From: Sedimentisphaerales bacterium
GTDB lineage: Bacteria; Planctomycetota; Phycisphaerae; Sedimentisphaerales; Anaerobacaceae
Assembly (NCBI GenBank): GCA_963708075.1
Contig: OY970194.1
Span: 1,728,001 to 1,792,000, forward strand
Length of the DNA stretch: 64,000 nt
Reading direction: 5' to 3'
In this document: positions 1 through 64,000 of the stretch, piece after piece
How the letters are laid out: every line of letters begins with the position of its first letter
How positions within the stretch are numbered: position 1 is the first letter of the stretch
The notes under the pieces: generated by a model
The model's input: the letters and a program-made list of their open reading frames with translations, nothing else
Databases searched by the model: none
Told to the model about the DNA's origin: nothing
Position numbers and translations under genes: made by a program

Positions 1-2078
1 TGGACGACATCCTGGTCTTCCACGACTGCCGGAGCGATCTTGAGCAACTGAAGCATGAAATCCGCCTGCTGCCGCTCCAGGTTGCGCAGTTCCATCGTCA
101 GTGCCTGCACGGATTGCACGCCGTTGCCGTTCTCATCTGCTTTAACAGGTGCGGGTGTGATCGGAGAATCCTCGGTCGTGCGCTCCTGGCGAATCGCGTT
201 GCGAAGCTGCGCGGCCTTGGCCCGGGCCAGACTCATGCCGAGACGCAGCGAATTGGGGTCGCTCGAGTTCAGGTGGGAGATCGCCTCTTCCGCCTCGGGG
301 ATATGTCCCCTGGCGATCAAAGCCCCGATACGCAACACCCTGCTTCTTTCCGTCTGCCCGAACCTCTCATCGAAGATGCCGACAGCGTTCAACACCATAT
401 CGTACGATCTCGCCTGGAGCAGGGTCTCCGCGTAATCCAGAAGCACATTCGGCTTCATGTCGATGATGCCGGCCCCGAGCGCCGAGCCGAGGAATTCGAT
501 GACGGCCCCGATCTCGGTCGTCCCCTTGAAGATGTTGGCAAGCGTGTAGGACAGGAGCGGGTCCCTTTCCTGCGGCGTGCTGGAAGCCTTGATCTGCTCG
601 TAGGCGGCGTAGAGACTCCGGATCGCCTTGCCGGTGTTGCCGCGGGCCAGATCGAGCATTCCCTGCCACATCACCACCTGCGGGTTCTGCCCGCTGCCGC
701 GAATCTGCTCGATCTCGTGCACCGCCGTTTCGACCTTGGTGAGCATCTCCGCACGCTGCGGCGACGATCTGTCCAAGGTCAGCATGCGCTCCACGTACCA
801 TCCGGCCAGAGACGCGCACAGGGAGAAACGGCAGGCCTGCCGGGCATACTGGCGCGGTCCCGGGACGTCCTGCGCGTCCGGCAGCGTGAGCGCTCGCTCC
901 GCAAGCTCGATCGCCCTGAGCAACGCCGCCTCGTCCCCCATAAGGGAGTACTTGCGGTAGTACAATCGTGAGGTGAATCTCGCATACAGGACGTTGTTCT
1001 TGTCCAGAGTGCCGGCCTTTTCCGCCGCATCGATCGCATGACCCAGCGCTTCCGCCGCCGCGGCGGAGCCCAGGTACGCTGAGTACACCGAGTAGAATTC
1101 CGCCGTTACGGCGGAGGCATTTGCATTTTCCGGGAACTTCTCGACGAGCCCCTGGTACTCCTGCTGCAGGGCCTGCATCTCGGTCCGTGTCGCAGCCGCC
1201 CTGCCGGTCCTTGCCACGGCGAACTTGCGCGTCACGAAGTTGATGCACGCCTGCGGGACGTTTCCGGTCGCCTTCATGCCTTCCGCCAGGATCTCATTGG
1301 CCTGCCTGGCCGCGGCCTCTTTCTGATCGAGACTGCCTCGCGACGCGACGTTCTCGCCCCGTTGCAGGATGACTCTCGCCAGATAGTAGTAAATATCAGG
1401 GCTATTGGGGTCCATTTCCCTGGCTTTCTGCAGGCTCCCTTCCGCTTGCTGGAGCAGCTCATCCGGCGACGTCACCGACCCCATGCTCGCCATCTCCAGC
1501 GCCGCCCGCCCCCGGATGAGGTGCAGGCAGGGTCCAAGGCGAGCGATGCCGCCGGCCCAGCGAGGCTCCTCCGCCTTCCCGAAGGACGGCTCCCACTGCA
1601 TCACGGGGTCATTCATCGCCCCGGCGCTTTGAGCGATCTCCATCAGCTCCGTGGTCTGCTTGAGCACCTCCTCCCAGTACTCATTCATGCTCTGGCCGAC
1701 GCTGCTGAGGCTGTCCGCCAGGATATAGGCGTACTTGAGCCGGCCGACCCGGGCCCGCAGGTTCTGCGGGTCCGCCGTGACGATCTGCTGCCAGCAGCCC
1801 AGAATGCTGCGCCAGTCCTGCGTCTGGTTGAATACGTCGGCCAGTTGGAAGTATAAACCGATCTTGTCCTGCGGCGAGCGCGTCAGGCCGATCGCACGGG
1901 AGTAGTTGCGCCGGGCCGATTCGTAGTCCCCGGCCGCCTTGGCCGCGTCGCCATCAGCGATGTACTGGGCGGGATTGCGGCTGAGCTTGAGGATGACCAC
2001 GACCGCCCCCAGCGCCAACAGCAGGAATACCGTCGAGCCAATCAGTGCGACCTTTTTGTTGAGACGTCTCCTCGCCAT
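1..2078 (-). CDS. Large TPR-repeat protein with N-terminal membrane anchor (3' end beyond window)
   Basis: ATG at 2078 reads MARRRLNKKVALIGSTVFLLLALGAVVVILK, then helical TPR-like segments (YIADGDAAKAAGDYESARRNYSRAI). The same frame is open at the window edge. Missing from the ORF track because it has no stop in the window. Confidence 0.75.
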   Translation of the reverse strand, partial: MARRRLNKKVALIGSTVFLLLALGAVVVILKLSRNPAQYIADGDAAKAAGDYESARRNYSRAIGLTRSPQDKIGLYFQLADVFNQTQDWRSILGCWQQIVTADPQNLRARVGRLKYAYILADSLSSVGQSMNEYWEEVLKQTTELMEIAQSAGAMNDPVMQWEPSFGKAEEPRWAGGIARLGPCLHLIRGRAALEMASMGSVTSPDELLQQAEGSLQKAREMDPNSPDIYYYLARVILQRGENVASRGSLDQKEAAARQANEILAEGMKATGNVPQACINFVTRKFAVARTGRAAATRTEMQALQQEYQGLVEKFPENANASAVTAEFYSVYSAYLGSAAAAEALGHAIDAAEKAGTLDKNNVLYARFTSRLYYRKYSLMGDEAALLRAIELAERALTLPDAQDVPGPRQYARQACRFSLCASLAGWYVERMLTLDRSSPQRAEMLTKVETAVHEIEQIRGSGQNPQVVMWQGMLDLARGNTGKAIRSLYAAYEQIKASSTPQERDPLLSYTLANIFKGTTEIGAVIEFLGSALGAGIIDMKPNVLLDYAETLLQARSYDMVLNAVGIFDERFGQTERSRVLRIGALIARGHIPEAEEAISHLNSSDPNSLRLGMSLARAKAAQLRNAIRQERTTEDSPITPAPVKADENGNGVQSVQALTMELRNLERQQADFMLQLLKIAPAVVEDQDVV

Positions 2079-2089
2079 TACACTTCCTT

Positions 2090-2833
2090 TCAGTCCGGCC
2101 AGTGTTCCTGCTCCAGAATGGGCAAGATCACACTCAGGAGCTTTTCGCTGGCCTCCGTGGCGGCTGCCTTTGCCGGGGCGACATACCCCTGGTTGAAAAC
2201 CAGCTCGATCTTACAGAAATACGCATGTTTGCCGAAGATGTTTTTGTTCAGGGCCATGCGGGCGTCATCCCGGCTGCCCGCGTACTCCCCGTTCACGCGA
2301 AACAGGTACAGGACCGGAAATTGGCCCCCGCCTTGCAGGACGTCGCCGGCCGAAGCCCCGAAGAGGAGATACCGCCCCGGGACACTCCGGGCGTCACCCT
2401 CTGCGCCGAGTTGGAAGGTGACCCCGTTTGTCGCGATCCGTCGATAACCGCCGCCCGTGTAGCATTCCTCCGGCACGTGCGGCACGCGATCCGGAAGCTT
2501 GTAGTACGTGATGAACAGCAACACGTTTCGTGTGGGATTGTCGCCGGGCACACGGGGGTCTTCCAGGACCCACTGGATATAGTCCTCCGTCCCGAGAGAC
2601 TTCAGTATGTCCTCATTCTCGATACTGAGCCTGGCCGCCACCCGGTACGGGGCCAGTTTCTTCTCGTCCATCGCGCTGAGCGGCTTCTTCAACGGCAGCG
2701 GCTCTTTCTTCATGTACAGGCCGAGCTGCTTCTTGGCTACCGACATCCCCGCCCCGGCCAATCCAAGCACCACCACACAGAGCAAGAACGCCGGTTGCAG
2801 GTAAGCCCTTTTGTTGTCCCCGGTCCGCTTCAT
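2090..2833 (-). CDS. Exosortase-associated EpsI-like protein
   Basis: C-terminal part of ORF 2090..3712. Start MKRTGDN overlaps the exosortase stop; one TM segment; LFITYY...VPHVPEECYTGGGY motif typical of EpsI. Confidence 0.75.
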   Translation of the reverse strand: MKRTGDNKRAYLQPAFLLCVVVLGLAGAGMSVAKKQLGLYMKKEPLPLKKPLSAMDEKKLAPYRVAARLSIENEDILKSLGTEDYIQWVLEDPRVPGDNPTRNVLLFITYYKLPDRVPHVPEECYTGGGYRRIATNGVTFQLGAEGDARSVPGRYLLFGASAGDVLQGGGQFPVLYLFRVNGEYAGSRDDARMALNKNIFGKHAYFCKIELVFNQGYVAPAKAAATEASEKLLSVILPILEQEHWPD

Positions 2834-3879
2834 CTCTCGCTCCGCCTCCTCACAATCACGTTGTCGCCGCCGGAGCCTTCGTCCTCCTCGATGAACAGGC
2901 TCGCCATGAACGTCGCGAGCAGGCCGTAGAAGGCAAAGGCGAGCGGCAGCATGGCCAGGCCGAGCATATCGTGATAAATCCCCTGCGTGTACTGGGGCTC
3001 GGCCAGGACGTAGATGAAACCCGTCACGGTCACGCGAATGACGTTGCAGAGGATCGCGATCGGCACCGTGCTCAGCAGCAGCACGATCCGCTGCCACATC
3101 GGCCGATAGTGCAGGTAGGCCATCGCCACTCCCAGAGCCAGAAAGGCCATCATCAGCCGCATACCGCTGCATGCCTCGGCCACGTCCAGCGGCGGCTCCA
3201 GCCGATGCCCCTTGTAAACGATATCGATGACAACGCCGCTGGCCGTCGCGTCCACCCCATGGAGCAGATTCAGCAACGCCGTGGCAACCGATGCGGCGAT
3301 CTGCCGCATGGGCGTGGTCAGACCCACGTAGTAGCGCCGCGGCAAAGGCACCGCGAACAGGAGAAACACAATCGGCAACCACGTATATTGGACCAGACGC
3401 CATCCGCCCAGAAACAACACGACCGCCCCGACGGCGGCGATCATCGACACCGGCCGGAAATAGGCGTATCCGGACGGACTCACCACGTTGAATACGTAGA
3501 AGGCCAGTATCGCCAGCAGGAGGAGCAGGCCCAGGTAATTCGGCCGGGTCTGATTCGCGGGCAAGCGGCCGAGCCGGCGATTTCGGAACAGTTCGGCCAG
3601 CGGGTCCCGCACGTACTCCAAGCCGAGGATTTTCCGGCGGCGCTGGTGGATGAAATACAGGCTGAACAAAGGGATGAGGAAACCGTGCGACCAACTGGGG
3701 TCCGTCAGCCACAGATGAACCAGCTCCTGCAATTCGCTACGGAACAGGAAGCCCAACAGCGCCGCGAGAATCGCGATCTTCAAGTAACTGTGCAGCCCGA
3801 GCTCACCCCATCGGCGATCCTGCAGGGATGGGTCCGTGCCATACCCCCGGGTCGGTGACGAACCAAGCGTCTGAGCCAT
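2830..3879 (-). CDS. Exosortase/archaeosortase family protein
   Basis: Multi-TM protein with WSHGFLIP, VAEACSGMR (Cys), NVIRV (Arg) and YHDMLG (His). Confidence 0.93.
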   Translation of the reverse strand: MAQTLGSSPTRGYGTDPSLQDRRWGELGLHSYLKIAILAALLGFLFRSELQELVHLWLTDPSWSHGFLIPLFSLYFIHQRRRKILGLEYVRDPLAELFRNRRLGRLPANQTRPNYLGLLLLLAILAFYVFNVVSPSGYAYFRPVSMIAAVGAVVLFLGGWRLVQYTWLPIVFLLFAVPLPRRYYVGLTTPMRQIAASVATALLNLLHGVDATASGVVIDIVYKGHRLEPPLDVAEACSGMRLMMAFLALGVAMAYLHYRPMWQRIVLLLSTVPIAILCNVIRVTVTGFIYVLAEPQYTQGIYHDMLGLAMLPLAFAFYGLLATFMASLFIEEDEGSGGDNVIVRRRSER

Positions 3880-3894
3880 ACCCCCCTGTTTTCG

Positions 3895-5898
3895 TCACAG
3901 CCAGTGAGGCAGGACGAAACCTTTCCCAAAGTCCGCGTCAGCAAAGTTCCGGTCGTACACGAAGCCGAAGCCGTAGGCTGCCCGGAAGGCGTTCCGCAGG
4001 ACAGCCCGCCAGCGCGCAGTGGGATGAGTCCCGACGTTGATCAGGTCGTGTGGCTTGATGAAGAAGTCGGGCTGCTCTCCCGCGGCGATCTTGTCCAGGT
4101 CCACCATGACGATTTCTTCTTTTTCCTTTCCGATCCGTCGAATGACCTCGACGTTCTTGGGCCACGCCAGAGGTCCGAGGCCGCCGGCGGCGGCGATGGC
4201 CATCTTCAGGGTCATCGGCCGGCCGGTAATGTTGATCACCCCACTACGATTCACATTACCCATAATAAAGAATTCGCCAATGATGTCAACCGGCACGTAC
4301 ACCGTATCGCCCGGCTTGATCACGACATTGTATCGGGGGTCGCCGGCCAACAGCTTGTCGGCGGGAATCCGGAGCACCCGGCTCTGTGCGGCTTGCTCCC
4401 ACTCGATCTCCGGCGGCAACTGCTCCCGATCAGGCGGCGGCGTCGCTGTGCGGGTCTCCAATCCAGTCGGCAGCATCGGTCCCCGGGTCTCCAGTCCGGT
4501 CGGCACCGCCGGCACGGTCTGGGGTTGCCCCTTTGGGATCTGGACCCACTGACCGTCGCGATATACCCATTCAGACTGTCCGCCCGTGCCTGTCCCGGTT
4601 TCTTGCGGCTTCGGGGAAACGTCTGCGATCGGCCGGGTCGGCACCGGCACCCACTGGCCATTGCGAAAGACCCAATCGTAGCTCTCCCCCGCTTTCAGTT
4701 CGGGCGGGGCCGCCTGCGCAGGGCTGTTGGGTTCATTGGCCAGCACGATCGGCGACTGTACCACGTCCTGCGGCCGCCGAGGTTTGTCTGCGGGCGGTTT
4801 CGGCGACCCGACGAGCTGGAAGCCGTAAGGCATCACGCTGGCCGTGACACTCTCGTCTTGCTTTTTGGCCGGCGCGGGAGTGGGAACGACTTTCGCGCTC
4901 GTCGGGAAACTGTCCTTCTTCGCAGACGGCGCGATCAAGTCGAGCATCTCCCTCTCCAGCTCGAATTTCTCCGCCGGCTCGCGGGGCTCAGGGATGTCGG
5001 CCTTGCGAGGCGGGACGACTGAAGGCTCAGGCCCTCGCGGCGTTGCAGTCACGCCCTCCAGTCTGCTCGGCCCGCTCGATTGCGGCTGAATCAATTCCAG
5101 TTCCGATCCAGGCACGGACCTGACCGTATTGCCGCCAGTGTTCATGACCGGCACAGATCTGGCTGTATTGCCTCCGGTGGCCGGAGCAGGCGCCAATCTG
5201 GTCGTATCACCTCCGGTGATCGGAGCAGGCGCAGATCTGGCCGTATCTTCGCGACTGGCGGCAGGTGCGGCTTGCGTGTCATCCTTTCGCGAGACGTACA
5301 CGTAGCTGACGTTGAACTGCATGGGGCCGCCCGACGTCGCCAATGCATCGGTCAGCCGGAAATCGTAACGGGGAATGAGGTATCGTCCGGGCCGCGACAC
5401 GCCGTTGCCCAGGATCGAGAAGGTCCGCTGCTGCGAGTCCAGCAGGATCACTGTCACCGTGGGCTCCTTCAGGATGTTCGGCGCCAGCGTCCGCTTGATC
5501 TCCTCCTCCAGTTGCGTCTCCGTCAACCCCGCCGCCTGTATGCGGCCAACCTCAGGGATGGATATCTGCCCGGTCTCGGAAACCATGAACTGGTTAACCA
5601 GCGCGACCCCTTCCTGGAACAGCTCGTAAATCGAGACTTGGACGAGGTCGCCCGGTCGTAGTGCATAGTCGCCCTTCTGCGCGACGACGTCTTTGGGCCG
5701 GGGGTCCTCCGCACTCTCCCAGGCCACCGGGGTTTCCTCCGCCACGCCCAGCGAATCCAGGATGACATTGACCGCAGGCGTAGGCCGGAAACGCCCGACC
5801 TGCGTGGGGTCAAGGACCTTGTTGGTGCATCCCCCAATACTCAGGCCGACCACAACGGCCAATACCAGATCACAGATGATGACTCGTAAGTAGCCCAT
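3895..5898 (-). CDS. Polysaccharide biosynthesis/export (Wza-like, SLBB) lipoprotein with long low-complexity insertion
   Basis: Lipobox-like IGGC; YALRPGDLVQVSI..GQISIPEVGRIQAAGLT Poly_export motif; SLBB repeats (GNGVSRPGRY, GNVNRSG..AIAAAGG). Confidence 0.88.
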   Translation of the reverse strand: MGYLRVIICDLVLAVVVGLSIGGCTNKVLDPTQVGRFRPTPAVNVILDSLGVAEETPVAWESAEDPRPKDVVAQKGDYALRPGDLVQVSIYELFQEGVALVNQFMVSETGQISIPEVGRIQAAGLTETQLEEEIKRTLAPNILKEPTVTVILLDSQQRTFSILGNGVSRPGRYLIPRYDFRLTDALATSGGPMQFNVSYVYVSRKDDTQAAPAASREDTARSAPAPITGGDTTRLAPAPATGGNTARSVPVMNTGGNTVRSVPGSELELIQPQSSGPSRLEGVTATPRGPEPSVVPPRKADIPEPREPAEKFELEREMLDLIAPSAKKDSFPTSAKVVPTPAPAKKQDESVTASVMPYGFQLVGSPKPPADKPRRPQDVVQSPIVLANEPNSPAQAAPPELKAGESYDWVFRNGQWVPVPTRPIADVSPKPQETGTGTGGQSEWVYRDGQWVQIPKGQPQTVPAVPTGLETRGPMLPTGLETRTATPPPDREQLPPEIEWEQAAQSRVLRIPADKLLAGDPRYNVVIKPGDTVYVPVDIIGEFFIMGNVNRSGVINITGRPMTLKMAIAAAGGLGPLAWPKNVEVIRRIGKEKEEIVMVDLDKIAAGEQPDFFIKPHDLINVGTHPTARWRAVLRNAFRAAYGFGFVYDRNFADADFGKGFVLPHWL
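5111..5247. repeat. 39-bp coding tandem repeat (about 3.5 copies)
   Basis: Units start at 5111, 5150, 5189 and 5228 and encode TARSAPAPITGGD / TTRLAPAPATGGN / TARSVPVMNTGGN. Confidence 0.85.
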
Positions 5899-6346
5899 TC
5901 CAGAGATTTATCGGCTCCACGCGCGCCCCGCTTAAGTTTTTGACCCCCCAGAACGCGAAGATCATAGATCACAAGTGGAATTGGCCGGCACGAGCATACC
6001 CAAGGGTGCATAGTAATCCGTGTAGGCACCCCCGTTTTCAGTACTGAAACCACCATATTCAGTCAGACAACAGACCTTCTGATACCGCCATTTGGACCTA
6101 AGAAACGCATATCCCGCCATCGCCAGTTTCACTGATCCCTTAACACCGCGACGTTTCGCTTGCCTTCGCGCCACCTGGCCCCTACAATAAGACTATGAAT
6201 TTGCAGGCTGGCCAGGGAAGGATTTCTGGTTGATGCCCTGGGGGCCGGCAATCCGCGGGTGTCATGCCGCAGTGAGATGCCATTCATAATCGTGGCATCA
6301 GGTAGCGTTCTTGTTCTCTGCAAAAACGGGTCGCGAAGGTTAGCTG

Positions 6347-6643
6347 ATGCGAATCACGGATATCATCTGGAAGGAAGCTATTGTTGAGAAGCTGAGCTAC
6401 AAGCATGGCGTGTCGATTGCAGAGGCCGAGGAAGTCCTTCGTACCAAGCCGGTGGTGCGCAAGGTGATCAAAGGACGCGTACGCGGCGAGGATGTGTACG
6501 CCGCCATGGCGCAGATCGCCGGCGGAAGGTACTTGATCGTCTTCTTCATTGACAAGAAGCGAGGCATGGCGTTGCCCATCTCGGCGCGCGACATGGACCC
6601 CGCCGAAAGGAAATACTATGCGAAGCACAAAGAGACGGGTTGA
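6347..6643 (+). CDS. brnT: BrnT family toxin
   Basis: 98 aa; IIW..EKL..KHGVS..EAEEV, GRYLIVFF, ISARDM..ERKYY are BrnT hallmarks. Confidence 0.88.
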   Translation: MRITDIIWKEAIVEKLSYKHGVSIAEAEEVLRTKPVVRKVIKGRVRGEDVYAAMAQIAGGRYLIVFFIDKKRGMALPISARDMDPAERKYYAKHKETG

Positions 6644-6887
6644 CCCGCTGCCGGACGAGTTCAAGTCACATGAGGAGGCAGCGGAATTCTGGGACACCCA
6701 CAGCATCACCGACTATGAGGAATTCCTGGAGCCTGCTGATCTTAACGTGGACATCCAGAGACGACACTTTCAGATCGAGGTGGATGAAGAGAGTTTCCTG
6801 GCTCTACGTGAGACCGCCAAAAAAGAACAGAAACCCGTCAAACAACTCGCCAGTGAAATCCTCAAGCAGAGGCTCGGCACTGGCTGA
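6618..6887 (+). CDS. CopG/BrnA-type antitoxin
   Basis: Overlaps the toxin 3' end; LPDEFKSHEEAAEFWDTHSITDY motif plus C-terminal ribbon-helix-helix-like segment. Confidence 0.85.
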   Translation: MRSTKRRVDPLPDEFKSHEEAAEFWDTHSITDYEEFLEPADLNVDIQRRHFQIEVDEESFLALRETAKKEQKPVKQLASEILKQRLGTG

Positions 6888-6966
6888 CGGCAGGAAAGAC
6901 GCATCGGATGCCGTCGCGCCTCCCGCCCAACGCGTGCTTGCCCGAGGAGCTTTTGGAGACGGCCCC

Positions 6967-7185
6967 ATGACAGACCCCATCCACGAAGAGATTCACAAGT
7001 ATCGGGAGGAGCATGCTCGCAAGTTCAACTTCGATTTGGCTGCTATCTGCAAGGACCTGAAAGAGCGATCACGTAACCTCAAGGTGGTTCGCCTACCTCC
7101 GAACAAGCTAAGCCCCAAGAAGGGAAATAAGGTATGTCGCAACACGTCCCCCTTGCCTTTCTGCTGGCTTAGCTCTACAATATGA
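6967..7185 (+). CDS. Small DPI-EE protein of the type usually encoded after PIN-domain toxins
   Basis: MTDPIHEEIHKYREEHARKFNFDLAAICKDL; GGAG upstream. Confidence 0.6.
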   Translation: MTDPIHEEIHKYREEHARKFNFDLAAICKDLKERSRNLKVVRLPPNKLSPKKGNKVCRNTSPLPFCWLSSTI

Positions 7186-7348
7186 CTATGGAATCGCAGG
7201 CTCGTGCGCTTTTTGAGACGGACAAGAAAAGGTCGAGGCTGACACCGTGTGGCCAAGAAACCGTGATTTTGCGCTACACTAACCGCGAGGCGTGTAAACG
7301 CACTTGTCACCAACGCAATATAGTCATGGGTACGGGGAGGACCGTTCT

Positions 7349-7750
7349 ATGAAGACATCAGGGTTTTGGGGACATTTCGAAGAGCCCACAGCGGAGGCTA
7401 ATTCTCATTCCAGAGCCATTTGTGGCACCCAAACCAGGCAGCGAGAAGAGCCTGACCAACGAAACACATTCGTTATTGCAGACACAAAGACCGTGACGAA
7501 CACCCGGGAAGAAGCAGATCAAGATATCCATAATGGACACCATTGTGCGATACCGATCCGTGTTGCCTCCGGTGAAACGTTCACGAAACAGCGAGAGGAG
7601 CCTGATCAAGACGAAAGCAATCAAATCCATGTGGCAGTCCCTAGGCAATCTCTTTGCCGCACTCAGACGATGACGGAAGGACGAGAGGAACCAGACCAAG
7701 ACCAAAGCAGCTACGGATACAGTCCAATCCCTGTGAACACAAAAACATGA
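7349..7750 (+). CDS. Multi-core graspetide (omega-ester RiPP) precursor peptide
   Basis: GGGGAGG RBS; leader with FWGHFEEP; four TxTxxREE(P/A)DQ(D) repeats; ATGA overlap with the ATP-grasp gene. Confidence 0.85.
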   Translation: MKTSGFWGHFEEPTAEANSHSRAICGTQTRQREEPDQRNTFVIADTKTVTNTREEADQDIHNGHHCAIPIRVASGETFTKQREEPDQDESNQIHVAVPRQSLCRTQTMTEGREEPDQDQSSYGYSPIPVNTKT

Positions 7751-8727
7751 ACATGACCGCTGAGCACGTTCTTGTCCTCACAAATTCATCTGACGTCACG
7801 TCCGACTATCTATGCTCAAGATTCGAGCAGGCACGGGTCGAATTCTCTCGATTCGACACAGACAGAGACTGCCGTGAAGCTGCGTTTCTATACCAAGCGC
7901 GAAGCCCCAGGCTCAAATGGGCTACACACTCCCTCACCGCAGATCAAGTAACAGCCGTCGTACTCAGACGACCCAAACCTGCGGAGGTTCACAGGAATAG
8001 CGACGTGTACTCCGAGAGGCATACCGCCGGAGAATGGTCAGAGGCAATAGAGGGATTCCTCGCTCATATAGACGAAACACTCTGGGTCAATCACCCAGCA
8101 AGGAATAGCGCCGCAAGCCACAAGATTGAGCAACTCAGCCGCGCGGAGAGGTACGGCTTACACGTTCCGCGGACCCTCGTAACCACCAATATTCAGGAGG
8201 CCGAGAGATTTGTCCTCTCTGAGAAGAATGGTGTCATCGTCAAGCCACTGGCCAGCGGCTTCATCGAAAGGGAAAGGCATGAACAGGATACTGTCATTTA
8301 CACGAGCCACTTCAAAGCAGAGAACATAGGCCTTCTGAAAGAGATTCAGTTCTGTCCTGTTCTATTCCAGGAAATGATTCTCAAAGCAATTGACGTTCGT
8401 GTGACGATGCTAGATGGGATCATCGTCGCAACGGGGATAAGAGCCATGGGACCAGATGGCAGGCAACGACTGGATGTCCGACGGAACAACATGTCTGACG
8501 TTGAGTACGTTCCGACCGAACCGCCGGCTGAAGTATCAGCCGCTGCTAGGTCGTTGGTGCGAAGCTATGGACTGCGCTTTGCTGCTCTTGATTTTGGCGT
8601 CGCGGAGTCCGGAGAGTGGTTCTTCTTTGAGATCAATCCTAATGGCCAGTGGGCATGGCTTGATCTTCATGGGAAGGCAGACATCGCATCGGTGTTTGTC
8701 AGACAATTGAAGGAGCCTCACCCTTGA
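7747..8727 (+). CDS. ATP-grasp RiPP macrocyclase (MvdC/MvdD-like, RimK superfamily)
   Basis: VLVLTNSSDVTSD, WVNHP..ASHKIEQL..A..GLHVPRTLVT, VIVKPL, PVLFQEMI.K..DVRV, FAALDF, FFEINPNGQWAWL. Confidence 0.92.
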   Translation: MNMTAEHVLVLTNSSDVTSDYLCSRFEQARVEFSRFDTDRDCREAAFLYQARSPRLKWATHSLTADQVTAVVLRRPKPAEVHRNSDVYSERHTAGEWSEAIEGFLAHIDETLWVNHPARNSAASHKIEQLSRAERYGLHVPRTLVTTNIQEAERFVLSEKNGVIVKPLASGFIERERHEQDTVIYTSHFKAENIGLLKEIQFCPVLFQEMILKAIDVRVTMLDGIIVATGIRAMGPDGRQRLDVRRNNMSDVEYVPTEPPAEVSAAARSLVRSYGLRFAALDFGVAESGEWFFFEINPNGQWAWLDLHGKADIASVFVRQLKEPHP

Positions 8728-9530
8728 GAATTGGCGACTTCCTATTGACGATCTGCAAGTCCTGCGAGAATGTTGGCGAAAAGGCATGCCGTGTAGCGAC
8801 TTATGCCCTTCTATTCATCCTGAACCCAGGCCATAGATATAGGGAAGTCAAGGCGCAGCGAATGGACGTAGGCGTGATACGGGACACCGATGCTCCAAGG
8901 ATCACACCTGTCAGTGCAGAAGCCGCTCGTGAGTATTTTCAGGAGGAACTCCGGAGAGGCCAAGTCGTCGATGAGAAGAATAAAGTCCTACTGACTGTCG
9001 CGGCTCTCTTGGTTGCAGCATGCGCAGCCATTGCATCCAACATTGAACCCAAATGGCCAATTCTCCTCCCACTAACCTTAACCGGGATTTCGGTCTTTCT
9101 TGTCCTAGTACACTTCGGTGTCCGATCTGTTCCTGTACCCAGCCATGAAATAACCGACCAAGAGAAACTGGCGGAGTCGTTCTCGGAATGCAGAAAGTCC
9201 CTCTCGCTGGCTACCTCCTATAGGGTAGGAGTCTATCGTGCTTCGCTGCGTGCCGCGACATTGGGCATTGTGTCGTTGCTACTTGTCTTTGCCTATTTTG
9301 CCTTCAGCAGAGCCGCATCTTCTGAGAACAAACTCATCAGGGCTGTGAAGAACGATTTGGAACTCGCAGATTGGCTACGGGGACCACAAGGCCCAGTCGG
9401 ACCGCCAGGGCCCAAGGGTGAACGAGGGCCAGAGGGCCCACAAGGTCCTATTGGACCTCAGGGGCCACAGGGATCTACTGGACCTGAAGCCTCACAAAGA
9501 TCCCTTGAGGATGGTGGCGAGGCGGGATGA
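8724..9530 (+). CDS. Membrane protein (3-4 TM) with C-terminal collagen-like Gly-X-Y repeat
   Basis: TTG start overlaps the ATP-grasp stop; hydrophobic segments; tail GPQGPVGPPGPKGERGPEGPQGPIGPQGPQGSTGPE. Confidence 0.7.
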   Translation: MRIGDFLLTICKSCENVGEKACRVATYALLFILNPGHRYREVKAQRMDVGVIRDTDAPRITPVSAEAAREYFQEELRRGQVVDEKNKVLLTVAALLVAACAAIASNIEPKWPILLPLTLTGISVFLVLVHFGVRSVPVPSHEITDQEKLAESFSECRKSLSLATSYRVGVYRASLRAATLGIVSLLLVFAYFAFSRAASSENKLIRAVKNDLELADWLRGPQGPVGPPGPKGERGPEGPQGPIGPQGPQGSTGPEASQRSLEDGGEAG

Positions 9531-9546
9531 TAACGACAGCCGTTCA

Positions 9547-10569
9547 TCATGGGCGTTTCGGCGTGAGGAAGGCGTAGGCCAGGATCGCCAGCAGGGTGAT
9601 GGCGGAGATGTGCTGAAGCAGGCCGGGGCCCATGTGGTGATCGTGGCACGCCATGGCGACATCGACGCTGGAAATGAGGGAATCCAGCAGGAGGCCGGCT
9701 CCGAGGGCGCAGCCGGCGACCGTTAGAAGGTAGAGGATCGCGGTGCGTCTGCCCAGTTTGTTCCAGATGGTTGCCAGTCCGGCGGCGTTGGTCGCGGGGC
9801 CGGTCATGAGAAAGACGAACGCCGCTCCGGGGCTGAGCCCCTTCAGGATCAGAGCGGCCGCCACCGGCACCGAGGCCGAGGCGCATACGTAGAGGGGAAT
9901 CCCAATCGCCATCATCACCAGCATCGCCGGCAGTCCATGTCCCAGTCGGCCGGCGAAGAAATCATCCGGCACGATGGTGGAGATCAATGCGGCAATCGCC
10001 AGCCCCACCAACAGGGGCTTGCCGATGTCGCGCGGCAAGGAGATGAAGCCGTACTTCATGGCGTTCAGTAAACGATGTTTCGGCTTCTTGCTGCAATGAG
10101 GGCAATCACCGGCGGGTTCCGGGGCTGGGGGGTCCGGCAGTTGTGTTTGCTCCTCGCGTCCAAAGACGTTCACAAGCCCGCCGCCGATTAGGCCGGTGAT
10201 GAAAGCGACCAGAGGTCTGAAGACGGCAAACACCGGGCCGAGCAGGCTGTAAGTCACGAGGATACTGTCCACGCCGGTCTGCGGTGTGGAGAGCAGAAAC
10301 GAGATCGTCGAGCCTTTGCTCGCTCCGTGCTTGTGCAGGGACATGGCAACGGGGATCACGCCGCACGAGCACAGCGGCAATGGCACGCCGAACAGGCTGG
10401 CCTTCAGCACGGGTAGCATCCCCTGCCCTCCCAGATGCCGCTCCACCATCCGCTGTGAGACGAGGACCGACAGCAGGCCGGCCACGAAGAATCCAAACAG
10501 CAGGTACGGCGACATCTCCGCCACCGTCGTCCAGAAATCCACAAGGAGTTGCCAAAGAATCTCAACCAT
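9547..10569 (-). CDS. DUF318/ArsP-like permease (SO_0444-type putative metal transporter)
   Basis: GVPLPLCSCGVIP, STPQTGVDSI, PLYVCASASVP, GPATN motifs; His-rich C-terminus. Confidence 0.88.
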   Translation of the reverse strand: MVEILWQLLVDFWTTVAEMSPYLLFGFFVAGLLSVLVSQRMVERHLGGQGMLPVLKASLFGVPLPLCSCGVIPVAMSLHKHGASKGSTISFLLSTPQTGVDSILVTYSLLGPVFAVFRPLVAFITGLIGGGLVNVFGREEQTQLPDPPAPEPAGDCPHCSKKPKHRLLNAMKYGFISLPRDIGKPLLVGLAIAALISTIVPDDFFAGRLGHGLPAMLVMMAIGIPLYVCASASVPVAAALILKGLSPGAAFVFLMTGPATNAAGLATIWNKLGRRTAILYLLTVAGCALGAGLLLDSLISSVDVAMACHDHHMGPGLLQHISAITLLAILAYAFLTPKRP

Positions 10570-10763
10570 GATCTACCATTCTATTCTCAGAAGGTGTTTT
10601 AAGAAGTCGATTCATCGTAGCATAGGCATCTTGCCCCTGCTGGGTGCCATGCTTACGCTTGCGTGAGCATGCCTTGCCCAGCGAGTCGAGCATGTCTACG
10701 CAAGCGTAGACATGGCACCCGGCCCTATGAAAAGCCGTCTTTTCCGCGGGCGAGACGCCCGTG

Positions 10764-11513
10764 CTACTTCTCACGGACCTTCTCGGTCGCATGAATCGTC
10801 TCCGTACGAAGCACACTGCCTCGCAGCGAGATCGTGACATCTTCAAAGCTCAGCGGTTTGCCGCTGCGTGCGATCGCAGTACGAGCCACGTGAGTCAGAC
10901 CGGAGCAGCATGGGACCTCCATATGAACTACCGTCAGACTGCGCAGGTTGTTCGCCTGGAGAATCTGAGTCAGCTTCTGGATGTAGAACTGGACGTCGTC
11001 CAGCTTCGGGCAGCCGATAGCGATGCTTCGGCCCTTGAGAAGACGCCGGTGGAAGTCGCCCATCGCAAAGGGAACGCAATCGGCCACCAGCAATAGATCG
11101 GCATCGGCGAAATACGGCGCCATCGGCGGCACAAGTTTCAATTGCACCGGCCACTGGCTCAGGTGCGAAGGGATCTCGGCCGCATCGCTCTGCGCGGGCG
11201 GCTCGTTCCTTGTCAACTGCTGCATCGCCATCCCCGGGCACACGAACAGCGGCTCGGCCTGCGGCTTACTCTGGTGCCCGAGGTGAACCTTCACGGCTTC
11301 TTCATCGAACTCCGTCGCCTCGCGCTGCTCGATCGTGATGGCGCCCTCGGGACAGTGTCCGAGGCACGCCCCGAGGCCATCGCAATAGGAATCGCTGACG
11401 AGCCGGGCTTTGCCGTTGATGATCTTGATCGCGCCTTCGGCGCACGCCGTCGCGCACAACCCGCACCCGGTACACTTGCCCTCGTCGATTCTCACGATAT
11501 TGCGAACAGCCAT
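10764..11513 (-). CDS. 4Fe-4S dicluster protein with C-terminal Cys domain (hcp-associated)
   Basis: CTGCGLCATAC, CDGLGACLGHCP, QWPVQL, GCPKLD, MEVPCC. Confidence 0.88.
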   Translation of the reverse strand: MAVRNIVRIDEGKCTGCGLCATACAEGAIKIINGKARLVSDSYCDGLGACLGHCPEGAITIEQREATEFDEEAVKVHLGHQSKPQAEPLFVCPGMAMQQLTRNEPPAQSDAAEIPSHLSQWPVQLKLVPPMAPYFADADLLLVADCVPFAMGDFHRRLLKGRSIAIGCPKLDDVQFYIQKLTQILQANNLRSLTVVHMEVPCCSGLTHVARTAIARSGKPLSFEDVTISLRGSVLRTETIHATEKVREK

Positions 11514-11546
11514 TCTATATCTCCTGTAAAGACGCAGCGTTGGTAT

Positions 11547-11620
11547 GTAGGGTGGGTTCTCAACCCACGCGTCAGGATGCGCCTTGACCTGGGAACGCGT
11601 GGGTCAAGGACCCACCCTAC
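11547..11620. repeat. GTAG-type REP-like inverted pair
   Basis: GTAGGGTGGGTTCTCAACCCACGCG ... CGCGTGGGTCAAGGACCCACCCTAC; inverted copy at 21596..21669. Confidence 0.85.
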
Positions 11621-11648
11621 GGATACTGGAACAAAATGCGAACGTTCT

Positions 11649-13304
11649 TTACGCACTCAGCGCGGCAGCCAGATCTTCTTTTACAGTAGCGATCGGCTTG
11701 ATGTCGAACTTCTCAACGAGCACATCCAGCACTTCGGGCGTGACAAACGCCGGCAGGGTCGGTCCAAGCCGGATATCGGTGAGGCCCAGGTGCAGCAACG
11801 TCAGCAGGATCGCCACCGCTTTCTGCTCGAACCAGGACAGAACCAGCGACAGCGGCAGGTCGTTCACGCCGCAGCCGAACGCATTGGCCAGCGCCACGGC
11901 GATCTGAACGGCCGAGTACGCGTCGTTGCATTGGCCCAAATCGAGCAGTCGCGGAATGCCCTCGATCTGGCCGAATTCGAGCTTGTTGAAGCGGTATTTG
12001 CCGCACGCCAGGGTCAGAATGACGCAATCGTCCGGCACCTGCTCCGCGAACTGGGTGTAATAGTTTCGGCCGGGCTTGGCGCCGTCGCAGCCGCCGATCA
12101 GGAAAAAGTGCCTGATCTTGCCCTGCTTGACGAGGTCGATCACCTTGCCCGCCACGCTCATGACAGTGTTGCGGGCGAAACCGACCGTGATGTATTTCTC
12201 GGGCACATCGACCGGGAATCCCGGAGCGGCCAGCGCCGCCTCAATCACGGGCGTGAAGTTCCGGTCGGTGATGTGCGTGACGCCGGGCCAGCCGACCAGG
12301 CCGGAGGTGAAGATGCGGCCGTGATAATTCTCCTTGGGCTTCTGCAGGCAGTTGGTCGTCATCAGGATCGCGCCGGGGAACGCCTCGAATTCGTTCCGCT
12401 GAACCTGCCAGGCGCCGCCGTAGTTGCCCACGAGGTGCTTGTACTTCTTCAGGGCCGGGTAGGCATTGCAGGCCAGCATCTCGCCATGCGTGTACACATT
12501 GATGCCTTTGCCCTGCGTCTGCTTGAGGAGTTCCTCCAGGTCCTTGAGGTCGTGGCCCGAGACGACGATGCATTTGCCCTTGACCGGTGTGATGCGAACT
12601 TTCGTCGGCTCCGGATGACCATAGGTTCCGGTATTAGCGGCGTCCAGCAATTCCATGGCCTTGAGATTGATCTCGCCGACCTTGAGGGCCCGCTGCAGCA
12701 GATCCCCAGTATCCGTGGGCCCGCGTGTCAGATAATCGTGCATCTCGTGGAATGCGGCGTAGAGTTGCTCATCCTCCTTGCCGAGAATCCGGGCATGGTC
12801 CGCGTACGCCGCCGCGCCTTTGAGGCCGTACTCGATCAGCTCCTGCAGGCCGGTGGTCGTCTTGCCGAGCTTTTCCATGCGTCGGTCGATCCCGACCTCG
12901 CGACCTTTGTCGATCAGTGTCAGGAGATCGTCTCCGCCCTCCCACCAGGCGACGGGACATTCGAGCTTCTCGGGCACGCGTCCGGCCTGTCTGGCGGCTT
13001 CCTCGTAGAGGCACTGCGCCCGGTCTTTCATCCGTGCCGCCTCCTCCATGAGCGTCTTGAACCGCTCCGGGTCGAAATTGACGTTCGTCAGCGTGCTGAA
13101 GAGCGCCTGGATCGTGAATACATCGACATCGCGATCCCTCGCCCCCAACTGGTACGCCCGGTGGGCATACCGGGAAATGTCTTTGGCGGCGTACACCAGC
13201 AGGTCCTGGAGCGCCGCGACTTGCGGGTCCTTCCCGCAGACGCCATACTGCGTGCATCCTACCCCCCCTGCTGTTTGTTCGCATTGCATACATAGCATGT
13301 CCAT
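11649..13304 (-). CDS. hcp: Hybrid cluster protein (hydroxylamine reductase)
   Basis: CxxC-x8-C-x5-CGK N-terminus, SGHDL, YTHGEML, TTNC, GGCDG, ACGKYRF, GQCND, WFEQKA. Confidence 0.97.
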   Translation of the reverse strand: MDMLCMQCEQTAGGVGCTQYGVCGKDPQVAALQDLLVYAAKDISRYAHRAYQLGARDRDVDVFTIQALFSTLTNVNFDPERFKTLMEEAARMKDRAQCLYEEAARQAGRVPEKLECPVAWWEGGDDLLTLIDKGREVGIDRRMEKLGKTTTGLQELIEYGLKGAAAYADHARILGKEDEQLYAAFHEMHDYLTRGPTDTGDLLQRALKVGEINLKAMELLDAANTGTYGHPEPTKVRITPVKGKCIVVSGHDLKDLEELLKQTQGKGINVYTHGEMLACNAYPALKKYKHLVGNYGGAWQVQRNEFEAFPGAILMTTNCLQKPKENYHGRIFTSGLVGWPGVTHITDRNFTPVIEAALAAPGFPVDVPEKYITVGFARNTVMSVAGKVIDLVKQGKIRHFFLIGGCDGAKPGRNYYTQFAEQVPDDCVILTLACGKYRFNKLEFGQIEGIPRLLDLGQCNDAYSAVQIAVALANAFGCGVNDLPLSLVLSWFEQKAVAILLTLLHLGLTDIRLGPTLPAFVTPEVLDVLVEKFDIKPIATVKEDLAAALSA

Positions 13305-13383
13305 TCAATCTCCTTTTCCCGTTGAACCGTTAACTATTACAAGGTCTTTCCAGCCGCCAGACGAATGCGGGATGGCCCGAGCC

Positions 13384-13734
13384 TCAACCGCGAATCATAA
13401 TCAGAAGCATTTTGAATCGTTCATCCGCCTCCAGGGCGTGCGGCACATTCGCCGGCATGATGATGATCTCCCCGGCCGAGACGCCCTGCGGCTGTCCGCC
13501 GATGGTCACGGTGGCGTGCCCCTCGGTCACCAGGACAATCGCGTCGTACGGGCTCGTATGCTCGCTGAGCTTCTGGCCCCGGTCGAATGCGAACAGCGTG
13601 ACCGTGCCGGCCTGCTTGTCGAGGATCGTCTTACTGACGATCGAATCCTCGGCGTAGCCGATGAACGTCTCCAGGCGCGCCGCCTTGCCGAGGCATGCCT
13701 CCAATACACTCTCATGATGCGTATGCACTGTCAT
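13384..13734 (-). CDS. Cupin domain protein
   Basis: GTVTLFAFDRGQKLSEHTSPYDA...IMPANVPHAL; start overlaps the Rrf2 stop. Confidence 0.88.
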   Translation of the reverse strand: MTVHTHHESVLEACLGKAARLETFIGYAEDSIVSKTILDKQAGTVTLFAFDRGQKLSEHTSPYDAIVLVTEGHATVTIGGQPQGVSAGEIIIMPANVPHALEADERFKMLLIMIRG

Positions 13735-14186
13735 TTTGCCCTCCTGTGCAACCACGGTTGCCGGGCCGGGGTTTCCCCGCCGTCCACGAGATCGGCGAGC
13801 CTCACACTCCCCAGATACTCCTCCATATGGCCCTGTAGTTCGGTGATTTTGGCGCGGACCGCACAATATCCCCCTCGCGGGCACGCGCAATCGCTGATCA
13901 GACACCGGTTCAGCCTGACCGGCCCCTGGATCGCCTCGACGACCTCCAGAAGGCTGATCTGCTGCGGAGCCCGCATCAGTTGGAACCCGCCTTTGGGCCC
14001 CATGCTGCTGCTGACGAGCTTGGTATCGTGCAGCCGCTGCATCAGCTTGCAGGCAAGCTGGTACGACACCTCCTGCTCCTGCGCGAGCACGCGGGTCGAG
14101 ACCGAGCCGTCCTCATACCTGCCCGCCAGGCCAATCATCAGCCGCAAGGCATAATCCGTGTTTCGTCGCAAGATATCCATATTCAC
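13731..14186 (-). CDS. Rrf2 family transcriptional regulator (Cys-containing)
   Basis: TDYALRLM, LVSSSMGPKGGFQL, ISLLEVVEAIQG, CLISDCACPRGGYC. Confidence 0.92.
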   Translation of the reverse strand: MNMDILRRNTDYALRLMIGLAGRYEDGSVSTRVLAQEQEVSYQLACKLMQRLHDTKLVSSSMGPKGGFQLMRAPQQISLLEVVEAIQGPVRLNRCLISDCACPRGGYCAVRAKITELQGHMEEYLGSVRLADLVDGGETPARQPWLHRRAK

Positions 14187-14233
14187 CTCTACCCTTTACC
14201 CGCCCGGCAGAGTTCACCTTGTGACTCATGCCG

Positions 14234-14271
14234 TATAAGACTAATATAGTCCTACTCGCCCGCCCGTTCAA
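14234..14271 (-). promoter_or_regulatory. Sigma70-type promoter overlapped by a palindromic operator (putative Rrf2 site)
   Basis: Minus strand TTGAAC-17 bp-TATATT; imperfect palindrome TAAGAC-TAATATA-GTCCTA at 14236..14254. Confidence 0.7.
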
Positions 14272-14333
14272 GCAAAAAAGAAAATTTTTTTCGCACAGCC
14301 TCGCACGTGTTCCGCGTGGAGCCGCCGCTCGCC

Positions 14334-14425
14334 GGGTGGCACCGCCAAACTCGTTTGACGGTGCTGTTTCGATGGGCCCGGCCCATTCAAGACCCCACGG
14401 GCAAACAAGTCTGCCCGCGCCACCC
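14334..14425. repeat. GGGTGGC-ended REP-like palindromic element
   Basis: Starts GGGTGGCACCGCCAAAC and ends GCGCCACCC, with internal hairpins. Confidence 0.6.
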
Positions 14426-14511
14426 TTTGCTGGATCTGCCCACGTTGAACAGGCCCCTCCTCTACCTTGCTCTGTGCCCCGAATCCGCGGTCATTTGCCG
14501 GCCGGGCGCCT

Positions 14512-15969
14512 CTACGGTAGAAGCTTGACCCCCTTGCCCGCAACGAAACCCTCGGCCACATCCCAGGCCTTCTGCCGGGTGGATACATCCGGATAATTCG
14601 GCGGCTCGCTGATCCCCTTCCTTGCCAATAGCCTCGCCGCCTGCACGCGGACTTGCTGGGCCAGATTGGCCGCTTCGCCGAGCAGCCGCATGGATTCCTG
14701 CGGCGAGTGGAACCCCATGCCATTGTTCGATGCGATGAAATCCCACCGGATCTGCGCCCGCCGAAGGAGCCCGCGGGCCTCCTCCAACTCCTCTGCCGAA
14801 GCGCCTGCCTGTACCGCGGCCGCGATATCGAAATGCGCCCGAACCAACGCTTCTTCCGTCGCCAGCCGCGCATTCTCGGTCTTCGTCTGAATCCCCTCGA
14901 CGCGCGTGCGGATCTCGTCCTCCTCCCAGCGGTGGCAAACGGCGCAACTGTTGGCGATATTCAGCAAGGGGCTCTGCACGTGATGATCCATATACTTCAC
15001 CCCCCCTTCCGTGCGGTACGGCATGTGGCAATCCGCACAGGAAACGTTCCGATAGGAGTGAATCCCCGTCAGGTACAACTCATAGTCCGGGTGCTGCATC
15101 TTGACGATCGGCGTGCCCGAGATCGCATGCACATAGTCAACATGCTTCACCTCGTCGTAATAGGCCAGTATCTCCTCCAGCGTCGTGCCCTTGCCCCACG
15201 GAAACACCAGGTAATTCTTCAGCCCCGCCTCCTTGTCCGTCCGGAAGTAGTATTCCACATGGCATTGGGCACACACCAGCGACCGCATCTCCTGGTGAGT
15301 CGCGTCATTGATGTTCCGGCCCATCGCCTCGAAGGCCTCTTTCAATGCCGGTCGGGTGATGCGGAGCTTCAGCGTCTGCGGATTGTGGCAATCCTGGCAG
15401 CCAATCGGGTGCGTAACCTCGCCGGCAAGATCGTAAAAGTTCGAGGCGTAGAACTCCTTGACGCCCATCTTATTCATCAGCCGGGGCACATCCGTACTCT
15501 TGCACGTCCAGCACGTCCCGGCGTTGAACGGCCGGATCAGCCGGGCCGTCTTGCTCACGTCCTGAACGGCGAAATAATGCCCGCGGGCCTGGAGGTAATC
15601 CTTACTGAACCCGTACCCTGCAAAGAGAATCACCTCATGCGGATCGATGTCGAGGTAATCGCGAGGATACGACCCGCCGTACTTCGTCTTTGTGTCCTCG
15701 ATGCTGGTCCGCATGTACGACTCGTACTCCAGCGGGTAGTTCTGCCCCCAGACGGCGTTATTGGGCTCCCATTCCGCCAGCGGCCGGACCACCACCGGCG
15801 GCCTCTGCGTCTCCCACCGCCGCTCCATGATCGAGACCGCCAGCAGCCCCAGCAGCACAACGACTACCGCGACCACCCCGATCAGAAGCAAACCCATCCA
15901 AAGCGGCAGCGAAGCAGACCTCCGGGGGCTACCCCCTGGCCGTTCTCCCTGGCTCATGTCGCCCGTCAT
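14512..15969 (-). CDS. nrfA: Ammonia-forming cytochrome c nitrite reductase, catalytic subunit
   Basis: CWTCK (Lys-ligated heme) plus CQDCH, CAQCHVEY, CADCH, CAVCH; KMQHPDYE; GFHSP. Confidence 0.96.
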   Translation of the reverse strand: MTGDMSQGERPGGSPRRSASLPLWMGLLLIGVVAVVVVLLGLLAVSIMERRWETQRPPVVVRPLAEWEPNNAVWGQNYPLEYESYMRTSIEDTKTKYGGSYPRDYLDIDPHEVILFAGYGFSKDYLQARGHYFAVQDVSKTARLIRPFNAGTCWTCKSTDVPRLMNKMGVKEFYASNFYDLAGEVTHPIGCQDCHNPQTLKLRITRPALKEAFEAMGRNINDATHQEMRSLVCAQCHVEYYFRTDKEAGLKNYLVFPWGKGTTLEEILAYYDEVKHVDYVHAISGTPIVKMQHPDYELYLTGIHSYRNVSCADCHMPYRTEGGVKYMDHHVQSPLLNIANSCAVCHRWEEDEIRTRVEGIQTKTENARLATEEALVRAHFDIAAAVQAGASAEELEEARGLLRRAQIRWDFIASNNGMGFHSPQESMRLLGEAANLAQQVRVQAARLLARKGISEPPNYPDVSTRQKAWDVAEGFVAGKGVKLLP

Positions 15970-16144
15970 TGTCCAACTCCTTTCTCATTGCCGGTTAGGC
16001 AAGAGACCTGACATGCCATCCGTTCGCATAGAGGCCGTAGGGCCCTCTTCGTAGGTCGTGCGTCCTCGCAGGACCCTTTGGGCGAGTGGGGACGCTCGCC
16101 CTACGCAGGCACCTCACAACCGCCCATCTTGAAGAATGGGCATC

Positions 16145-16804
16145 CTACTTCTCCCCTTTCGCCCTATCCAACTGTCCCCTCTCATCCCTCTTCATCCAGT
16201 CCAGCCCCGCATCCGGCAGGCCCGGCCGTAGCGGCACCGGCGACGCCGAAAGGCTCCGAACCTTGCCGTGGATATTCTGGTGGCAATCCCAGCACCGACG
16301 TTCACGGGTCGGGGGTCGGGTGCCAGGTGCCGGTGAACCGCCCCCGGCTCCCTGATCCCTGATCCCCGACACCTGATCCCTAATCCTTGACACCTGATGG
16401 CTGTGACAATGAACGCAATTCGCCTGCACCACCCGCACCGCCCTGGCGGAAAGCTCCAATACCTGCGACTGCGTGCCCATCGTGAACACATAGGAATGCT
16501 TCATCCCATCCTGAGCTTTATAGGCATATTTCGCCACAAAACTGCTGTGCGGCACATGGCAATCGACGCAAACCGCGACCCGCCCGTGACTACCCCGCTG
16601 CCAGCTCGCATAAGCATCGGTCATCACATGGCAATTGATGCAAGTCTGCGGCTCGTCCGACAGATACGAGGTCGCATTGGCGATCCGAGCCAGCACCAGC
16701 GCCATGCCAATCGCCATGCCCACAAGCCCATAAATCCCGACCTGCACCACTCTCGGCAGCCCGGCCAGCGTGACAATCGATATGCCCCAATCGACAATTT
16801 TCAT
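16145..16804 (-). CDS. nrfH: Cytochrome c nitrite reductase small tetraheme subunit
   Basis: N-terminal TM; SYLSDEPQTCINCHVM, CVDCH, CVHCH, CWDCH; lies upstream of nrfA. Confidence 0.93.
   Translation of the reverse strand: MKIVDWGISIVTLAGLPRVVQVGIYGLVGMAIGMALVLARIANATSYLSDEPQTCINCHVMTDAYASWQRGSHGRVAVCVDCHVPHSSFVAKYAYKAQDGMKHSYVFTMGTQSQVLELSARAVRVVQANCVHCHSHQVSRIRDQVSGIRDQGAGGGSPAPGTRPPTRERRCWDCHQNIHGKVRSLSASPVPLRPGLPDAGLDWMKRDERGQLDRAKGEK
16306..16399. repeat. Inverted arrays of 7-bp repeats inside nrfH
   Basis: GGGTCGG GGGTCGG GTGCCAG GTGCCGG, a 17-bp spacer, then CCTGATC CCTGATC CCCGACA CCTGATC CCTAATC CTTGACA CCTGATG. Confidence 0.8.
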
Positions 16805-17057
16805 GCGGCGAATAGTACTGTCCCCCACCCCGTCCCGCAAGCCCGACGAATGAGGTTTTTCCCCATGGCGAACGCAGGGCCACCCGACCCGATGGCCGAC
16901 AGCGTCCGTTGGTAGTGACGCCGTGAGGCGTTTCTTGACCGCCTGACAGACCCGGGTTGACCAACTCCGATCTCAACGATAGAATACAGTCAAATACGGT
17001 CGCGCGGCGTGCCGCGTGAGCGCACATCGCCGGTACACGAAATGAGGAATCGGAATC

Positions 17058-17402
17058 ATGATTTCGATGGATACATGGCAAGGTCAGGAGACTGACAAAG
17101 CTCTGCTGGACAAGTGCCGCCAGGCCATCAGACGGGTCGTACCCGATGCCGACGTCATCTTGTACGGTTCGCGCGCCCGGGGAGATGCTCAGGAATACTC
17201 CGATTACGACATCCTCGTTCTCGTGGATGAGCCGGTAAGCGTCGCCCTGAAGGATCGGATTCTCTCCAGCATCTATCCGTTGGAGCTTGACACGGGGGCC
17301 ATGCTGACGCTGGTCACATACAACCGGCGCCAGTGGGAGTCGTTCCCATATAGAGAAATGCCTTTCCATCAGAACGTCGAGCGGGACGGGGTGGCGTTGT
17401 GA
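17058..17402 (+). CDS. Minimal nucleotidyltransferase (MNT antitoxin)
   Basis: VILYGSRARGD...SDYDILVLV; C-terminal FHQNVERDGVAL. Confidence 0.9.
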   Translation: MISMDTWQGQETDKALLDKCRQAIRRVVPDADVILYGSRARGDAQEYSDYDILVLVDEPVSVALKDRILSSIYPLELDTGAMLTLVTYNRRQWESFPYREMPFHQNVERDGVAL

Positions 17403-17482
17403 ATGACGCGACGGCTTTCGTGGACTACATCGACAGCCTGATCGCTCGAATCGAACCACCAACAACCGATGCCGGCCGCTAG
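17399..17482 (+). pseudogene. Possible internally deleted HEPN toxin remnant
   Basis: GTG overlaps the MNT stop; the 27-aa product VNDATAFVDYIDSLIARIE... resembles the terminal helix of HEPN proteins. Confidence 0.4.
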
Positions 17483-17706
17483 CCTGCCACGTGGATTCTT
17501 CCCACTGGGGACATCCACCTTCCCTCTCCCCCGAAGCCGCAGAGAACACCCGCCGTGCAAGAATGTGGAATGTGTAGGTTTGACCCCCTACTCGTCCCCA
17601 GGGCAAGGACCAAGACACGCAGAAAAACGCCGAATCGGATGCTGTTTCTTCTTGCCGTGCTCGGTGTGGCGCGTTATCACCACGGGCGTGACTGAAGGAG
17701 AATCGG

Positions 17707-18222
17707 ATGCCCATGACAGATCCAAATGACGTCTTTAGACAGTATCTTGAGGAGAGACCGTTACTGGACTTCTCTGTCTACACGAATACACAGATCGAGC
17801 GACTTAACAAGCTCGCATCTGAGATTAATGGTATGATGACACAGCGTAGAGATGCTCAAGTGTTTAGTGATATATATGGATCATTTTGGCTATGGGTACT
17901 TGGAGCATATGAAGTTGTCAGGACTATGGCTCAGGCAAGATCATCTTTTGTGCCAGAAGTGACTCAGCGACTTAAAGACTATAAACGTAAGATTGCCAAC
18001 ATCCGTATGCCGTTTGCCAAGCAAGAGTATCAAGGAAGAAATCGCCCCATTTTCAATGAAGCTTCTATGTCTGGAATGAATACGCAGACTGGAGATATGT
18101 TCTTCACAATCGAGGGCGTTCAGTTTTCAAGCATGTCATTAATGAAGGAATTTCGTGATCTAATGGTTAGCATAAAGGCCACGGATATACTTAAAAGACA
18201 CGATGAATCGTATAATCAATAA
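17707..18222 (+). CDS. Hypothetical alpha-helical protein (AT-richer cargo)
   Basis: 171-aa ORF with GAAGGAG RBS; visibly more AT-rich than the backbone. Confidence 0.7.
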   Translation: MPMTDPNDVFRQYLEERPLLDFSVYTNTQIERLNKLASEINGMMTQRRDAQVFSDIYGSFWLWVLGAYEVVRTMAQARSSFVPEVTQRLKDYKRKIANIRMPFAKQEYQGRNRPIFNEASMSGMNTQTGDMFFTIEGVQFSSMSLMKEFRDLMVSIKATDILKRHDESYNQ

Positions 18223-18292
18223 ACGTCGACGAATGCGAGTAACTAGGGTCGGTCCATAGTAACGCCAAATAACTGTTGGGAGAAAAACAGAA

Positions 18293-19216
18293 ATGTGCGC
18301 GTGCAACTCGCGGCGACATCGAGTTAACAACAACCATTTCTCTCCTGCGTTTGCGAACGAGCAGTGGACGGCGGACAAACACTATGTCTGTTATTATCGT
18401 GACCATCACAAAGGGAGAGTGAGTCAGACCACGAACGGGCGGAGGCAGTGGGGTCGCCTGCGCAGGCTGTACACGGATCGTGTCGAATATGCGCTCAACC
18501 ACGAGTTGGAGACCCCTGCATCGCTCATCTATGACGCACTGCTCCGCGGGCGGTCACTAGATGCACAATCGCGTCTTAAGTGGTCGCAGTTCCTTCGTTC
18601 TCAGTTTGTGCGTACGCCAACGTTCATGCGCTACGAGGAGACGGCAAAGCAACTCACAGGTGTAAGGGAGCAACCGTTGCATGATCGGGTCGGCTGCGAG
18701 GAGTGCCTGGACCTTCACGAAGTTGCTGGAAGAGACTGGACCATCTTGGTTGCGCACCCTGATGACTTCTTCATCAGAACAGACAATCCTGTATACGTGA
18801 CCGGTTTTTTGATATCGCCTAAGTCAGTCCTCTACTACCCGCTCAGTCCTCGGTGTTGCTTCGCCGCCTGCTCTATGCCGGATGATTGGAATCCTGATGA
18901 GGATATAACGACTAGCAATCCTTCGCATACAGCCGTGGAATTGGAAAAGGGTGTGGCTCATGTCCTCAATTTCTACTTCGCCAGAGCCGCTGGCGAGTCG
19001 GCCATAGTGTGTCCTGACCATGACAGCGCGTTTATTCGGGCAATGTTGACTCAGGTTCTTGGCATCTACCCACAGATGCCGTTCGACCTTCATATGCCGA
19101 AACTCCACGAGGTAGAGGATGCTCGCGAAAGCCTGAGAGGGCTTATGACCGTAGCGGACGGGGTTGAGTACGCTACATACCGGCCGCCTGAAATAGAGCC
19201 GTTCTACGCAAAATAG
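18293..19216 (+). CDS. DUF4238-like protein
   Basis: N-terminal NHFSPAF..W, E..L...LE, RTP, FFIRTDNPV, YYPLSPR pattern matches DUF4238. Confidence 0.65.
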   Translation: MCACNSRRHRVNNNHFSPAFANEQWTADKHYVCYYRDHHKGRVSQTTNGRRQWGRLRRLYTDRVEYALNHELETPASLIYDALLRGRSLDAQSRLKWSQFLRSQFVRTPTFMRYEETAKQLTGVREQPLHDRVGCEECLDLHEVAGRDWTILVAHPDDFFIRTDNPVYVTGFLISPKSVLYYPLSPRCCFAACSMPDDWNPDEDITTSNPSHTAVELEKGVAHVLNFYFARAAGESAIVCPDHDSAFIRAMLTQVLGIYPQMPFDLHMPKLHEVEDARESLRGLMTVADGVEYATYRPPEIEPFYAK

Positions 19217-19426
19217 CGGGTGTCCTTCTGGGAATTCCGGGCGCATTAACATGCGAGGGGGGGGAAGGGGCAGGAGGAAGGGGTCAGGCCTTGGATCGAG
19301 GTGTCCTGAGCCTTGGGCGTGACGGTTGACGTTGGCGTGGCGGCCGCATCGGAAAACGTTGTTGATTTGCGGGGGACGGGGGTACAATGGGTCATGGCTG
19401 AGTTGCGTTGTGAGGAAGGATTGGTT

Positions 19427-20143
19427 ATGGGCCGGTGCAGAAGAGGATTTACGCTCATCGAGCTGCTGGTGGTTGTCGCGATCATTGCGATGCTGATGGC
19501 GATTCTGATGCCGGCGTTGAGCAGGGCCAAGAAGCAGGCGCAGGCCACCACGTGTCTGAGCGGCCTCAAGCAGATCGGCGTGGCGGCCGTGCTCTACGCC
19601 CAGGATAGTGACTGGTTCATCCCCCGCGGCTCGACGGGCAGCACGCCCATCTGGTTCATGCAGTACCTCCCGTACGTCGGCCAGAGGCACAATGAAGGCG
19701 ACTACAAGAGCGTCAAGATCTATCGCTGCAAGAGCTTCCCCACGATCGGGACGGGCCTGTATGACATTCCGAACTCCAGACAGACGGTCTGTTACGTGAT
19801 CAACGACTGGACCTTTTCCAGCAAGACCGACACCACAGGAACCGGCGTGGGAAAGCCCACGAAACTGTCCGTGTTCAAACGGCCGGCCCAGACGATCTAT
19901 CTGGCCGACAACGAGGCCGGCTCCTGGCGTCCCATCATCGAGAGCGCCAACAGCCGGGAACTCATACGCTGCGACATCTTCATGCGCACGCATCTGCCGC
20001 TTTCGGACGACCACGACATCAATAACGGACAACGAGTAGCTCGGGAGCGGCATCGGAAAGGCTGCAATGTCTTGTTCCTCGACTGGCACTCCGAATATGT
20101 CGGCGCCGAAGACATGACCATGGACATGTGGCGCGACAAGTAG
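19427..20143 (+). CDS. Prepilin-type N-terminal cleavage/methylation protein (DUF1559/H-X9-DG-like)
   Basis: GFTLIELLVVVAIIAMLMAILMPAL..A...C.S.LKQIG; C-terminal RHRKGCNVLFLDWH. Confidence 0.9.
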   Translation: MGRCRRGFTLIELLVVVAIIAMLMAILMPALSRAKKQAQATTCLSGLKQIGVAAVLYAQDSDWFIPRGSTGSTPIWFMQYLPYVGQRHNEGDYKSVKIYRCKSFPTIGTGLYDIPNSRQTVCYVINDWTFSSKTDTTGTGVGKPTKLSVFKRPAQTIYLADNEAGSWRPIIESANSRELIRCDIFMRTHLPLSDDHDINNGQRVARERHRKGCNVLFLDWHSEYVGAEDMTMDMWRDK

Positions 20144-20303
20144 CCGTCCATATCCGCGTTCATCGCCGTTCTTCGGCGGTTTCATCGTCTCTGTGTCCTC
20201 GGTGACCTCTGTGGCAAGAAGATTTTCTCCCCCCCCCTTCTTTAATCCTTGCGGGACAAGGGTTTACAAAACACCGAACAGCGGCATTTTGTTGAGATTT
20301 CTG

Positions 20304-20332
20304 TTGACGCTCAGACATGGTGAATATACCAT
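20304..20332 (+). promoter_or_regulatory. Putative sigma70 promoter of the HNH-AP2 gene
   Basis: TTGACG-17 bp-TACCAT. Confidence 0.4.
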
Positions 20333-20402
20333 AGGTGGAGTGGTGTGTACCAGTGGTAGGGGCGAATCATCATTCGCCCGCGTGGATCGAAAGGGAAGAA
20401 TC

Positions 20403-21413
20403 ATGAGACAGCGGACAGAGCGAAAGAAGCAGAAGAACGGCAAGACCCGGGTGCGGCCGGCGAGAAAGAGGCTTCCCGGGGTTCCGCCGGCGGACAGTAA
20501 GATCTGGCCGGAGCAGTATCGGGGGAAGAATTGGAAACCCGCCTATGGACTGCTGTTTGCGGGCAAGTGCCAGTTGTGTGCGTACTCCTGTCCCCTGCCG
20601 AAGTCACGACAAATGCTCGACAAGTGGCACGGCGAGCCCCGGCTGCTGCTGTGCATGAACCATCCGGACAGTCCCGGCGAGTTGACGGAGGTCCTGCCGA
20701 CCGAAACGTGCCGGAACTTCACGGCAAGGAAATGGCTGCCACCCCGGGCCGAACGGGCGAAGAAGCTCACCTCTCCCGAAGTCGATGACTCGGACCCGAC
20801 CGTCCGCCGGATCCCGCTGAGCAACGGCTTGTTTGCCACTGTCGATGCCGCTGATTATGAGAAGGTCAGCAGGTACAAGTGGTATGTGAGCTACCGCGGA
20901 TCGAATGTCTACGCGGTCTGCAACAAGGGCAAGCGGCGCGTATACATGCACCGCATGCTCATGCGGCCGCGCACGGGCTACATCGTGCACCATGTCGACG
21001 GCAATGGCCTGAACAATCGGCGCTGCAACCTCCACATCTGCACGCGGCGGGAGCACCAGGCCAGCCGGGGGCCTTGCGGTGGGACCTCCAGATTCGTCGG
21101 GGTGTTCCGGCACGACGGCAAGATGGGCAAATGGCAGGCGGGAATTCAATACCGTGGGAAACTGCACGACCTCGGGCTCTTTGATGACGAGGTCGAAGCA
21201 GCCAAGGCCCGGGACCGTAAGGCATACGAACTGCATGGCGAACGCGCCTACATCAACCGGCCGGAGGACCTCCGCCGGTGGTTGCGCCAACGACGCCGTG
21301 CGGTCGCTCCCCGTGCATCGATGAAGGACACGAAGGCCTCAGTGCGGCCTTCAGCCGCAACCCAAACCAACTCTCGCGCCAAAACGCCAAGGACCCAAAG
21401 AAGAAGGGCGTGA
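20403..21413 (+). CDS. HNH endonuclease-AP2 domain protein with Cys-rich N-terminus
   Basis: YMHRMLM..IVHHVDGNGLNNRRCNL (HNH); SRFVGV..KWQAGI..LGLFDDEVEAAKARD..AYIN (AP2). Confidence 0.9.
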   Translation: MRQRTERKKQKNGKTRVRPARKRLPGVPPADSKIWPEQYRGKNWKPAYGLLFAGKCQLCAYSCPLPKSRQMLDKWHGEPRLLLCMNHPDSPGELTEVLPTETCRNFTARKWLPPRAERAKKLTSPEVDDSDPTVRRIPLSNGLFATVDAADYEKVSRYKWYVSYRGSNVYAVCNKGKRRVYMHRMLMRPRTGYIVHHVDGNGLNNRRCNLHICTRREHQASRGPCGGTSRFVGVFRHDGKMGKWQAGIQYRGKLHDLGLFDDEVEAAKARDRKAYELHGERAYINRPEDLRRWLRQRRRAVAPRASMKDTKASVRPSAATQTNSRAKTPRTQRRRA

Positions 21414-21520
21414 GAAACCTCCTTTATCTCGGCGCTGTCTGCGTCTTTGCGCGAGACATAGTCAAGGTTGGTGTGGAATGCACCCCCTACCGCTCCGACC
21501 ATGCTAATCTCGTGGATACC

Positions 21521-21771
21521 GGGTGGCAGCGGCAAGTGGAGCCATTCATGGGCCTTCGGCGCACCCGAAGAGGATGAAAATGGCCCACGCCGCTCGTAGG
21601 GTGGGTCCTTGACCCACGCGGTTGACCACGGGAAACGTTCTTCACGCGTGGGTTGAGAACCCACCCTACATATTGACGCCACGCTCTTTTCAGAGGAGTC
21701 TTCGGAGCTTGCAGATGGCGTGTATGCGTAGACACGGGCCATCGGCAAGCCGGCGCTTGCCGCTGCCACCC
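21521..21771. repeat. Nested REP-like elements (GGGTGGCAGCGGCAAG element interrupted by a segment carrying a GTAG REP pair)
   Basis: Ends match the intact element at 23444..23536 in inverted orientation; GTAG pair at 21596..21669 lies inside. Confidence 0.75.
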
Positions 21772-21838
21772 ATCCTAAGCGATATTCTCTACACACACTG
21801 TCTTAGAATGGTCAGGGTACTACTTTGCGCCACACCTG

Positions 21839-23213
21839 TTAGTCTCGGTCTGTGCGGTTTGCGGGTTTGGCGTTGAGAAGCTCGGGGAGGGTCGGCATCG
21901 CTTCGAGGACGTGACAGACGGTGTAGAGGTGCTGCGAGTACCAGTTCGGCCGGTTTGTGCCGGGCTTCCTCTCGTTGCGAAGCTGGAAGAACGTCCGGAA
22001 GAGGCCGGTGTCTGATTGCATGTAGGTCAGGGCGTTGATGCCGGAGAGGGCTTTCTTCTTCGCCTGCTCGTCGCCGGTGGCGTTGTAGAGGTCCGCCAGG
22101 GCCAGGCAGTACCGGGCCGTGTGGCCGGGCATCATGTGCTCAAAGCCGGCCTGCTCGGAGACGGCCGGCGCCGGGGCCGCGGGATGTCCCTCGGTATGAA
22201 CCAATCGCTCCTCCATCCTGGCCAGAACGCGCCGGCCCATCCCGATGTATTCAGGGTGGGCTTTCGCATGGCGAAACAGGTAGTCGGCGGTGAAGGACAT
22301 GGGCTCGGCGGAGAGATAATTCTCCGGCTTCGACACGATGTCTTCGTGATAGGTGCCCCAGAGATTCCTTTCGACGTTTCGCTCCAGCATCAGCTTCAAG
22401 GCGCGATCATGGACCTGCTGCCAGGATGGTTCGTTTTCGTAGCGGAGAAGGTCCTCGAAGAACTGCACGAAAAAGACCGGCGCGCCTCCGAATTGCTGGC
22501 GAACGGCGCCATCTTCAGGGACCACGCGGAAAGGCCAGCTTCCATCTTCGTTCTGGCGGCGGACCAGCGTCTGGGCGATGGCTTTCGCGCCGGCGAGGTA
22601 CTTCGCCTCCTTTGTGGTCTCGTACAGGGCAATGTAGGCGCTTGCGAGGAACGCGCCCTTATCGGGTTCGATGCTGTCCTTGTCCTGCGAGCCGCCGGGT
22701 CTTCCATTCGAGAATACCGAGTAAGGCAAGTTGGGGTAAAATGCACTGGATGGTGTGGAATGGGTGAGATTCCAGTCGGCCAAGTCGCGTGCCCGGAGAA
22801 GCCATTCCCGCTCACCCGTGTAGGCGTGGTATCGCAGGAAGGTGAAGATGAAGTAGGCGTGCTGGCGTGCCGGGAAGGCAAGTTGCCGGTCCGAACGCGA
22901 TCCATCCTCATTCACGTGCGCACGGGTGAAATACCCGGCCAGCTCGCCGTCGATCCTGCCGGGAACATAGCCGCCATCCGCCTTCTTCAGAAACTGCATG
23001 GCCTGCGCAATCGCCTCAGTGACAGGCCGGCGTGGCAGGACAACACCGTTTATGACCGGAACACGGTTCCCCGCTGTCCCCTCTGCCGCACGGAAGCCCC
23101 CCGTCCATGAGAACCGACGCGATGACAAAGAGCAACACAAGATTCGTTGCCGGCCAGGGTGAATGCCGGCCGGGGCCATGAGGTGTAAATCGCCCTTCGG
23201 CGTTTGGCTTCAT
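21839..23213 (-). CDS. Secreted alpha/alpha-barrel-like hypothetical protein, apparent frameshift near 23093
   Basis: Repeats such as EAKYLAGAKAIAQTLVRRQNEDGSWP; the signal-like segment (NLVLLFVIASVLM) is one frame off the mature region. Confidence 0.6.
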
Positions 23214-23443
23214 GATCACAGTCCTTCCCAACAACATAGGATCGTTCAGACACACTTTGTGTCACAGAAACCGTCTCTCTCAGACTTGAGGAGTTCGCAC
23301 CCATAGAATAGCAGGGACGAGCACCGCTGTCACGCGTCGTACAGTGGGGCGAGCGGGGACGCTCGCCCTACGCAGAGGTGTGCGGATCACCTGGGTATTC
23401 CGATCACTCTCCTACACCGACCATGCTAATTTGGTGAGTGCTG

Positions 23444-23536
23444 GGTGGCAGCGGCAAGCGCCGGCTTGCCGATGGCTCACTGGAAACGCAGCACCATCGG
23501 CAAGCTCCGAAGACTCCGCTTGCCGCTGCCACCCAC
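23444..23536. repeat. GGGTGGCAGCGGCAAG-type REP-like palindrome
   Basis: Terminal inverted repeat GGGTGGCAGCGGCAAGCG ... CGCTTGCCGCTGCCACCC. Confidence 0.8.
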
Positions 23537-23693
23537 CGCTTCAGTGTAGTCGGAGCACTCCCGCCGGCTGCGCGTGTGCGGGAGAAAGTGCGGATTTTCC
23601 TGCATTGACGATGGGGCAAATCGGGGTGAAATGCGAGGAGAGAGTGTTGTCAAGGGGCTTCACAATGAGACTACATTGCGAAAGGGGAGACCG

Positions 23694-25127
23694 ATGAAGA
23701 CTTGGGGGCATATCACTATCTGTGTCGTGTCGCTCGCTTGGGCGAGCGTGGCGACGGGGGCGACGCTTCACGTCGATGCCGGGGGCGGAGGCGATTACAC
23801 GAGCATCCAGGCCGCTCTCGATGCGGCGGTCACGGGCCACGACAAGATCGAAGTGAACCCGGGAACATATTATGAAGCGATCGACTTCCACGGCAAGGCC
23901 GTCCGGCTCTACAGCAAGGGCGGACCCGCCGCGACGATCATTGACGGGACCGGGAACTATCACGTAGTACGTTGTACCAGCGGCGAGGGCCCCGACACCA
24001 TCCTGGAGGGTTTCACCATCACCGGCGGCAATGCTGACGGCGTGCCACCGGAAGATGCCTGGGGCGGTGGAATGTACAACTCCGGGGCCAGTCCAACCGT
24101 GACGAACTGCGTGTTCACGGGCAACACCGCCGGCTGGGGCGGCGGGATGTTCAACACGGGGGCCAGTCCGAGTCTGACAAATTGCGCGTTCCACGACAAT
24201 TCCGCTGACCGGGGCGGCGCGATGTATAACGAAGGCGGCAGCCCTGCCGTAAGCGGTTGCATGTTTCACGACAACTCGGCCACCCGAGGCGGCGGGATCT
24301 TCGACGAGATCGGCAGCAATGCGATCGTGACCCAATGCGCGTTCCACAACAACCGGGCCGACGAGGACGGGGGCGGGATCTGCAACGGATTCATCGGCCG
24401 CGCGACTGTGATCGACTGCACGTTCACCAACAACGGCGCCAGATATGGCAGCGGGATCGCCAGCATACAAGGCAGCGGAGATGCGACCGGTTGCACCTTC
24501 GTGGATAACACGGCGGACGAGGGCGGGGCAATGTACTATGGCGATAGTGCCGGAACCGTGAGTGACTGCACCTTCCAACACAACCTCGCCGGGGCTGGCG
24601 GCGCCATCGCAAACGGCGTTAGCGATGTGCTCGTGACCAACTGCATCTTCACCGCCAACGGCGCAGCGGGCCAAGGCGGCGGGATATCGAACGTATGGAG
24701 CGACCTGGCCGCGACGCATTGCACCTTCAGCGGCAACACCGCAGAGATTTCCGCCGGCGCGATCATGAGCATGGGGGTCGGGAGTACCACGACTGTGACC
24801 AACTGCATTCTCTGGTCCGATCTCGGCGGCGAACTTGATACCGGCTTTGCCACTCTCTTGGTCACCTACAGCGATATTCAAGGTGGCTGGGGCGGCGAGG
24901 GCAACATCGACGCCGATCCGCTTTTCACGGGGGCCGCCGGCGATTTTCATCTGGCGCCGGGCTCGCCGTGCATCGACACCGGGACGAACGACCCGGCCGG
25001 AGGACTGCCAGGCACGGACATCGAAGGCAATCCCCGGCCGGCGGATGGCAATGACGACGGCGTCGCCGTGGCGGACATGGGAGCATACGAATTGCCGGCG
25101 AAAGTGAAGAAGGCCAGGAAGCCGTAG
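23694..25127 (+). CDS. Secreted parallel beta-helix repeat protein (GGG/GGA-FxxN repeats, choice-of-anchor-Q-like C-terminus)
   Basis: Signal peptide; YTSIQAALDAA; repeated CxFxxN.A..GGG(M/I); DFHLAPGSPCIDTG...DMGAYE. Confidence 0.85.
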   Translation: MKTWGHITICVVSLAWASVATGATLHVDAGGGGDYTSIQAALDAAVTGHDKIEVNPGTYYEAIDFHGKAVRLYSKGGPAATIIDGTGNYHVVRCTSGEGPDTILEGFTITGGNADGVPPEDAWGGGMYNSGASPTVTNCVFTGNTAGWGGGMFNTGASPSLTNCAFHDNSADRGGAMYNEGGSPAVSGCMFHDNSATRGGGIFDEIGSNAIVTQCAFHNNRADEDGGGICNGFIGRATVIDCTFTNNGARYGSGIASIQGSGDATGCTFVDNTADEGGAMYYGDSAGTVSDCTFQHNLAGAGGAIANGVSDVLVTNCIFTANGAAGQGGGISNVWSDLAATHCTFSGNTAEISAGAIMSMGVGSTTTVTNCILWSDLGGELDTGFATLLVTYSDIQGGWGGEGNIDADPLFTGAAGDFHLAPGSPCIDTGTNDPAGGLPGTDIEGNPRPADGNDDGVAVADMGAYELPAKVKKARKP

Positions 25128-25149
25128 CCGGCGTTCGGGTGCCCACCTT

Positions 25150-25899
25150 CTACGCTTCAGGCGTGAAGCAGCAGTAACCGATGCCGTCGCACTCATCCTT
25201 GAGTTTTTGCCAGACCCGGTCGTCGTCGATCACCTGCAAAGCGGCAGGATAGAGGATATTATTCTCTTTGTAGATGTGCTCGCGAAGCGTCGGGACGATG
25301 AAACTTGCCAGTTCGTTCAATCTCCGCTTGAAGTCTGCGAAATCATGCCGATCAACAGCCTCAACAAGTTTCTTGAGCTCGCGTTTTCGAGGTCTGAGCT
25401 GTCTGTGCTCCTCGCGCATCACCATCGGCGGGCCGTACATGCCCCGCTTCTCGAGCTCGGGGAATAATACGTCCTCTTCCCGCTGATGATGCCGCTCCGC
25501 CTCGACCAGGTGCTCGGCGATGTGCGCCAGTTGATGAAACTCCCGTGTTTGCCCGGGGTATTCGGACATCCCTTGGATCGTTTCGTTCACCTGTTGGAGC
25601 ATGTCGAGAAAACCGAGGATGGCATCGTGCTCATGGACAAGCGTGGAGACCACGTGGCCCTTGGGCAATCTGGCACGCATCTGCTCGAGCTGCTCGCCGA
25701 GCACCTCCAGATGAAGAGGGCACAACCCGTGCAGGTCTTCGACGCTCAGGCCCGCATCGAGCAGGTTCTGCTCCGCAATAGCCAGTTCGTCCGGGCCCAC
25801 CGTCGCCAGAAATTCCATGGCTTCGGCCTTCACCTGATCCGGGTCCTCGCCTGCATTAAGCCGCTTGAGAATGCCGGTAAGCTGCTCTGTCTTCTCCAT
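25150..25899 (-). CDS. DUF438 plus hemerythrin HHE domain protein
   Basis: LKRLNAGEDPDQVK..EIAEQ-like DUF438 with LCPLH; HVVSTLVHEH, HHQREEDVLFPELE, HIYKENNILYP. Confidence 0.88.
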   Translation of the reverse strand: MEKTEQLTGILKRLNAGEDPDQVKAEAMEFLATVGPDELAIAEQNLLDAGLSVEDLHGLCPLHLEVLGEQLEQMRARLPKGHVVSTLVHEHDAILGFLDMLQQVNETIQGMSEYPGQTREFHQLAHIAEHLVEAERHHQREEDVLFPELEKRGMYGPPMVMREEHRQLRPRKRELKKLVEAVDRHDFADFKRRLNELASFIVPTLREHIYKENNILYPAALQVIDDDRVWQKLKDECDGIGYCCFTPEA

Positions 25900-25990
25900 G
25901 ATCAAATCCTCCAATGGAGCAAAATCGAAATCTCCTGTGTTCCGTCGAACGGCCCTGCATCTCGGCAACGTGCAGGAGATGCCTAAGCTA

Positions 25991-26012
25991 TATAGGATCA
26001 ATATAGTCCTAT
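25991..26012 (-). promoter_or_regulatory. Palindromic operator matching the Rrf2-operon site
   Basis: ATAGGA-TCAATATAG-TCCTAT; 18 of 21 positions identical to 14234..14254. Confidence 0.65.
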
Positions 26013-26292
26013 TGGTTCGGCGAAAATGGAAAATTTCTTCGCATACCGAGATTCGTGTGCGACTGAACGTTGTTGCGGAACAGGCCCATTTGTCATGCTG
26101 AACGAAGTGAAGTATCTGGGCAACGACTGCAATCAACGCTTGTTCCTGCACTCGGCCCAGATCCTTCGCGGCGCTCAGGATGACAGTGTCCGTGCCAAGG
26201 ATTGACGTCGATCATCGCACTATGGCAACTCGCAAAAGGTGATCGCACGCGGGATCGTCCATTGCGGGTGACCGAGGCCGTGGAGAAGGCGG

Positions 26293-28047
26293 CTAGCCCT
26301 CTTGCAGGTAAGACCGAGAGGCGACGGCGACCTCGCCATCGGCCGTGATATCGACCTGGCCCCGCAGCCGTTTTGCGGAAGTAAACGAATACTCCTGCGC
26401 CCCTCGCAGCAAAACACTGCTGCTATCCACCTCCAGGTGCAGCTCTTGTTCGGGGTTCCTGTGTCGCAGCACGTTGGCCATGACAAAGGCCTTTTCGAGG
26501 CCGTCGCCGGTGTAGTAGTTGGCCACCTCGTCCGGCTGGGCCAGGCGGTTGCCGTCGTAGATGGAGACATCCTTCATGCGGCTGAGCCACTCGTACACCC
26601 CCTCGATGGACATGGATTTGGTCGCTTCGAGGGAGACGGGGCTTCGCTCGATGGCCGCCTTGACGAAGGGACGCCAATCGCAGCTATCCATGTCCCGATA
26701 GGCGTAGAACGCCAGGTCGGCCGTCGCGTTGTGTCCGCGGATCCCGCGCAGGTACTCAATGATCTCCTCGCGAGTCTGATCCGGGGAAATCTGGATCACG
26801 CCGGCATCAAGGAATCGCTTGTTCGCTCCCGGCAGGTCGGGCTCGATGTGGACGAAGTCCGCCAGGTCATCGACGAGCTTGTCCGCCTCCGGGATCGTCG
26901 GTTCAAGGAACTTCTTCAGCGCCTCGCGGCCGCGAGGCTCCCGGACGTCAACCTTCTGTTGCCTGATGAACTCGTTCAGGCGGTCGCAGCGGACACGCCC
27001 GGGGATTTCATAATGCATGAAATCCTCGTCGGCCACCTCTTCCAGAAGCTTCTCGTGCGTAGCGTCGCCGATCTTGTAAGGGCTGCCATGCTCGTACTCG
27101 TAGAGGAACTCGGCCTGGAGGAATCGCGGCTGGCCGTGGCAGTCGCGGCAAATCTGGAAATACTTCTGGTATTGGTGCTCCGAGCGAAGAAAGCTGGCGA
27201 GGATCGTGAAGTCCAGCCCTGTCGTAAGGTAATCGGCCAGCCGGGCCCGGAAATGATCGTAAGCCTTCGGGGCAATCGTCGCCTCGTCATAGAGGCAGTG
27301 GACGTAGCCCGTGCAGTGCGTGACGGCCGTCACTCGTTCATTGCGCAGGGCCCGCTGCGCCTTCATGGAAATCGCCGTGCCGTTGAACCACATCGTCTTG
27401 GTGACGAGCCGGCGGTTGTTGGTCAGGATGCCGTCCTGCATGTCGATGAAGTTCTGCGAATGCAGCGGCGTCAGGAGCATGTAGATGTCCTCAAGGGGCA
27501 CGCCGCAAACTACGAACGCTGCCGCCGCGTACAGGGCCGCGAGCGACACGCACTCCCCCGCCGCTTTCGTGTACCCTGGTCGGAATCGAAAGGCGTCCAT
27601 CGCCTCCAGGGTCTCCGTCTTCCAGTAAGGGATCACGTCCGTCGTGTACTTATCGAGCCCGAAGTGCCGGCGGATATCCACGTCGAAGTAGTATTTGTCC
27701 CCCTCATAGCCGAACAGGGCGTTGCTCGCGGCGATTTCCTGCGGCGACAGGTACGGCGAAAACCGCTTCAACTCGACCTCCTTGGTGGTCAGCCCCCACG
27801 TTTCCAAGTCGAGGTTGAAATCGAACTCGTCCATGATGAACTGCCGAAGCCGCATCAGCTTGCGGTAGCTGCTCTTGCCCTCCAGCTTCTTGAGCCAGTC
27901 CAGCTCCCGCCATTTCCAGAGGATCGGGCTCATGATGTCTGCCAGGACCAGGCCGTACATCAACTCCGGAAAGACAAAGATCTCCATGTCCGACAACGTG
28001 TATGCCGACGAGTATTTCTCGATTTCTCTCGTATCCATATCTTCCAT
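26293..28047 (-). CDS. Hypothetical protein with possible transglutaminase-like core
   Basis: Long ORF with host-like codons; AGECVSLAALY...PLHSQNFID. Confidence 0.75.
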   Translation of the reverse strand: MEDMDTREIEKYSSAYTLSDMEIFVFPELMYGLVLADIMSPILWKWRELDWLKKLEGKSSYRKLMRLRQFIMDEFDFNLDLETWGLTTKEVELKRFSPYLSPQEIAASNALFGYEGDKYYFDVDIRRHFGLDKYTTDVIPYWKTETLEAMDAFRFRPGYTKAAGECVSLAALYAAAAFVVCGVPLEDIYMLLTPLHSQNFIDMQDGILTNNRRLVTKTMWFNGTAISMKAQRALRNERVTAVTHCTGYVHCLYDEATIAPKAYDHFRARLADYLTTGLDFTILASFLRSEHQYQKYFQICRDCHGQPRFLQAEFLYEYEHGSPYKIGDATHEKLLEEVADEDFMHYEIPGRVRCDRLNEFIRQQKVDVREPRGREALKKFLEPTIPEADKLVDDLADFVHIEPDLPGANKRFLDAGVIQISPDQTREEIIEYLRGIRGHNATADLAFYAYRDMDSCDWRPFVKAAIERSPVSLEATKSMSIEGVYEWLSRMKDVSIYDGNRLAQPDEVANYYTGDGLEKAFVMANVLRHRNPEQELHLEVDSSSVLLRGAQEYSFTSAKRLRGQVDITADGEVAVASRSYLQEG

Positions 28048-28251
28048 TTTCCCCTGCAAAACGCCCACCCTGCCCCTGCCGATGAACAAAGGTTACCACG
28101 GATGCCAAAATATCGCCACAGTTTCGTGAGATAAGGGTTCCCTTGGCCATACTTCTCTTGTACGATCACAACCGAACGTTGTTTGGGTGGTTGGGGGCCT
28201 CTGCCGTCCGCAGCCTCATTGGTTCGCCGAACTGCTTTGGGAGTGTATGGC

Positions 28252-29481
28252 ATGAGACGAACGGAATTCTTTGAAGCCGCAGTCAGAGCCGGATTCTACG
28301 GCATCGACCGGGGCGGACTCTTCGGGAAGAAAGACAACGTCCGCAAGTACTGGGAAGATGTATTCATCAAGGCGGCTGTTCGCCCCTCTATCGAAAGTCT
28401 GCTCGCCACGAACGGCCGTCTGCGAATCGTGGACCTTGGCGCCGGCAGCGGGGAAGGCCTGGAACTGCTGGCGCATATCCCCCCGTCGGAGCCGGTGAAA
28501 ACGCGAGAGCCCTTCGTACTGGACAAGCCTCAGATCGAAGTCTATTGCGGCGTGGACATCTCGCCCGCCATGGTCGAACAAGGTCGGGAGAATTACCGGG
28601 GCAGGAACTACGCTCGTTTTCTCGAAGCCGACCTTTCCGACGGCTTCCCCCTGCCAGGCGAGCCACCGTTCCACGTCTATTTCTCCTCCTACTGCTCGCT
28701 CTCTCATCTGACCGCGTCCGAGCTGGAGCATCTCTCGGCGCAGGTGTTCACCCATGCCGGTAAGGGGAGCATCATGGTTTATGATGTGTACGGGCGCTAT
28801 TCGCCGGAATGGCCCATCTACTGGGATAAGAGCGCCGATCAAGAACTCCCGTACAATATGGCCTACCTCCAACCTCCGGAACAACAGGATCCCAAGACGG
28901 CCGACTGGTTCGACGTGACATTCTGGACCGGCGACGAGCTCGTGGACACGATTCAGCGGGCCAGCGCAACATCCGGACGAAATGTCAAGGTGCTTTTGCT
29001 CAAGGACCGATCGGTCCTCGTTGGCCGGCACATGGACACCTCCTTCTTCAAACCCACTCGATTCGGAGTCAGGCAACAGGTTAACGTCCTGTTCGACCGC
29101 GACTATCGGGGCGATACATCCGGCTTGAGACTCAATCTCGACTACCTGCCGACGAGGTCGGATTCCGATGAACGAGCCGCCGAACGCATCCGCACGTATC
29201 TCGCCTCGTGGTCGTCCGTCGTCGACATTCTGGACGCTCTCACCCAGCATGACAATCCGCGCGTCAAGCAGTTGATCGAATCGAGTAATGAGACGCTTGC
29301 GGAAGAACTGAAGATGCTCGCCTGGCTCTACAGAAACGCTGACCGGTTCCCCGTCGCGGATTTCTGGGCCAGCATCATGGGGCCGCAAGTCGCCTGCGTG
29401 CTGCGAAACCTGGAAATGGAGCTACCCCCGGGACTCGGCTGCGGCCACAGCCTCATGTGCGTCGTTGAAGTCCAGGGGTAG
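28252..29481 (+). CDS. Class I SAM-dependent methyltransferase
   Basis: LRIVDLGAGSGEG, GVDISPAMVEQ, FLEADLS. Confidence 0.85.
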   Translation: MRRTEFFEAAVRAGFYGIDRGGLFGKKDNVRKYWEDVFIKAAVRPSIESLLATNGRLRIVDLGAGSGEGLELLAHIPPSEPVKTREPFVLDKPQIEVYCGVDISPAMVEQGRENYRGRNYARFLEADLSDGFPLPGEPPFHVYFSSYCSLSHLTASELEHLSAQVFTHAGKGSIMVYDVYGRYSPEWPIYWDKSADQELPYNMAYLQPPEQQDPKTADWFDVTFWTGDELVDTIQRASATSGRNVKVLLLKDRSVLVGRHMDTSFFKPTRFGVRQQVNVLFDRDYRGDTSGLRLNLDYLPTRSDSDERAAERIRTYLASWSSVVDILDALTQHDNPRVKQLIESSNETLAEELKMLAWLYRNADRFPVADFWASIMGPQVACVLRNLEMELPPGLGCGHSLMCVVEVQG

Positions 29482-29525
29482 CCTGAATCACCTCTTGATG
29501 TCCTCACGTACGTCCCAGGAAGGGA

Positions 29526-30377
29526 TCAGGCATGTCGACAGACATCGGACAAGGAACAGCAACTGCACTCCGGTCGATGCCGGCCGGTGCAATTTTCCAG
29601 GATGCCGATTCGGGAGAGCGAGAAATCGTACTTGACCGGATCAGCGGGCTCTATTTCGGCGAAGGCCTCGGTGATCTTCACGGCTGTCCGCAGCGAAGTG
29701 GTCTTGTCGTTGTGAAGGCCCAGGATGCGGCAGAGGCGCGCCATATGCACATCGACGGGAACGATCAGCTTGGCCTTGTCGATGCGCCGCCAGAGGCCCA
29801 CGTCCACCTCGTCGTGCCGGACCATCCAGCGCAGGAACAGGTGCAGTCGCTTGCTGGCGCTGCCCCGGCTTGGACTGGCCAGAAGATAGCCGAGCCCGCC
29901 GGATACACGCCCGCCGTGCGCGTCGGCGTAGAGCCGGCACAGGCTGTCGCAGAACGTGCTCAGGGCCGGCAGCACAGTCGGATGCTCCTCGCGGTAGCCC
30001 TCCAGGAAGAATGATTCCAAGTCGCCGTGATCATCCAGGACTCGACGGAAGAGGTCGAGCAGGTCCCAGATATCACTACCCGCGGTGAATCGATGTTTGA
30101 ACGTGCGAAGGCTTGCCCGACCGGCGCCGTTGAGACGCATGGTGAAGTCGTAGGGCGCCCGGTTCATGCGGTCGAAAAGCTGCGTCAGGCTGCGTTCAAT
30201 CTGTCGCACGCGACCGTAGGCCAGCGCCGTAGCGAGAAACGCGGCGATCTCCATATCCGAGCGCTCGGAGAAACGATAGACGAATTGCAGCGGGTCGGGC
30301 GGCACGAACGCGCGGTGATTGTACCTCGCGTACAGCCGCTCCAGCAGATTCTTTGTTTCCACACTTTCGGCGATCAT
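29526..30377 (-). CDS. TIGR02757/DUF2400 family protein
   Basis: DPLQFV, LAYGRV, SASKRLHLFLRWMVR, IVPVDVHM, DPVKYDFSL. Confidence 0.9.
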   Translation of the reverse strand: MIAESVETKNLLERLYARYNHRAFVPPDPLQFVYRFSERSDMEIAAFLATALAYGRVRQIERSLTQLFDRMNRAPYDFTMRLNGAGRASLRTFKHRFTAGSDIWDLLDLFRRVLDDHGDLESFFLEGYREEHPTVLPALSTFCDSLCRLYADAHGGRVSGGLGYLLASPSRGSASKRLHLFLRWMVRHDEVDVGLWRRIDKAKLIVPVDVHMARLCRILGLHNDKTTSLRTAVKITEAFAEIEPADPVKYDFSLSRIGILENCTGRHRPECSCCSLSDVCRHA

Positions 30378-31174
30378 AACGAGCCATCGCTCACCCCCGC
30401 GATGTACCGGCCGTTGCTGCGGAACACTTCCACGCGACAGTCGAAGAGCCTGCTCAGCTTCTCCGAAGTCAGCATCTGCTCGGCCGGGCCTTGCCCCAAC
30501 ACGCCGCCGCCTTTGAGCAGGACCACCTGGTCCACACAGCAAGGCAGCTCATCGAGATGGTGAGTTACGATGACTACGGTCGGATGATTCCGCCGGTTCA
30601 GCAGCCGCTCCAGCACGCCGATGCACGCCGCGCGGGCTCCCATGTCCAGCCCCGCCGTCGGCTCATCGAGCAGCAGCAGACCCGCCTTACCCACCAGCGC
30701 CCGGGCCAGCAGCACCTTCATCTGTTCCCCCGTGGAAAGTTGAGCGAACGCACTGCCGTGATGTTCGCCAAGTCCAAACTGCTCAATCTCCTCATCCACG
30801 CGCCGCCACTGGGCCAATGAAACATCCCGATCAATCGGCAACCGGATCGTCCCGAACAGGCCGGTAGCAACAACCTCGCGAACGGACACACCCCGATCAA
30901 ACGCCGGACTCCGCGAAGGCTCGATCAGCCCAATAGTTGAGCGAGTCTTCGCCAAATCCACTTTCCCGAACACCTGCCCGCCGATACTGACCGCCCCGTT
31001 GCTCGGCCACATATACCCGCCCAAAATAGCCAAGAGCGTCGATTTCCCCGATCCATTCGGTCCCAGTATAGCGCAGCAACTACCTGCCGCGACTTGCACA
31101 GAAATGTCCGTAAGAATAGCCCGCCCCCACCGGACGATGCCGACATTCTCAAGATGTATCGCATGTGCATTCAT
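30374..31174 (-). CDS. ABC transporter ATP-binding protein (ModF-like)
   Basis: GPNGSGKST, LSTGE, LLLLDEP, VTHH. Confidence 0.9.
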   Translation of the reverse strand: MNAHAIHLENVGIVRWGRAILTDISVQVAAGSCCAILGPNGSGKSTLLAILGGYMWPSNGAVSIGGQVFGKVDLAKTRSTIGLIEPSRSPAFDRGVSVREVVATGLFGTIRLPIDRDVSLAQWRRVDEEIEQFGLGEHHGSAFAQLSTGEQMKVLLARALVGKAGLLLLDEPTAGLDMGARAACIGVLERLLNRRNHPTVVIVTHHLDELPCCVDQVVLLKGGGVLGQGPAEQMLTSEKLSRLFDCRVEVFRSNGRYIAGVSDGSL

Positions 31175-31302
31175 AAGCCGGCGATGATAACCACACCGAA
31201 GTCCAAATGCACGCCTGTACTCATGGACTCATCGCAGACCATGAGGGGCTCTGCCCCTTCACCCCGGCATTTTGCGCTTCTTGCCAATAGCATGACAGTC
31301 TC

Positions 31303-31437
31303 GTAGGGTGTGCACTGCACACCATCTTCTTCCCATCCTCACAGAGCGTGTAGGGTGGGGCTTGCCCCACCGCTTCCCGGGCCTTCGTTTGGAGTCCCGC
31401 CTTCAGGCAGCCCAGGACCGCGTAAACGCGGGACTCC
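31303..31437. repeat. Cluster of REP-like palindromes
   Basis: GTAGGGTGTGCACTGCACACC, GTAGGGTGGGGCTTGCCCCACC, GGAGTCCCGC...GCGGGACTCC. Confidence 0.75.
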
Positions 31438-31536
31438 CAACGCAGATGCCCTGCGCTGTTTCCCGCCCTCAGAGATGTGGCCATGCTTCTCCGCCAAGGA
31501 CAGCGCAAGTTCCTGGCGATGGGACCGTTTCTTCAC

Positions 31537-31565
31537 TTGCACTATATACGGCAGTGCCGTATATT
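31537..31565 (+). promoter_or_regulatory. Sigma70 promoter with perfect palindromic operator (TA autoregulation)
   Basis: TTGCAC-17 bp-TATATT; ATATACGGCA-G-TGCCGTATAT at 31544..31564. Confidence 0.75.
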
Positions 31566-31574
31566 CAGTACAAT

Positions 31575-31619
31575 ATGAAAATCATCAGAAACCGCATCGT
31601 TCACCAAGTGTCGCGATGA
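31575..31619 (+). pseudogene. Possible RelE/ParE-type toxin remnant
   Basis: ATG AAA ATC ATC (A) GAA ACC GCA TCG TTC ACC AAG = MKII-ETASFTK, resembling RelE N-termini; runs into the antitoxin start. Confidence 0.45.
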
Positions 31620-31939
31620 GTAAGACCAAGAAAGTCAACCTATATGCGGCAGTCAAGGAGGGACTCGATGAAATGGTCGCCATTGAGAAGGGCGAGAGAG
31701 AGCCCGTGCGCGTCCATCGCTTCTTCACAAGCAAGGACATAAGAGCCCTTCGCAAAAAGGCTGGTGTCTCACAACGCACCTTTGCGGCCATGCTCGGCGT
31801 CAGTAACAGGACCCTTCAGGATTGGGAACAGGGCCGGCGAATCCCGACCGTGCCCGCCATGAACCTGTTGCGCCTGTACGAAGCCATGCCCAAAGCGACC
31901 ACAAGAGTCATAGCCGAAGAGCCGGCCCTTGCGCCTTAA
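31616..31939 (+). CDS. XRE-HTH antitoxin (HigA/YiaG-like)
   Basis: IRALRKKAGVSQRTFAAMLGVSNRTLQDWEQGRRIP..PA..LL. Confidence 0.9.
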   Translation: MSKTKKVNLYAAVKEGLDEMVAIEKGEREPVRVHRFFTSKDIRALRKKAGVSQRTFAAMLGVSNRTLQDWEQGRRIPTVPAMNLLRLYEAMPKATTRVIAEEPALAP

Positions 31940-32008
31940 ATGAATGTGAAATGCGTAGGTGTGACCCCCTGTTCGGGTTGACCCCTTTCCCGTCCCTTCC
32001 CGAAAACG

Positions 32009-32983
32009 TCAGAGCCCCCTTGTCAGATCGCGGTAATCACGCGCTCTTTGCATGCGTTGTGTATCATCGAGCAGATACTGTATCTCATCGAACATCGTTT
32101 CCACCCATCGTCTGTATCTTGGCATCTCAGGGTGCCCGCACTTCATCTTCCGAAAATCAGCATTGCAGTTGACATCGAACGACTCTGACCAGAACTCCTT
32201 GCTCTTCTTCTTGTCATAGCTCAAGAGCCACGCAAAATCCCCCACACCTATCGACCCGCCCCTCGGACGTATAGTAACAGAGACTTCAACGAAAGGATTT
32301 GTGAACACGAGTTTGCGGTCATATGGCGAGACAACCACACGTCCTTCCGTCTTTGGTGGGACAGTCATCTTCTCAGGCCAATGCTGCTTCGGAAAGTCGA
32401 CAAGCAATGATGAAAAACGCCCCTTGTCTCCTGACCCGATCAGAAAACGCTGCCACGCCAAGGAGCCAGAAGCTGGCTCAGGCTTTACCGGCGAGACAAC
32501 GCTCATAACGGCATCGCCAAGTCGCTGAGATGTAATACGGACATCCCACCAGTCAGCATATGCCCAGAAGAAACGATCCATCAATTTCAGAAGCACCATG
32601 TCACAGTATAGTTCTCCCGCTTCCCGTATTCTTCTGTCCGAATCCCCCTCATGAAATCTCTCGTCATGTTCAATACAGTTCGCTATGTAGCTCCGTAGTG
32701 AGCCACTGAACTGCTCGCCGCCGTAGAGAGCATCACGCCTATCGTGCTCATCCAATGCCAGAAGATCAGACTGGTGAAAGTATACGGTGGAGTTGAAATT
32801 CAACTCGATCTTCTCGCTTCTCAGGCTATACAGCACTGTAAAGAAAACACCGATGATACCAAGAATGACCGGGAGCACGACTCTGGACTTCATTTCAGGG
32901 AGGCTCCAGAGGCTCCTGTTTTCATATGCGATGTACGTGCCAACCACAACCAGAATAGCTACAATCAGGATGGTCAGTGCCAT
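32009..32983 (-). CDS. Hypothetical protein with two N-terminal TM segments (AT-richer cargo)
   Basis: MALTILIVAILVVVGTYIAY...VVLPVILGIIGVFFTVLY, then a soluble domain. Confidence 0.7.
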   Translation of the reverse strand: MALTILIVAILVVVGTYIAYENRSLWSLPEMKSRVVLPVILGIIGVFFTVLYSLRSEKIELNFNSTVYFHQSDLLALDEHDRRDALYGGEQFSGSLRSYIANCIEHDERFHEGDSDRRIREAGELYCDMVLLKLMDRFFWAYADWWDVRITSQRLGDAVMSVVSPVKPEPASGSLAWQRFLIGSGDKGRFSSLLVDFPKQHWPEKMTVPPKTEGRVVVSPYDRKLVFTNPFVEVSVTIRPRGGSIGVGDFAWLLSYDKKKSKEFWSESFDVNCNADFRKMKCGHPEMPRYRRWVETMFDEIQYLLDDTQRMQRARDYRDLTRGL

Positions 32984-33271
32984 ATCGCCATGCCTCCAGA
33001 ACAGGGGTCCCCACCGACGCATTTCACATTTTCTCCCAGGACTTCCAACCTCTGCGCAAGGAGTCCTCTTTCGTGTCTCAGAGTCGTTTTTTCTACATTC
33101 CAGTATCACCATCACTGTATAGCTGGGCCAAGAGATAGGCAAGGACAATGTTGATGAGGTATTGCGCGCGGCTTATGTCCCCCGGAGGTCGTGATTAGGA
33201 ATGGTTCCCGCCGTTGTGGGAATGCCATACGGGCGTTTTTGGGTTCTCTATACCGAAGGTTCGTGGCTCGA

Positions 33272-34141
33272 TCACGCGCCGGTTTCGAAGTTTCGGATCA
33301 GGTCCTGGAGTTTGTCGATGTCGACGTCTCTTTCGTAGAGGGGACGGTCGTCCTGCTGATAGATGCCGGTGTTGTCCTCAAAGGTCGTTTTGTGCGGATT
33401 CAGGTAAAAGACGCCGAGGGGGAGCGGGTCTTTCTGGAGGGCTTTTTCGAAGGCTTGCATCCGATTGGTTGGATCGTGGGATTCATCGAGATAATACGTG
33501 TGCTCTTTGAACCATTGATAGGTGTTGATCTTGTTGTATGTGACGCAGGGTTGGAAGATGTCGAGGAGGGCGTAGCCCTTGTGCGTGATGGCTTTTTTCA
33601 TCAGGTCTTTGGTCTGCTCGCGGTCCTGGGCGTTGGCTCTTGCGACGAAGCCAGCGTCCAGGGCGATGGCGACGGCCAGTGGATTGAAGGGCTCTGAGGT
33701 CACACCGCCGGGCTGGACTTGCGTCTTGAAGCCGGTTGGGCTGGTGGGCGAGGCCTGGCCCTTGGTCAGCCCGTAGACCATGTTGTCGTGCACGATGTTC
33801 GTGATGTTGGGATTGCGGCGGATCGTGTGCATGAAGTGGTTGCCGCCCTCGCCATAGGTGTCGCCGTCGCCGCTTTCGACGATCACCGTCAGGTGCGGGT
33901 TGCAGGCTTTGATCGCAGTGGCGGGCGGCAGGGCCCGGCCGTGAAGGCCGTTGAAGACGTTTGTCTTCACATAGTGCGGCGTCTTGGCGGCTTGGCCGAT
34001 GCCCGAGACCAGCACGACCTGTGTCGGGTCGAGGTCAAGCTCTGCCAGAGCCTCCTTCAGCGTCCGCAGGATTGGGAAATTCCCGCAGCCGGGGCACCAT
34101 GCAATGTCGATCGGACCCATGTCAAACGCTTTGGCATCCAT
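33272..34141 (-). CDS. 2-oxoacid:ferredoxin oxidoreductase beta subunit
   Basis: [27 protein letters not shown] motif, [18 protein letters not shown]. Confidence 0.93.
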
Positions 34142-35900
34142 CAGTCGCTTTCCTCCAACCTGTCACCTTCCTTCGACAGTGAATCATTGAGATGCGCCAC
34201 GACTTCTTCCACGCTGAAAGGCAACCCGTTGTATTTCAGGATTCCCTCATCGATGTCGATGCCGGCGTATAGCGAGATTATGTTCGCGAACTGGCCTGTG
34301 GCGTTGCCTTCCACGATGAAGGTCCGGTCGGCCGCGTTGAGATAATCCACCGTGCTCTCATGGAGCGGATAGACCTGCCGGTAGTACAGCATCGCCGTAT
34401 CGTCCCGGCCCATCTGCTCCAGGGCCTCTCGCACCGGGTGGTACGTCGAGCCCCAGCAAATCACGAGGTTCCGATAGTCCTGCGGGCCGATCAGCTCGGG
34501 CGGGATCACCTCCTCGCCAAGGGCATCGCCCTTCGCCAGCCGCTTATCCACCATCTGCACGCGCAGGTCGAGGTCCTCCGTGATGTGCCCCCGCTCATCG
34601 TGCTCATCGCTATCGACGACGACCAGTCCCTCGCCAAATCCGGGGACACCCCGGGGCGATATGCCGTCCTCGGAAAACGCATAGCGGCGATAGTCCTTCG
34701 AAGTCTCGATGACGTGCTTCTCGATGGTGACTTTGCCCAGGTCCAGCCCGGGGATGTTGTAGTAGGAGTCGATGTAGTACTGGTCCGTGAGGACGAACAC
34801 CGGGACCTGGTACTTGTCGGCGAGATTGAACGCCTTCTGCGTCAGGTAGAATCCGTCTTCGAGCGTCCCCGGCGTCAGGATGATTCGCGGGAACTCGCCA
34901 TGTCCGGCGTTCAGGACGAACTGCAGATCGCCCTGCTCGGTCCGCGTGGGCAGTCCCGTCGCCGGCCCCGGCCGCTGGCCAAGGTGGATCACCACGGGGG
35001 TCTCAAGCATCCCGGACAGGCTCAGCCCCTCAACCATCAGGGCGAATCCGCCGCCCGATGTTGTCACCAGGGCCCGCGCGCCGCGTACCAGGCCCCGATC
35101 GCCATATTCATCGCGGCGATCTCGTCCTCCACCTGCTCCACGATCATCCCGAAGTCCCTGCCATGCTGAGCGAGAAAGGTCAGCACAGGGGTCGAAGGCG
35201 ACATTGGATAGGAGCAGACATAATTGCACCCGCCGGCGATCGCGCCCATGCCGACAGCCTCGGAGCCATTGACAAGCAATTCCCCCTTGACCCGCGTGTC
35301 TACCTCCGCGCACAGCCTCAGCTCCTCCGGCAGATCGAGCCCGCAAGCGGCCTTGCATCCGGCCTCGGCTGCCCTGGCATTGTCCTCCACCACGTTCTCC
35401 GGCTTGCCGGCGAAGTAATGTCGCACGAAGCTCTTGAGGTGCTCGACATCGACGCCCAGGAGGCCCGAGACCGCGCCCATCGCGACGGTATTCGAATAGA
35501 TCTTGTTCCCCACCTCCGTGGCGATGCGTGTGAAATCGATATCGAAGAACTTGCACTTTTGCGAGCTGCACGGCCCCCCGATCACGTCCTGCTCTCCGAG
35601 CACGACTGTCTGCGGCGAGATCCGCTTGGCGACATGCTCGACGGCTCCCTTGCTCAGCGCAATCAGGATGTCCATGCGTTCGACATACGCCGCGACCCGG
35701 TGATTTGCGACGCGGATCGTCGTGGAGTTCGCCCCGCCGCGAATCCGCGACATGTACTCCTTCGTCGCAAAGACGTGATGGCCGGCGAGTTTGAGAAGCC
35801 GGGTCAGCAGGAATTCGACGGTCTGCACGCCCTGCCCCGCTTCGCCGCATAGAACGATCGAGACATCCTTTTTCGGTCCGGTCCGCCCTGTTTTGCCCAT
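34141..35900 (-). CDS. 2-oxoacid:ferredoxin oxidoreductase alpha(-gamma) subunit, apparent frameshift near 35083
   Basis: [16 protein letters not shown] and EDEIAA in one frame; [22 protein letters not shown] and DSDEH in the other. Confidence 0.9.
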
Positions 35901-35951
35901 ATGACTGCCATTCTCCGAGAGGTTCAGGTTTGGCGCCATTATCACGCGGGA

Positions 35952-38069
35952 TTAGCCGTTGTCAACGGCTGAGGCCCTTCCTGTAATGTCCCCGAGTATT
36001 TCTCCCAGGTCTTCTCTCGTAGTTACGGGCTTGCGACAGGCATAGTTCGCGCATACGTAAACTGCCGTTCGGCCGTGGATGGGCGCAAGGTCCGCTGCAA
36101 AGGGAACCTCGTGAACAAGCGGCATGCCCTCGTCACCGGCCCCGCGAAACAGGACCACCGCGTTTGGCAGGAAGTGCTGTTTGACCTCTCGAATCAACTC
36201 CTGTGATTCGGCGGGAGAATTGATCCCCGCGATCACGATCTCCTGTGTCGGTCCCAACTGGCAGTCCAGCGCCAGGAGCATGAACGTCAGGCTGCTGGGC
36301 GATCCGGCCATTTCCCCGGAGAACCTGCGAAGTATTCTCTGAGCCTCCTCGGTGAACCGGCTCTCCATGAACACCCTCCCCAATTTCAGCAGCGCCAGGG
36401 CAGCCGCTGAATTGCCGCTGGGGACAGCCCCATCGTAGCCGGGCTTGTCACGCGTAATCAACTGCTCCGCGTCGTGGCCTGTGAGGAAGAATCCCCCTTC
36501 GGCTTCATGCGCAAACAAGGAGATCATCTGGTCGGCCAATGCCCTGGCCTCGCGAAGCCATCCCACATCAAAAGAGGCTTCGTACAGATCGATCAGCCCG
36601 AGGATCAGAAACGCATAATCCTCAAGGAAGCCTTTATCCATCGCACGGCCGGCGCGGAAGAATCGCATCAGGCGGCCATCCTCGTACAGGGAATTGACGA
36701 TGAACGCCGCGGCGCTGCGTGCCGCCTGGACGTACTCCAGCTCACCAAGCGCGGCGCCGCCATAGGCGAGAGAGGAAATCATCAACCCGTTCCATGCGGT
36801 GATGATCTTGTCATCCCTGTGGGGTCGTGGACGTCCGTTGCGGCGATCAAGAAGACGTTTCCTGGCTTCCGCCAGATCAGTCTTGATCTCCTCTGGGTTT
36901 CGGCCGAATTCCGCGCTCAGTTGCTCAATGGAGGCGGCGACGTGGAGAACGTTTTCACCTTCTTCGAAGTTGCCCTTGTCTGTCACCCCGTAGTACCGGC
37001 AGAAGACCTCGGCCTGCTCTGCCGGAAGGACACGCTCGATCTCCTCGCGCCGCCACACGTAGAAGGCTCCTTCCCTGCCTTCGCTGTCGGCGTCCTCTGC
37101 GGCGTAGAACCCGCCGTCAGGATCCCTCATGTCGCGCAACACGTATCGGAATATGTCCCGCGCGGCCCCGGCATACGCCGGGTCCTTCGTGACTTGATAA
37201 GTCTGGACATAGGTCCTGCTCAGCAACGCCTGGTCATAGAGCATCTTCTCAAAGTGGGGCACGAGCCACTGGGCATCGGTCGAGTAGCGATGGAAGCCGC
37301 CGCCGAGATGATCGTGAATCCCCCCTCGCGTCATGGCATCCAGCGTCTTCTCGACCATCTCCAGGGTCTCCTGGGAACCGGTCCGCCGCCAGTAATTCAA
37401 GAGCAGCGTGAGAGTGCTAGGCTGCGGGAATTTCGGGGCATGGCCAAATCCCCCATGCGTCTTATCGAAGTAGCCCGAGAGCACGCCGAATGCGTTATCG
37501 AGCACGCTCAGTGAGAGCGCATGTTCCGCGCCGGGCTCGGCGAGCCCGTGAAGCGCTCCCGTGAGTTCCTGTGCCGACTGCAGCAGTTGTTCCCGCTTGT
37601 CTCGCCACGCCTCCGCAACACTCTGCAACACCTGCGTGAAGCTGGGCCGGCCGAGCCCCGCTCGCGGGGGAAAATACGTGCCGCCATAGAAGGGCTCGCC
37701 ATCGGGCGTCAGGAAAACCGACAGCGGCCAGCCGCCCGAGCCGGTGATCATCTGAACCGCTTTCATGTACGTCTCGTCCACATCCGGCCTCTGCTCGCGA
37801 TCCACTTTGACGGAGACGAAGTCCCGGTTCAACAACTGCGCCGTGTCCTTATCCTCAAAGCTCTCCCGCTCCATCACGTGGCACCAGTGGCACGTGGAGT
37901 ACCCGATGGACAGAAAGACCGGCTTATCCTCACGCTTCGCCCGCTCGAACGCCTCCGGGCCCCACGGATACCAGTCCACGGGGTTGTGCGCGTGCTGCAA
38001 CAGGTAGGGACTGGTCTCACGGATCAGCCGATTCGTATGCGTGTGTGTAGTCTGTTCGTCCGCCTTCAT
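35952..38069 (-). CDS. Thioredoxin-domain YyaL/DUF255 protein
   Basis: [49 protein letters not shown]. Confidence 0.95.
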
Positions 38070-38584
38070 CTTTCAGGAGTCTGCTCCAGCGACTGCACCA
38101 GGATCTTCATGTGTCGCTCTTCCTCACCAATCAGCGTCTTGATCACCTCCGCGTCGTGGTGACCTGGGATGAATTCCTTCAGACTGGTGAAATATGAAAT
38201 CGTGTCCTTCTCCTTCTGAATCGCCATTCTCAGCACCTCAGCCTTCGTACAGACGCCTACCAGCTCGTCCAGCGAACCTTCGCGGCCCCCAAAGACCGTC
38301 GGCAAGGGTGGTTCCGCCGGCGACGGGGCGTCCGCGTCGAGTACGATACGCCCCAGCTCCCGGTTCTGTCCGGCTTGGCGAGCCTCATCGGGCCCTGACA
38401 GCCGTTGCCGCATCTCTGTAAACACCTGCACATGCTGCCTCTCCCACCGCGCAAGGCTGACGAACAGCCTACAGACCTTTGTGTCGTCACACAACCCTGC
38501 GGCCCGGCGGTAGAACTTCACCGCGTTCCGCTCCATCCGCTCTGCGACCTCCAGAACCTGGTCGACGCTCAATGCTTTGGCCAT
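38066..38584 (-). CDS. Ferritin-like/rubrerythrin family protein
   Basis: [34 protein letters not shown]. Confidence 0.85.
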
Positions 38585-38785
38585 CTTGGAAATCCTTTGC
38601 TACGGTGATCTCAATCCTTTCCACCTCCAGCGTAGAACTGAATGAGCCAACTGGGCAAGAGGAAAATCCGCTAAGAAACTCAGGCGGATACGTAGCGTGA
38701 GACAGTCCCGGCGGATAGAATGCCCCCCTGTAGAGACGCGAAATCTCATCTCTATGGCAGCGGACCGCTACCTTGCGGAGTGGCA

Positions 38786-41359
38786 ATGGATCACATTCAG
38801 CAGAAACTGGCCCTGATCGATGCGCAGCGTGCTGGACGCGGACTGTATCTTCCGCTCGTGAGCACAGCGCCGTTGTTTCTGCCTGCGATCGGCCTGATGA
38901 CAGGAATCGTGCTGCAGGAGTTGCTTTCGCGTTCGTGGAACGGTTCTGATTCTCCGCTCCTGACTTGGACATGGGTCGTTCTGTTGGGATTGTCCGCCGC
39001 GGCCGTTTGGGCGGGATTCGTCCGTGGCGTGTCGGCCGCCCATTCTGAGTGGCTCGCCTGTGCCGCATCGATCTGCCTGCTGTGCCTCGGCGCTATCCGG
39101 CTGCTGGCTTTTGAACGGGCGGCGCCATACGATGTCCGCGACATGGTTGGGGAAGAGCCCAGGCTCGCCACGATTCGCGGCCGCATCTTGACTCAGCCGT
39201 ACGAGCAATCCCAGAACTGGTGCTTTGCCCAACTCGCCAACACCGACCCTGCGACCGCATTCTACCTCGAAGCAGAGCAGATCAAGACGCCGACAGGCTG
39301 GCACCAGGTCGCCGGCAGGATTCGAGTGAGCGTGGATGAGCCGGCGCCGAACTTGAGAATCGGCGACGAGATCCAAGCCTGGTGCTGGCTCCATCGGTTT
39401 GAGGGCCCAACCAATCCCGGCCAGTTCGACCTGCCTGCCTATCTCAGGCGGCTGAACGTGTACGTGGGGGCATCGGTGCCATCGCGCGACGCCATTGAGT
39501 TGCAGGGTGAGGCAGGCACGGGCGTCCTGACCGCCCTGAGAAGGCGATTCACCGACGCGGCAGCACAAGGACTGCTGGAACATACGCCCTCCGATACGCA
39601 GGAAGAGGCCATGCTCGCGGCGCTGCTGTTGGGCGACAGGCGAGACATCGACCCCGAGACGTATGAGGCGTTCCGAAAGACCGGCCTGGCTCACATCATC
39701 AGTCTGTCCGGCATGAACCTCGCTGTCCTCATCGGCGTGATCTGGTGGTTCTGTAAGCTCGCAGGGCTCCCCAAACGTGCCCGGGCGGCTGTCTGTATCG
39801 TCGCCACCACAGCCTTTCTGCTCTCCGTGCCACCGATGGCGCCGATCTTTCGGGCCACGGTGATGGTATGGGTCTATTGCCTGGCCATCCTTTTTCGCCG
39901 GCGTGCGAGCAATCCGCTCAATTCCTTGTCTCTGGCCGCCATCATCCTGCTGCTGATTCGGCCGACGCAGTTGTTCGAGGCCGGATGGCAACTCTCGTTC
40001 AGCGCCGTGGCTGCTATTCTTGCGTTCACGCCGAGGATCGAGCATTTCATCCACGAGTGGACCGGCGGCTGGCTCCACAAGATGGACCGCCGGACCGGAC
40101 CGCGGATGCCCCTCATGCAAGGCGTGGGAGGACACATCATCCGGTTGTTCTCGGCGGGCACGGCAGCGTGGCTTGGCAACGCGGGGATTCTCCTCTACCA
40201 CTTCTACACGATCACACCGCTGGCAAGCCTCTGGACAGTTCTGGCCTCCCTGCCCGTGGCGGCCATCGTCACGCTGGGCTTTCTCAAGATCATCCTGTCC
40301 TTTGTCCTGCCCACCGCGAGCATGATTCTGGGGCTCATTCTTCCCGTGCTGGTGGATATCTTCATCTGGATTGTGAGGTTGTCGTCGCGGATCGATTTCT
40401 CCTCCACTCTGATTGGCCACGTGCCGCTCGTCCTGATCCTCCTGTACTACGCCCTTGTGTTCTTCGCGGCATTCGCTCATCTCCGTCGCCGCACCCTGAA
40501 GACAGGCCTCTGCGCGGTCATCGCGATCCTCCTGCTCTCTTGCCTGGTCCTGATGAAGTGGCATCGGACGCACCGCGATCACCTGAGCCTGACCTGCCTC
40601 GACGTGGGCCACGGCCAAGCCATCCTGGTCCAGTTGCCCGGCACGATGAACATTCTCTTCGACGCCGGCTCCATGTACACAAGCGATGTCGGGAGCCGGA
40701 TCGTGCTGCCCTTCCTCGACTACATCGGAGTCAGCCGTCTCCATGCCATCGTGCTGAGCCACCACGACATCGATCACATCAACGGCGTGCCCGAAGTCGT
40801 CGATCGGCGGCGGGTCGACCGCGTCTACGCAAACGACGTATTCCTCGCTCAGTCGCAAGCTGCGGAGACGGCCAAGCTTCTGTTGCAGCATTTGGAGGCG
40901 AGAGGCACCCAGGTTGATCGCGTCCCCGAGATCGTCACGGCCGGTCCCGCCCGCATTCTTATGCTCTGGCCGGTTGACGATCCGAACGCTCAGCGCCAGA
41001 TCAGTGATAACGATATGTCGCTCGTCAGCATGATCGAGCTCGCCGGCACAAGGGTCCTGCTGTGCTCAGACATCGAGAGGTTCGCACAGCGGCAGATCAT
41101 CCGTCTTCGTCCAGGCTTGAAAGCCGGCGTCGTCGTCGCGCCTCACCATGGCTCGATGACAACGCTGGATCCCGGATTCCTTCCAAAACTTGAAGCGAGC
41201 GTCCTTCTGTGCAGTTGCGGGAAACGTGACTTCGAGCAGGGACGTGTGGTCGGACGAGAGGACGCGGACGTCTGCTCCACCGCTCGGGATGGGGCGGTAT
41301 CCATTTGCATAAACGCCGACGGCGTGGTACAAAGACGACACGCAGCAAGAAAGAAGTGA
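38786..41359 (+). CDS. comEC: DNA internalization competence protein ComEC/Rec2
   Basis: NPGQFD, TGLAHIISLSGMN, GWQLSF, LDVGHGQA, SHHDIDHING, PHHGS. Confidence 0.93.
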   Translation: MDHIQQKLALIDAQRAGRGLYLPLVSTAPLFLPAIGLMTGIVLQELLSRSWNGSDSPLLTWTWVVLLGLSAAAVWAGFVRGVSAAHSEWLACAASICLLCLGAIRLLAFERAAPYDVRDMVGEEPRLATIRGRILTQPYEQSQNWCFAQLANTDPATAFYLEAEQIKTPTGWHQVAGRIRVSVDEPAPNLRIGDEIQAWCWLHRFEGPTNPGQFDLPAYLRRLNVYVGASVPSRDAIELQGEAGTGVLTALRRRFTDAAAQGLLEHTPSDTQEEAMLAALLLGDRRDIDPETYEAFRKTGLAHIISLSGMNLAVLIGVIWWFCKLAGLPKRARAAVCIVATTAFLLSVPPMAPIFRATVMVWVYCLAILFRRRASNPLNSLSLAAIILLLIRPTQLFEAGWQLSFSAVAAILAFTPRIEHFIHEWTGGWLHKMDRRTGPRMPLMQGVGGHIIRLFSAGTAAWLGNAGILLYHFYTITPLASLWTVLASLPVAAIVTLGFLKIILSFVLPTASMILGLILPVLVDIFIWIVRLSSRIDFSSTLIGHVPLVLILLYYALVFFAAFAHLRRRTLKTGLCAVIAILLLSCLVLMKWHRTHRDHLSLTCLDVGHGQAILVQLPGTMNILFDAGSMYTSDVGSRIVLPFLDYIGVSRLHAIVLSHHDIDHINGVPEVVDRRRVDRVYANDVFLAQSQAAETAKLLLQHLEARGTQVDRVPEIVTAGPARILMLWPVDDPNAQRQISDNDMSLVSMIELAGTRVLLCSDIERFAQRQIIRLRPGLKAGVVVAPHHGSMTTLDPGFLPKLEASVLLCSCGKRDFEQGRVVGREDADVCSTARDGAVSICINADGVVQRRHAARKK

Positions 41360-41388
41360 CATTGGTCGTCACTCGCGCACCTGTGGAG

Positions 41389-42623
41389 ATGAAGATGGTC
41401 AACAGAACCGCCCTCGCAATGGCAATCCTTATCGCCGCTCTCGTCCTTGTGAACTTCGCGCCGGCCGCCGAGCAGTCCTCGTCACAGACCAGGATAGACG
41501 ACTTGAGCTTTTATCAGCCTCCGATCACGATGACGGCGTATCCGCTCACGAATGCAGAAGGAGTCAGGAACGTCATTCTCTGCATCGGCGACGGCATGGG
41601 CCTCAGCCAGATTACCCTGGCAAGCATGAAGGCCGGCGGCTTGGCGGGCAGGCTCTGCATGGAGCGAATGCCGGTGACCGGGCTGGTTCGGACGTACTCA
41701 GCGAACTCGCGGGTGACGGATTCGGCGGCCGCCGGAACTGCGATGGCGGCCGGCGTCAAGACGAACAACGGCATGATCGGCTGCGCCCCCGGCGGGCAGG
41801 TGTACCAGACGATCCTCGAAGCGGCAGAGGCCAGGGGCATGGCGACCGGCCTCGTGGCAACATCCACGATCACCCATGCGACACCTGCCTCCTTCGCCTC
41901 ACATGTGAACTCGCGGGCAACGGAGGCCGCTATCGCTGAGCAGTTGATCGCCAACAAAGTCAACGTCTTGTTCGGTGGAGGCAGGAAGTACTTCCTGCCC
42001 AAGTCGGACCCGAACAGCGCACGCAAGGACGACCGGGACCTGATCGCCGAGGCCCGGCAGGCGGGCTATACGTACGTCACGACGGACCGCGAGTTGCACT
42101 CCGCGCATTCCACTCACGTGCTCGGATTATTCCAGTTCGACTCCTTGACGACCGTCGCGCCCGAGCCGAATCTGGCCTCGCTCACGCGAAAGGCAATCGA
42201 GGTGCTCAGAAAGGCCAATGGCAAATCCGCCCCTGCGGAGCCGGGCTTTTTCCTGATGGTCGAGGGCAGCCAGATCGACTGGGCCTGCCACGACAACGAT
42301 CCCAAGCGTGCGATCCGGCAGACGCTGCTCTTCGATCAGGCGGTCCAGGCCGCGGTGGACTTCGCGCTGCAGGACGGGCACACACTGGTCATCGTGACGG
42401 CAGACCACGAGAACCGGCGGGTCTCACGCTTCTGGAGGGCAGCAAGACGGGTTCCGATCCGGCCGTCCGCTGGTCAACGAAGGGGCATACGAGTTCGCCC
42501 GTGCCGATTAGCGCGCTGGGCCCCAGGGCCGCAATATTTGCCGGCATCCAGGACAACACGGATATCCCCAGGAAGATTGCCGGTTTGCTCGGCATCACGC
42601 CATTTCCGCGACCTGTCCAATGA
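41389..42623 (+). CDS. Alkaline phosphatase, apparent frameshift near 42412-42421
   Basis: NVILCIGDGMG, VTDSAAAGTA, ITHATPA, MVEGSQIDWACH, TADHE; the shifted frame continues (TGG)LT...GHTSSPVP...DNTDI. Confidence 0.9.
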
Positions 42624-42826
42624 GCACACATGAGACTATCCTGCGCGTGGATGCAACGTACGACCTTATGGTGAAGGTCGGCGACAGGGTGTGTCGGGGA
42701 GACAGGCTGTCGCAGAATCCTGAGGCGAGCGCGGTATCGACGGCGTCCGTGGCGGGTACCATCCGGAGTATCCAGTTCGATCCCGAGCGGCATGAGTTCG
42801 TGATCGTAATCGCGGCGGCGACGTAG
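42620..42826 (+). CDS. Small barrel-sandwich-hybrid-like protein
   Basis: ATGA overlap with the phosphatase; VKVGDRVCRGDRL...ASVAGTIRSI. Confidence 0.6.
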   Translation: MSTHETILRVDATYDLMVKVGDRVCRGDRLSQNPEASAVSTASVAGTIRSIQFDPERHEFVIVIAAAT

Positions 42827-42954
42827 CGGCCGGAAAAAAGGCTGGGTAAGCAAGGATCGCTGTACGTCCCTGCTTACCCACGCGCATCCAACTATTGTCT
42901 CGCGCGTTCGCGACGCGCACACATTGCCTGTTCGAGCTTGCGGTCCGCTACGAT

Positions 42955-43644
42955 TTACGAATTGGAGGCCGTCGCCACGCTGCGCTGGCGCAGATAGACG
43001 ACGATTTCGACGCGGCGGTTCTTGGCCTTGCCGTCGGCTGTGGAGTTCGACGCAACCGGCCGAGCTGAACCGCAGCCGGAGGCCTGGACCTGCTTGTCGG
43101 GAATGCCGTGATCGATCAGGTATCTTGTCACAGAAAGCGCACGCTGCGCCGACAGCTCCCAGTTGTCCTTCCAGGACGACTTCTTGATTGGCTCGGTGTC
43201 CGTGTGGCCCACCACGTCGACTTGCTTGCCCGAGTACTTGTCCTTGAGGACGCCCAGGATGTGATCCAGTTCCTTGCTCGTGGCGCTCTTGAGCGTAGCT
43301 TTGCCTGAATCAAACAGAATCGTGTTCGCCAGCGTCACCGTGATCGTTCCGGCGGCCGGGTCGAATTTGACATCATACTCTTCCCCAAAACCGCTGGCCT
43401 TGGCAGGCGACTGGTTCAGTTGCTCGATCTGCCGGCGCAGCTCGTCAATCGTCTGCTGGTCCTGAGAAATGCGATCCGCCATCGCCTGTTTCTCACCCTG
43501 CACGCTCTCGAACCGGCCCTTGAGGTTTTGGTGTTCGACATTGAGGTAGTCATACTTCTTCTTGTAGTCGGTACAACCCGACAACAGTGACACCAGAACA
43601 ATGCCGACGAGGGGAACGATAACTCTTGTGTTGATGACTTGCAT
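42955..43644 (-). CDS. OmpA/MotB family lipoprotein with coiled coil
   Basis: LSGC lipobox; ILFDSGKA, VVGHTD, NWELSAQRA, NRRVEI. Confidence 0.9.
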   Translation of the reverse strand: MQVINTRVIVPLVGIVLVSLLSGCTDYKKKYDYLNVEHQNLKGRFESVQGEKQAMADRISQDQQTIDELRRQIEQLNQSPAKASGFGEEYDVKFDPAAGTITVTLANTILFDSGKATLKSATSKELDHILGVLKDKYSGKQVDVVGHTDTEPIKKSSWKDNWELSAQRALSVTRYLIDHGIPDKQVQASGCGSARPVASNSTADGKAKNRRVEIVVYLRQRSVATASNS

Positions 43645-43684
43645 TTGGCACCTCCCTGTAACAAGCACATCCAACCCTGCCGCG

Positions 43685-44873
43685 TCACAGGTACAACATA
43701 CGAGCAATGCGGCCCAGGATCCAATCGTGGAAGATCATAACAGTAAATACGGCTAATGACAAGAAGGGACCATAGGGAATCTGGCGAATTTTTTTGAAAA
43801 TCATTTGAAAAAGTGCCCAGCCCAGGCCGAAGAACGGCGCGATAAAGAAGGCAATTACGACCATTAGCGGACCCACGACCGCCCCAGCGGCGCCCATCAG
43901 GTGCACGTCCCCCAGTCCCATGGCCTCCTTGCCGAATGCAAGGGTCCCGAGGACGCGGGTCGCCCAGACGACGCCGCAGCCGACAAAGTAACCGAACAGG
44001 CTACCGAGGAGAACCGGCCGCGACAGGGTATGCCATGAGGTCGCCCCACCACTGCCCGATTGGGCCGGGTTTTCGGACAATCGCTGAGGCGGCAACCGCA
44101 CACAGGATGATCGGCAGCAGGAAGACGATCTCGCGGAGTGCTTCGAGGCGGTGATTGAAATCCGGCTCCTCGCAAGCGTCCGCGCCCACGGGTACACTGC
44201 CACTATCCTTCTCCACGGCAAGCTGGTCATGCACCTCAGGCTGCGCGGACTCGTAGCTCCTCTTGAGCAGGCCGGTCCTGAGCAACAGTCCGCTGATCCC
44301 AAGCCCTACCGCCCCGCCAAGGGCAAGGGCACCCGTCTTGGCAGAGGCCAGCGGCAACAGCTTGTACTCTACGAGCACCTGTGGGTGGATGATGTAGCCC
44401 CCGACGGCCGAGCCGATCAGGCCTGCCGCAGTGACCAACCAGCAGATCGAAAGCGGAATAATCCACAACTCCAAGTCAATACCTGACGCCGCGATAAAAG
44501 CGGAAAGCAGGATAAGATGGAGGGCATAGATAAGCCAGGCTCCGTAAAGATCATGCAGAACAGGCCGCAGGCTCATGTGAAAATAGATAATGTACAGGCT
44601 CAAGAACACCGAGCCCGTCAGCAGTTCTACAATGAAGTAGCGGGCGGAGATCGGCGACTTACAGTTCCGGCACCTGGCCCTCAGGACGATCCACGAGACC
44701 AGCGGGATGTTGTCGTAGAACCGGATCGGCTTGCCGCAGTGCGGACACGCCGAGCCCGGCGACACGAGCGACTTCTCGCGGGGCAGCCGATAGATCACGA
44801 CGTTCAGAAAGCTGCCGATGCAGCACCCGAGCGCCAAAACAAATGCCGCCAGAATCCATTCCTGCGGAGTCAT
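43685..44873 (-). CDS. pilD: Prepilin peptidase (A24), apparent frameshift near 44012
   Basis: GSFLNVVIYRLP, CPHC, NIPLVSW..LRARCRNC, IDLE; second frame has AMGLGDVHL and IPYGPFL. Confidence 0.88.
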
Positions 44874-44886
44874 GTTACCTCCATGC

Positions 44887-44976
44887 ATTGATTATGGATG
44901 ATGGATGATTGATTATTGAAGAGAAGTCCGGCTTCCTCCGCCAATCATCCATCATCGATAATCCTTAATCAATCTT
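44887..44976. repeat. Inverted arrays of 7-bp repeats between argG and the peptidase
   Basis: ATTGATT ATGGATG ATGGATG ATTGATT ATTGAAG ... CAATCAT CCATCAT CGATAAT CCTTAAT CAATCTT. Confidence 0.75.
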
Positions 44977-46192
44977 CTTTATGTGCCTCGCGATTAACCG
45001 CCCCGGCCACCTTCACCGGCAGCGCAAACAGCCGGATAAAGCCCTTGGCATCCGTCTGATCGTACTCGCTGCCCATCTTAAAGCTGGCCAGATTCGTCTG
45101 GTAGAGGCTGTGCGGACTGGTCATCCCCGCCGCCGTGCAGCGCCCCTTGAACAGCTTGAGCCGGACCTCGCCGGTGACGTTGCGCTGCGTGGCGTTTACG
45201 AACGCATCCAAAGCCTCGCGCAGCGGGCTGAACCACAGGCCGTAGTAGACCAGTTCCGCGTATTTCAACGCCACCTGCTGCTTGTAATGCATCGTTTCCC
45301 GATCTACGGTCAGGCTTTCGAGAGCGCTATGCGCGGTCATCAGAATCGTCCCGCCCGGCGTCTCATAGACACCGCGGGATTTCATGCCCACGAGGCGATT
45401 CTCGACAACATCAACCTGGCCGACGGCGTGCTTGCCGCCGATCTGGTTCAGCGTTTCAATGAGTCTGACGCCATTGATCGCCCGGCCGTCGAGCTTCACG
45501 GGCACGCCCTCATGGAAGCCGATCCTGACGTAGTCCGGCCGATTCGGCGTGCTCGACACGGGGTTGGAAATCACGAACAGCTTATCCTTAGGCTCATTCG
45601 CCGGGTCTTCCAGGTCCGCCCCCTCATGGCTGATGTGCCACAGGTTGCGGTCGCGGGAGTAAATTTTCTTCTTGCTCTGCTCGATGGGGATCTTGTGCTT
45701 CCTGGCGTAATCGATCGCGGCCTCGCGCGAGGTCAGCTTGAAGTTCGGGTCCTTCCAAGGGGCGATGATCTTCAGGGCCGGATCGAGCGCCATGTATGTT
45801 ACCTCGAACCGAACCTGGTCGTTGCCCTTGCCCGTAGCGCCGTGCGCTACTCCCGTCGCCTTCTCCGCGTGGGCCACATCGACCTGATATTTGGCAATCA
45901 GCGGCCGGGCGATGCTCGTCCCCAGCAGGTAGCCATTCTCGTAGATAGCCCCGGCCTTGAGCATCGGCCAGAGGTACTCCTCGACGAACTCCCGCCGCAG
46001 GTCCTTCACCACACACTTGACCGCCCCGCTGGCCAGCGCCTTCTTCTTGATCCCTTCCAGCTCATCGCCCTGCCCCAGCTCGGCGGCGAACGCCACGACG
46101 TCGTATCCGTAGGTCTCCTTCAGCCACGGCAGAATCACACTCGTATCCAGCCCCCCGCTGTACGCCAGCACCACTTTCTCTTTCTTTGCCAT
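44969..46192 (-). CDS. argG: Argininosuccinate synthase
   Basis: VLAYSGGLDTS, HGATGKGNDQVRFE, ENRLVGMKSRGVYETPG. Confidence 0.98.
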   Translation of the reverse strand: MAKKEKVVLAYSGGLDTSVILPWLKETYGYDVVAFAAELGQGDELEGIKKKALASGAVKCVVKDLRREFVEEYLWPMLKAGAIYENGYLLGTSIARPLIAKYQVDVAHAEKATGVAHGATGKGNDQVRFEVTYMALDPALKIIAPWKDPNFKLTSREAAIDYARKHKIPIEQSKKKIYSRDRNLWHISHEGADLEDPANEPKDKLFVISNPVSSTPNRPDYVRIGFHEGVPVKLDGRAINGVRLIETLNQIGGKHAVGQVDVVENRLVGMKSRGVYETPGGTILMTAHSALESLTVDRETMHYKQQVALKYAELVYYGLWFSPLREALDAFVNATQRNVTGEVRLKLFKGRCTAAGMTSPHSLYQTNLASFKMGSEYDQTDAKGFIRLFALPVKVAGAVNREAHKED

Positions 46193-46349
46193 AGTCACCC
46201 CTTCATGCACAGAGTTTTTGCGAAGCCAGGATTATACGGACCCGCAGGCTGCAATTCAAAGGAATCTCTGCCGCGATCATATCTGTTCTCCCGCCTTCTT
46301 TGCGACCCTCGTGCGGCAACGATCTCGCGCCGCCATCCGCGTGGTTCGG

Positions 46350-48152
46350 TTACGGAGCCTTCAGGAACTGATCGAGTTCTTCGTACTGGAGCCAGAGCTT
46401 CTGGTTGAGGGCACTCAGTACGCCGAGCTCGCCGCGGGAGCGGACCCGGCCGGCATAGGTCTGGAAGAGCTGCTCGATTGGAGCGGCTTGGAATTCAGAC
46501 AGAGCGGCTTTCTTCTCGGCCGATAGTCGCGATGGGTCGATCTTCCCAGTCAGCCAGCGGTCCTTCAGTGTGTAGGCGGGCTCGAGCTTTTGGCCGACTT
46601 CGTCGAGCAGGAGCGTGAATTGCAGGTTTGCCGCCAGCCAGTCCAGATTGCCTCGATGGCGGGCGTCCTCTGCCTGTGCTCGGAGAGACTCGACGGTCGA
46701 GAGCAGGTCCATAAGACGGCTTCTGAGCCCTGCGTCGATCCGGCCCCAGCGGGGATTGTAAGGGAAGTACTCCGGAGATTCCGGGCCGGCAAACAAGCCC
46801 TCCCGGTCAATGCGTGCCAGGATCGGCGCCAGCGTGGTTCCGGCGCGCTGGCCGAACTGAGCCGTGCAGTCCTGCTGATAGATCGCCTCGACCGTCGCCG
46901 GGCTGTTGGGCTCACGCGCGAAGCGGGCGAAGGTATCCAGGTTCAGCCGGGTCTCCTCGGTGCGCCAGTGAATCGCGACGACCCCATCCAGCTTCTGTTC
47001 GCGTGCCAGCTTGACGTGCTCTCGCATCCGGGCCACTCGCGGCTGGAGATGCCAGAGCTGTTGGTCACCTTCCAGCCAGGGAATCGCCCAAACGGGGCGG
47101 TTTCTGGCAATCCGGGCTAGGAACGCCGGCTGTGGAGACAAGCCCTGATTCGGATTCAGGCACGTGAACACAATGTCCTTCGGCAGCACCTTGTCCAGGC
47201 CGAGCAGGATGTCCGGCAGTTGCGTCCCGCCGCCCCAGCCGCCGATAGCGACCTTGACGTTCGGCGACTTCTCGCGGATGTACGAATACGCCTGGCGAAT
47301 ATACGCAAGGGACCAGACGCCCGTGAATCCGGTACCTTCGTTGCCTGTCTCTTCGAAGAGAGGTGCTTCCTGGGCGTACAGCTTCCGGAACTCGGCGGAC
47401 AGCTCAGGGCGCCCCACGTACATGGTGTGCTCGTGAAGCCACAGCCAGATCCAGTCGATGCCAGGGTAGGCCCGGAGGATGTCGTCGATGGTGGCCCGCA
47501 GGATTTCGATAGAGGCTGGGTGGGTGGGGTCGGGCAGCATCGCCCCGCGAATCCAGGAGTCCGGCGGGACGATCGACGCGAACTCGGGCGGGTGAATCCC
47601 GAATTCGAAGCCCATCGCCATCTGAATGCCGCGCTCGTGGGCCATCGCCAGCACCCGCCGCATCAATTCCTGGGCCCGCCGGTACCGATCCTCATTGTCC
47701 CGAGCCAGCACAGCGCATCTCGCGCCGAACGCCTCTGCTCCTTCCGGCATGGGGAATACCTTGCCCGTTCCGAAGGCAAAGTCCCGCACCCTGAGAGGCC
47801 GATACCCCCACCGGGCCGTCAATGACGTGTCAAATCCGGCGGCAGGCACAACGTCGCGGTACTCGATGCGAATCATCGGCTCGACATAGGGCGCGTATCG
47901 CTCCGCCCCGCCGGTATAGCAATGAAACCCAACGAAATTGAGCCCAAGCTCCTTGAGCCGGTCAAGGTACCGCTCATAATCTCCTTCATCCCAAGCCGTA
48001 GGCCCCGAGAGGAAATTATGCCACGGCAGCGTCCCGCGAAGTGCAAAACCCGCATCTTCCGCTGCCCTTACCTGCCCGCTCAGCGCAGGCACATCTATGA
48101 CAATGGCAAAACACGCTACGAATAGTCTCGTCACAAATCTGGTGCCTTCCAT
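46350..48152 (-). CDS. Secreted hypothetical protein, probable glycoside-hydrolase-like TIM barrel
   Basis: Signal-like N-terminus; FALRGTLPWHNFLSGP..W...Y..YLDRL..LGLNF; WAIPWLEGD. Confidence 0.6.
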   Translation of the reverse strand: MEGTRFVTRLFVACFAIVIDVPALSGQVRAAEDAGFALRGTLPWHNFLSGPTAWDEGDYERYLDRLKELGLNFVGFHCYTGGAERYAPYVEPMIRIEYRDVVPAAGFDTSLTARWGYRPLRVRDFAFGTGKVFPMPEGAEAFGARCAVLARDNEDRYRRAQELMRRVLAMAHERGIQMAMGFEFGIHPPEFASIVPPDSWIRGAMLPDPTHPASIEILRATIDDILRAYPGIDWIWLWLHEHTMYVGRPELSAEFRKLYAQEAPLFEETGNEGTGFTGVWSLAYIRQAYSYIREKSPNVKVAIGGWGGGTQLPDILLGLDKVLPKDIVFTCLNPNQGLSPQPAFLARIARNRPVWAIPWLEGDQQLWHLQPRVARMREHVKLAREQKLDGVVAIHWRTEETRLNLDTFARFAREPNSPATVEAIYQQDCTAQFGQRAGTTLAPILARIDREGLFAGPESPEYFPYNPRWGRIDAGLRSRLMDLLSTVESLRAQAEDARHRGNLDWLAANLQFTLLLDEVGQKLEPAYTLKDRWLTGKIDPSRLSAEKKAALSEFQAAPIEQLFQTYAGRVRSRGELGVLSALNQKLWLQYEELDQFLKAP

Positions 48153-48219
48153 GACATCCTCCAGACAATGAATCGAGAATCAACGATAGTCCGTTTGGCG
48201 GCTCTTCCTTGTGTGCCTG

Positions 48220-49779
48220 TCACGCCGTACCGCTGTAACATTGCCACTCGATTTTGCCGAGCTTCTTGAGGGCGTAGCCGATCTCACGAAGATAGTCGCC
48301 GTAGATGATCTGCGTGTGGAATCCCTCCATCTCGGCCATGAGCCGGCGCCAGTCGCCATCGATGGCGATCTCCATCTGCGACCGGCAAGCGGGGTAGGCG
48401 GGCGATTCGACGATGGTCCCGCGAAAGCCCTGCCACTTGGTGCATCGAAGGTTCGGAATCACGACGGTGACCGTCTGGCCTTTCGTGTACTCGACCCGGC
48501 AGGCGGCCCCGTAGTCGGATTCGAAGTGGGTCATGATCGTCGCCGGCTCGTAGTCCCTGCCGTTCATTTTCCGCGGGGCCGCACAGTGTGCGACGGTGAA
48601 CAGGCCGTCGTGCGGGAAGTGCGAGTTGCAGACGAACGTCGGCCGGCCGGCAATCCACCGCATCAGGACTCCGGGGAACGTGTGCGACAGATCGGTATGA
48701 CAATACGCCGTATAGCCTGCATCATTGGCCAGACTGAGCACCAGGCATGGCGGCGTGTCCAGCATCTCGATCACCTGCCCGCCCATGCATCGCGCAAAGC
48801 CGAAGTTCGAGGCCCCTGTCTCCGCCAGCAACTGCTCGCACACACCCAATGCCAGGCAGGAGTTGACGACGAACTTCCGCTGCGTTTGCAGCGTGACGTT
48901 GGGCGTCTTGAGCAACTCCTCCGCGCGCCGCTCGGCATTCTCTACGAGCTTCGGATCATTGCGGGCCTTGGTCAATCGCTCGGCGAACTGCTGCTCCGTG
49001 ATGCTCTCAATCCGGTAGTCCCACACCTCCTTGGCATGGACGGGGCCGTTGGCCTGTGCCGGTTCGCTGTACGCGATCAAGCCGCCGATAGCCAGCATCT
49101 TCGTCCCCTTGGAATTAGCCAGTCCATAGAGGGCGCGCAGCCGCCAGAGCAGTTGGCCGTAGTCATCGACGACGATATCCTGCACGTCCGCGCTGGGCAC
49201 AACGAATGTGTCGCCATTCTGCCGCAGGAAGCGCCAATGGGCAATTTCGTACCAAAGGTAGAACGGCCCGGACTTGTGCCGAATGAACATGATCATCGAG
49301 GCTTTGGAGGCGGCCACCGCATTGACGATTTCAGTCCCACCCGATGCCGCGTACAGGACGATCGCGTCCGCATCGGTCCCGGCGACCTTCTTGCCCTCCT
49401 CCTCGCTTCGTACGCTGACCAGCGGCAGCACCTCTATCGGGAACTCCGCTCCATCCACCAGCTTTGCCAATTCGTCCTTGATGCGGCCGATCTCGGCCGC
49501 GACATCGCTCTCAGTGCTCAGTCCGCCGTAGCCCCGCCAGCTCGTCTTCTCCTGCCGCTGTGCCAGGCTGTACATCAGCACCGGCTGCACGCGAACGGCC
49601 CGCCCCTTCGGCAAAGCCTGTCCCCCGGCTGCGGCTCCGCCTGATGCAGTCTTCCGCTTCGTCGATTCTCCGCCGCTAAGTCCCGCAACTGCCGCCACCG
49701 CTCCCAGCCCGCCTAAAAATCCCCGCCGGCTGATTCCTGCATCACTACTGCTCACACTCCCTGGATTCTCGCTACACAT
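48220..49779 (-). CDS. Tat-signal L-fucose/L-arabinose isomerase-like protein
   Basis: ISRRGFLG twin-arginine motif; PPCLVLSLAND..C, AHCAAPRKMNG, THFESDYG, CRSQ, H..IYGDY. Confidence 0.7.
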   Translation of the reverse strand: MCSENPGSVSSSDAGISRRGFLGGLGAVAAVAGLSGGESTKRKTASGGAAAGGQALPKGRAVRVQPVLMYSLAQRQEKTSWRGYGGLSTESDVAAEIGRIKDELAKLVDGAEFPIEVLPLVSVRSEEEGKKVAGTDADAIVLYAASGGTEIVNAVAASKASMIMFIRHKSGPFYLWYEIAHWRFLRQNGDTFVVPSADVQDIVVDDYGQLLWRLRALYGLANSKGTKMLAIGGLIAYSEPAQANGPVHAKEVWDYRIESITEQQFAERLTKARNDPKLVENAERRAEELLKTPNVTLQTQRKFVVNSCLALGVCEQLLAETGASNFGFARCMGGQVIEMLDTPPCLVLSLANDAGYTAYCHTDLSHTFPGVLMRWIAGRPTFVCNSHFPHDGLFTVAHCAAPRKMNGRDYEPATIMTHFESDYGAACRVEYTKGQTVTVVIPNLRCTKWQGFRGTIVESPAYPACRSQMEIAIDGDWRRLMAEMEGFHTQIIYGDYLREIGYALKKLGKIEWQCYSGTA

Positions 49780-49895
49780 GGTGGTCTCTCCAATCTGAAT
49801 AATCTGCCTGAAGTGCAAACGCGGGGATCCGACCCCGCCGTCGCAGAGCCAACAGGGCCGACATTCGTGCTGCTCCAGTCAATTCCTGTTATCGT

Positions 49896-52712
49896 TTAGA
49901 GCCTATTCGCTGCGGCCAGGCTGGACTTGAATTCATAGGAGCCGGGCTGCAATTCCAGCGTTAACTGACCAGGCTGAGCGGAAAGTGGCGTCAAGCCCTT
50001 AGCCTGTGTGAGCGGCTGGTTGCTTTCGGTGACGGTCTTTTCATCGGCCGTCGGCAGGTACAGCGTGGCCGTCGTGTTCGGGGGGACGGTGACATTCAGG
50101 GTCAGGAGCCCTTTGCCGTCGATGCTCCAGTTGCTTGTGATTCGGCCGTAGATGCAGTCATGGTGGGCTTTCACCCATTTGAGGGAGGGGTCGTCCACCA
50201 CACCTGGCTTGATGACAAAACGCTTGAAGCCGGGGGTCTGCGGGTCGGTCTTGATGCCGGCCAGGCCCTCGATGAACCAGGTGCCGATGTACAGGTACGA
50301 GCTGTGGCAGAGGGAGTTGTCCATATCCCACGATTCGTACATCGCCGTGGCGCCGCTGCGGAGCATATCACCCCAGCCGGGATAGGTGTCCTTGTTCGCC
50401 ATCGCAAAGAGCAGGTCCTGGCGGTCCAGAGCGAGCAGCGTCTTGTAGAGGAACGCGCCGCCCGTGATGCCGGCGTGGATGTGACCCTTGCGGCGGATCA
50501 CGATTTCCTCTTCGAGCCGCTTCTCCACAGCCGGGCGGATGTCCTGCGGCGGAAGGTTCACGAGAAGCGCGATGGCGAGGTATGCCTGGAAGCCATTGAC
50601 ATAACTGCTCTCGGCCGGGATGAAGAACTCCTGATGCACGGCCTTGCGGACCTCGTCGGCGCGGGCACGGTACTTGTCGCCATCAGCCTTCTTGCCGATC
50701 AGGTCAGCAATCGTCGCGGCCGTCTGAAGGTTGAAGATCCAATAGCAGTTGTTATAGAACAGGGTCTCACGTGTATCCCCGTTGACACCTTTGGCGCCCG
50801 GCCAGAGCCAATCGCCGAGGAAGTCCCACTCACCGCCCCACCGTCGCAGGATGTTGTCCTTGGCTTTGGTTTCGAGGAAGGCCAGCCAGCGCTGGATCGT
50901 CGGGAAGTTGTCTTCGAGGATGCGGGTATCGCCGTAACGCTCGTAGATTTCCCAGGGCAGCGTGATGCAGTAGCCGCTCCAGCCGGGCCCGCCGCCGCCC
51001 CAGTACGTCGGGGCCGTGTAGGGCAGGTTGCCGCTTTCGATGGTGTCCTGGACCGCCGCTTTCTCCGCGGTGCCCCAGGCGGCACTGCCGCCCTGCACGT
51101 CGCGCCAATCCTGGCTCCACTTCGTATAGAACGCCCCGAGACCGTAGTTGTTCAGGCCGCACTCCGTGGTCGCGTGCGCGTCGCCGCCATAGCCCATCCG
51201 CTCGCGGTGCGGGCAATCGACGACGTAGCCGCCGAGGCTGAGATCCTCGAACGTCCACAGGGTTGTGTCATAGATCTTGTTCAGCAGTTCGTTCGAGCAT
51301 TCGAAATCCGCTGCACGGGCGTAGTCGGTCCGCACGAGCCAGGCACGCATGTCCTCCACGGCGGGCTTATATTTGAGTCCCTCGACGGTGACCCATCGGC
51401 CAGTGAAATAGTTGAACCGGTTGCGAAACGTCCCTTTGCCCGAGGGTCCGACGATGTACTGGCTGCGCAGCCGGTGCGTCATATCCGCGCTCGGCCGCTC
51501 AGAGAACTTGAATTCGACCGTGTCGCCGGGCTGCCCGCGCAGGTTCGCTTCGAGCCAGCCGGTGACATTGACGCCGAGGTCCACGCGATAGGTGCCGGGC
51601 TTGACTTCCTCCACCGCCACAGGGCGAATCTCCTTGATCCGCCGATTCGGCTCGATCATCTCGGCGGACAGCGCAAGATTCGGCGAGTAGACGATGGCGG
51701 ACTTCCACCCGGAGTCGTCGAACTCCGCGCCGGCCCAGTTGGGGATTTCTTTGTTGGCATCGTACCGCTCACCGCCGAAGTGCATAAAGTCCCACACGCC
51801 CAGCAGCGTATTCGGGCTGGCGTACGTGCGCCACGTGTCATCCGTCACAATCCGGACTGCCTCGGCGCCGGGCACCCTGATATCCGCCTGGGCCAGGACA
51901 ATCGGCGTCTGCGGCCTGTCGTCCGTCTTATACGGCGGGAAGATCGACCAGGAGACGCCCAGCCACAACGCAATGACATTCCCGCCCTGCTTGAGCTGGT
52001 CGGTGATTTCATACGTGACGTAGCGGGCGCGCTTACGGTGGTTCGTCACCGCCGGGGCCAGCACATCGTCGCCGATGCGTTTGCCATTGACATACAACTC
52101 GTGGTAGCCGACGGAGGCCACATAGACCACCGCCTGCTCCGGCTTAGCCTTCAGATCAAACGTTTTGCGCAGCCAGGGGTCCGGCACTTTGTTGTCCGGC
52201 GGGGGAAAGCCCCTGCCCCGGCTGAAGACATCGCTCGTGCCGATCCACTTGCCCGACCAATCGGATTTCTCCAGCAATCCCATGGTCCACCGGCCCGACT
52301 TGCTCCAGGCCGATGTCCTGCCCCCCTCATCCTTGACTCGTACCTTCCAGTAGCACTCCATCCCCGAGCCGAGCGGCTTGCCGCCATAGACGACGTGGAC
52401 CGACTGGCCCGACGAGGCCATGCCGGAATCCCAGAGATCGCCCTTGTCGCCGTCCAGTAGCGTCTTGGCGCTCGCCACGAGAACCTGATAGCCTGTCTGC
52501 CCCTGGCCACGCGATTGCGGGTCCACGGCAACCAGCTTCCAACTCAGTCGCGGCTGCCGCACGTCGATCCCCAGCGGATCGGCCAGGTACTCGCAGCGCA
52601 CGTCGGCCACGGTCACAGAACATTGTCCGCTCGCCGCACTGGCACAGAGTGTGAGCAGAACGACAAAGCATACCATCCACTGCATAGGTCTGTTGATGCG
52701 AGATGCTCTCAT
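49896..52712 (-). CDS. Alpha-L-rhamnosidase (GH78)
   Basis: CEYLADPLGID..PRLSW, DCPHRERMGYGGDA, LGDW, GATAMYESW, SLCH. Confidence 0.92.
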   Translation of the reverse strand: MRASRINRPMQWMVCFVVLLTLCASAASGQCSVTVADVRCEYLADPLGIDVRQPRLSWKLVAVDPQSRGQGQTGYQVLVASAKTLLDGDKGDLWDSGMASSGQSVHVVYGGKPLGSGMECYWKVRVKDEGGRTSAWSKSGRWTMGLLEKSDWSGKWIGTSDVFSRGRGFPPPDNKVPDPWLRKTFDLKAKPEQAVVYVASVGYHELYVNGKRIGDDVLAPAVTNHRKRARYVTYEITDQLKQGGNVIALWLGVSWSIFPPYKTDDRPQTPIVLAQADIRVPGAEAVRIVTDDTWRTYASPNTLLGVWDFMHFGGERYDANKEIPNWAGAEFDDSGWKSAIVYSPNLALSAEMIEPNRRIKEIRPVAVEEVKPGTYRVDLGVNVTGWLEANLRGQPGDTVEFKFSERPSADMTHRLRSQYIVGPSGKGTFRNRFNYFTGRWVTVEGLKYKPAVEDMRAWLVRTDYARAADFECSNELLNKIYDTTLWTFEDLSLGGYVVDCPHRERMGYGGDAHATTECGLNNYGLGAFYTKWSQDWRDVQGGSAAWGTAEKAAVQDTIESGNLPYTAPTYWGGGGPGWSGYCITLPWEIYERYGDTRILEDNFPTIQRWLAFLETKAKDNILRRWGGEWDFLGDWLWPGAKGVNGDTRETLFYNNCYWIFNLQTAATIADLIGKKADGDKYRARADEVRKAVHQEFFIPAESSYVNGFQAYLAIALLVNLPPQDIRPAVEKRLEEEIVIRRKGHIHAGITGGAFLYKTLLALDRQDLLFAMANKDTYPGWGDMLRSGATAMYESWDMDNSLCHSSYLYIGTWFIEGLAGIKTDPQTPGFKRFVIKPGVVDDPSLKWVKAHHDCIYGRITSNWSIDGKGLLTLNVTVPPNTTATLYLPTADEKTVTESNQPLTQAKGLTPLSAQPGQLTLELQPGSYEFKSSLAAANRL

Positions 52713-52833
52713 GCTGGCCTCCTGAATCGGCTGATCCACGGTCCTCACGGGACCACAGCGCGCACGTCACGCTCGACCTGCGCGGACCCGGATTATAGCC
52801 GCGGTCCATGGCCGATGCTACGCAAAAACAGCC

Positions 52834-53013
52834 TTACGGCCGGCCGGGGTCCGGGCGGGACGTGAGTGGATCACCGGGGGCTTCGCATGTCGGGGTGACG
52901 GAGGGTCGCTTGATGCGGACAACGGCTCCGATGAGGACCACGCCGACCCAGACGCCGCTGGCCATGATCAGACCCGCCGCCACGACCACACCGATCATCA
53001 CAGCCGTTTCCAT
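52834..53013 (-). CDS. Small single-TM membrane protein
   Basis: ATG overlaps the symporter TAA; METAVMIGVVVAAGLIMASGVWVGVVLIGAVVRIK. Confidence 0.55.
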   Translation of the reverse strand: METAVMIGVVVAAGLIMASGVWVGVVLIGAVVRIKRPSVTPTCEAPGDPLTSRPDPGRP

Positions 53014-54400
53014 TACTTGGACTCCATGAACAGAGCACTCAGGAAATGCCCAAGGAGGTACGCCGCCAGGGCTGCCGCCAAAGCCAGGAGAATCGGGGGA
53101 ATCTGCACGGCATCGTGCCAGATGAATTGGAAAGACAGGGCAACCGCCGCACCGGTGACCATAGATAGAATGCCTGCCAGGGGACGCGGCTTCTTGAGCC
53201 AAAGCCCGAGGACTGCCGCAGGTAGGATCGCCGGCGCCCAGACGGTGTAGCAGATCAGCAGGCCCCGTATGATACTGGGGACGGCTACCGCGGCCGCGGC
53301 CGCCAAAGCGGCAATGCCCACGGTGGCTGCGCGGCCGCATATGAGCGAGGCCCGATCCGAAATCTTCACGAACGGCCTGATAACGTCCTCCGTGAACGCC
53401 ACGGCCCCGGCGTTCAGGAGCGAGTCCAGGCTCGACATGATTACGGAGAGCAACGCCACCAGCAGTATCGCATAGCCTGCCGGCGGCGTGACTGTCTTGA
53501 CCAGTGTCAAGAGCACATCGTCCTCGCCGGTCCCGGCAGGGATGATCGCGCGCGCGACGATGCCCAGCGAGATCATGATCGTGAACCATACCATGCTGAA
53601 CAGCCCCGCCAGGACGAAACTGTTCCTCGACGCCCCGGTCGTCTGCGTTGCAAGGGCGCGGTTCGCGTAAGGCGGTATCAGGGTCTCGCCGAGAAGAAAG
53701 GCGGCTATCAGTCCGAGGATCTGCACCCAGGAGGTGGATCGAAAGCCCACTGCCGTCGCTGCTGTCAATTCGTAGCTCAGTGCAGCGGCGCCGTCGCGCA
53801 ACGGCACAAACATGATGAACAGGAGGATCACCGGCATGAGGATGGTGAACAGGGTGAACTGCAGAGCGTCCGTCATCACGCTGGCCCGGAGCCCGCCGAA
53901 GCTCGTGTACAGTGTCGTTGCAATCGCAATCAGGACGATCGCGATCCACTTGGAAATCCCGAAGGCGTCCTGCACCACGACCCCGGCGGCATTCGCCATC
54001 ACGGCGGCAAATCCCATGCAGAGGCCTACGGAGATCACGCCCGCCAGGATCTGGCACGTGCGATTGTACTTCTGGCCGATGGCGTCGCCGAGGGTGTGAC
54101 AACCGCTGAGCGACCGCAGTCGCGGCGCAATGAACAGGCCGACGAGGATGTTCTGGAGGGAGTAGGCAAGGCCGACGAACAGGAACAGCAGGCCGCTCTG
54201 GAAACCCTTGCCCGCAAAGCCGATGGAGAAGCCGGGACCCACATACGCGGCGCAGAGACTGCCGAAGATCAGGGCAAGAGGCAGGGAACGCTTCGCGAGG
54301 GAGAATTCCGCATACTCGCGGGCAGCGCGGCGCGCACGGCGACAATCCCGAGAATGATGAGATACCCAGCAACGAGCGCCACCGATGCAACCACACGCAC
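53013..54400 (-). CDS. Sodium:solute symporter family protein, apparent frameshift near 54320
   Basis: EFSLAKRSLP, SFGGLRASVMTDALQF, VIMSSLDSLL; the first TM (GTG at 54400) is in another frame. Confidence 0.85.
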
Positions 54401-54440
54401 TATCCTATCGACAAATCAGACTGCCCCATCCGTGCACGCA

Positions 54441-55523
54441 CTATTTCTCGTGCCCTTCCTGAAACGTTTCCTCCGCCAACTCGCTGATCACGGTATCCAG
54501 ATCGGCTTCCGTGCGAATCCACCCGAACCGCGCATCGACGAGGAACGTGCGGTACCATTGAATGAGGTTCTTGGCGAAGTCCTCGTCCTTGCAGTAGAGT
54601 CCGAACGAGATCTCGCCCGCGTGGACGCCCGCCTTGCGGGGCATTTGGGGAAAGGCCAGCAGCACGGAGCTGCGAGACAGGAGAAACTCAAGGTCGGAAA
54701 CCGTGCTGTTGTAAATCCGCAGCCGGCCCGATTCGATCGCCTCGGCATATCGGCGGAACAGGTGCCGGGCCGCGTTGGAGAACCCCGGCACACTGAGATT
54801 CATCGCACGATGTACCCGGACATCCGGATACTCCTCGAGGATCGTGTGGAGCTGGCTGAGGTAGTCGTCCATGGGCTGCCGCTCCCCTTCGAACAGCATG
54901 CAGGTCCACAGCTCGCCGTTGCCCGTGGCGTCGAGCTGGTCCTGGAGCATATGCTTGGCGACGTCGTAGGTTTCGCGGCGGTTGCCGAGTACCTTCAACT
55001 GCCGGTCCATCAGGGCGGTGGCCCAGGGCGGCATGTCACTCGGCAGCGACTCGGGCGGGCAGACGCCCAGCCGCGTCATCAGACGCAGGAACTGCTTGTG
55101 CTCTGACCCGTAGAACCGCCGACCGACCACACTGCCAACATTTCCATTACATTCGAGACCGTACCTCTTATGGTAGCCGAACGACAGGCGATGAATCTCG
55201 AAGCCCTGTTCGACAAGCATCTTCTCCAACTCCCCGATCAGATGGACCGCCTGCTTCTCCGGGGCCTTGTCGATGGACAGGTGCACGTTCGGGCATAGCA
55301 CAACGGGCCGTTTGCCCAGGAGCTTCATCAGGGCGCCAAACTCGTTGACGGCGTCCTCCAACTCCTGCCGGGCGTCATATCGCTCGATGCAGACGAACAT
55401 CACGAGCACGTCCTTGAAGGTGACCCGCGGCTGCGCCGGTGAGATGGTGGACGGGTCGATCCGCGTGCTCGGCTCTTTGTCTTCAAAGTAACAGGAAGAA
55501 CACTGGTAACTATCCAGGATCAT
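54441..55523 (-). CDS. Archaeal-type threonyl-tRNA synthetase editing (DTD-like) domain fused to an unknown C-terminal domain
   Basis: VLVMFVCIERYD, VVLCPNVHLS...A, GFEIHRLSFGYHKRYGLECNG match the archaeal ThrRS N-terminal editing domain pattern (VxFxxVExxD, YPFAHLS, PFGYYKxFxxxCxGHP). Confidence 0.72.
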   Translation of the reverse strand: MILDSYQCSSCYFEDKEPSTRIDPSTISPAQPRVTFKDVLVMFVCIERYDARQELEDAVNEFGALMKLLGKRPVVLCPNVHLSIDKAPEKQAVHLIGELEKMLVEQGFEIHRLSFGYHKRYGLECNGNVGSVVGRRFYGSEHKQFLRLMTRLGVCPPESLPSDMPPWATALMDRQLKVLGNRRETYDVAKHMLQDQLDATGNGELWTCMLFEGERQPMDDYLSQLHTILEEYPDVRVHRAMNLSVPGFSNAARHLFRRYAEAIESGRLRIYNSTVSDLEFLLSRSSVLLAFPQMPRKAGVHAGEISFGLYCKDEDFAKNLIQWYRTFLVDARFGWIRTEADLDTVISELAEETFQEGHEK

Positions 55524-55544
55524 ATCGTTACGTCGATTCTCTCC

Positions 55545-55853
55545 CTACTGCTGGTTTACCTGGCTTCGGCTGTGTTCCCGCGTTGACGCCTTCGCCTTCT
55601 TCGAGCGAGAGACAATCGCAGCATCAACGCGGGAGATAAAAAGGCCCACATCCGGCGTCACGACGTTGTCCCCAAACCCCGCGCCGTTCATCAGCCGCAC
55701 CACCTCCGTGGCCTCCCAGAAGTCCGGAGATTCGCTGATGCGCTTGGCCTCCTCGCGAGTCAGCGACTTCAGGAAGGTGGGCAGCCCGCCGTCACGAAGC
55801 GAAGCGGCGTAATCCGCCAGTAGCTCCTGGATTTCTCTGTCTGCGTTCGACAT
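55545..55853 (-). CDS. Small hypothetical protein (candidate anti-sigma factor)
   Basis: AAGGAG RBS; 102 aa MSNADREIQELLADYAASL...; directly downstream of the ECF sigma gene. Confidence 0.6.
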   Translation of the reverse strand: MSNADREIQELLADYAASLRDGGLPTFLKSLTREEAKRISESPDFWEATEVVRLMNGAGFGDNVVTPDVGLFISRVDAAIVSRSKKAKASTREHSRSQVNQQ

Positions 55854-55912
55854 CGGTAACTGCTCCTTTACGACCCGTGCAAACTGCACCAGGCAATCTT
55901 GCGAGAAGGCGA

Positions 55913-56485
55913 TCAGCCTTCTTCGCAGTACTCCTGCAACATTCGCCGCAATTTCAAAACCGTCCGAAATTCCAGCATCTTCACCGCGCCGACCGTCGTT
56001 CCCAACTGGGTGGCGATCGCCCGGTTCGACATCCCGGCCATCCACAGCTCCATCGCCTTGCGCTCCCGGGCCTTGAGCTTGCCGAGCATCCGGTGCAGGA
56101 TCTGCTTGAGCTCGGTCTGCGAGAGCAGGTCGCACAGGCCCAGTTCCGGCGCCACAAGGTTCTGCATATCGTTCGCGGACAGGTACGAGCTGCGATTCAT
56201 CCGCCGGTACACCTCGCGGAGGCGCTTCCGCATGTAGTATAGATACACCGTTCGCAGAAGCTGCCTTTCGCTGTCGATGGCCCGCAGATGGTCCGGGTTT
56301 TCCCAGATATCCGCGTACACATCCTCCAGCACGTCCTCGCACTCGACCTCGTTACCGAGATAGCGATGCAGATGCCGTATGAAGATGCCAAAGGTCGATC
56401 TGACAAAAGGCTCCATCGCCCGACGTCGTGACTCGGCGTCGGTGGATGTGAGCTCCTTCAAAGCGTTTCGCAGCGCTTTATCCAT
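55913..56485 (-). CDS. ECF-type sigma70 factor
   Basis: EDVLEDVYADIW (region 2-like); LKARERKAMELWMAGMSNRAIATQLGTTVGAVK (region 4). Confidence 0.85.
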   Translation of the reverse strand: MDKALRNALKELTSTDAESRRRAMEPFVRSTFGIFIRHLHRYLGNEVECEDVLEDVYADIWENPDHLRAIDSERQLLRTVYLYYMRKRLREVYRRMNRSSYLSANDMQNLVAPELGLCDLLSQTELKQILHRMLGKLKARERKAMELWMAGMSNRAIATQLGTTVGAVKMLEFRTVLKLRRMLQEYCEEG

Positions 56486-56755
56486 ACCGGTTACAGCATT
56501 CCCCGATTCTCACTGATTTTCGGCCTCTCCACCGGCAGGAAGACGGGATCAATCCCGCTGCCGTCTGCGGCGGAAGGTGCGAGGTCCGACCCCGCAAATC
56601 TCCATTCTATCGTAGAGATATGAGGAATTCAACCGGTAAACGCCCATGCCTAATGCCGACAAAAGCATCCTCAGAGACACTTCTGAGGATATGACCGACC
56701 CTCTGTCAGATACGAATCAACCAGATCACGTCGAAACCATCTCCTCACTTGACCC

Positions 56756-57226
56756 TCAGAATCCATATGCCGGCCAGAGCTCCTCTTCCGTCGGCAGATG
56801 GTCGTAGAACTCACCGCGCGTGCCGATGTAGCCAATCCCTTGTCTTCGCAGCCGCACCCGGCTGATCGAGCCGTTGCTATTGGTGATGTCCACCGTCACG
56901 TAATCCATTTCCTGCCGCATGTGGACGCGCTCCGTCGGCGTGTGGCTCTTGTCCTCTTCGTTGCCGATCATGTATCCGGCCGCTCCTCCGATCGCCGCGC
57001 CGAGAATTGTGGCTCCCGCAGTGCCGCCAATCACCTGGCCAAGCCCGGCTCCCGCCAGCACTCCTACCGCCGCCCCGGTTTGCGCGGCGGTTCGGCAACC
57101 TGCCGACATCAGCAAACCGGCCGCCATCCCTGCCAGGACGATAGTCCCGGCTCTGCCCGTCGCTACGCCGGACCTTTCTGTGTCCGAAAATGACTCGACG
57201 GCATCGGATGGCTTAGAGCTCATCAT
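56756..57226 (-). CDS. Glycine-zipper lipoprotein
   Basis: SAGC lipobox; GAAVGVLAGAGLGQVIGG..GAAIGGAAGYMIGN. Confidence 0.85.
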   Translation of the reverse strand: MMSSKPSDAVESFSDTERSGVATGRAGTIVLAGMAAGLLMSAGCRTAAQTGAAVGVLAGAGLGQVIGGTAGATILGAAIGGAAGYMIGNEEDKSHTPTERVHMRQEMDYVTVDITNSNGSISRVRLRRQGIGYIGTRGEFYDHLPTEEELWPAYGF

Positions 57227-60107
57227 CGTCCTCTTTGTTGACCGGTGCTTGCTCGGTGGCCTGCGTCGTGGCGGCGCCTGCGCTCAGTTGCGTGGCCGAG
57301 TCCTTCTTCGAAACGTCCAGCAAATCCTTTGCTCCAGTATCCGGAACCTTTTGAGTATCCGGCGTGCTCTCAAGGGAGGATGCTTCAGGGGCGGTCGATG
57401 ATGGAGTCGCTGTGGCGGGGTCTACCTGGGTCGCCGATGACTCCTGAGCCTTGGCGCCCGGCGCAGCTTGCGACTCGGAGCCGGCCTTATCCTTCGGCCC
57501 GGCTTCCTTCTCGAGTTTGTCCACAAGTCTGAGCAGCACAGCCACCGCCTCGGTGTTCTTCGCATCCTGGCCCGCCTTCTCCAGAGGCTCGCGGGCATAG
57601 CCTGTCTCTCCGGTGCCCAGCAGATGGTAACCGAGCAGGAGCTGCAGGTCGGCGTTGTCGCCGGACTCATCCTGCTTGTTCAGCAGCTCCTCAATCTGTT
57701 TGAACAGCACATCGTCATTGGCATACAGGCCACGAGGATAGAAGACGCCTTCCTTCTCCTTCTCGGGCGGAAGCTTCTTGAGGGCCTCTCTCAGCACCTC
57801 CGCGGCCTTGGAGTACTGCTTGTCGGCAAACAAGGCCTGGGCATATGCGAACGGAAGGATCATGTCTTCCGGCGACAGCTCCTTCGCCGTGGCGAACTTC
57901 TCGGCCGCTGTGGCGTAATCGCCAGACTCGAAGCTCTTGACGCCTTCCTCGAACCTTGTATCCGCCTGTGTCTGCGGCGCCGGCTCCGCCGCTCGCTGTG
58001 CCAGTTTCTCACGGACATCGGCATATCCGCTGTCGTCCGTGCTCTGATAGGTGGTCGCGGAACCATCGTCATTGTAATAGTTGTACGTGTAGTAGTTGTT
58101 CGTCTCTCCCGCGACCTCGGTGGCAACGGGGTAGTATCCGTACCACACGTAGGGATGATAGCCATACCAGTAGTACCGCATATACGGGTAGTCATAGGGC
58201 CAGTATCCACCCAGGCTGATGAACACGTACTTGCGATGGTAGTACGGGTACATATAGTCGAACGAGAAATGCGAACCGAAGTGGTAGCCGATCGTGAAGT
58301 AGTACGACGGCCAAATGACCCGGTGACACAGCCGATGATGCATGTCATAGTAACTATAGAGGTGATGGTAATGATGCGAGATCAGGTCCGGCCGGTCATA
58401 GTACGACGCGTGCAGGTAGGGCCGCCGGTAGCTGTAGTCGAAAGTTGTCGGCCGAAGCGTCCGCTCCGCCAGATTCGTGTCGAGGCTTCTCCTCGCAACC
58501 AGATGGTCGTTCAGCCGGGAGCCGAATTGCTGCCGCCGGGCCGTGGCATCCGCCTGCTGTCTCTGCGGATCCAGAGCCACTTTTCCGCGATCACCCCTCT
58601 GACTGATCACTTCGGCCCTGCGACTGGTTACTCGGTTCTGAAGCTCCGAATTCGTTTGTGCGCCGCGGACGGGTTGAGTCGTCGATAGCGTCGGCATCCG
58701 GGTCTGCGAGCCGGTGGATTCGGCCACCTGGCTCTTCTGCGTCTGCTGACCTGTCCGTCGCGCCTGCATCCGCGAAAGCACTGACTTCCTGTCGGTTGCG
58801 GTCCGCTCCGTGGGACTTGTCGTCGTTTTGGGCGAGACGCCCTGCTCTGTCCCTGCCTTCGGCGCGACGATTTGTCGCGACGACGGCGACGGTGCGGATG
58901 TGGATTTCTCCGCCGGGGCCTTCACCTCACCCGTGGTCGATCCATTCCTCGCACCGACGCGGCCCAGGAGCGACCGTCTGTCGGTCGCACTGCCCTCAGA
59001 TGGAGTCTTTGTCGTCTGAAGCGTGCTCTGCCGCGGCTCCAGACTCTGTTTGGACGTCGTCTTCAGGTCTGCGATTCGTCGCGACTGCTGAGGCTGAGTG
59101 GGCGTGGACGCGGGCTTCTCTGCCACCGGGCTCTGCGATTGCTTCGTTACAGATCCGTTCCTGGTGCTAAGACGGCTCAACAGTGAGCGTCTGTCGCCGC
59201 CGGTGTTTGTGGGCGTGCTCTGAACAACAGGGCCCCGCGATGATGGTGGCGGTGTCACCGTCTTTGGCGCACTGGGCGTACTTGCCGAACCCGACATCGG
59301 TTGCCTCGGCTGCACGGTGCTCTGCTGCCGTGCTGCCATGCGATCCACTACAGAGCTGCGCGTCGTGCCGCTATTCATAGATGTATCCGGCGCGGAGGAT
59401 CGCGGCGTCGCCAGGCTCCGCGTGCTGCCGCTCCGGCTGCCAATCGAGCTGGAAATACTCTGATCAGGCGACCTGGAGAGGCCTCCGGATGAGGACGACT
59501 CACTTCGTGGTGCGCTGAATACGCTTTCCGACCGTGGCTGGCTGGAGGGCGCCCATCTGGTGCTGAAATCCCGTGCCGACTCGCGGCTTGGCGCCGGCGC
59601 GGCAGCCGACGGCGCGGACCTGCTCGAAAACGGGCTCGAACGCATCGTGGCCGGCGGGCTGCTCGGCGTCACCGACGGTCGCGAAGGCGTGATCGAAGGT
59701 GGTGCACTCGGTGTAAACGACGGTCTCGAAGGGGCTATCGAACGCGGCGCACTAGGCGTAAACGATGGCCGCGAAGGAGCCATAGAACGTGGCGCACTGG
59801 GTGTAAACGATGGTCTGGAAGGCGCCGCTGCCGGCGGAGGGCTGAACGATGGTCTGGAGGGGGCCATTGCGGGCGATCTGCCGGAGCTGAACGGGGAGCC
59901 TTGGCTGCGAGATGATCCAAAACTTGGACTTGGGCTCGGACTGGGCCTCACAGCCTCGCGCCTTGCTCCCACACTCTGCAGCGCCGCGCTTCGCTCCGAA
60001 GCGGCCCGTGCCAGACGAGAGCCCGATGACCCGATCAACAGGGCCGCCATGAGCGCCACAGACGTTACGGCTGCTCTGCGGTTTTTTCTCTCACCTGCGA
60101 CAAACAT
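57213..60107 (-). CDS. Secreted protein with Ser/Pro/Arg-rich disordered region, Tyr-rich block and TPR domain
   Basis: Signal peptide; low-complexity repeats; YYWYGYHPYVWYGYY block; FEEGVKSFESGDYATAAEKF TPR. Confidence 0.8.
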   Translation of the reverse strand: MFVAGERKNRRAAVTSVALMAALLIGSSGSRLARAASERSAALQSVGARREAVRPSPSPSPSFGSSRSQGSPFSSGRSPAMAPSRPSFSPPPAAAPSRPSFTPSAPRSMAPSRPSFTPSAPRSIAPSRPSFTPSAPPSITPSRPSVTPSSPPATMRSSPFSSRSAPSAAAPAPSRESARDFSTRWAPSSQPRSESVFSAPRSESSSSGGLSRSPDQSISSSIGSRSGSTRSLATPRSSAPDTSMNSGTTRSSVVDRMAARQQSTVQPRQPMSGSASTPSAPKTVTPPPSSRGPVVQSTPTNTGGDRRSLLSRLSTRNGSVTKQSQSPVAEKPASTPTQPQQSRRIADLKTTSKQSLEPRQSTLQTTKTPSEGSATDRRSLLGRVGARNGSTTGEVKAPAEKSTSAPSPSSRQIVAPKAGTEQGVSPKTTTSPTERTATDRKSVLSRMQARRTGQQTQKSQVAESTGSQTRMPTLSTTQPVRGAQTNSELQNRVTSRRAEVISQRGDRGKVALDPQRQQADATARRQQFGSRLNDHLVARRSLDTNLAERTLRPTTFDYSYRRPYLHASYYDRPDLISHHYHHLYSYYDMHHRLCHRVIWPSYYFTIGYHFGSHFSFDYMYPYYHRKYVFISLGGYWPYDYPYMRYYWYGYHPYVWYGYYPVATEVAGETNNYYTYNYYNDDGSATTYQSTDDSGYADVREKLAQRAAEPAPQTQADTRFEEGVKSFESGDYATAAEKFATAKELSPEDMILPFAYAQALFADKQYSKAAEVLREALKKLPPEKEKEGVFYPRGLYANDDVLFKQIEELLNKQDESGDNADLQLLLGYHLLGTGETGYAREPLEKAGQDAKNTEAVAVLLRLVDKLEKEAGPKDKAGSESQAAPGAKAQESSATQVDPATATPSSTAPEASSLESTPDTQKVPDTGAKDLLDVSKKDSATQLSAGAATTQATEQAPVNKEDDDEL
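59665..59865. repeat. 45-bp coding tandem repeat (APSRPSFTPSAPRSx)
   Basis: Units start at 59665, 59710, 59755 and 59800. Confidence 0.85.
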
Positions 60108-60586
60108 GGTTGTCTCCTTTCCTTCCTCCGACGGCACAAGATTCGGCCAGCCCGTTCTGCCGCCGGCGCCCCACACGTCTTATCGTGGGATTGCGATACA
60201 GGATAATACTTCAAAATACTATAGGCGGCCACTATAAATATACGTGGGAAAAGGGTTTACGGTTTGCAGAAACCTTGTCGAAAGCCCGCAAGCCACCCCT
60301 TTTCACAATCATTACAGCCATCTGCACGCCCCTGACTAACATATCGTCGTGTGCGCTATCTTTTCTACTCTAATAAGGCTCGGCGACTAAGCATGGTAAC
60401 AGGAAAAACGAGGTTTCTTCGACTACCTGCAACTTCCTTTCGGACCATTGGCCACGCATCCAGAACTTGTGCAGGCGGCGGCCCCGACGGGACTTATCAT
60501 GTATCTCGGCGTAGTCAGTCGGGCAGGGGCGAACGGTTCCGTGTGCCCGACGTACCTTTTTGATGGCGTTGGGATAAGATTTTGTC

Positions 60587-60615
60587 TTGACATGGGGGGA
60601 GGCCGCCGGTATTAA
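60587..60615 (+). promoter_or_regulatory. Sigma70 promoter of the rpmF-plsX-fab operon
   Basis: TTGACA-17 bp-TATTAA. Confidence 0.7.
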
Positions 60616-60687
60616 AGGTAGTTTTATACACAGCGTCAGACGAGCACGCTCTGCGAGTGATTAGCAGATGGACTGGAGTACCGAACA

Positions 60688-60876
60688 ATGTTACCAATGA
60701 AAAAAATGAGCCGGAGTGCCGTCAAAATGCGACGGTCACACCATCGACTCAAACCGATCAACTACTCGGTCTGCCCGAAGTGCGATCAGGCAAAGTTGCC
60801 CCATGCGGCATGCGGCAACTGCGGGTATGTACATCCCGGGCTCACCCTGAAACTCGGCAAGGAGGAAACCACGTAG
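60688..60876 (+). CDS. rpmF: 50S ribosomal protein L32
   Basis: KMSRS...RRSH, CPKC..KLPHAACGNCGY; upstream of plsX. Confidence 0.95.
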   Translation: MLPMKKMSRSAVKMRRSHHRLKPINYSVCPKCDQAKLPHAACGNCGYVHPGLTLKLGKEETT

Positions 60877-60878
60877 GC

Positions 60879-61892
60879 ATGCGTATCGCTGTGGATGCCA
60901 TGGGAGGGGACCACGCACCCGACGAAATCATTGTAGGAGCGTTGGAGGCGTTGTCCCGGCTCGATCAGGATGACAGGATCATTCTGGTTGGGCCACAGGA
61001 GCTGTTGGAGAAGAAACTGGCCGATCTGAAATACGACCGGGACCGTGTCAGCATTGCTGATGCGCCGGACGTAATCGCCATGGACGAGAAGCCCATTGAC
61101 AGTCTGCGCCAAAAACCCCGAAGTTCGATTGGGATTCTGGCGAAACTGGCGAAACTGGATCAGGCAGATGCAGTCATCTCAGCGGGCAACACCGGGGCAT
61201 GCGTGGCGGCATTCCAAATGCGAATGCGTACCCTGCCTGGTGTAAATCGCCCCGGCATCGCCGTCGTTTTCCCGACCACGAACGGCCCCGTGACTATTTG
61301 CGATGTGGGAGCAAATATTGCCTGTAAGCCAATCAACCTGTATCAGTACGGGCTGATGGCAAGCATCTACTCGCGGCATTTCCTCAAGGTCCAGAACCCG
61401 CGGGTCGGGCTGATGAGCATTGGAGAGGAAGAGGCCAAGGGCAATGAGATCGTCAAGCGTTCGCGGGAGCTGATGCGCGGCGACTCGCGATTGAATTTCA
61501 TCGGGAACATCGAGGGAAGGGACATCTTCCGCGGAGTCTGCGACGTGGTGGTCTGTGAGGGGTTCGTCGGGAATGTCATCCTGAAGCTCACAGAGGGTGC
61601 GGTGGAGGGCTTGTTCCGAGCCATCAAGCAGGAGTTGAGCCCCTGGTTGGGGCTGATCTTCAAACGGACCATCATGCGGGTCTATCAGAAACACGACTAT
61701 CATGAATACGGGGGGGCTCCCCTGCTGGGCATCAACGGCACGGCCCTGATCTGCCATGGGGCCAGCCGGGCGCGCACAATCAGAAACGCCGTGGTCACCG
61801 CCAAGACCTGCCACACGCAAGGAATCAATGAAAAGATCATGGAGTGTCTCTCGGAAGCTTGCGTAAGGACTTCGGATGCACAAGGAATTTGA
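60879..61892 (+). CDS. plsX: Phosphate acyltransferase PlsX
   Basis: MRIAVDAMGGDHAP, SAGNTGA, DVGAN, GFVGNVILK, GGAPLLG. Confidence 0.96.
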   Translation: MRIAVDAMGGDHAPDEIIVGALEALSRLDQDDRIILVGPQELLEKKLADLKYDRDRVSIADAPDVIAMDEKPIDSLRQKPRSSIGILAKLAKLDQADAVISAGNTGACVAAFQMRMRTLPGVNRPGIAVVFPTTNGPVTICDVGANIACKPINLYQYGLMASIYSRHFLKVQNPRVGLMSIGEEEAKGNEIVKRSRELMRGDSRLNFIGNIEGRDIFRGVCDVVVCEGFVGNVILKLTEGAVEGLFRAIKQELSPWLGLIFKRTIMRVYQKHDYHEYGGAPLLGINGTALICHGASRARTIRNAVVTAKTCHTQGINEKIMECLSEACVRTSDAQGI

Positions 61893-62888
61893 GGATTGCC
61901 CCCTCGCGAACCGCGCCGTGATCACCGGGTGCGGTTCTTTTGTTCCATCGGCGATATTGTCCAATGAAGATCTTGCCCGCAGGGTGGATACTTCGGACGA
62001 ATGGATCACTACCCGGACAGGGATCAAGTCCAGGCACATCACGACGGATGGCGAAACGACCGCCTACCTGGCTACCGAGGCGGCCAGGCGGGCCCTGGCC
62101 TACGCAGGGCTTAGCGGCGAAGATCTCGATCTGATTACCGTGGCGACGATCACCCCGGAAATGGTCTTTCCCTCCACGGCATGCTTCGTTCAGCAGGCGC
62201 TCGGGGCGAAGAACGCGTGGGTCTTCGATCTGGCGGCCGCCTGCAGCGGGTTTGTCTATTCCCTGCACCTGGTCCAGCAGCTCATTGAGAACGGGCGGCT
62301 CAACAATGCCCTGGTGATTGGGGCCGAGACGCTCACGAAAATCACCAACTGGAAGGACCGGACCAGTTGCATCCTGTTCGGCGACGGGGCCGGTGCGATC
62401 GTCCTGCAGCGCAAGGACAATGCCGGCCGAGGTATCATCTACAGTACGCTGGGCGCGGACGGAACTTATTGGGAGTCGCTGAGCTGCCGGGCCCACGGCT
62501 CGCGCCACCCGGTCAGTCGGCCGCTGAACGACCCAGACATGGCCTTCATGCAGATTAAAGGCAGAGAAGTATACCAGCAGGCGGTGCGGCGGATCGTGGA
62601 GGCTGTCACTGACTGCATGGCGCACTGCGGCTTGACCATCGACGATGTCGCCATGGTCATCTCGCACCAGATGAATGCCCGGATCATCGAGTCAGCCGCC
62701 AAGAGGTTGGAACTGCCCCCGGAGAAGGTGTTCGTCAATATTCAGAACTACGGCAATACGTCCGCCGCTTCCGTGCCCATCGCGTTCGATGAATGCATGC
62801 GGCAAGGCAAGCTCAAGAAGGGCGATATCGTGATCTTCGTGGCGTTCGGCGCCGGTGTCACCTGGGCGCAAACATCATCGAGATTTAG
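61876..62888 (+). CDS. fabH: Beta-ketoacyl-ACP synthase III, apparent -1 frameshift near 62865
   Basis: DTSDEWITTRTGI, AACSGF, HQMN, YGNTSAAS; restoring one G gives GAGVTWGANIIEI*. Confidence 0.95.
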
Positions 62889-62960
62889 GCGCCGTCGCCG
62901 GACGACGGAGCGTCGCCCGCGGTGTGCGGGTGTGAACTGAAACAAATAAGGACACGAAAG

Positions 62961-63896
62961 ATGGCGACCGCCTTTCTGTTTCCGGGACAGGGCTCCCAGG
63001 CCGTGGGCATGGGAGCCGACATCGCGACGGCGTTGCCCGCGGCAGCGGAGTTGTTCGGGCGGGCGAACGAGATCGTCGGGTTCGACCTGCGAAAGGTCTG
63101 TCTTGAGGGCCCGGCAGACCGGCTCAACAGCACAACCATGTCGCAGCCGGCCATCTTCGTGACCTCCGCCGCCCTGCTGGAGGTCCTGCGAGCCAGTTCG
63201 GCCGGACAGAACCTCCGCCCCGATGTCACAGCGGGACTGAGCCTGGGCGAATACACCGCCCTGTATGCCGCCGGAGCCATCAGCTTCGAAGATGGGCTCA
63301 GGCTGGTCAAAAGGCGTGGCGAGGCCATGCAGGCCGCCGCCGATGCCTCCGAAGGGATGATGGTGAGCATTCTGGGCCTCGATGAGGACAAGGTGCGGCA
63401 ACTGTGCGATGAAGCCCGCGATGGGGAGTTGCTCGAGCCGGTCAATTTCAATTGTCCCGGACAAATCGTCATCAGCGGTGCGGTTGGCGCCTGCGAAAGA
63501 GCCGAACGTCTGGCGGAGAAGCATGGCGCGATCAAAGCGATCCGGCTGGAGGTTGCCGGGGCCTTTCATACGACCATGATGACGCCCGCGGCACAGGCCC
63601 TGCGGCAAGCCCTTGTGCAAACGCAGATCTCGCAGCCGCAGGCCGTCCGCACGGTCGCCAACATCACGGCCGACTACTATCACGGCCCGGACAGCGTCAT
63701 CGACGGCCTGACGCGACAGCTCACAGGGGCGATCCAGTGGCAGAAATGCATGGAGCGCTTGCTGGCCGATGGGGTCGAGCAGTTTTATGAGATTGGTCCG
63801 GGCAGGGTCCTGACCGGGCTGATGAAACGTATTAACAGGAAGACGAAAGTCACGAACATCAGCGACTTGAGCTCGCTCAAGGCCGTAACTGGATGA
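62961..63896 (+). CDS. fabD: Malonyl-CoA:ACP transacylase
   Basis: FLFPGQGSQ, GLSLGEY, AGAFH, EIGPGRVL. Confidence 0.96.
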   Translation: MATAFLFPGQGSQAVGMGADIATALPAAAELFGRANEIVGFDLRKVCLEGPADRLNSTTMSQPAIFVTSAALLEVLRASSAGQNLRPDVTAGLSLGEYTALYAAGAISFEDGLRLVKRRGEAMQAAADASEGMMVSILGLDEDKVRQLCDEARDGELLEPVNFNCPGQIVISGAVGACERAERLAEKHGAIKAIRLEVAGAFHTTMMTPAAQALRQALVQTQISQPQAVRTVANITADYYHGPDSVIDGLTRQLTGAIQWQKCMERLLADGVEQFYEIGPGRVLTGLMKRINRKTKVTNISDLSSLKAVTG

Positions 63897-63926
63897 TCGC
63901 GCGTAATGGATTCTGGAGGTGACAGG

Positions 63927-64000
63927 ATGGCGGAAAAACGACTTGCGGTGGTCACCGGCGCCGCACGGGGCATCGGCCGAGCCATTGTCTTCGAGCTGCT
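63927..64000 (+). CDS. fabG: 3-oxoacyl-ACP reductase (5' fragment)
   Basis: GGAGG RBS; MAEKRLAVVTGAARGIGRAI after fabD. Confidence 0.8.
   Translation, partial: MAEKRLAVVTGAARGIGRAIVFEL

Follow-up and report, generated by a model that had tools for sequence, protein, structure and literature searches.

Microviridins (graspetide Group 1; MdnB/MdnC, MvdC/MvdD) have a core motif of the TxKxPSDx(E/D)(D/E) type. Among Group 6 graspetides, OEP6-1 reportedly stems from Lee et al. 2020, where the formal Group 6 motif is said to be T-x-T-x-T-x4-E-x-D-x-D. A secondary passage (PMC12291112) gives OEP6-1 the form of a stem-loop bearing three nested cross-links, and the Group 6 core motif and connectivity used here come from this one passage together with labels in the supplementary information (SI) of Carter et al. 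2026 (PMC13097080). In the portion of that SI examined, precursors of the REEPDQD type are labelled graspetide Group 6, and the rows with this label include Nodularia chucula CCY0103, MAGs of Phycisphaerae and Phycisphaerales, Myxococcus and others. The survey of Makarova et al. 2022 gives no placement because REEPD, EEPDQD, QREE and Planctomyc/Phycisphaer names were not found in the parts of its supplements searched, where the figure file has no group motifs. A literature search found no paper on graspetides in Planctomycetes.

The window (the whole stretch of 64,000 nucleotides that was analysed) contains a cassette of three genes in the order precursor, ligase, membrane protein, all on the plus strand and all of full length. 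By likeness to catalogued members, the cassette belongs to the published Group 6 (OEP6 type). The reading we favour, with a probability of roughly 0.8, is a Group 6 three-gene cassette in which the ligase is predicted to ester-link Thr to Glu/Asp in each repeat of the precursor, and the membrane protein is the likely recipient or exporter of the product. The features are as follows.

5600..9400, no strand: low-GC islet with the cassette and a BrnT/BrnA pair (GC 51-57% vs about 61% around it)
7334..7341, plus strand: Shine-Dalgarno-like GGGGAGGA, 7 nt 5' of the precursor ATG, read from the sequence
7349..7750, plus strand: graspetide precursor gene P0003, leader and four cores (ORF translation, 133 aa, homologue alignment)
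7349..7426, plus strand: leader region, residues 1-26 (F6, W7, F10, E11 and E12 invariant in 13/13 homologues)
7427..7462, plus strand: core 1, T27-R38, TQTRQREEPDQR (two Thr, outer Asp absent)
7484..7525, plus strand: core 2, T46-D59, TKTVTNTREEADQD (four Thr, four acidic residues)
7577..7612, plus strand: core 3, T77-D88, TFTKQREEPDQD (two Thr)
7661..7702, plus strand: core 4, T105-D118, TQTMTEGREEPDQD (three Thr)
7747..8727, plus strand: ATP-grasp graspetide synthetase P0001 (profile and PDB matches; 326 aa from ATG 7747 or 324 aa from ATG 7753)
8710..8715, plus strand: Shine-Dalgarno AAGGAG, 8 nt 5' of the TTG start of the third gene, read from the sequence
8724..9530, plus strand: conserved membrane partner P0002 (268 aa; a soluble part at the N-terminus, then three hydrophobic helices and a collagen-like tail)

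When the core consensus was compared with published groups, it matched Group 6 as labelled in the SI rows examined (PMC13097080). The words REEPDQD, REEADQD and REESDQD and the FW..FEE leader are shared with these rows, and two of the catalogued precursors with the same REEPDQD cores come from Phycisphaerae/Phycisphaerales. As in the Group 6 members seen there, a single MvdC/D-like ATP-grasp ligase accompanies a leader of the type F(W/L)..F(E/Q)E and cores of the form T-x-T-(x-T)...R-E-E-x-D-Q-D in 2 to 5 repeats; the core words recur in precursors from Phycisphaerae, Phycisphaerales, Nodularia, Myxococcus and Deltaproteobacteria. The present precursor differs in having four cores, of which the leader-proximal one lacks the outer Asp. 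P0001 and the ligase of the Nodularia chucula Group 6 locus (L004) share 42% identity (271 bits). By our own conversion, and for this one labelled member, that corresponds to an SSN score of about 76, where the paper sets its cut at 70. The cluster itself is thus ordinary, because the rows examined already list cores and leaders of this type under Group 6, Phycisphaerae examples among them. This particular copy was not seen there: TQTRQREE has 0 occurrences in the portion of the Carter SI table examined.

Other graspetides are more distant. Thuringinin (Group 3) and plesiocin (Group 2) share with the cassette the gene layout, as far as the sources consulted describe it, and tandem hairpin-like ester-linked units, which are predicted here. 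However, the plesiocin core motif is TTxxxxEE, and the plesiocin synthetase PsnB is only a remote match to P0001 (5e-6). Microviridin enzymes belong to the same superfamily with a pre-ATP-grasp leader-binding domain, and their substrates also have an aromatic leader motif (PFFARFL, compared with FW..FEE here). But microviridin uses two ligases and this genome has one, and the locus lacks a Lys for a lactam, a TxKxPSD-type core, an acetyltransferase and an ABC-peptidase. A microviridin (Group 1) identity was rejected on the single ligase in the genome and the lack of a TxKxPSDx(E/D)(D/E)-type core.

The precursor is a single-copy gene. Translation of 7349-7750 (+) reproduces the 133-aa ORF with four repeats described in the initial annotation: TQTRQREEPDQ(R), TKTVTNTREEADQD, TFTKQREEPDQD and TQTMTEGREEPDQD, with AIP, AVP and PIP in the spacers. 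The repeats follow the pattern T-x-T...R-E-E-x-D-Q four times, and three of the four cores are detectable as repeats at the DNA level (a 43-nt family, 60-77% identity). The short FWGHFEEP leader also noted there holds across relatives, as FW..FEE is invariant in 13/13 aligned precursors. In ten relatives with 45-63% identity, the leader and all core positions are kept while the spacers drift. Judged by this conservation, the four-repeat pattern is not a chance arrangement.

Conservation was counted over 55 cores in 14 precursors, with position 0 as the first Glu of R-E-E. On the N-terminal side, T-4 is present in 55/55 cores, T-6 in 53/55 and R-1 in 53/55; E0 is found in 55/55 and E+1 in 54/55, followed by D/E+3 (54/55) and Q+4 (53/55). 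In the leader-proximal core, Arg occupies +5 in 11 of the 14 precursors scanned, so the last Asp is absent; all 11 of these cores retain T-6. The earlier proposal placed nested rings on a (T)xTxTxxxExxDxD pattern; T-x-T-x-T-x-x-x-x-E-x-D-x-D, with the second Glu as the probable acceptor, fits the conservation at least as well, and the first core lacks the last Asp. From these counts, the universal minimum per core is a predicted two rings, not three.

In the proposed chemistry, the FW..FEE leader would be bound by the ligase, which would then link Thr hydroxyls to Glu/Asp carboxyls within every one of the four repeats. Nested esters are predicted between T(-4) and E(+1) and between T(-6) and D(+3), with a third, T(-8)-D(+5), in cores that have both residues. 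These would be T29-E34 and T27-D36 in core 1; T50-E55, T48-D57 and T46-D59 in core 2; T79-E84 and T77-D86 in core 3; and T109-E114, T107-D116 and T105-D118 in core 4. About 10 water losses (range 8-11) would be expected on P0003. This register is favoured because it joins donors that are universal (T-4, T-6) to acceptors that are universal as well (E+1, D+3). The alternative register, T-2/E+1, T-4/D+3 and T-6/D+5, would draw on the invariant T-2 of core 2 in the homologue alignment. The product would be four beta-hairpin stem-loops on a single chain and, by analogy with characterised graspetides, may act as a multivalent protease inhibitor.

The ligase is likewise single-copy. Its assignment as an MvdC/D-type enzyme is borne out by NCBIfam matches to TIGR04187 (3e-69), MvdC (1e-45) and MvdD (4e-39), although these scores lie under the cut-offs of the NCBIfam subfamily models (TIGR04187: 233.6 bits, below the curated 350). 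The Pfam MvdD pre-ATP-grasp domain PF21068 scores exactly at its cut-off. A PDB sequence search gave six matches at E<=1e-3, every one a graspetide synthetase (AMdnB, MdnB, MdnC, CdnC, 9bou, PsnB). The ligase alignment has an invariant block, F-F-E-I-N-P-N-G-Q-W, whose E295 and N297 are putative Mg-ATP residues. The closest ligases come from Sedimentisphaerales/Phycisphaerae MAGs, which agrees with the probable planctomycete host named in the initial annotation, as does PF07596 (11 matches vs 0 in 14 control genomes). Among loci with an assessable upstream ORF, a precursor with the strict core pattern lies directly upstream of the ligase in 40/72. Plasmid relatives of P0001 are annotated tgmB/MvdC-D.

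A complex prediction of the ligase with precursor residues 1-60 scored 0.41, while the best of three controls scored 0.00; the runs share at least 33% of contacts and the partner pLDDT is at least 40. The mark is reached by 116/157 solved complexes and 2/215 mismatches, but scores of 0.60 or lower cover only 18/157 solved complexes and both of the passing mismatches. The pass may also reflect memory, because similar complexes have already been solved. The predicted complex lends weak support to leader-ligase binding.

The precursor and ligase genes are tightly coupled under either ligase start. The ATGA overlap reported earlier exists in the sequence (ATG 7747-7749 over the precursor stop TGA 7748-7750), but the true start may be 7753. 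The public gene call (there P0004, 324 aa) uses this second ATG, 2 nt past the precursor stop, and ligase homologues start M-x-(A)-E-H, which fits ATG 7753 at least as well as 7747. The initial annotation closed the cluster at 8727; this end has to be moved, since the third gene (8724-9530) follows with a TTG start overlapping the ligase stop (TTGA). On its other side lies an ArsP permease gene on the opposite strand. A scan for promoters and terminators found sites no more numerous than in shuffled sequence.

This third gene, P0002, is also single-copy. Its hydrophobic helices lie at about residues 85-108, 110-138 and 173-200; residues 220-255 form a collagen-like Gly-X-Y tail. In related loci with at least 600 nt downstream, this membrane gene lies directly 3' of the ligase in 65/66. 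Fusions of ligase and membrane protein occur in 2/149 representatives; both are singletons from metagenome assemblies and are possible frameshift artefacts of overlapping genes. The P0002 family counts 1085 representatives at E<=1e-3.

Comparison with defence models suggests that P0002 looks like a distant relative of the PycTM membrane effectors (Pycsar; PADLOC PDLC02363-5, Pfam PF18967). P0002 itself matches a PADLOC PycTM model weakly (E 9e-4, 17.6 bits), but PADLOC PycTM models recognise 12 of the 21 close members of its family. In a set of 60 diverse members, the hits of the three models number 11, 10 and 7 at E<=0.01; the Nodularia member gives the best match (6.7e-7). Alignment of the family with 27 PycTM-model proteins by hhalign gave 92% in local mode (E 6e-7) and 94% in global mode, the latter collinear through helix, D-x-K, TM1, TM2, linker and TM3; our own PycTM HMM matches 38/149 representatives. 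The shared architecture is an amphipathic helix, D-x-K, TM1, TM2, a cytoplasmic linker and TM3. P0002 differs in an extra N-terminal segment (LNPGH..EV), the collagen-like tail and the lack of a pyrimidine cyclase partner. There is no match to Pfam's own PycTM model. An ESM-Atlas feature match to a PF18967 cluster (0.87) was noted as a lead only. None of the 27 PycTM-model loci has an ATP-grasp gene, and a literature search found no paper joining PycTM with ATP-grasp. Since no pyrimidine cyclase adjoins P0002 (its neighbours are the ligase and the ArsP permease), the cassette is not a Pycsar system.

As stated earlier, no peptidase or ABC exporter is encoded nearby; within ~5 kb of the cassette we likewise found no leader peptidase or known exporter. 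The suggestion that the product stays an intact cytoplasmic protein is nevertheless weakened, because a conserved membrane gene with a start/stop overlap, missed at the time, follows the ligase. The N-terminus of the membrane protein is predicted to be cytoplasmic and its collagen-like tail outside; the protein would trimerise and could form the product's route out of the cell. This export role is a guess; Makarova et al., in the part consulted, also guess export for the membrane protein of thuringinin loci (their cluster 18). The main text of Carter et al. 2026 (PMC13097080) discusses neither a linked membrane gene nor the genomic context of Group 6, and the membrane partner and defence-gene setting of Group 6 cassettes appear undescribed.

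The cassette is rare and its distribution patchy: it is found in 2/401 genomes sampled in its phylum, and the listed genomes of the same order and class lack it. Apart from the present one, the sample has a single close copy (G270), which has SIR2, SNase and HNH genes on its flanks. Viral contigs yielded only distant ligases of other groups (24-33% identity over full-length matches), with no sign of a phage-borne cassette. On plasmids, only distant tgmB-type ligases were found, along with one Group-6-like ligase from Acaryochloris broken into four pieces. Flanking genes were surveyed as 150 ORFs from 43 related loci, with one member dropped from each of the duplicate pairs L049/L050 and L072/L073, against 101 ORFs from 19 arbitrary regions of 9 complete genomes. 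Textbook defence families account for 13/150 flanking ORFs vs 0/101 in the control (strict set; Fisher p = 0.002): type I/IIG restriction-modification, Mrr, AbiGi, ThsA, three ThsB, BrxL, PycTIR, an E1/JAB protein and an AAA_15/21 ATPase. The broad set, which adds caspase-like, HEPN, HNH, BrnA, reverse transcriptase, M78 and ThiF proteins, reaches 22/150 in 15 loci vs 0/101 (Fisher p = 1e-5). PADLOC at E<=1e-10 matched 14 of the first 75 flank ORFs and 4 of the first 60 control ORFs (p = 0.046), all four control matches being generic FtsH or kinase domains. A literature search joining ATP-grasp with defense islands returned only unrelated papers.

The same chemistry could serve another purpose, with the cassette working as a conflict or anti-phage module and not as the source of a secreted natural product. 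The PycTM-like protein would then be a pore-forming or membrane-perturbing effector, and the peptide would stay intracellular, where it would regulate that effector or else inhibit or sense a protease of phage or host origin. Such a role fits because, among recognisable relatives, those closest to the membrane protein are defence effectors that kill cells, and the neighbours are defence genes; the low-GC islet shared with BrnT/BrnA, the setting of the second phylum copy and the patchy occurrence point the same way. However, this is guilt by association: variable islands also collect bacteriocin clusters, RiPP clusters and accessory genes of other kinds. The comparison regions were unmatched, coming from complete genomes of one phylum, we sorted the Pfam names ourselves, the related loci are not independent (the duplicates above), and some lie among housekeeping genes (L001, L007). 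The weak PycTM match of P0002 itself and the unmatched Pfam model also speak against it, no cyclase or other sensor is present, PADLOC models match neither ligase nor precursor, and characterised graspetides are all protease inhibitors according to the part of Makarova et al. consulted. On balance we consider an anti-phage purpose unlikely. Its furthest form is equally doubtful: a widespread undescribed defence-island system in which a ribosomal peptide, cross-linked to give several hairpins that resist proteases, and a trimeric collagen-zippered membrane effector would together stop phage or other invaders, making Group 6 graspetides immune parts and not secreted products.

Two other explanations carry less weight still. 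The cassette might be a horizontally acquired passenger, silent or decaying here, with ORFs intact by chance of recent arrival and no product made. The low GC, the absence from listed relatives in the same order and class and the broken Acaryochloris ligase would suit this, but the three full-length ORFs have ribosome-binding sites and coupled starts, and the residues invariant in 34 ligases and 13 precursors are all present (the window copies being the reference rows of these alignments). A passenger is quite improbable. That the ligase is a RimK/glutathione-synthetase-type housekeeping enzyme next to an unrelated repeat ORF is scarcely credible. The name 'glutathione synthase/RimK-type ligase-like' is given to relatives in some databases, and secondary matches exist (RimK 1.3e-7, GshB 5.8e-5, GSH-S_ATP 1.4e-4), but RiPP-maturase models beat RimK/GshB by 40 to 60 orders of magnitude, the PDB matches at E<=1e-3 include neither a RimK nor a GshB structure, and the precursor is conserved upstream. 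Neither NCBIfam profiles nor PDB matches group the ligase with RimK/GshB, an identity they rule out as far as sequence can; by the same matches it is a RiPP maturase.

As a Group 6 graspetide cassette, the locus adds one further cluster from a poorly studied phylum. Its wider value lies in the membrane protein, which is almost obligately ligase-linked, sometimes fused, seemingly a distant PycTM cousin and predicted to hold its collagen-like tail outside. The neighbours of the cassette in related loci include restriction, Thoeris, Abi, caspase-like and toxin-antitoxin genes. If this association holds in matched tests, it would raise the question of what multi-core graspetides are for, be it a new kind of export channel or phage defence.

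The graspetide cassette consists of three genes that lie in a row on the forward strand:

7349-7750, forward: ORF of the 133-aa precursor P0003, with four repeats, Thr-rich then acidic, in the order TQTRQREEPDQR, TKTVTNTREEADQD, TFTKQREEPDQD, TQTMTEGREEPDQD
7747 or 7753 to 8727, forward: ATP-grasp ligase gene (P0001), directly 3' of the precursor ORF
8724-9530, forward: gene of the 268-aa membrane protein P0002, with a TTG start at 8724 that overlaps the ligase stop (TTGA) and AAGGAG upstream of the start

Translation of 7349-7750 confirmed the four-repeat ORF of the initial annotation, and its ATG is preceded by a strong Shine-Dalgarno-like site. Judged by comparison with ten relatives at 45-63% identity and the precursors of two related loci (L001 and L002), this ORF is a real gene, because the leader residues F6, W7, F10, E11 and E12 and the core positions are kept while the spacers drift. 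A core scan covered 55 cores in 14 precursors, position 0 being the first Glu of R-E-E. T-4 and E0 are present in all 55 cores, E+1 and D/E+3 in 54, T-6, R-1 and Q+4 in 53, and D/E+5 in 42. Thr at -2 (26/55) and Thr or Ser at -8 (26/55) are optional. Arg occupies +5 in 11 cores, which are the leader-proximal cores of 11 of the 14 precursors; T-6 is present in all 11.

Nearly every core is followed by an aromatic-x-x-A/V-I/V-P motif (P0003 residues 64-69, 93-98 and 122-128), in which A67, P69, A96, P98, I127 and P128 are 90-100% conserved. The same motif is the C-terminus of most precursors in the compared loci L001-L085 (...YFAIPR, ...FTVIPR). The motif may serve in cleavage, in docking or as a signal for export. 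A sister precursor type is encoded at L003 (2906-3280) and at L160 in the sampled genome G270 (8054-8383, reverse strand); its leader reads F(I/V).(F/R)FQE, and TMTKTQVFTEQPDSD and TKTTTAVRAEIADED are examples of its cores. The strict core pattern used for precursors fails to catch this type, whose ligase and membrane-gene layout is unchanged.

The ATGA coupling of precursor and ligase proposed initially stands as far as the junction itself, which is present at 7747-7750, but the public call of the ligase (P0004) is 324 aa long and therefore begins at the next ATG, 7753. Homologous ligases begin M-x-(A)-E-H, so either start is possible. P0001 matches the MvdD pre-ATP-grasp domain PF21068 with a score exactly at the cut-off. 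Among NCBIfam ATP-grasp ribosomal peptide maturase models it matched TIGR04187 (3e-69), MvdC (1e-45), MvdD (4e-39) and grasp-with-spasm (3e-23), with scores below the curated cut-offs of these narrow models. The solved structures that match at E<=1e-3 are all graspetide synthetases (6/6: AMdnB, MdnB, MdnC, CdnC, 9bou and PsnB). Because these models and structures match best, the ligase does not fall with RimK or glutathione-synthetase enzymes; on sequence evidence that identity was rejected, RimK reaching just 1e-7 and glutathione synthase just 6e-5. The closest ligases come from Sedimentisphaerales and Phycisphaerae metagenome-assembled genomes (MAGs). A Group-6-like ligase of 44% identity, matched in four pieces, lies on the 27.9-kb Acaryochloris sp. 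plasmid NZ_CP071726.1 (11663-12358); this copy is probably broken.

Makarova et al. 2022 (PMC8939145) report precursors with several cores in Lee's groups 3, 5 and 6, and an uncharacterised membrane protein that is peculiar to thuringinin loci; the text sections and supplements of that paper that were searched contain neither an REEPD-type core nor a planctomycete. Carter et al. 2026 (PMC13097080) distinguish 43 groups with 21,584 predicted graspetides between them, and in SI file 2 of that paper precursors that share core words and leader type with P0003 bear the Group 6 label. Rows under this label include, among others, Nodularia chucula CCY0103 (the source record of locus L004), a Phycisphaerales MAG, a Phycisphaerae MAG whose precursor has the leader FWRHFEEP and Y.AIP spacers, Myxococcus guangdongensis and a deltaproteobacterium. 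P0001 aligns with the Nodularia ligase at 42% identity and 271 bits, by our own conversion an alignment score of about 76 against the network cut of 70 in Carter et al. 2026. Since the labelled precursors share words and leader and the ligase score exceeds the network cut, the cassette is, by sequence comparison, a member of the known and already catalogued Group 6. The initial annotation was right in reading a graspetide cluster, and the comparison of the core consensus with published groups that it proposed leads to Group 6 words and leader. According to PMC12291112, the characterised Group 6 member OEP6-1 forms a stem-loop in which three cross-links are nested.

The ester rings are predicted to follow a nested hairpin register in which Thr at -6 and -4 would be the donors and E+1 and D+3 the acceptors, donor and acceptor positions summing to -3, since both universal Thr and both universal acceptors fit it. 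Cores that have both T-8 and D+5 would gain a third ring between these two. P0003 would then carry 2 + 3 + 2 + 3 = 10 esters, its donor/acceptor maximum being 11. An alternative register with a sum of -1 would give 8 esters; T-2, invariant in core 2, has no explanation under the sum of -3. The -3 register is nevertheless favoured from the core patterns, because cores without D+5 still have T-6. A predicted complex between the ligase and residues 1-60 of the precursor scored 0.41 (best of three controls, 0.00), at a mark passed by 116/157 solved complexes and 2/215 mismatches, where scores of 0.60 or less account for just 18 of the 157 and both passing mismatches. Contacts agree between runs to at least 33%, with a partner pLDDT of 40 or more. 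The model lends weak support to a ligase-precursor contact, and the pass may be memory because like complexes are already solved.

The N-terminal part of P0002 is soluble, with a conserved LNPGH..EV segment, and is followed by three hydrophobic helices and a Gly-X-Y run (220-255) that matches the collagen repeat. The membrane gene directly follows the ligase in 4/4 genome loci. A ligase profile added 80 metagenome loci (84 in all, two duplicate pairs among them), and the family HMM matches the ORF after the ligase in 65 of the 66 loci with at least 600 nt downstream, the exception being L061. Counted from the first start codon, 10/61 complete genes show the same 4-nt overlap with the ligase. 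Searched with a profile, 1.84 billion representatives yielded 1085 members of the family at E<=1e-3, of which 253 are at E<=1e-30. A full, Group-6-type ligase is fused to the membrane protein in 2/149 scanned representatives, P0329 (584 aa) and P0352 (571 aa), both singleton clusters from one or two metagenome contigs each. If real, these fusions would imply a cytoplasmic N-terminus for P0002-type proteins and an external collagen-like tail. Such a near-obligate, sometimes fused, PycTM-like and collagen-tailed partner is not in the literature searched.

Pfam recovered the collagen repeat alone, in 34 of 60 P0002-family members. PADLOC models of PycTM, the membrane effector of Pycsar anti-phage systems, match P0002 weakly (9e-4), the Nodularia member at 6.7e-7 and 12/21 close members; the three models match 11, 10 and 7 of 60 diverse members. 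For comparison, 27 PycTM-model proteins from 23 of the 401 sampled genomes of the phylum were aligned. Their profile matches that of the P0002 family locally in hhalign (92%, E 6e-7) over the helix, D-x-K and TM1, and the helix order is alike in the global mode (94%). For P0002 residues 55-215 ESM-Atlas lists a PF18967 cluster at 0.87, a lead only. None of the 27 PycTM-model loci has an ATP-grasp gene. P0002 is taken to be a putative remote homologue of proteins of the PycTM type and not a Pycsar component. At L049 the gene of a cNMP-binding protein that carries a CAP12/Pycsar TIR domain (6901-7839, reverse strand) is 1.5 kb away from a cassette whose own membrane protein is PycTM-like.

The flanks of 43 other cassette loci (150 ORFs, each 110 aa or longer) contain 13 ORFs of textbook defence families in 9 loci: HsdM, HsdR, a type IIG restriction-modification enzyme, Mrr, AbiGi, ThsA, three ThsB, BrxL, a cNMP-binding PycTIR, an E1/JAB protein and an AAA_15/21 ATPase. 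With caspase-like, HEPN, HNH, BrnA, reverse transcriptase, M78 and ThiF proteins included, the count rises to 22 ORFs, spread over 15 loci; the flanks also contain integrases, a transposase, TrbI and a terminase. In the control (nine complete genomes of the phylum, sampled in 19 arbitrary regions of 8 kb with 101 ORFs in all) there was no defence-type ORF by either list and one transposase. Fisher p values were 0.002 (strict) and 1e-5 (broad), with Pfam names sorted by the author, a control unmatched to metagenome contigs and loci that are not independent. PADLOC at E<=1e-10 matched 14/75 first flank ORFs and 4/60 first control ORFs (p = 0.046), the four control matches all being FtsH or Ser/Thr kinase domains. 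The G270 cassette has SIR2, SNase and HNH genes in its flanks. The L027 cassette has a full Thoeris system (68-2587; ThsA at 690 bits and a pair of ThsB) immediately upstream. Defence families are commoner in the flanks than in the control regions, although some cassettes (L001, L007) sit amid housekeeping genes. With the PycTM-like partner and the defence company taken together, it is possible but unlikely that the cassettes serve in conflict and are not ordinary natural-product clusters. In the literature searched, no paper connects ATP-grasp clusters of RiPPs with defence islands or PycTM, and the defence-island company is likewise absent.

The cassette lies in a stretch of 51-57% GC amid 61% GC DNA, with reverse-strand blocks on both sides (exosortase/polysaccharide export; ArsP permease/ferredoxin/hybrid-cluster protein). 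Upstream are:

2090-5898, reverse: exosortase EpsH, EpsI-like (DUF3485) and a Wza-type polysaccharide export protein of 667 aa that has a long Pro/Thr-rich insert
6347-6887, forward: BrnT toxin ORF (PF04365, 2.8e-9), then CopG/BrnA-type antitoxin ORF (PF12441, 2.4e-9)
6955-7185, within the ORF 6640-7185, forward: small ORF (MTDPIHEEIHKYREEH...) between the toxin-antitoxin pair and the precursor

The toxin-antitoxin pair is directly upstream of the cassette, within the low-GC islet; the small ORF has no Pfam or PADLOC match. As claimed initially, no peptidase or ABC transporter is encoded within about 5 kb of the cassette. GC also falls sharply, to 44-49% amid about 60%, at 17600-18600 of the window. 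The genome has 11 above-cut-off matches to PF07596 (DUF1559), a family biased to planctomycetes, against none in 14 control genomes; together with the origin of the closest ligases this fits a probable planctomycete host. Precursor, ligase and membrane gene are each present in one copy in the 7.5-Mb genome. A close ligase occurs in two of the 401 phylum genomes (the source genome, 1e-155; G270, 9e-131) and distant ligases in eight more; the same-order and same-class genomes listed among the 401 gave no ligase match. Islet composition and patchy spread together suggest that the cassette was horizontally acquired.

Follow-up and report, generated by a model that had tools for sequence, protein, structure and literature searches.

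The minus strand of the window (the whole 64,000-nt stretch of Sedimentisphaerales DNA that was analysed) carries between positions 56632 and 52829 a promoter, five co-oriented genes and a terminator-like hairpin, arranged as one unit (Table 1). The unit encodes an ECF-type sigma factor, a predicted soluble anti-sigma protein (p102), a fusion protein (fus360) with an editing-type fold joined to a PLD-type fold, an SSS symporter and a putative one-helix accessory peptide; this combination of sigma factor, anti-sigma, transporter and editing-fold/PLD-fold fusion has not been described before. Sigma and p102 would constitute a regulatory cassette with fus360 and the symporter as its cargo, and we tentatively favor a reading of fus360 as a deacylase-type hydrolase with a new specificity.

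Organization and conservation of the five-gene unit

The sequence-only reading had placed five co-oriented, closely spaced genes on this strand, and both the arrangement and the coordinates hold, with intergenic gaps of 21–59 nt or overlapping genes. A promoter-like site before the first gene and a terminator-like site after the last set off these five genes and no others; the promoter is the sole promoter-like site in a scan of positions 52500–57400, and the hairpin of the preceding gene is the upstream border of the unit. We propose that the five genes are a single transcription unit with a housekeeping-type promoter at its head. The upstream regions of homologous loci contain TTGAnn-N16–18-TAnnnT in 57 of 69 cases (TATAAT in 25, TAGAAT in 18), and the conserved promoter resembles a housekeeping promoter and not an autoregulated ECF one. 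The 5′ leader, mostly 90–130 nt long across loci, has no Rfam match, and RNAalifold found no consensus structure in 49 leaders.

Table 1. Features of the five-gene unit and its borders, in order of transcription.
Feature	Coordinates	Strand	Basis
Terminator-like hairpin ending upstream Gly-zipper gene	56666..56691	-	Consensus scan: 10-pair stem, then T-rich tail
Sigma-70-type promoter, TTGAAT-17 nt-TAGAAT	56604..56632	-	Consensus scan
5′ leader, ~118 nt	56486..56603	-	Between promoter and sigma gene
ECF-type sigma-70 family sigma factor, 190 aa	55913..56485	-	Pfam and NCBIfam profiles
p102, soluble all-helical 102-aa protein, predicted anti-sigma	55545..55853	-	Model and gene position
fus360, 360-aa two-domain cytoplasmic protein	54441..55523	-	Pfam, fold searches
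fus360 N-domain, residues 1–139, DTD-fold, ThrRS-editing-like	55107..55523	-	PF08915, fold search
fus360 helical linker, residues 140–173	55005..55106	-	AF2: helices 141–151, 166–173, pLDDT 67–78
fus360 C-domain, residues 174–340, TrmB/TrmBL2-like PLD fold without HKD motif	54504..55004	-	Fold search
fus360 acidic C-terminal helix, residues 341–360, and stop codon	54441..54503	-	Model helix 339–359
SSS-family Na+/solute symporter	53013..54400	-	PF00474; split in window by 1-nt assembly deletion near 54328
59-aa single-helix hydrophobic membrane peptide	52834..53013	-	ATG overlaps symporter stop codon
Terminator-like hairpin closing unit	52829..52846	-	Consensus scan

The symporter matches PF00474 (SSF; 101.4 bits, cutoff 22.8); TIGR00813 falls short of its cutoff of 184 at 111–112 bits, and all equivalog models stay far under their cutoffs (PanF and PutP reach 54–67 bits). 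The nearest solved sequence is vSGLT (2xq2, 61 bits), and the solved relatives include SGLT1/2. A frameshift in the window leaves the first helix in a 43-aa ORF (54269–54400) and the other 409 aa in another frame. Homologues have a single open frame of 465–496 codons in all 12 loci checked, and contigs of two public runs from the same study (X1 and X2) have an extra G behind position 54328 that restores the frame; the break is thus an error of the assembly, and the gene is no pseudogene. The 59-aa peptide matched no family in Pfam or NCBIfam, and a hydrophobic ORF of 30–95 aa with the shared motif SG[IV]WVA[IV]AL occupies the same site in 114 of 120 loci.

The arrangement recurs in 160 related loci, far more than expected by chance. 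Conservation of the gene order elsewhere had been named as a check on the original reading, and the order is kept: p102 lies directly upstream of the fusion gene in 149/149 loci and sigma upstream on the same strand in 134/134, and the symporter is downstream on the same strand in 125/126, all counted where there is enough flank. The block stops exactly after the small peptide; past the terminator-like hairpin the genes differ between loci, and glycoside hydrolases adjoin the block in some of them only. An upstream TPR protein is also syntenic (73 of 84 loci). The most conserved gene of the block is fus360, with a median identity of 75.8% (sigma, 71.4%; p102, 64.0%; symporter, 62.4%), and its identity exceeds that of sigma in 132 of 140 loci, of p102 in 147 of 150 and of the symporter in 129 of 129. 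A single GTDB family of sediment planctomycetes accounts for nearly all occurrences of the fusion, which 102 of its 201 genomes carry; fus360 and p102 are present or absent together (102 and 99 of the 201 genomes, and 40 of 91 genera each).

The sigma factor and p102

The sigma factor has regions 2 and 4 only and matches the superfamily model TIGR02937 (sigma70-ECF; 55.1 bits, cutoff 42.9), which places it among ECF types. Region 4 is recognized by PF08281 (Sigma70_r4_2; 32.7 bits, cutoff 25.7), the region 2 profile PF04542 scores 18.2 bits, under its cutoff of 24, and no ECF subgroup model reached its cutoff.

Searches with p102 against Pfam and NCBIfam matched no family and no anti-sigma profile. 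Its AF2 monomer has five helices (pLDDT 64.7); beyond the predicted sigma-binding helices there is only a basic tail, and a sensor domain, Cys motif, zinc motif and membrane segment are all lacking. The predicted complex of sigma and p102 has an ipSAE of 0.81 (best control 0.00), a score that likeness to solved complexes may explain; of 157 solved complexes 116 pass the mark applied, against 2 of 215 mismatched pairs, counts that are rough because the alignments used were our own. Runs share at least 92% of contacts with a partner pLDDT of at least 79, and p102 contacts sigma residues 21–62 and 145–183. In this model p102 would grip sigma regions 2 and 4 as an anti-sigma does, and it is best read as the putative soluble anti-sigma of the adjoining sigma factor. 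ECF sigma/class I anti-sigma pairs such as sigmaE-RseA are likewise encoded by adjacent genes, and the predicted complex here would put p102 between sigma regions 2 and 4 as in such pairs, but RseA and similar class I proteins differ from p102, which is without membrane segment, zinc motif or sensor domain, and the conserved promoter here looks housekeeping, unlike those of such pairs.

Paralogues of p102 in related genomes adjoin other cargo. One lies beside a sigma paralogue and an AAT/C45-like protein (locus L089) and others beside a DHDPS-family enzyme and another SSS symporter (L092 and L094), which suggests that the sigma/p102 cassette is reusable and that an enzyme plus a transporter is a recurring cargo.

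The two domains of fus360

The first ~140 aa of fus360 had been assigned to the archaeal ThrRS-editing/DTD fold, and profile, PDB and fold searches agree. Residues 28–128 match PF08915 (tRNA-Thr_ED; E 1.9e-17, 64.1 bits, cutoff 30.2), as do the distant members P0123, P0271 and P0124 at 54–74 bits. A PDB sequence search returns 2hl1/1y2q at E ~1e-9, and the model (pLDDT 81–95 over residues 1–120) matches 4rrf_A at Z 20.9 (rmsd 1.6 Å over 134 residues), with Foldseek giving E 1e-12 and TM 0.80–0.91 normalized to the target. The domain thus has the fold of the archaeal ThrRS editing domains PabNTD, MjNTD and ApNTD. It shares the superfold of the free-standing DTD-fold deacylases DTD, ATD and DUE-B (Z 13.9–15.7) at 9–17% identity. 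The Gly-cisPro motif is described in PMC4880308.

The motif changes quoted in the sequence-only reading are seen in the HMMER alignment to the P. abyssi ThrRS-NTD (PNVHLS for PFAHLS, FGYHK for FGYYK, CNGNV for CKGHP). All 66 sequences have His81 and Lys119, equivalent to archaeal His83 and Lys121, as well as the F115-G116 loop and His118; among them are the full-length P0123 and P0124, which are only 43–45% identical overall. Asn79, His118 and Val132 stand where archaeal Phe81, Tyr120 and Glu134 stand, and the three side chains near the seryl moiety or scissile bond are thus replaced. Position 79 is N in 64 of 66 sequences and D in two, position 132 is Val, Ile or Thr in 56, 8 and 3 of 67, and the main clade has GNV for GHP (N128 in 63 of 67). 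Five cysteines (C8, C11, C45, C77 and C125) are each 66/66.

Unlike the archaeal enzymes, the domain is bacterial, is fused to a PLD-like domain and shares its operon with genes for a sigma factor and a transporter, and fus360 has no PF00587 or PF03129 match and so neither a ThrRS core nor an anticodon-binding domain; NF011500 aligns over profile positions 26–135 of 387 only. The crenarchaeal ThrRS-ED/A. pernix ThrRS-2 described by NF011500, a Ser-tRNA(Thr) hydrolase, is also stand-alone (about 390 aa) with an N-terminal editing domain, but its C-terminal part is a remnant synthetase core with an HGTP anticodon-binding domain and not a PLD fold.

The archaeal-ThrRS assignment therefore stands for the fold and falls for the ThrRS-attached type: the N-domain belongs to an uncharacterized branch of free-standing editing-like proteins. 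Its nearest relatives outside its own family are free-standing proteins of 135–185 aa (E about 1e-11 to 1e-9; e.g. P0140, P0141 and P0154, the last labelled as coming from a Bathyarchaeota MAG), which share with it a His at the Tyr120 position, GSV for LAE/LSE, Cys8 and Cys45, and the same side of a quick tree. A split in that tree (SH-aLRT 94) groups the fusion clade with all 28 free-standing H-type rows and leaves out every ThrRS and ED plus anticodon-domain row, and FG[FY]HK occurs in 0 of 19 ThrRS-length matches. The free-standing branch already has FG[FY]HK and GHPGSV, and two of the changes first noted as substitutions are thus branch traits. Its members differ from fus360 in being single-domain, in keeping PFAHLS and GHP, and in lacking Cys11, Cys77 and the C-domain.

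The remainder of fus360 had been likened to TrmB/PLD-like folds, and the fold search bears this out, with matches to TrmBL2 (5bpd) and TrmB (2f5t) at Z 12.1 each, followed by 3qph (11.4), 6ehi (11.3), 1bys (10.7) and 5lzk (10.7); these chains include the nucleases NucT (11.3) and Nuc (10.7) and FAM83B DUF1669 (10.7), and more than 20 PLD-superfamily chains align at Z 6.3–12.1 over residues ~173–340. Pfam and the PDB gave no sequence-level match to the C-domain, nor did the TrmB Pfam profile match fus360. A search for HxK(x)4D found no HxK anywhere in the C-domain; the HKD position, in a register inferred from strand order, holds Y271-N-S273...E279. Y271, S273, E279, R239 and N242 are each invariant (67/67). 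These residues suggest that the C-domain is an inactive PLD-like fold, a type that serves as a ligand-sensing or scaffold module in TrmB and FAM83B DUF1669. The match covers only TrmB residues 110–241 and TrmBL2 residues 125–264, and fus360 ends ~20 residues past the PLD-like domain, with neither the winged-helix DNA-binding domain nor the beta-barrel sugar subdomain of those regulators; the latter provides most of the sugar contacts of TrmB. The C-terminal helix has a pI of 4.05 (7 D/E vs 1 K/R).

Candidate functions of fus360

The sequence-only reading had offered a deacylase or a ligand sensor tied to an imported unusual amino acid, and both roles are candidates here. If fus360 is a deacylase-type hydrolase, its DTD-fold pocket would hold a 3′-aminoacyl-adenosine end, with His81 and Lys119 positioning the ester and a water molecule. 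The amino-acid pocket would be rebuilt by Asn79, His118 and Val132 in place of Phe, Tyr and Glu, so that the protein would reject Ser-tRNA(Thr) and act on another acyl group, probably a non-standard one that results from solute uptake by the co-transcribed symporter; dimerization or docking may be the task of the inactive PLD-like domain. The retention of His81 and Lys119 argues for this reading. According to PMC4491819, the P. abyssi and A. pernix NTDs lose their activity with H83A or K121M, they remain both active and specific with Y120A/E134A, and the 2′-OH that takes part in catalysis belongs to the tRNA itself. That fus360 is the most conserved gene of the block would also be expected of an enzyme more often than of a regulator confined to one lineage. 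The profile and fold matches of the N-domain, the enzyme-plus-transporter cargo of p102 paralogues and the end of the block just past the small peptide speak for the hydrolase reading as well. Against it count the low activity of isolated archaeal NTDs at low concentration (reported in PMC4491819), the change from GHP to GNV in the main clade, and the presence of Val, Ile or Thr for the cross-subunit Glu that holds the alpha-amino group in PabNTD. Profile searches found no known tRNA-binding domain in fus360, the protein is acidic (pI 5.63), and the operon has no catabolic enzyme to explain the import of a toxic analogue. Nor does fus360 make up for a missing standard proofreading function, since the genome carries a canonical DTD (194 bits) and a bacterial ThrRS in which N2 editing motifs are present.

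A parallel in logic is CtdA, whose gene lies in a canavanine-utilization cluster. CtdA is described in PMC12449066 as a canavanyl-tRNA deacylase, a free-standing aaRS editing-domain homologue that gives protection from canavanine, a non-protein amino acid; it differs from fus360 in its PheRS B3/B4 fold and in having an activity shown by experiment. By analogy, fus360 would be an editing-fold deacylase that guards translation and is paired with an importer.

It is unlikely, if still worth weighing, that the sigma pathway receives its signal through fus360. The pocket of fus360 would then bind a ligand without turnover (a molecule resembling aminoacyl-adenosine, the 3′ end of a charged tRNA or the solute that the symporter carries), and the PLD-like pseudo-enzyme domain would capture or release p102 by partner switching and so set sigma activity. 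The bare architecture of p102 leaves room for such an input; the gene for fus360 directly follows that for p102 and the two co-occur across the family, TrmB and FAM83B DUF1669 have sensing or scaffold roles, and the five invariant cysteines could mean a metal or redox site. However, p102 paralogues exist without a fus360-like neighbor, so that fus360 is not a general requirement of anti-sigmas of this type, the kept pocket residues are those that position ester and water for hydrolysis, and the promoter is of the housekeeping and not the autoregulated type.

We consider it improbable that fus360 is a small-molecule esterase for a solute imported by the symporter, such as an aminoacyl or acyl ester on ribose or on a sugar with a neighboring hydroxyl, with no part for tRNA and with transporter and hydrolase as a minimal module for salvage or catabolism. 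Because the vicinal 2′-OH of the substrate assists catalysis in this fold and few protein side chains are needed (as set out in PMC4491819), other cis-diol esters are conceivable. The sugar transporters nearest to the symporter, the sugar-sensing TrmB among the best neighbors of the C-domain, the parallel cassette of p102 paralogue, DHDPS-family enzyme and SSS symporter, and the acidic character of fus360, which is without an RNA-binding domain, fit this proposal. Yet we know of no DTD/ThrRS-ED fold member that acts on a non-tRNA substrate in cells, the TrmB match is to the PLD-like subdomain and not the beta-barrel, the family assignment of the symporter is weak, and glycoside hydrolases are adjacent in some loci only.

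There is little likelihood that the five genes have no functional link and stay together only through close kinship of their carriers. All carriers belong to one GTDB family and the TPR gene is often syntenic too, but order and orientation are kept in 125–149 of 126–149 loci at protein identities down to 41–67%, the DNA immediately downstream differs in most divergent loci, and the tight spacing and bracketing sites set off exactly five genes.

Least probable of all is that fus360 came from archaea and does ordinary trans-editing of Ser-tRNA(Thr), as crenarchaeal ThrRS-ED does: the PF08915 and NF003068/NF011500 matches, the fold identity with the archaeal NTDs and the automatic NCBI name of some records ('threonyl-tRNA synthetase editing domain-containing protein') point that way, but the N-domain groups with the free-standing FG[FY]HK branch, the side chains that flank the seryl group or the scissile bond are replaced, no anticodon-binding domain is attached, the ThrRS of the host still has an editing domain of its own, and the partner genes encode a sigma factor and a transporter and are not translation genes.

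Operon organization and distribution

The operon comprises five genes, all read from the minus strand of the window, with intergenic gaps of 59, 21 and 40 nt and a 1-base overlap of the final gene pair. A consensus scan of positions 52500–57400 yields a single promoter match and two flanking terminator-like hairpins (see table); shuffled sequence yields such matches at least as often, and the weight of these calls therefore rests on position and conservation. The motif TTGAnn-N16–18-TAnnnT is present in 57/69 upstream regions of homologous loci, and ~90–130 nt of leader separate the promoter from the sigma start codon. On visual inspection, GC-rich hairpins recur immediately behind the −10 box in the leaders of close relatives, and a hairpin containing GTGCCTTT recurs in those of more distant relatives; RNAalifold on a joint alignment of 49 leaders gives no consensus structure (0 pairs). 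A riboswitch or T-box in the leader is not supported, as there is no Rfam match at E ≤ 1 across 52000–61000 apart from two chance rows elsewhere.

Features of the operon and its surroundings
Feature	Coordinates	Strand	Remarks
GH78 alpha-L-rhamnosidase	49896–52748		Downstream of the operon; common to closer relatives only
Terminator-like hairpin	52846–52829	-	Directly 3′ of the last operon gene
59-aa hydrophobic ORF	52834–53013	-	Last gene of the operon
SSS symporter	53013–54400	-	PF00474, 101 bits
First transmembrane helix of symporter	54269–54400	-	Out of frame with the other 409 codons
fus360, 360-aa ORF	54441–55523	-	Two-domain protein
p102, 102-aa ORF	55545–55853	-	No family match
ECF-type sigma	55913–56485	-	Sigma70_r4_2 32.7 bits; Sigma70_r2 18.2 bits (below cutoff); TIGR02937 55.1 bits (cutoff 42.9)
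Leader	56486–56603	-	Promoter to sigma start codon
Sigma-70-like promoter	56632–56604	-	TTGAAT-17-TAGAAT
Terminator-like hairpin	56691–56666	-	Directly 5′ of the operon promoter
Two genes often syntenic with the operon	56756–60176	-	Set apart by a terminator-like hairpin and promoter
Three ORFs	60657–63896	+	Upstream, divergently oriented

A scan of GTDB species genomes recovered 115 relatives, of which 80 loci (69–88% identity) were kept, and a metagenome scan added 80 further loci, all belonging to the main fusion clade and 41–46% identical to the distant member P0123. The sequence-only reading staked itself on this gene order recurring elsewhere, and it does. Among loci with enough flank, p102 is directly upstream of fus360 in 77/77 genome and 72/72 metagenome loci (149/149 together), sigma lies upstream in 70/70 and 64/64 (134/134), and the symporter lies downstream in 66/66 and 59/60 (125/126), the exception being a partial hit. 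Behind the symporter, 114/120 loci have a small hydrophobic ORF. Genes 3′ of it vary and include mannitol dehydrogenase/DUF4432/PfkB, URO-D, PriA and MacB-type ABC genes as well as alkaline phosphatase, GH97, GH78 plus fucosidase, and UxaC. Within the block, conservation is highest for fus360 (median identity 75.8%).

Within the GTDB family of the window's genome, fus360 is present as a single copy in 102/201 sampled genomes (39/90 of the high-quality ones) and its presence or absence goes by genus (40/91 genera); p102 is distributed likewise (99/201 genomes, 40/91 genera). A further 400 genomes sampled from across the phylum contain only one weak match to the N-domain: it lies in another Planctomycetota genome (G225:C110:2214-2582; E 1.3e-6, 29% identity) inside a 642-codon frame, and may represent an archaeal-type ThrRS in a planctomycete. 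Record titles are those of Sedimentisphaerales, Phycisphaerae and Planctomycetota MAGs, with other labels on a few (Pirellulales, one Aegiribacteria, one Solirubrobacterales), which we take to be binning or labelling noise.

Genes syntenic upstream include a 156-aa Gly-zipper protein (43/84 loci) and a 987-aa TPR protein (73/84 loci) with a signal or transmembrane start, a long Ser/Pro-rich region and a Tyr/His-rich block. By translation, we take the three plus-strand ORFs farther upstream to resemble plsX, fabH and fabD. None of the five operon proteins matches a PADLOC defence-system model.

The symporter is a single open frame of 465–496 codons in 12/12 homologous loci inspected, and the frameshift in the window is an artefact caused by a 1-nt assembly deletion. 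Contigs of two public runs from freshwater sediment (X1 and X2, one contig each over the site; both from the same study and possibly the source sample) have one more G behind 54328, and with it the frame is intact. The thrS gene of the same genome (L081, G000:C1:2528852-2533513) is also frameshifted, at the HxxxH motif, where the frame that encodes the TGS domain and '...EVMRHS' gives way to a second one from 'AHVLAEA...' onward. With both the symporter and an essential gene split, the single-contig 7.5-Mb assembly evidently carries indel errors, which suggests that these are systematic and calls for caution over other ORFs in the window. A 5-nt insertion behind 55545, at the p102 stop codon, in a contig from a related strain (run X4, 90–95% alike) is strain variation of the p102 tail.

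Fold, active site and origin of fus360

The N-domain of fus360 (residues 1–139) has the fold of archaeal ThrRS editing domains, in agreement with the editing pattern initially read from the first ~140 aa. The Pfam family tRNA-Thr_ED matches residues 28–128 (E 1.9e-17), and phmmer against PDB sequences retrieves the Pyrococcus abyssi (PabNTD), Methanocaldococcus jannaschii (MjNTD) and Aeropyrum pernix (ApNTD) domains at E 9e-10 to 5e-6. In an AlphaFold2 model of fus360 (alignment of 67 sequences; mean pLDDT 83.5, pTM 0.56) the domain superimposes on MjNTD (4rrf_A) with Z 20.9 and an rmsd of 1.6 Å over 134 residues; DTD, ATD and DUE-B rank next (Z 13.2–15.7), and Foldseek matches are concordant (E ~1e-12).

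In the account of these archaeal domains in PMC4491819, PabNTD residues Pro80, Phe81, Ala82, His83, Tyr120, Lys121 and Glu134′ lie within 6 Å of the scissile bond, the catalytic group is the 2′-OH of A76, H83A and K121M lose activity, and Y120A/E134A retains both activity and specificity. Among 66 aligned full-length family members (67 at position 132), the equivalents of these residues in fus360 are P78 (65/66), N79 (64/66, with D in 2), V80 (64/66), H81 (66/66), H118 (66/66), K119 (66/66) and V/I/T132 (67/67). From these counts, the adenosine- and ester-positioning part of the pocket is frozen and the amino-acid-facing part rebuilt. Seven cysteines (8, 11, 45, 77, 125, 208 and 311) are fully or almost fully conserved (66/66 or 67/67) and could form a disulfide, metal site or redox site. 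Of these, C11 and C77 are equivalent to positions 11 and 79 of PabNTD, which are mutated together with 42 and 123 in the biphenylalanine-core designs among the Foldseek matches; the four positions are therefore probably neighbours in the core.

The C-domain (residues ~174–339) bears out the likeness to a TrmB/PLD-like fold noted from the sequence, the closest structures being TrmBL2 (5bpd; Z 12.1, 138 residues) and TrmB (2f5t, Z 12.1; 3qph, Z 11.4), followed by NucT (11.3), Nuc (10.7), FAM83B DUF1669 (10.7), Zucchini (9.0–9.9) and many other PLD-superfamily chains. TrmB has a DNA-binding domain and a sugar barrel, whereas the C-domain has neither. The place of the HxK...D motif is occupied by Y271-N-S273...E279, all invariant in the family, in a register taken from the order of secondary-structure elements and not from superposition; the model thus points to a catalytically dead PLD fold. 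At the sequence level the C-domain matches no Pfam family, a 27-sequence profile against PDB sequences reaches E 0.46 at best, the best ESM Atlas score is 0.86 (below the 0.9 lead level), and a profile search of a large protein collection returns only its own family among the best 120 of 445 matches. A degenerate synthetase core with an anticodon-binding domain, as in crenarchaeal ThrRS-ED, is dismissed by the PLD fold and by NF011500 matching the N-domain only.

A phmmer search of 1.84 billion cluster representatives gives only 170 matches at E ≤ 1e-3. Few are full-length relatives (P0121, 71%; P0123, 43%; P0124, 45%), P0125 spans the C-half (46%), and P0123 has just one further relative, P0271. 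Family fragments aside, all remaining matches cover residues 1 to ~165 only, the best being free-standing proteins of 139–177 aa with the motifs WHC, PF[AV]HLS, SFG[FY]HK and GHPGSV, one of them labelled as a Bathyarchaeota MAG. In a motif scan of 133 rows (P0138–P0270), the Tyr120 position carries His in 29 free-standing proteins of ≤ 230 aa, 1/19 of mid-length and 0/19 of ≥ 500 aa. In a quick maximum-likelihood tree of 114 rows (the careful search is unfinished; rows shorter than 125 aa, rows lacking FG.K within residues 1–150 and five rows whose match was internal were left out) the fusion clade (SH-aLRT 99) falls inside a split with SH-aLRT 94, itself nested in a 40-row split with SH-aLRT 90; the former contains every one of the 28 free-standing H-type rows and no ThrRS-attached row. 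This is an indication, not proof, that the N-domain sits in the free-standing branch and is not of the ThrRS-attached type, support being moderate and the fusion branch long. Since the motif scan and tree place the fusion there, FGYHK and the loss of Glu134 appear to be traits of that branch; specific to the fusion are Asn79, GNV and three extra cysteines, GNV being confined to the main clade while the distant members keep GH.

The sigma factor and p102

The putative anti-sigma factor p102 is helical and poorly defined when modelled alone (pLDDT 64.7), and has no membrane segment, zinc motif or sensor domain. A Foldseek search with this low-confidence model gives no match at E ≤ 0.001, with RseA at rank 15 (E 7), which is no evidence of relationship. 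The predicted complex with sigma scores 0.81 compared with 0.00 for the best of three controls; the mark for such scores is reached by 116/157 solved complexes and 2/215 mismatched pairs, which are rough counts because the alignments were our own. At least 92% of contacts coincide between runs, with a partner pLDDT of at least 79, and the model places p102 helices 1 and 3 against sigma residues 169–180 (region 4) and helix 4 against region 2. The modelling supports binding of p102 to sigma, and the pass may reflect likeness to solved sigma/anti-sigma complexes.

Paralogues of p102 (38–56% identity) are located elsewhere in related genomes next to other genes; p102 is one of a family of small helical proteins specific to the lineage. 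One paralogue is beside a sigma paralogue and an AAT/C45-like secreted protein (L089), two are beside a DHDPS-family enzyme and a different SSS symporter (L092, L094), and four follow VIT-VWA proteins near PEP-CTERM proteins (L087, L090, L093, L096). From these varied neighbours p102 appears to be a reusable part, with 'enzyme plus symporter' as a recurring neighbour. No common promoter motif is found upstream of the paralogues.

Candidate roles of fus360

The DTD/ThrRS-editing fold is a translation proofreading module, and the form found in archaeal ThrRS is considered specific to archaea. We favour a reading in which fus360 would be cargo of the operon, a hydrolase of the deacylase type whose new acyl specificity would relate to the solute imported by the symporter. 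It is read as cargo because p102 is reusable elsewhere and because the frozen pocket residues matter for hydrolysis in the archaeal enzymes. The proposed logic is the same as that of CtdA, which is described as acting against canavanine (PMC12449066). The nearest solved relative of the symporter is vSGLT (61 bits), and NCBIfam PanF and PutP models score 54–67 bits, far under their cutoffs.

Several points count against the deacylase reading: a ThrRS editing domain and a DTD are already encoded elsewhere in the genome, fus360 is acidic with no recognisable tRNA-binding domain, the alpha-amino-binding Glu is replaced, the transporter has no accompanying catabolic enzyme, and p102 requires an input signal from somewhere. 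These keep two other roles live, a sensor and a small-molecule esterase. In one rather improbable version of the former, fus360 would be the sensor in an ECF pathway of a novel type, its DTD-fold pocket reading an aminoacylated tRNA 3′ end or aminoacyl-nucleoside and titrating p102 via the dead PLD domain, so that translation quality or amino-acid status would directly set sigma activity and symporter level. That the fusion offsets an editing-less ThrRS or absent DTD is rejected, as the genome encodes a ThrRS (TGS domain and HxxxH/CRGPH motifs) with editing motifs and a DTD (194 bits).

The NCBI pipeline names some members 'threonyl-tRNA synthetase editing domain-containing protein', and the presence of the editing domain is thus already on record; a full-text literature search, mostly reaching titles and abstracts, turned up nothing on the fusion or its PLD-like half, nor on the operon or the free-standing branch. 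In fus360 a known fold takes on a new architecture, in genomic surroundings that are likewise new. A bacterial lineage appears to have taken a member of the free-standing branch, rebuilt its amino-acid pocket and joined it to an inactive PLD domain, the fusion being held under strong purifying selection in an operon that also encodes a transporter and a putative sigma/anti-sigma pair. Should fus360 turn out to be a deacylase, this would point to a still unknown non-standard amino acid or acyl group whose entry into proteins the sediment anaerobes have to prevent; should it be a sensor or small-molecule esterase, it would be, to our knowledge, the first such use of this fold. Either way, the free-standing FG[FY]HK branch (29 clusters among the motif-scanned rows) merits biochemical attention. 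A further fusion in this branch is the metagenomic P0145 (381 aa), whose N-domain precedes ~230 aa containing a Walker-A-like GSPRSGKS motif; this part is unrelated to the PLD-like domain of fus360, and hhalign matched columns 1–136 only.
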